A DNA stretch of 9,586 bases from Naegleria gruberi (taxonomy: Eukaryota), in the NCBI GenBank assembly GCA_000004985.1, contig GG739035.1; one strand, given 5' to 3'. The notes under the pieces were generated by a model. It saw nothing but the letters and a program-made list of their open reading frames with translations. It made no database searches and was not told the DNA's origin. Of the stretch, positions 1 to 9,586 are shown piece by piece (position 1 is the stretch's first letter; each line of letters begins with the position of its first letter). The position numbers were made by a program, and so were the translations under genes.

Positions 1-500
1 TTAATCTTATCCATCGAAAGCCTTTGAAATCTTTCAATGAATTCTTGTTGAGAACTTGTGTTATCATCATAATCAATGAACATTGAATCTGAGAAACCAC
101 CTCCAATTTCGATTGATTCATTTACTTGTTGTAATGCTGATTCAGCTTGTTGTTGTTGTTGAATAGATTGATTGTGTGATAGGGTTTGATTCGAGAATGA
201 AGAAGAACATTGGCAATTGGTTGATGAATGAATATTACAACTAGTTGGTGGAGGAGGAGGCTGAAATGTTCTTGCTGATGATGATGATGATGATCCATTT
301 GATGACTGAGTTAGTCGTGATGATGATGAAGATATTACTGGTTGATTAGCCTGATCTTGAGTTAGAAAGGAGAAGGCACTTGGATCGACGCCGAGTAATA
401 AGGAAATTTGAAGAGGCGTTAATTGATTTGATCTAATCTTTCGTATTATTTCATCAGTCTTTTTCGAACCAAGCCTACTACCTTGACGCTTGTTAGTCAT
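1..500 (-). CDS. Partial CDS (N-terminal 166 codons; the 3' end runs off the left edge of the window). Protein with a helix-turn-helix-like N-terminal segment followed by a Ser/Gln/Pro-rich low-complexity region.
   Basis: Minus-strand ATG at 500-498 in an A-rich context. The frame stays open to position 1 with no stop, so it is absent from the supplied ORF track. Translation: MTNKRQGSRLGSKKTDEIIRKIRSNQLTPLQISLLLGVDPSAFSFLTQDQANQPVISSSSSRLTQSSNGSSSSSSARTFQPPPPPTSCNIHSSTNCQCSSSFSNQTLSHNQSIQQQQQAESALQQVNESIEIGGGFSDSMFIDYDDNTSSQQEFIERFQRLSMDKI... Residues ~5-45 resemble a small HTH (homeodomain-like / transposase-type HTH). Confidence 0.5.
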   Translation of the reverse strand, partial: MTNKRQGSRLGSKKTDEIIRKIRSNQLTPLQISLLLGVDPSAFSFLTQDQANQPVISSSSSRLTQSSNGSSSSSSARTFQPPPPPTSCNIHSSTNCQCSSSFSNQTLSHNQSIQQQQQAESALQQVNESIEIGGGFSDSMFIDYDDNTSSQQEFIERFQRLSMDKI

Positions 501-589
501 TTCAACTACCCTTATTGTATTTAGAGTCTCAATACTAACCAATGATACAGCAGCAACGAGTTGAGTGGTTTTTTTAAAATTTAAAAACA
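501..589. promoter_or_regulatory. Short divergent intergenic region between head-to-head genes (minus gene starting at 500, plus gene starting at 590). Probable bidirectional promoter.
   Basis: The two start codons lie 89 bp apart on opposite strands. A CCAAT motif sits at ~539-543 (ccaatga). Both ATGs are preceded by A-rich tracts. Confidence 0.3.
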
Positions 590-1023
590 ATGCCTCCAAA
601 GACAACCAGCAAGAAAGCAGAAGCAGCATCTAGCACTACTACCAAGAAAGCAGCATCTAGCACTACCTACAAATCTAATCAGAATGGTATTATTGCTAAT
701 GATGATACGCAACTAGTTGCATTGCTAGCAGAGATGAAGAATTTGAAAGATGCCACCGACGATCACCAACAAGCCTTCGTTGATTCATGTATAAAATCCA
801 AAGCTTCTAACAAGCAATTCCTTCAACGATTATGGTATTCATTAATGGATGCTGGTATTGAGAAACCTAGTAAATTCACCTCACTCAAGATAGATGGACT
901 AATTGAAGCCTTGTTTGTTGCAAGAGAGAGTGTCAAACCTCAAATAGAACAGCTCTACCAAACAAACAAGTCTAGACAATATGTCAACACCCACTCCATT
1001 AGCCAATCCAATATGCTGACAGA
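590..1023 (+). CDS. 5' portion of a CDS of unknown function with an N-terminal Lys/Ser/Thr-rich region. The frame runs into the 83-bp N gap; nominally it stays open to a TGA at 1124-1126.
   Basis: ATG at 590 in the context aaaaacaATGcc. Open frame of 144 aa up to the gap: MPPKTTSKKAEAASSTTTKKAASSTTYKSNQNGIIANDDTQLVALLAEMKNLKDATDDHQQAFVDSCIK... The true 3' end is unknown because the gap sequence and length are unknown. Confidence 0.5.
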
Positions 1024-1106
1024 NNNNNNNNNNNNNNNNNNNNNNNNNNNNNNNNNNNNNNNNNNNNNNNNNNNNNNNNNNNNNNNNNNNNNNNNNNNNN
1101 NNNNNN
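1024..1106. other. Assembly gap (83 N).
   Basis: Run of n characters. All three forward frames hit a stop within 25 nt after the gap. Confidence 0.95.
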
Positions 1107-1130
1107 TGATTTGGCACCCATATTGAAGCC

Positions 1131-2036
1131 ATGAAACGTAAATCAGCAGAAGATGGTGCTTTAGGAACATCATTACGTCCACGTACTGCTAGCTCATCTG
1201 TTAATGGTGGTGGCAATTCATCCAATAGTGGTAGTACCCCAAGCTCATCTAATAATGGTGGTATTAGTTCAGTGGTGTCTGGAGCTGGTTCATCTGTTAA
1301 TGGTGGTGTTGGTAGTTCAAGTTCTGAATCGGTTAAAATTACCAAATTGGAAAAGAGAATACAGCAATTGAATGAACAAGCAAAAAAGTATAAAGCTACC
1401 ATTGAAGATTTGAAGAGAAAAAGACAAGAGGATGCTCTAACAATTCAATCATGCAAAAAGCAATGTGAAAGACATGATGCAAGTATGCAACAAACAAAGA
1501 AATTAGTTCTTGATTTCCATAATAGTATTCTATCAATGGACATTTTCGAGGTTAAAGAGGGCACATACTGGATCACTTTTGAAGGTGTTGAAAAAGGGGT
1601 ACCATCTACAAAAGTGAATGACATGCTGAAAAGAAAGCAACCTAATGTAGTAATAGAACAACTAATAATCATATTCTCTTTAGGAACTGTTACCACTCAA
1701 CAATTCAGAGCTTTGGATTTAATCATGACAAGAATCTGTCCACTCATGAAAGAATCCAAGCACAGACTCAAGAATTTCAAAGATAGAAAGAGTAAACTCT
1801 TCAATAGAAAGGCTGTTGATGATGGTACCACAGCTAGAGCCAAAGTGGTACTTGTTGATGAGGATTCTAATTCAACTGTCTTATTGCAAGATGCTGAACA
1901 AAATACTGATATCAGTACGGATGGTATTGTTAATAATAATAATAATATGAATATTGATAACAATATTGAACTCAATGAAGAATGTGATGAAGTATTACCA
2001 TGTGGTGATGATGATGATGTTGGTATTATTAATTAA
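1131..2036 (+). CDS. CDS of unknown function (301 aa) with an N-terminal Ser/Gly/Asn-rich low-complexity region, a central predicted coiled coil and an acidic C-terminus.
   Basis: ATG at 1131 and uninterrupted ORF to TAA at 2034-2036. Heptad-like segment SVKITKLEKRIQQLNEQAKKYKATIEDLKRKRQEDALTIQ. Several antisense ORFs in the track (899..1402, 1445..1696, 1697..1975) lie inside it and are treated as shadows. The start may be wrong if this ORF is really the continuation of the 590 gene across the gap. Confidence 0.55.
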   Translation: MKRKSAEDGALGTSLRPRTASSSVNGGGNSSNSGSTPSSSNNGGISSVVSGAGSSVNGGVGSSSSESVKITKLEKRIQQLNEQAKKYKATIEDLKRKRQEDALTIQSCKKQCERHDASMQQTKKLVLDFHNSILSMDIFEVKEGTYWITFEGVEKGVPSTKVNDMLKRKQPNVVIEQLIIIFSLGTVTTQQFRALDLIMTRICPLMKESKHRLKNFKDRKSKLFNRKAVDDGTTARAKVVLVDEDSNSTVLLQDAEQNTDISTDGIVNNNNNMNIDNNIELNEECDEVLPCGDDDDVGIIN

Positions 2037-2216
2037 TCATCAAGAGAGAATAATTGGAAGTCGTCACCATACAGATATTGTCATCATAAGACAGATACTA
2101 TTCATAATAAATTAATTGAACCCATTGGTTATTATATTATTAATAATATTACTAGTAATAATTAGTTCATCCCATCACACATGGACGTAGTTGTATCATA
2201 TTCACTTCAGGTTGTG

Positions 2217-2274
2217 TTGATTTTTTTTTTAATGATCACTTTCAAAGTGAGAGCTGATAGAAATCAAAGTGATC
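2217..2274. repeat. T-run followed by a nested palindromic element in the convergent intergenic region.
   Basis: T10 at 2221-2230. Perfect 15-nt palindrome tcactttcaaagtga at 2236-2250. The left arm extended to gatcacttt (2234-2242) is also perfectly complementary to a second copy aaagtgatc at 2266-2274. Confidence 0.5.
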
Positions 2275-2621
2275 CGATTTGCTGTTTGGATTGAATAACA
2301 ACAATTTCATTCATTCAAACCGAAGATACATCTCTACACTACTCAATTTAATAAAGAAAACAAGAAAAAATTCAATATAAATTATCATACTATTTACTCA
2401 CTTCTTCTCTCACTATTGGAGTGAGTAAGAAAATATGCTCATTTTAAAGATCACATCCAGAGTGAGAAAGAAAAAGCTCGTACGGGAAATGACAACTCAT
2501 CCCAATAACAAATCAGACTTCCAACAGTAACGCACAATGTCATATTCATTATTGGAATATTTTCATCAAAATAATACACAGTTTGTTTTTCGTATACATG
2601 AAAAATTATCATGTAAATATT

Positions 2622-2862
2622 TCATAAACAACTATACAATATTGTTATTAGTTCAAAGATACAATTTGCATCACTAACATCAAAGGCAGGTAAGACAACT
2701 CCATAATTAACACCATTGATTGTGTAAGATATAGTCCCATCTTTCAATTCAACAATATCCAAATTTTGTAAAATTATAACGTCCATCCACATTAATACTG
2801 TTAGGTGCAAATCCAATCATTGGATTACCTTCCTTGTCTATAAATCTCTTCAGTATTAACTA
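2622..2862 (-). pseudogene. SPRY/B30.2-like domain fragment with an apparent 1-nt frameshift. Possibly a pseudogene, a sequencing error or a mis-modelled terminal exon.
   Basis: The minus-strand frame ending at TGA (2624-2622) encodes ...DIVELKDGTISYTINGVNYGVVLPAFDVSDANCIFELITILYSCL. This resembles the SPRY core (gDviGvllDl..gtisFtkNG..lgvaF.dv). A different frame immediately upstream encodes LILKRFIDKEGNPMIGFAPNSINVDGRYNFTKF, which would be contiguous if one g in tttGgatatt (~2763-2766) were removed. There is no ATG start for the downstream frame; the ORF track start is TTG. Confidence 0.3.
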
Positions 2863-3100
2863 ATTGTAAAGTGAAAATTAGGAACAAACGCCAATAGTAA
2901 CCGTTATTTAATTTCTAAAAAAAAACGAAAAAACAACATGCATTGATTCGCTCTCTGGTAAATTTCAAGTGGAGGATTTCTAACAGGACATATCTGTTTC
3001 ATCAATTTCAACACAAGCTTCTTTAGGACCTTTGCTTGATGATTCATCACTAGGCTAAACTTTTTGGTTTATTATTCAATCATTTTTATCAATCAACAAA

Positions 3101-3553
3101 ATGTCCAAATACAAAGTTACGATCAAACCACAAAGTTCATCCGATGTATTGGAAAAGAAGAAGGAGGTACTTTCTCTACTGGATAAACCAGAACAAGTTG
3201 ATTCCCTGCTAGCTTTGTTAGATGAGGTATTTTCCAACAGCAATGTAGAAAAGTATTCTGCCATCAGCAAGGATGACTTTGCCTTCCTGCTTGAAGCTAG
3301 ATGCAAGGCTTCATTGATAAGGGCTGATCAACTCTCGGAGAAGGAAGAAAAGAGGTTGGCTATATTGAAAGCCCTGAATAGTGGACAAGAATGTGTTATT
3401 AATCAACCAAGTTTTGCTCCTGGATATGTTTTGTATGGTGAAGCTTTTGTTAGTTTTGCAAAATTGGGTGATCACGACAAGGTGTTTGATGATAAGCAGG
3501 AAAGAGAATTAATCAAGAATATTAGAGAAATTGGTCTTGGAGTTGTGCAGACA
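3101..3553 (+). CDS. 5' portion (151 codons) of a CDS of unknown function, truncated by a large assembly gap.
   Basis: ATG at 3101 in the context caacaaaATGtc. Open frame to the gap edge: MSKYKVTIKPQSSSDVLEKKKEVLSLLDKPEQVDSLLALLDEVFSNSNVEKYSAISKDDFAFLLEARCKASLIRADQLSEKEEKRLAILKALNSGQECVINQPSFAPGYVLYGEAFVSFAKLGDHDKVFDDKQERELIKNIREIGLGVVQT. The long X-filled ORFs in the track are gap artefacts. Confidence 0.55.
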
Positions 3554-5712
3554 NNNNNNNNNNNNNNNNNNNNNNNNNNNNNNNNNNNNNNNNNNNNNNN
3601 NNNNNNNNNNNNNNNNNNNNNNNNNNNNNNNNNNNNNNNNNNNNNNNNNNNNNNNNNNNNNNNNNNNNNNNNNNNNNNNNNNNNNNNNNNNNNNNNNNNN
3701 NNNNNNNNNNNNNNNNNNNNNNNNNNNNNNNNNNNNNNNNNNNNNNNNNNNNNNNNNNNNNNNNNNNNNNNNNNNNNNNNNNNNNNNNNNNNNNNNNNNN
3801 NNNNNNNNNNNNNNNNNNNNNNNNNNNNNNNNNNNNNNNNNNNNNNNNNNNNNNNNNNNNNNNNNNNNNNNNNNNNNNNNNNNNNNNNNNNNNNNNNNNN
3901 NNNNNNNNNNNNNNNNNNNNNNNNNNNNNNNNNNNNNNNNNNNNNNNNNNNNNNNNNNNNNNNNNNNNNNNNNNNNNNNNNNNNNNNNNNNNNNNNNNNN
4001 NNNNNNNNNNNNNNNNNNNNNNNNNNNNNNNNNNNNNNNNNNNNNNNNNNNNNNNNNNNNNNNNNNNNNNNNNNNNNNNNNNNNNNNNNNNNNNNNNNNN
4101 NNNNNNNNNNNNNNNNNNNNNNNNNNNNNNNNNNNNNNNNNNNNNNNNNNNNNNNNNNNNNNNNNNNNNNNNNNNNNNNNNNNNNNNNNNNNNNNNNNNN
4201 NNNNNNNNNNNNNNNNNNNNNNNNNNNNNNNNNNNNNNNNNNNNNNNNNNNNNNNNNNNNNNNNNNNNNNNNNNNNNNNNNNNNNNNNNNNNNNNNNNNN
4301 NNNNNNNNNNNNNNNNNNNNNNNNNNNNNNNNNNNNNNNNNNNNNNNNNNNNNNNNNNNNNNNNNNNNNNNNNNNNNNNNNNNNNNNNNNNNNNNNNNNN
4401 NNNNNNNNNNNNNNNNNNNNNNNNNNNNNNNNNNNNNNNNNNNNNNNNNNNNNNNNNNNNNNNNNNNNNNNNNNNNNNNNNNNNNNNNNNNNNNNNNNNN
4501 NNNNNNNNNNNNNNNNNNNNNNNNNNNNNNNNNNNNNNNNNNNNNNNNNNNNNNNNNNNNNNNNNNNNNNNNNNNNNNNNNNNNNNNNNNNNNNNNNNNN
4601 NNNNNNNNNNNNNNNNNNNNNNNNNNNNNNNNNNNNNNNNNNNNNNNNNNNNNNNNNNNNNNNNNNNNNNNNNNNNNNNNNNNNNNNNNNNNNNNNNNNN
4701 NNNNNNNNNNNNNNNNNNNNNNNNNNNNNNNNNNNNNNNNNNNNNNNNNNNNNNNNNNNNNNNNNNNNNNNNNNNNNNNNNNNNNNNNNNNNNNNNNNNN
4801 NNNNNNNNNNNNNNNNNNNNNNNNNNNNNNNNNNNNNNNNNNNNNNNNNNNNNNNNNNNNNNNNNNNNNNNNNNNNNNNNNNNNNNNNNNNNNNNNNNNN
4901 NNNNNNNNNNNNNNNNNNNNNNNNNNNNNNNNNNNNNNNNNNNNNNNNNNNNNNNNNNNNNNNNNNNNNNNNNNNNNNNNNNNNNNNNNNNNNNNNNNNN
5001 NNNNNNNNNNNNNNNNNNNNNNNNNNNNNNNNNNNNNNNNNNNNNNNNNNNNNNNNNNNNNNNNNNNNNNNNNNNNNNNNNNNNNNNNNNNNNNNNNNNN
5101 NNNNNNNNNNNNNNNNNNNNNNNNNNNNNNNNNNNNNNNNNNNNNNNNNNNNNNNNNNNNNNNNNNNNNNNNNNNNNNNNNNNNNNNNNNNNNNNNNNNN
5201 NNNNNNNNNNNNNNNNNNNNNNNNNNNNNNNNNNNNNNNNNNNNNNNNNNNNNNNNNNNNNNNNNNNNNNNNNNNNNNNNNNNNNNNNNNNNNNNNNNNN
5301 NNNNNNNNNNNNNNNNNNNNNNNNNNNNNNNNNNNNNNNNNNNNNNNNNNNNNNNNNNNNNNNNNNNNNNNNNNNNNNNNNNNNNNNNNNNNNNNNNNNN
5401 NNNNNNNNNNNNNNNNNNNNNNNNNNNNNNNNNNNNNNNNNNNNNNNNNNNNNNNNNNNNNNNNNNNNNNNNNNNNNNNNNNNNNNNNNNNNNNNNNNNN
5501 NNNNNNNNNNNNNNNNNNNNNNNNNNNNNNNNNNNNNNNNNNNNNNNNNNNNNNNNNNNNNNNNNNNNNNNNNNNNNNNNNNNNNNNNNNNNNNNNNNNN
5601 NNNNNNNNNNNNNNNNNNNNNNNNNNNNNNNNNNNNNNNNNNNNNNNNNNNNNNNNNNNNNNNNNNNNNNNNNNNNNNNNNNNNNNNNNNNNNNNNNNNN
5701 NNNNNNNNNNNN
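3554..5712. other. Assembly gap (2159 N).
   Basis: Run of n characters. It hides the body of the 3101 gene and possibly further features. Confidence 0.95.
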
Positions 5713-5891
5713 CGAAACAAGATCTTATCCAAAGATACAAAAAATATGATAAGAGCATGTATATTCTTCCATGTTTTTCAATGAATTATGAGATGACATT
5801 TCATGCAGTAGGAGATTGGTTTTCAATTATTAGAGATACTCTTGGAATAATTGTTGGACTCAATACTACAGATTTCTCACTATCTTCTTGA
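5713..5891 (+). CDS. Probable 3' end (59 codons) of a plus-strand CDS whose body lies in the gap. It may be the C-terminus of the 3101 gene.
   Basis: Open frame from the gap edge to TGA at 5889-5891: KQDLIQRYKKYDKSMYILPCFSMNYEMTFHAVGDWFSIIRDTLGIIVGLNTTDFSLSS. The other two frames stop sooner. No independent start codon. Confidence 0.35.
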
Positions 5892-6103
5892 AGAAAGTTA
5901 GTTTGAACGATGCTGTGAGGAAGGCATTCGAACTTGGATTTTCAGTGTTTGTGGATCAGATGTTCATTCAATTACAATCCATCTATTTCACTTTTAATAA
6001 GAATGATCGGGATTGTTTCTCTAATGTAAAAGTAATAAATAGTAGATTAAATACGCATCTTAGGAATCATATTCCTTGTAAGCAAACAAACCAAATAAGA
6101 GCA

Positions 6104-6224
6104 AAAGACTACAGCACCACAGGTTCCCAAGTTGTCTCCAACCTCAGTACTGATGTGGCTCGACGATGCTTAACTTCTCAAATCGGACGGGATGAGGTGC
6201 ATTCATCGTGATATGGCCGTAGCC
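6104..6224 (-). rRNA. 5S ribosomal RNA gene (copy 1, ~121 nt). A Pol III T-run terminator follows immediately.
   Basis: The reverse complement reads GGCTACGGCCATATCACGATGAATGCACCTCATCCCGTCCGATTTGAGAAGTTAAGCATCGTCGAGCCACATCAGTACTGAGGTTGGAGACAACTTGGGAACCTGTGGTGCTGTAGTCTTTT. It carries the canonical 5S hallmarks: a GGCTACGGCCATA 5' end, CCCGTCCGAT, a box-A-like AGAAGTTAAGC, TGGGAAC, and a 3' GTGCTGTAGTC that pairs with the 5' end to form helix I. T4 terminator on the coding strand (plus 6103-6106). An A/T-rich TATA-like element (ctttatattta) lies ~20-30 nt upstream, at plus 6244-6254. End coordinates are +/-2 nt. Confidence 0.9.
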
Positions 6225-6243
6225 ATTCTTTTCCTTAACACAA

Positions 6244-6254
6244 TAAATATAAAG
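6244..6254 (-). promoter_or_regulatory. TATA-like element upstream of 5S copy 1.
   Basis: The minus strand reads ctttatattta at -20 to -30 from the 5S 5' end. Dispersed fungal 5S genes (for example Neurospora) are known to depend on an upstream TATA-like box in addition to internal control regions. The matching element for copy 2 is taaataaag at plus 8091-8099. Confidence 0.3.
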
Positions 6255-6453
6255 AATATTGAAAATCTTTGAAAGCAAATTTTATTCACATTAAACTCGG
6301 GCTATATTTATTGACTTGTGCAAGTGGTCAAGAATAATAGGACGGGAAGCCTGCTAGGCGACAATCCCACTACAGTCTTGAGTGATTGAACGGTGAAGGA
6401 CAGTTTTGCTATTGAGAAATTGTCTGTGTTGAATCATTTTTCTTTATTGAAAA

Positions 6454-7623
6454 TTAACAATCATTAATTCGGTACAATGCTTCATCCAACAAATTAATGC
6501 CCAATGTTGAAATAAATTTGAACAACCAACATTGACCATCATCATCAATATTTACAAAATCTTGTCCAATCCATTCTTTCTTAAATGTTGAAATAGCTTG
6601 TTCTCTATTCCCATCACTTTGTTTCAAGATGAGTTTAGTTTGGTTTTTTGGTTTTTTCAAGTCACTGTGTAATCTAGATACAGAAATAGAAATACCTTTT
6701 TCATGAGCTTCACCACTATAGGAAACACTATAGTCAACATCAATCCTCATAGAAAAAGGAATGAGTGCAGTATAATAATCCAATGTAAAGTGAATACTTG
6801 ATATTGTATTGTCAGTATCTCCATCATCAGTTACACTAATATAGGTCAACTTGCGATCTACAGATGTAATGTGAAATCTTGAATAAAGGGATGGTGCAAT
6901 AAGAGTAGTATCAGCATAACTATTATCCTGATGGGTAGTTAAAAAGAAAGCTCTCACAGGTCCAATTCTTGAATGTTTGTTAAAACTTGCGTGTTTTAAC
7001 AAACAAAATTCCTTCATAAATTGATATGAGTGCTTTTTAATCATCTCCTTGCCACTCTTTTTAAATATAGTTGGTTTTGTTGTAAAACGAGTAGTTCTGT
7101 TAATTTCTACATGTGTATCATTGCTGTCGTATTGTGTTGGCCATTTAGTCCAATTTTTCAAACTTTCCAATGTCATATCCCACAATCTACAAAACAATTC
7201 TTGCCACATTCTTTCCTCATCAATCATACCTTCGTACCAAGAACGACAAACCAAAAACACTGATCCATTCAATACACTTTCCAAATCCATAAATGGAACA
7301 ATAGAATAGGCAACAACTTCTGGTGGTAATGATTTGATTAAAGAAGGTACACGTTCCATTTCATATTTTCTCTTCTTTCTTACCAATACATCCATCATCA
7401 AATCACAAAATTCATCATAATTTCGTACTTTCTTATCATCATTCTTTTGATAATTTTCATAACAAGTTGATTCAACAAACTTGAGCATGTGTTCATCTAC
7501 TTGTTCAATTCTTTTCTTTTCCTCTTGTAAGAATTTTTCATAGAGTCTTGATGATTTATTGGATGCTGATTTTTGGTTCTTCTTTGGTGCTTTTTTTGTG
7601 GTGGCTTTTCTCTTTGGCGGCAT
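6454..7623 (-). CDS. F-box domain protein (389 aa, single exon) with a basic N-terminus and an uncharacterised ~290 aa C-terminal region.
   Basis: ATG at 7623-7621 in the context aaaaaaaATGcc, with an uninterrupted ORF to TAA at 6456-6454. Residues ~95-150, LPPEVVAYSIVPFMDLESVLNGSVFLVCRSWYEGMIDEERMWQELFCRLW, match the F-box consensus (LPxEil..If..Ld...L.....VCk.W......d..lW). The N-terminus MPPKRKATTKKAPKKNQKS is Lys-rich and NLS-like. The plus-strand ORFs 7030..7263 and 7049..7309 are antisense shadows. Confidence 0.75.
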   Translation of the reverse strand: MPPKRKATTKKAPKKNQKSASNKSSRLYEKFLQEEKKRIEQVDEHMLKFVESTCYENYQKNDDKKVRNYDEFCDLMMDVLVRKKRKYEMERVPSLIKSLPPEVVAYSIVPFMDLESVLNGSVFLVCRSWYEGMIDEERMWQELFCRLWDMTLESLKNWTKWPTQYDSNDTHVEINRTTRFTTKPTIFKKSGKEMIKKHSYQFMKEFCLLKHASFNKHSRIGPVRAFFLTTHQDNSYADTTLIAPSLYSRFHITSVDRKLTYISVTDDGDTDNTISSIHFTLDYYTALIPFSMRIDVDYSVSYSGEAHEKGISISVSRLHSDLKKPKNQTKLILKQSDGNREQAISTFKKEWIGQDFVNIDDDGQCWLFKFISTLGINLLDEALYRINDC

Positions 7624-7958
7624 TTTTTTTTGGTGAGTTTTGTATTAGACTCGAGTTGAACTTTTATTGTAACGAAGTTTTTTTCGGCTGTTTTTTGGAA
7701 TAATTTAATGATAATGTTCATGATTACAACAAGAATGTTCATGGTCATGTTTACAATCAGAATTCTGATTAATCACAGCTCCCAACATGTTGATATTCAA
7801 AGTACTCAAAGATTCCGAATCATTTGCAGACAAAAATTCTGAAGTGAAAATTTCCAAGCTATTAACGTAATCTTTTTCCCAGAAATTAGTTTTCCATTTA
7901 AAGAAGTCTTGGACAATATTCAATCTGGTGCATTCACCATTATATATAACGAAAGCAA

Positions 7959-8079
7959 AAAGACTACAGCACCACAGGTTCCCAAGTTGTCTCCAACCTC
8001 AGTACTGATGTGGCTCGACGATGCTTAACTTCTCAAATCGGACGGGATGAGGTGCATTCATCGTGATATGGCCGTAGCC
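7959..8079 (-). rRNA. 5S ribosomal RNA gene (copy 2). Identical in sequence to copy 1 and in the same orientation.
   Basis: Positions 7962-8081 are base-for-base identical to 6107-6226, as far as I can align by eye. T5 terminator on the coding strand (plus 7957-7961). A/T-rich upstream element taaataaag at plus 8091-8099. Copy 2 lies 1855 bp from copy 1. Confidence 0.9.
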
Positions 8080-8131
8080 ATCTAAAATATTAAATAAAGG
8101 TTTATGAACTAGTTCCAAATACTTTTATTCT

Positions 8132-9375
8132 TTACATTATTGAACATTTCTTCTTTTTGACTTGTACCCTCTTTTTACATTCCTCAATGTATGAGATGTC
8201 TTGTTCAATACATCCTTTCAATAAAGTAAGATTATCAATTCCACCAAGTCTTTGCTTTCTAACAGTTTCCTCAAATATGGCATCGATGTTTTCTCCATTT
8301 TTGGCGCTACATTCAATAATGGAATAGTTCAATAATGAATTATCTGAAACAATTGAATTTACTTCTTGTCTAAAACGATCAATTGTTTCATTTCTATTTG
8401 TGCTAACCAATAAATCCATCTTGTTTAAAACAAACACCACAGGCATATCATTAACTTCAACATCTTTGCAACGTAACATGTTCTCTACGTGTCTACGCAT
8501 ATCTGATACAGAGTTTTCATCACTTGAAGAACATACAATTACAAATGCATCTCCAACTCTCATATATTGATCTATTAAGAGGTATTATTAATTGAATTAT
8601 ATTCCAAAATAAAATCCCTTACCTCTCCATGCTAACATAATATTAGTCGAGTTTCTAATTAAATTTACTTACTAGAAAACTCCTCAGGTCCTAATAGTTA
8701 TCATCAAAATTAGTTAATCATAATTATTGCCAAACATTACAAAAACTCACCTGCAGTATCGAGAATTTCTACCATGGCTGGCTCTTCATCAACCCTAAAA
8801 TACTTTCTGTATGTATCCTCAATTGTCGGATCATATTCAGTAATAAAAATATGCTGAATAAAGAAAATGGTTATTGCAGATTTTCCTTTTTTCATAATTA
8901 TGGTAAGTGTGAAATAAATAGGTCCATAATAAAATTCTATTAGAATCGAATAATAGAATTACTCACCCACTCCTCCTTCCCCAAGCACTATTATTTTAAC
9001 TTCCTCTTGTTGTTGTACATTCGGATCATATTTTGGTCGTTTGTAAAGTTTAAATTTGATATAACTTGCTAATAAAATTTTCCTCTTCATTTCGTCTCGT
9101 TTAATCATTCGTAATCTAAGTTTCTCCAAATCATTTCCAAATAATTGACCAATTCCAAAATTCTTTTCGAATACTTTCCACCAAAAGGCATTGAAATAAT
9201 CTTGCATTTCCTTCATATTCGAAATTTTCTTATTAATTGATTGAAATTTGGCAACCATTCGGATATCTGAATTTCTACTTGATGGATTTTTCAATTCGCT
9301 ATCAGCTCCAAACGATAAAATATGTTGGAATATTTCATAGGGAAGTAATGAGAACAAACTTTCATGTGGAGCCAT
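8132..9375 (-). CDS. Ras-subfamily small GTPase with a polybasic + CaaX C-terminus and a ~125 aa N-terminal extension that carries an F-box-like motif. Five-exon model; the start/end given here are the gene extremes.
   Basis: Exons on the minus strand: 9375..8967, 8885..8751, 8690..8673, 8631..8623, 8571..8132. Introns are 81, 60, 41 and 51 nt, with donors GTGAGT, GTGAGT, GTAAGT, GTAAGG and acceptors aaaaAG, tattAG, tgttAG, aataAG, all in phase 1. The spliced product has the expected Ras motifs: G1 P-loop [16 protein letters not shown], switch [16 protein letters not shown], switch II region [29 protein letters not shown]4 VFVLNKMDL and G5 ECSAKNG. The C-terminus [11 protein letters not shown] is a polybasic stretch plus CaaX (CSIM). 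Start at 9375 is ATG in the context aaaaaaaATGgc; the ORF-track start at 9402 is TTG. The N-terminal extension is [30 protein letters not shown]...[13 protein letters not shown]...FNAFWWKVF. Total 336 aa. Confidence 0.75.
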
Positions 9376-9522
9376 TTTTTTTAGTTTGAACAAAAAGTTC
9401 AAGGAACTGAGTTCATATGTTCGATTTCAATGCACAGTTCCAATCATTAATAGGTTTTCAATAATCTTTGATATTGAAATAGGAATAAATCATTTTTTAT
9501 ATATCTTTATTCGATAATGTTA

Positions 9523-9586
9523 TTATTTATTCAAGATTTTATTCAACTCTTCTTGATAATCGTCCTGATCTATGAGACCCTCATCA
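9523..9586 (-). CDS. Possible 3' end of a further minus-strand CDS entering from the right edge (acidic C-terminal tail).
   Basis: The minus-strand frame reads ...DEGLIDQDDYQEELNKILNK and then a double stop TAATAA (plus 9525-9520). Only ~21 codons are visible, so this is weak. Confidence 0.25.
   Translation of the reverse strand, partial: DEGLIDQDDYQEELNKILNK

What the first reader, a model, noticed from the sequence alone, without database searches (positions are those of the whole stretch)
6099..8081. Two identical, dispersed 5S rRNA genes in direct orientation, alternating with Pol II genes (GTPase - 5S - F-box - 5S, all on the minus strand)
Two ~123-bp segments (6104-6226 and 7959-8081) are identical and are unmistakably 5S rRNA on the minus strand. 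Each has its own T-run terminator and an upstream A/T-rich TATA-like element. Similarity stops exactly at the 5S boundaries, so these are complete genes rather than fragments of a larger duplicated segment. They are not part of a tandem 5S array or an rDNA repeat. Each sits directly downstream of a protein-coding gene on the same strand: the F-box gene stops 230 bp before copy 1, and the GTPase gene stops 53 bp before copy 2. Perfect identity between dispersed copies suggests either recent duplication or concerted evolution/gene conversion. The alternating Pol II / Pol III layout is unusual enough to map genome-wide.
Basis: partly seen in the sequence, partly recalled or inferred. Interest (0 to 1): 0.5.

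Follow-up and report, generated by a model that had tools for sequence, protein, structure and literature searches.

The report
Two dispersed Naegleria 5S rRNA genes
The window is scaffold_202 of the amoeba Naegleria gruberi, and it carries two genuine, identical 5S ribosomal RNA genes that were already listed in 2012 among about 279 copies scattered through this genome, so the finding is real but ordinary.

Summary
Rfam RF00001 matches 6106-6224(-) and 7961-8079(-) full length at 105.4 bits (gathering score 38). The two copies are 100% identical over 124 nt, and the flanks are unrelated.

The window is the whole 9,586-bp scaffold_202 of Naegleria gruberi. Its Ras GTPase and F-box-like proteins match NCBI N. 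gruberi proteins that sit on a contig of exactly 9,586 bp.

Both copies are already catalogued at these coordinates. Table S1 of Feng et al. 2012 (PMC3369914) lists scaffold_202 6105-6221 and 7960-8076 among 279 putative 5S genes.

I parsed that table. It holds 264 near-full-length copies on 113 scaffolds. No same-scaffold spacing is below 1.1 kb, and the median is 33 kb. There are 198 singletons, 27 pairs and 4 triplets. In all, 241 of 279 copies have similarity values that correspond to 88-91 of 120 positions matching the authors' query.

Identity between the two copies reflects family-wide homogeneity, not a recent local duplication. Scattered 5S genes are a known organisation (Neurospora, S. 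pombe, Acanthamoeba).

The genes look like autonomous Pol III units: box A and box C lie at the canonical positions and each gene ends in a T4 or T5 run. The upstream TATA-like element is plausible but not distinguishable from AT-rich background. Verdict: already known, low interest.

The parts
6106..6224 (-). 5S rRNA gene, copy 1 (119 nt)
   Evidence: RF00001 at 105.4 bits, E 6.7e-23, model 1-120. Canonical three-way-junction fold. Listed as R33689, scaffold_202 6105-6221, in PMC3369914 Table S1.
7961..8079 (-). 5S rRNA gene, copy 2 (119 nt), identical to copy 1
   Evidence: RF00001 at 105.4 bits. Exact repeat of copy 1. Listed as R33402, scaffold_202 7960-8076, in PMC3369914 Table S1.
6103..6106 (-). 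T4 run at the 3' end of copy 1 (putative Pol III terminator)
   Evidence: The sequence reads GTAGTCTTTTGCT. That a T-run of 4 or more terminates Pol III is established knowledge.
7957..7961 (-). T5 run at the 3' end of copy 2 (putative Pol III terminator)
   Evidence: The sequence reads GTAGTCTTTTTGCT.
6244..6251 (-). TATATTTA at -27..-20 of copy 1 (candidate upstream TATA-like element)
   Evidence: Read from the sequence. Not distinguishable from background for this copy alone. Pooled over 13 related loci there is a modest positional enrichment.
8100..8106 (-). CATAAAC at -27..-21 of copy 2 (candidate upstream TATA-like element); an AATAAA follows the GTPase stop codon at 8124-8129
   Evidence: Read from the sequence.
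6454..7623 (-). Intron-less 389-aa gene between the two 5S genes; weak F-box-like motif at residues 97-146
   Evidence: ORF listing. Pfam PF12937 E 0.0078, 16.4 bits, below the gathering score of 24.3. 100% identical to NCBI 'predicted protein [Naegleria gruberi]' P0121; two N. gruberi paralogues at 79% and 74%.
8132..9375 (-). Ras-family small GTPase gene, 5 exons (9375-8967, 8885-8751, 8690-8673, 8631-8623, 8571-8132), C-terminal CaaX box CSIM
   Evidence: Splice model. Pfam Ras hit. 99% identical to NCBI 'ras family small GTPase [Naegleria gruberi]' P0001, which sits on a contig of 9586 bp.
3554..5712 (.). Scaffold gap of 2159 N, starting 391 nt beyond the 3' end of copy 1; content unknown
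   Evidence: N-run listing.

Best explanation
These are two ordinary, functional members of the dispersed chromosomal 5S rRNA gene family of Naegleria gruberi. The published table lists 279 putative copies, about 264 of them near full length.

Each copy is a self-contained RNA polymerase III unit sitting in a short intergenic space of a compact genome. Its promoter is mainly internal: box A at +50 and box C at +80. A TATA-like element near -25 probably assists. Transcription ends in the T4 or T5 run directly after the gene.

The promoter travels with the transcribed segment, and only that segment is under selection or is a substrate for gene conversion between copies. That explains why the copies stay identical while the flanks are unrelated.

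The 18S, 5.8S and 28S genes of Naegleria lie on a multicopy extrachromosomal circle, so 5S genes are the only rRNA genes on the chromosomes.

Shown here: gene identity, structure, borders, organism, the genome-wide scatter (from published coordinates), and the positions of the internal boxes. Inferred: Pol III usage, activity of these particular copies, the role of the TATA-like element, and homogenisation by conversion and/or purifying selection.
For: - 5S identity and completeness.
- Exact 124-nt repeat with unrelated flanks.
- Organism and scaffold identity: both proteins match N. gruberi entries on a contig of 9586 bp.
- Both copies appear at the same coordinates in PMC3369914 Table S1.
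- Family size and scatter: 264 copies of at least 110 nt on 113 scaffolds, minimum spacing 1104 bp, median 33 kb, 27 pairs and 4 triplets within 6 kb.
- Homogeneity: similarity values of 0.75 in 161 copies, 0.742 in 40, 0.733 in 27 and 0.758 in 13.
- Internal control region: box A matches 6 of 6 specified positions at +50; box C matches 10 of 12 at +80. PMC3369914 also reports an ICR and a TATA box for N. gruberi 5S.
- Terminators: T4 and T5 runs.
- A metagenomic Naegleria-like copy (L005) differs by 1 nt and again has unrelated flanks.
- The rDNA lies on the circular extrachromosomal element (PMC5805870).
- 5S genes are found on the N. fowleri nuclear genome (PMC6831594).
Against: - No expression data are available here, so activity of these two copies is inferred.
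- PMC3369914 found no TFIIIA in N. gruberi by BLAST. How the internal boxes are read in this organism is therefore open.
- The TATA-like element in the two window copies scores 4 and 5 of 6, against 3-5 in control windows. This is not significant on its own.
- The assembly is a draft. A 2159-N gap lies 391 nt from copy 1, and many 5S copies sit on tiny scaffolds. Unassembled arrays cannot be excluded.
- The same paper scores N. gruberi as 'tandem: Y*' in its Table 1, although its own coordinates do not show this.
Confidence: 0.9

Rival explanations
1. The pair arose by a recent local duplication, either segmental or by retroposition of a 5S transcript. On this reading the perfect identity reflects youth rather than homogenisation.
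For: The two copies are 100% identical and only 1855 bp apart. Close pairs are over-represented genome-wide: 35 of 151 same-scaffold gaps are under 6 kb. My arithmetic on the numbers gives about 10-18 expected from random placement.
Against: The flanks show no similarity beyond 2 nt upstream and the T-run, which excludes a recent segmental duplication. There are no target-site duplications (best flanking direct repeats are 6 and 4 nt, no better than shuffles). There is no A-rich tail, which argues against retroposition. Identity is not special to this pair: 161 of 279 copies share the same similarity value, and a metagenomic relative differs by 1 nt.
Confidence: 0.07
2. The second copy is an assembly artefact. 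In this reading a mis-join or collapsed repeat in a small gapped draft scaffold has created the apparent layout.
For: The window is a 9.6-kb scaffold with two N gaps. 5S is a high-copy repeat.
Against: The stretch 5713-9586 that holds both copies has no N. Each copy is joined on both sides to unique sequence that continues into intact genes matching NCBI models. A 119-nt repeat is far shorter than a Sanger read, a point that rests on established knowledge. Twenty-six other pairs and 4 triplets of the same kind occur on large scaffolds.
Confidence: 0.02
3. The copies are 5S-derived pseudogenes or SINE-like elements rather than working rRNA genes.
For: Dispersed 5S families in filamentous fungi contain many pseudogenes (PMC10462631). 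The N. gruberi table also lists 15 short or divergent hits.
Against: Both copies are full length, score 105 bits with no non-canonical pair flagged in the CM alignment, and fall in the commonest similarity class of the family. They keep box A, box C and a T-run. They carry no appended SINE body or tail.
Confidence: 0.01

Closest known systems
N. gruberi 5S rRNA gene catalogue (Feng et al. 2012, PLoS One, PMC3369914, Table S1)
   Same: It lists the same two loci: scaffold_202 6105-6221 and 7960-8076. It covers the same family of 279 putative copies and also reports an ICR, a TATA box and T-runs.
   Different: The gene borders there come from BLAST, starting 3 nt inside and ending 1 nt beyond the covariance-model borders. 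The paper scores the arrangement as 'tandem', whereas its coordinates show scattered copies with a minimum spacing of 1.1 kb.
Scattered 5S rRNA genes of Neurospora crassa, Schizosaccharomyces pombe and Acanthamoeba castellanii (reviewed in PMC1635290)
   Same: 5S genes are unlinked to rDNA and scattered singly among protein-coding genes rather than in arrays. From my own knowledge, not checked here: conservation confined to the transcribed region (N. crassa) and an upstream TATA element near -30 (N. crassa, S. pombe).
   Different: The lineage is different (Heterolobosea). The copy number is larger, about 264-279, against about 100 in N. crassa and about 30 in S. pombe (figures from memory). 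Most copies give the same similarity value in Table S1, whereas N. crassa has several sequence types and many pseudogenes. No TFIIIA was found by BLAST. The large rRNA genes are extrachromosomal.
Classical tandem 5S rDNA arrays (animals, plants, Trypanosoma, Trichomonas)
   Same: The gene product is the same, as are the internal promoter layout and the T-run terminator.
   Different: There is no repeated spacer and no regular period. A 389-aa protein-coding gene lies between the two copies.

Membership tests
5S rRNA (Rfam RF00001) | Covariance-model score above the curated gathering score over the full model | tested here: met
   105.4 bits against 38, model positions 1-120, for both copies.
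5S rRNA (Rfam RF00001) | Three-way junction with helices I-V | tested here: met
   No non-canonical pair is flagged in the CM alignment. The MFE and centroid folds give helix I plus the II-III and IV-V arms.
Pol III type-1 (5S) gene | Internal control region with box A near +50 and box C near +80 | tested here: met
   Box A consensus matches 6 of 6 specified positions at +50. Box C matches 10 of 12 at +80. The intermediate-element consensus is too degenerate to be informative. Binding by a TFIIIA-like factor is not testable here, and PMC3369914 found no TFIIIA.
Pol III type-1 (5S) gene | Run of at least 4 T directly after the gene | tested here: met
   T4 for copy 1 and T5 for copy 2.
Pol III type-1 (5S) gene | The transcript is made and incorporated into ribosomes | not testable with these tools
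   No expression data are available.
Dispersed (scattered) 5S gene family | Copies at separate loci with unrelated flanking DNA | tested here: met
   The flanks of the two copies are unrelated, and L005 has a third, unrelated context. Published coordinates place 264 copies on 113 scaffolds.
Dispersed (scattered) 5S gene family | Not linked to the 18S-5.8S-28S unit | tested here: met
   No other rRNA hit occurs in the window, even at E <= 1. The Naegleria rDNA lies on the extrachromosomal circle.
Dispersed (scattered) 5S gene family | No head-to-tail arrays anywhere in the genome | tested here: inconclusive
   No same-scaffold spacing is below 1104 bp in the published table. However, the assembly is a draft with gaps and many tiny 5S-bearing scaffolds, and I could not search the genome or the reads myself.
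Dispersed (scattered) 5S gene family | Positioned upstream TATA element near -25 to -30 (as in N. crassa and S. pombe) | tested here: inconclusive
   The window copies score 4 and 5 of 6, against 3-5 in control windows. Pooling 13 loci gives 4.38 vs 3.65, Mann-Whitney p = 0.004.
Tandem 5S rDNA array | Head-to-tail units with a conserved spacer and a regular period | tested here: not met
   The 1855-bp interval holds a 389-aa gene. The flanks are unrelated and no further copy is present.
5S retropseudogene / 5S-derived SINE | Target-site duplications, an A-rich or foreign 3' tail, truncation or decay | tested here: not met
   Flanking direct repeats are no better than shuffles. There is no tail. 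Both copies are full length and intact.

The most novel reading that the evidence does not exclude
N. gruberi may have no 5S arrays at all. Its whole 5S supply would then come from about 264 single genes slotted between Pol II genes. Most of these give the same similarity value in Table S1. There would be a roughly 2-3-fold excess of 1-6 kb pairs and no recognisable TFIIIA.

That would contradict the only published description ('tandem'). It would also make Naegleria one of the largest and most homogeneous fully scattered 5S families known. Such a family is a natural system for asking how ectopic gene conversion or selection keeps hundreds of unlinked 119-bp genes identical. A further question is whether these Pol III units also act as boundaries or terminators between closely packed Pol II genes. 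One example is the 52 nt between the GTPase stop codon and copy 2.
Probability: 0.45. Interest if true: 0.35.

Novelty: already known. Interest (0 to 1): 0.15.

Why it matters
It matters little as a discovery. The two genes are already in a published list, and scattered 5S genes are a textbook alternative to arrays.

There are three modest points of value.

First, the published summary of N. gruberi 5S organisation ('tandem') does not fit its own coordinates and deserves correction.

Second, statements that Naegleria has 'no rRNA genes in the nuclear DNA' hold only for 18S, 5.8S and 28S.

Third, a family of this size and homogeneity without arrays would be a convenient test case for concerted evolution of unlinked genes.

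Tried and rejected
- The look-up of encoding contigs on four N. gruberi proteins returned nothing. N. gruberi is not in that index, so I could not fetch other 5S loci or the loci of the F-box paralogues.
- The first metagenome scan, with a 30-mer, found nothing. The second, with a 32-mer, gave 13 contigs. Only one of them (L005) is Naegleria-like.
- I tried to name the organism behind the VFQM/VFQO contigs with the FGGY-kinase ORF of L008. The best named hits were only 38-41% identical (insects, Acrasis kona), so it remains unidentified.
- I tested whether the two flanking genes are themselves duplicates, which would imply a duplicated 'gene + 5S' unit. BLASTP of the F-box-like protein against the GTPase gave E = 0.52, so this is rejected.
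- The N-terminal 'LPYEIF...' stretch of the GTPase looked F-box-like by eye, but it has no Pfam hit at E <= 0.1.
- Co-orientation of 5S with its neighbours is not a rule. Among the metagenomic loci, about 8 neighbouring ORFs lie on the same strand and 5-7 on the opposite strand.
- The original papers on N. crassa and S. pombe 5S genes, and the N. gruberi genome paper, are not held in the library.
- A low-threshold Rfam scan of the window added only a chance CrcZ hit.
Full report
OBSERVATION

A gathering-threshold Rfam scan of the window returns exactly two hits, both RF00001 5S_rRNA. They lie at 6106-6224(-) and 7961-8079(-). Each scores 105.4 bits against a gathering score of 38, with E 6.7e-23. 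Each covers model positions 1-120 and has no non-canonical pair flagged.

The repeat finder reports a 124-nt direct repeat, 6103-6226 / 7958-8081, at 100% identity and 1855 bp spacing. Read on the minus strand, the shared block is 'AT', the 119-nt gene, and three further T.

The RNA folds on its own into helix I plus the II-III and IV-V arms (-41.5 kcal/mol, z = -2.6).

Outside the block, in-register identity drops towards the 28% expected from composition. The downstream 200 nt align no better than shuffles (498 of 500 shuffles score at least as high). The upstream 200 nt are marginal (local score 18 vs 13.2 +/- 2.3; 23 of 500 shuffles reach it). No target-site-like direct repeats flank either copy.

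There are no tRNAs. No other RNA family appears even at E <= 1, apart from one chance hit.

WHERE THE WINDOW COMES FROM

The right-hand gene is a five-exon Ras-family GTPase with 41-81-nt GT..AG introns. Its product is 99% identical to NCBI 'ras family small GTPase [Naegleria gruberi]'. The only contig recorded for that protein is 9586 bp long, which is the length of the window.

The ORF between the two 5S genes is 100% identical to an N. gruberi 'predicted protein', again on a 9586-bp contig. It has two N. gruberi paralogues, at 79% and 74% identity, on other scaffolds.

The window has N gaps at 1024-1106 and 3554-5712. It is therefore a complete small scaffold of the draft N. gruberi assembly.

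ALREADY CATALOGUED

Feng et al. 2012 (PMC3369914) searched the JGI Naegr1 assembly by BLASTn and reported 279 putative 5S genes. Their Table S1 contains 'scaffold_202 6105-6221' and 'scaffold_202 7960-8076'. These are the two copies in this window, to within the looser BLAST borders. This fixes the window as scaffold_202.

WHAT THE PUBLISHED MAP SHOWS

I transcribed the table and analysed it.
- There are 264 entries of at least 110 nt, on 113 scaffolds.
- Of the 151 same-scaffold neighbour distances, none is below 1104 bp and the median is 33 kb.
- Eight distances fall at 1-2 kb, 13 at 2-3 kb, 8 at 3-5 kb and 10 at 5-10 kb.
- With a 6-kb linking distance there are 198 singletons, 27 pairs and 4 triplets.
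- The 1855-bp pair in this window is the seventh closest.

No regular period and no head-to-tail array is visible. The paper's Table 1 entry 'tandem arrangement: Y*' for N. gruberi is therefore not borne out by its own coordinates.

Close pairs are about 2-3.5 times commoner than random placement predicts. There are 35 gaps under 6 kb, against about 10 expected from 264 copies in about 41 Mb, or about 18 from an exponential distribution with the observed median. This is my own rough arithmetic on the numbers.

The family is very homogeneous. The similarity column takes the value 0.75 in 161 entries, including both copies here. It is 0.742 in 40 entries, 0.733 in 27 and 0.758 in 13. These values correspond to 88-91 of 120 positions matching the authors' query. 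Perfect identity of the two copies is thus the family norm, not a sign of a young duplication.

RELATED LOCI FROM ELSEWHERE

N. gruberi DNA could not be fetched through the gene index. A scan of metagenome contigs with a 32-mer from helix III and loop C gave 13 contigs, each with a single 5S gene.

L005 differs from the window gene by one nucleotide and has flanks unrelated to either window copy. Only 'AGAT' directly before +1 and the T-run are shared.

Eleven VFQM/VFQO contigs carry a different 5S (26-30 differences where the full gene is present) from an AT-rich, intron-poor eukaryote that I could not identify. That family is also scattered, with unique flanks. Its genes lie 17-300 nt from ORFs on either strand. 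In L008 the 5S gene sits between an FGGY kinase gene and an SNF2 helicase gene, all on one strand. L013 is a third, GC-rich type.

Co-orientation with neighbours, which is complete in the window, is not general. Among these loci about 8 neighbouring ORFs lie on the same strand and 5-7 on the opposite strand.

HOW IT MOST LIKELY WORKS

The gene carries the type-1 Pol III internal control region at the canonical places. The box A consensus used in PMC3369914 matches 6 of 6 specified positions at +50. The box C consensus matches 10 of 12 at +80. The same paper reports an ICR, a TATA box and T-runs for N. gruberi 5S, and finds TFIIIB, TFIIIC and four Pol III-specific subunits but no TFIIIA.

Each copy ends in a T-run: T4 for copy 1 and T5 for copy 2.

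Upstream, copy 1 has TATATTTA at -27..-20, copy 2 has CATAAAC at -27..-21, and L005 has AAATTATAG at -26..-18. In DNA that is about 68% A+T this is weak evidence. The window copies score 4 and 5 of 6 against TATAAA, while control windows score 3-5. Pooling 13 loci gives a modest positional enrichment (4.38 vs 3.65, Mann-Whitney p = 0.004).

I therefore commit to the following reading. These are autonomous Pol III units. Their promoter is largely internal and so travels with the gene, probably helped by a TATA-like element near -25, as in N. crassa and S. pombe (from my own knowledge).

Homogeneity confined to the transcribed block is best explained by purifying selection plus gene conversion among unlinked copies. 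Occasional local gain of copies would account for the excess of 1-6 kb pairs.

The structure, the borders, the scatter and the box positions are shown. Pol III usage, activity of these copies, the role of the TATA-like element and the homogenising mechanism are inferred.

CONTEXT

In Naegleria the 18S, 5.8S and 28S genes lie on about 3,000-5,000 copies of a 14-kb circular extrachromosomal element. [quoted passage not shown] The 5S genes are the exception. They were also found on the nuclear genome of N. fowleri (PMC6831594).

A review lists scattered 5S genes as a rare but established organisation, in Neurospora crassa, Schizosaccharomyces pombe and Acanthamoeba castellanii (PMC1635290). N. 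crassa 5S units are likewise described as dispersed and as evolving by birth-and-death (PMC10462631).

RIVALS

A recent segmental duplication is excluded by the unrelated flanks. Recent retroposition lacks target-site duplications and a tail. An assembly artefact is unlikely: both copies lie in an N-free stretch joined to intact unique genes, and the same layout recurs 30 times on large scaffolds. Pseudogene or SINE status is contradicted by the intact, full-length sequence, which falls in the commonest similarity class.

VERDICT

The feature itself is already known. These exact loci were published, the arrangement is the norm in this genome, and it is a recognised alternative organisation of 5S genes.

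Residual interest lies in the mismatch between the published 'tandem' label and the coordinates. It also lies in the size and uniformity of a possibly array-free family in an organism without an identified TFIIIA. Interest 0.15.

Noticed in passing
window 8623-8631 (-), within the GTPase gene 8132-9375: The NCBI protein model (333 aa) lacks three residues (TWR) that a 9-nt micro-exon with GT..AG borders supplies. With the micro-exon, switch II reads DTAGPEEFSTWRDQYMR, which is the usual Ras spacing. The annotated model probably skips a micro-exon.
   Followed up: partly
window 3554-5712 and 1024-1106: There are two scaffold gaps, of 2159 and 83 N. The large one starts 391 nt beyond the 3' end of 5S copy 1 and interrupts a plus-strand gene that starts at 3101 and appears to end at 5891. 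Its content is unknown.
   Followed up: no
PMC3369914 Table 1 vs Table S1 (N. gruberi genome): The paper scores N. gruberi 5S genes as tandemly arranged. Its own coordinates show 264 scattered copies with no spacing under 1.1 kb, and only 27 pairs and 4 triplets within 6 kb.
   Followed up: yes
PMC5805870 and related CERE announcements: These papers state that Naegleria has no rRNA genes in nuclear DNA. This overlooks the several hundred chromosomal 5S genes.
   Followed up: partly
L001-L004, L006-L012 (metagenome contigs VFQM/VFQO): An unidentified AT-rich, intron-poor eukaryote has its own scattered 5S family, with one gene per contig and unique flanks. Helix II variants (GCGTAG/CTGCGC, GTGTAG/CTGCAC, GCATAG/CTGTGC) change on both strands in a compensatory way. 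In L008 the 5S gene lies between an FGGY kinase gene and an SNF2/GRF-zinc-finger helicase gene on the same strand.
   Followed up: partly
L005:539-657 (-) (Ga0247722_10036048): This environmental Naegleria-like 5S gene differs from the window copies by one base (T24A). It lies 165 nt from a divergently oriented 361-aa ORF whose sequence looks like an alpha/beta-hydrolase by eye. Its flanks are unrelated to scaffold_202.
   Followed up: partly
window 6454-7623 (-) and other N. gruberi scaffolds: The gene between the two 5S copies has only three database relatives, all in N. gruberi (itself plus paralogues at 79% and 74%). It is a lineage-restricted small family with a sub-threshold F-box-like motif. 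Whether the paralogues also neighbour 5S genes could not be checked.
   Followed up: partly
window 8124-8129 (-): An AATAAA lies 2 nt after the GTPase stop codon (8132-8134). The mRNA 3' end probably falls within the 52 nt before 5S copy 2, that is, inside the presumed Pol III upstream promoter region.
   Followed up: no

Follow-up and report, generated by a model that had tools for sequence, protein, structure and literature searches.

A Naegleria gruberi Ras-family GTPase gene with two micro-exons, proline at Ras position 61 and a conserved N-terminal module that is probably F-box-derived

Structure of the locus

The window analysed here is a whole 9,586-bp scaffold of the Naegleria gruberi NEG-M assembly. 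The scaffold is AT-rich (G+C ~30-37% outside gaps) and contains two N gaps, at 1024-1106 and 3554-5712. On its minus strand lies a five-exon gene whose spliced ORF of 1011 nt encodes 336 amino acids plus a stop. The four introns, of 81, 60, 41 and 51 nt, all have GT-AG ends. This five-exon structure had been proposed in the original prediction, and the micro-exon coordinates given there are exact. The features of the gene are as follows.

8967..9375, minus strand: exon 1, 409 nt; start ATG at 9375-9373; complete N-terminal module (aa 1-~120), then beta-strand 1 and the P-loop residues GEGGVG; ends in phase 1
9040..9375, minus strand: coding region of the N-terminal module, aa ~1-112; conserved and predicted all-helical (phmmer relatives and AF2)
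9307..9348, minus strand: codons for aa 10-23, the motif resembling F-box helix 1 (conserved columns and hhalign)
8886..8966, minus strand: intron 1, 81 nt, GT..AG (splice sites; indels relative to contig L008)
8751..8885, minus strand: exon 2, 135 nt; end of the P-loop, switch I, DTAG
8691..8750, minus strand: intron 2, 60 nt, GT..AG; contains aactaat, a branch-like motif
8673..8690, minus strand: exon 3, 18-nt micro-exon; encodes (G)PEEFS(T); Pro183 codon CCT at 8688-8686, the Ras Gln61 position
8632..8672, minus strand: intron 3, 41 nt, GTAAGT..AG; gactaat 15 nt upstream of the acceptor
8623..8631, minus strand: exon 4, 9-nt micro-exon catggagag; encodes (T)WR(D)
8572..8622, minus strand: intron 4, 51 nt, GT..AG (splice sites)
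8132..8571, minus strand: exon 5, 440 nt, stop codon TAA (8134-8132) included; remaining switch II, NKMD, SAK, family-specific C-terminal helical extension, polybasic stretch, CaaX
8135..8176, minus strand: codons of the Met-ending CaaX box and of the polybasic stretch before it, in which 7 of 10 residues are basic (spliced translation)

The end of exon 1 and its GT donor are found at the equivalent place in the paralogues L001, L003 and L007; the last of these is a chimeric contig and served for the position of intron 1 alone. Since the N-terminal extension and the beginning of the G domain (beta-strand 1 and GEGGVG included) share exon 1 and its ORF, the two are part of one polypeptide and the fusion cannot be explained by two genes having been wrongly joined. 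A neighbouring gene, at 6454-7623, had been described as a clear F-box protein; its F-box-like match is sub-threshold (16.4 bits against a cut-off of 24.3), though it covers the whole profile.

The gene itself is already public, as is the correct five-exon model of a twin gene. The best database match is P0001 (XP_002668509.1, EFC35765.1), 'ras family small GTPase [Naegleria gruberi]', which is 99% identical. The twin, P0137 (XP_002673033.1, 337 aa), is ~98% identical and is located on a 337-kb scaffold.

The Ras G domain and the C-terminal anchor

A Ras-type G domain had been predicted for this protein, with a search against the Pfam Ras profile proposed as a check. The profile (PF00071) matches aa 127-296 with 114.7 bits and an E-value of 4.2e-33; the cut-off is 21.6 bits, and with a score so far above it the match is far beyond chance. 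The protein contains GEGGVGKS at 132-139, DTAG followed by Pro183, NKMD at 240-243, SAK at 279-281 and the C-terminal sequence KKKKCSIM. All five G motifs, G1 (GxxxxGK[ST]), G2 (Thr35), G3 (DxxG), G4 (NKxD) and G5 (SAK), are present and align with those of H-Ras. The catalytic Gln at position 61 is absent and Pro183 is found in its place, but this Gln is a catalytic feature that is not required for family membership. Fold prediction with AF2 was done on the public 333-aa model and not on the spliced 336-aa sequence. When the predicted structure (mean pLDDT 82) was compared with known structures using Foldseek, the top matches were Rap1, K-Ras and R-Ras2 (E ~1e-13, target TM ~0.77), with 39-41% identity to Rap1 and K-Ras. 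By all sequence and fold criteria save the catalytic Gln, this is a Ras-family protein.

The C-terminus carries the two elements of a K-Ras4B-type anchor that had been noted originally, a polybasic stretch and a CaaX box, and the box as read from the sequence ends in Met. CaaX boxes in which X is Met, Ser, Gln or Ala are of the farnesyltransferase type. The CxxM terminus is conserved in all full-length members of the family described below, unlike the CxxL found in the canonical heterolobosean Ras proteins that were inspected, one each from N. lovaniensis and Willaertia magna. By analogy with K-Ras4B, we infer that the Naegleria protein is targeted to the plasma membrane.

A conserved N-terminal module and its relation to the F-box

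The search for relatives with the same N-terminal extension and the structure prediction of this region, both of which had been suggested with the original prediction, were carried out. A phmmer search with residues 1-124, run over 1.84 billion representative proteins, gave 14 matches, namely P0001 itself, a weak repeat protein (P0133) and 12 relatives that carry the module at the N-terminus. Relatives whose sequence reaches far enough continue into a P-loop or a Ras domain. At least five members of the family are annotated N. gruberi proteins (XP_002668509.1, XP_002673033.1, XP_002677816.1, XP_002674622.1 and XP_002673059.1). The remaining relatives come from metagenome assemblies, mostly of sample ERR1078381, which contains N. 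gruberi-like DNA. A homology search with the family alignment returned only five members, all already known, and no relative came up when JGI metagenome contigs were scanned with exon 1. L001 and L003 might instead have been orthologues from other species, but they are taken as paralogues for two reasons: a contig 99% identical to the scaffold occurs in the same sample, and the protein encoded by L001 falls into one cluster with N. gruberi XP_002677816.1 at the level of 90% or more.

The AF2 model of the module has a mean pLDDT of 83.9, with values of ~90 over residues 11-110, and contains seven predicted helices (7-10, 13-23, 31-47, 49-53, 55-73, 77-92 and 96-110). Conservation within the module is highest at L11, P12, E14, I15 and I19, as well as at F64, W65, K97, R98 and L102. 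Since the relatives share the module and the helical prediction is confident, the extension is, as judged from the predicted structure, a conserved, folded and family-defining domain. From their sequences, every member of this lineage-specific Ras family is built from a helical N-terminal module, a Ras/Rap-like G domain in which the nucleotide-binding site is intact and the effector loop Ras-like (YDPTIEDTY), a C-terminal helical segment and a CxxM terminus.

Is this module an F-box? The original prediction had described the extension as F-box-like, and the part of this description that stands is the resemblance to F-box helix 1. The module opens with an LPxEIxxHILSF helix in which the helix-1 motif LPxE[IL]xxxI[LF]sxL is present, and L11, P12, E14, I15 and I19, the residues that are the hallmark of this helix, are invariant or nearly so across the family. 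When the family profile was aligned with hhalign to seven F-boxes, six of which were Pfam-checked, a probability of 81.8% and a P-value of 1.1e-5 were obtained over 21 columns limited to the LPxEIxxHILSF helix. In the controls, the reversed profile gave a P-value of 0.77, and none of 200 column shuffles reached 31.4 (mean 9.4, sd 2.2, max 23.8).

As a whole, the description is supported in part. The Pfam F-box profile has no match in the scaffold protein even at E<=10. Among the relatives the best F-box match has an E-value of 0.005 (3 of 10 members), and full-length sequences score 11.9-15.1 bits against a cut-off of 24.3. The gathering score is reached by no member, and the matches span profile positions 1-23 only. 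The weak Pfam matches that recur among members are to F-box-like, F-box, F-box_4, F-box-like_2 and PRANC, the F-box types being the commonest. Beyond helix 1, the alignment extends to FQSI..KI and FWWKVF, the counterparts of helices 2 and 3, at a permissive threshold only and with low confidence, across an insertion of 13-25 residues. With 13-25 residues, the family's loop after helix 1 is far longer than that of the seven reference F-boxes. A Foldseek search of the predicted N-terminal model against the PDB gave no match, and thus no F-box, and the N-terminal family profile searched against PDB sequences gave chance-level matches only, to CapV and ThsA (E ~0.5).

These results leave appreciable weight, short of an even chance, on a different identity for the module. 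It may be a Naegleria-specific helical domain that acts in autoinhibition of the switch regions, in dimerisation or in partner docking, and its LPxEI motif would then be convergent or vestigial. The sub-threshold Pfam scores of all members, the matches that end after helix 1, the long loop and the outcome of the Foldseek search are in line with this alternative. It does not, however, sit well with the conservation of the L, P, E, I and I residues or with an hhalign score that none of the shuffled controls reached. A divergent F-box is therefore favoured, with modest confidence, as the single most likely identity of the module, as read from its sequence. A conserved N-terminal module that is probably F-box-derived and that defines a Naegleria Ras family is a new observation.

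Comparative support for the micro-exons

The two micro-exons lie in the part of the gene that encodes switch II, and it is here that the available gene models differ. The 18-nt exon of the original prediction is present in the public four-exon model XP_002668509.1 (333 aa), in which the 9-nt exon is skipped and the protein reads ...EEFSNQYMR... The 9-nt exon is found in the twin, where the annotation of XP_002673033.1 reads ...DTAGPEEFSTWRDQYMR..., corresponding to the five-exon structure. All GT..AG paths in 8765-8560 with up to three introns, each at least 30 nt long, were enumerated and scored against a Naegleria Ras. There are 28 paths that preserve the ORF, and the five-exon path is the best with a score of 288.

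Two paralogues encode the same segment, DTAGPEEFSAMRDQY or DTAGPEEYS-AMRDQY, with no intron or one. In L001/XP_002677816.1 the segment (AGPEEFSAMRDQYLR / AGPEEFSAMRDQYLRVG) lies inside a single exon, and the intron of this paralogue falls between DT and AG. In L003, DTAGPEEYS is followed by a 42-nt intron and then by AMRDQYMR; this intron is at nearly the same place as intron 3. PEEFS or PEEYS thus sits in longer exons in the paralogues. Paralogue introns are 42-50 nt long, so the 41- and 51-nt introns around the 9-nt exon are normal for the family. When the family is aligned, the five-exon protein shows no gap across switch II and matches the AMRD of the paralogues and of H-Ras.

Could the public four-exon model nevertheless be the true or main product, with the 9-nt exon skipped and switch II three residues shorter? 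This is improbable. The model is deposited and in frame and uses GT-AG sites, a 9-nt exon is difficult for the spliceosome to define, and N. gruberi transcriptomes show exon skipping (PMC6142364). However, the path of the four-exon model scores only 267, and in the alignment P0001 has a three-residue gap, which removes the equivalents of Ras residues 66-68, followed by an Asn where Asp (D69) is conserved; all relatives retain these residues. The annotation of the twin locus includes the exon, and leaving it out would give one intron of 101 nt instead of two with lengths like those of the paralogues. Occasional skipping of the 9-nt exon is possible since skipping keeps the frame. On this comparison the public model XP_002668509.1 would need correction, as it is without the 9-nt exon that the twin model has.

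Further support comes from the metagenomic contig L008, which is 99% identical to the scaffold. Indels that break the frame (6 nt and 1 nt) occur in intron 1 only, and the frame would be broken if intron 1 were coding. The coding indel is in frame and lies within a poly-Gln run. The three substitutions in exon 5 are all synonymous, and in exons 1-2 there are one synonymous and two conservative K/R changes. It is very improbable that the scaffold copy is a decaying duplicate or an assembly haplotig without its own function, in which Pro61 and the micro-exons are noise, for although the scaffold is only 9.6 kb long with two N gaps and has the ~98% identical copy elsewhere, the ORF is intact, the splice sites are canonical, Pro61 is common to two more distant paralogues, the changes relative to L008 are of the kinds just listed, and a haplotig would remain an allele of a functional gene. 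Comparison of the related sequences supports the two micro-exons, and likewise the Pro at Ras position 61, as real features of the gene.

Position 61 and GTP hydrolysis

A Pro at the Gln61 position had been predicted from the spliced sequence, and the same Pro is found in the twin and in two paralogues: DTAGPEE[FY]S is also encoded in XP_002673033.1, in XP_002677816.1/L001 and in L003. Other members of the family have changes at different positions of the hydrolysis hot spot. Six full-length members have a known P-loop and switch II, and each of them departs from the usual residue at Ras position 12, 13 or 61, as follows.

Q61P: scaffold gene and twin; XP_002677816.1/L001; L003
G12A and G13R: XP_002674622.1
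G12E and G13R, no G60/Q61: XP_002673059.1
G12R, G13K, degenerate DxxG: L004

In the Pro61 members the other switch residues (Y32, T35, D38, E62-E63 and R68-R73) are canonical. From the sequences we infer that binding of nucleotide, exchange factor and effector is kept in these members and that RasGAP-type hydrolysis is poor. Studies of H-Ras have shown that GTP hydrolysis by the Q61P variant is ~8-fold slower than that of wild type, yet cells are not transformed (PMC6813200). Since this variant is impaired and still non-transforming, Pro61 need not equal 'constitutively active'. A GAP of the RapGAP type brings its own catalytic Asn. Such a GAP could still turn the Naegleria protein off. The sequences suggest that the family consists of atypical, hydrolysis-poor, farnesylated Ras proteins. 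The conservation of Pro61 in three paralogues and the presence of hot-spot changes across the entire family appear, from the sequences, to be new.

Proposed function

Our preferred reading, to which we give a probability of roughly 0.55, is that this is a five-exon Ras-family gene with a membrane-anchored, slowly hydrolysing product and an N-terminal module that is a divergent F-box docking to Skp1-Cul1. From what is known of Ras proteins, farnesylation and the basic patch would bring the protein to the cytoplasmic face of the plasma membrane. With Pro substituting for Gln61, both intrinsic and RasGAP-stimulated hydrolysis would be slow, and the protein, once loaded, would stay GTP-bound like other atypical GTPases. 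The N-terminal module would dock the GTPase to Skp1-Cul1, which is the least certain part of the proposal. Ubiquitylation, and not GTP hydrolysis, would then set the abundance of the GTPase or of the partners of its effector loop, following the logic of RhoBTB and Cul3.

If the F-box works, the protein may be a membrane-anchored and permanently GTP-loaded substrate receptor whose effector loop captures RBD/RA-type partners for ubiquitylation. Alternatively, the protein itself may be cleared by SCF rather than switched off by GTP hydrolysis. Ras proteins are normally turned off through GTP hydrolysis. In the Naegleria family every full-length member examined lacks a hydrolysis hot-spot residue, and a conserved N-terminal module has been gained; the family may control a Ras switch by protein turnover at the membrane, in the manner of RhoBTB or Rnd proteins. 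With a working F-box the protein would be the first bona fide Ras-subfamily farnesylated G domain within an SCF ubiquitin ligase; we regard this whole reading, a working F-box included, as less likely than not.

Comparison with known systems

The closest likeness is to the Ras/Rap/R-Ras subfamily (K-Ras4B, Rap1 and R-Ras2), with which the Naegleria protein shares complete G1-G5 motifs, 39-47% identity and a matching predicted fold. The effector loop YDPTIEDTY differs from the Ras sequence YDPTIEDSY at one residue, and the polybasic, farnesyl-type CaaX tail resembles that of K-Ras4B. The differences from this subfamily are the ~120-aa N-terminal module, the Pro that replaces the catalytic Gln61, insertions between G4 and G5 and an extra helical segment of ~25 residues before the tail. 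Rap carries Thr at position 61. Rap and the H-Ras Q61P variant are, like the Naegleria protein, without a cis catalytic Gln; however, Pro61 as a conserved wild-type residue, found in three distinct Naegleria paralogues when the gene and its twin are counted once, is not a feature of the Rap or H-Ras families.

To our knowledge, RhoBTB1/2 have no CaaX box. Among proteins that combine a GTPase with a ubiquitin-ligase adaptor, RhoBTB has an atypical Rho domain and BTB domains that bind Cul3 (PMC3812982, PMC10413933). The logic is the same, with a GTPase and a cullin-RING ligase adaptor in one polypeptide, but RhoBTB pairs a Rho domain with BTB/Cul3 whereas the Naegleria protein would pair a Ras domain with a putative F-box and Skp1-Cul1, and the domain order differs. 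The likeness is one of analogy, as the added domains are not homologous, but RhoBTB with Cul3 illustrates how a fusion of this type can operate.

A search of the open-access literature turned up no account of this Naegleria family, nor of any fusion between an F-box and a G domain of the Ras subfamily. The original statement that F-box/Ras fusions are not a described architecture was nevertheless too broad. TbFRP, from Euglenozoa, is a FYVE-F-box-GTPase protein, and its authors relate the F-box to the GTPase being turned over rapidly (PMC3593210). Fusions of ARF-family GTPases to BTB or F-box domains have been described as recurrent and are lineage-specific (bioRxiv 10.1101/2020.10.31.363457). 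F-box-GTPase fusions are therefore a described architecture. TbFRP likewise has a C-terminal small GTPase in an F-box protein and belongs to the same supergroup, Discoba. Its G domain, however, is nearest to Rab18/Ypt6 by reverse BLAST (PMC3593210), whereas that of the Naegleria protein is Ras-type (nearest Ras, Rap and R-Ras) and is followed by a CaaX box, and no FYVE domain is found among the Pfam matches of the full Naegleria protein or its N-terminus. The Naegleria protein was considered as an orthologue of TbFRP and rejected as such on both of these differences and because the authors of the TbFRP study found no orthologue in N. gruberi. The ARF-family proteins, compared here by their description, follow the same idea of a small GTPase with a ubiquitin-ligase adaptor, with an ARF rather than a Ras GTPase and in other lineages. 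If the Naegleria module binds Skp1, this family would be a Ras-type addition to the recurrent fusions between small GTPases and cullin-ligase adaptors.

Twin copy and neighbouring genes

The Ras gene of the window has a twin that is about 98% identical and sits on a 337-kb scaffold (P0137, XP_002673033.1). The public models of the two genes differ in the 9-nt micro-exon, which is included in that of the twin. Given its small size, its gaps and the close twin of its Ras gene, the window scaffold is probably an allelic haplotig. Among three haplotypes a poly-Gln run varies in length, reading VQQQ, AQQQQ and AQQQQQ.

The scaffold also carries the following features.

6106-6224, minus strand: 5S rRNA gene (Rfam, 105.4 bits)
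6454-7623, minus strand: F-box-like neighbour, an ORF of 389 aa with a PF12937 match at aa 97-146
7961-8079, minus strand: 5S rRNA gene (Rfam, 105.4 bits)
9523-9586, minus strand: truncated ORF, 3' end only (...DEGLIDQDDYQEELNKILNK*), interrupted by the scaffold end

The PF12937 match of the 389-aa neighbour spans the full length of the profile but lies below threshold (E 0.0078; 16.4 bits versus a cut-off of 24.3), and no Pfam match was found in this ORF outside aa 97-146. Each of the two 5S rRNA genes is contained in one copy of an identical 124-nt repeat, and the copies are spaced 1,855 nt apart. Only 52 nt separate the Ras stop codon from the start of the 5S rRNA gene at 7961-8079, and the other is located about 230 nt past the stop of the F-box-like gene. 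L008, a metagenome contig 99% identical to the window, also holds the Ras-adjacent 5S rRNA gene. The truncated ORF precedes the Ras start codon by about 150 nt.

Variation among family members, and two metagenomic sequences

The introns that interrupt the switch II region are not placed identically in the paralogues. The intron at 8751/8690 in the window and that at 1048/1099 in L001, a metagenome paralogue, are 3 nt apart in position, while those at 8673/8631 in the window and 2538/2581 in a second paralogue, L003, are 1 nt apart. L001 lacks both introns that border the 9-nt exon. These shifts and absences point to intron sliding, or to intron gain and loss in a young gene family.

The metagenome contig L007 (1-1051) looks chimeric, joining a bacterial gene for ribosomal protein L11, rich in GC, to a fragment of exon 1 from this Ras family that is Naegleria-like. 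P0133, a metagenomic protein of 292 aa, is a repeat protein with the reiterated unit '...MQTYFDLVWWKMFKS...', which resembles the YFNxFWWKVF helix of the N-terminal module (E 9.8e-4).

Ras position 12, 13 or 61 is substituted in all full-length members, among them P0135, P0128, L004 1560-2230, L001 and L003, and several of them have degenerate P-loops. The whole of this Ras family appears to be hydrolysis-deficient.
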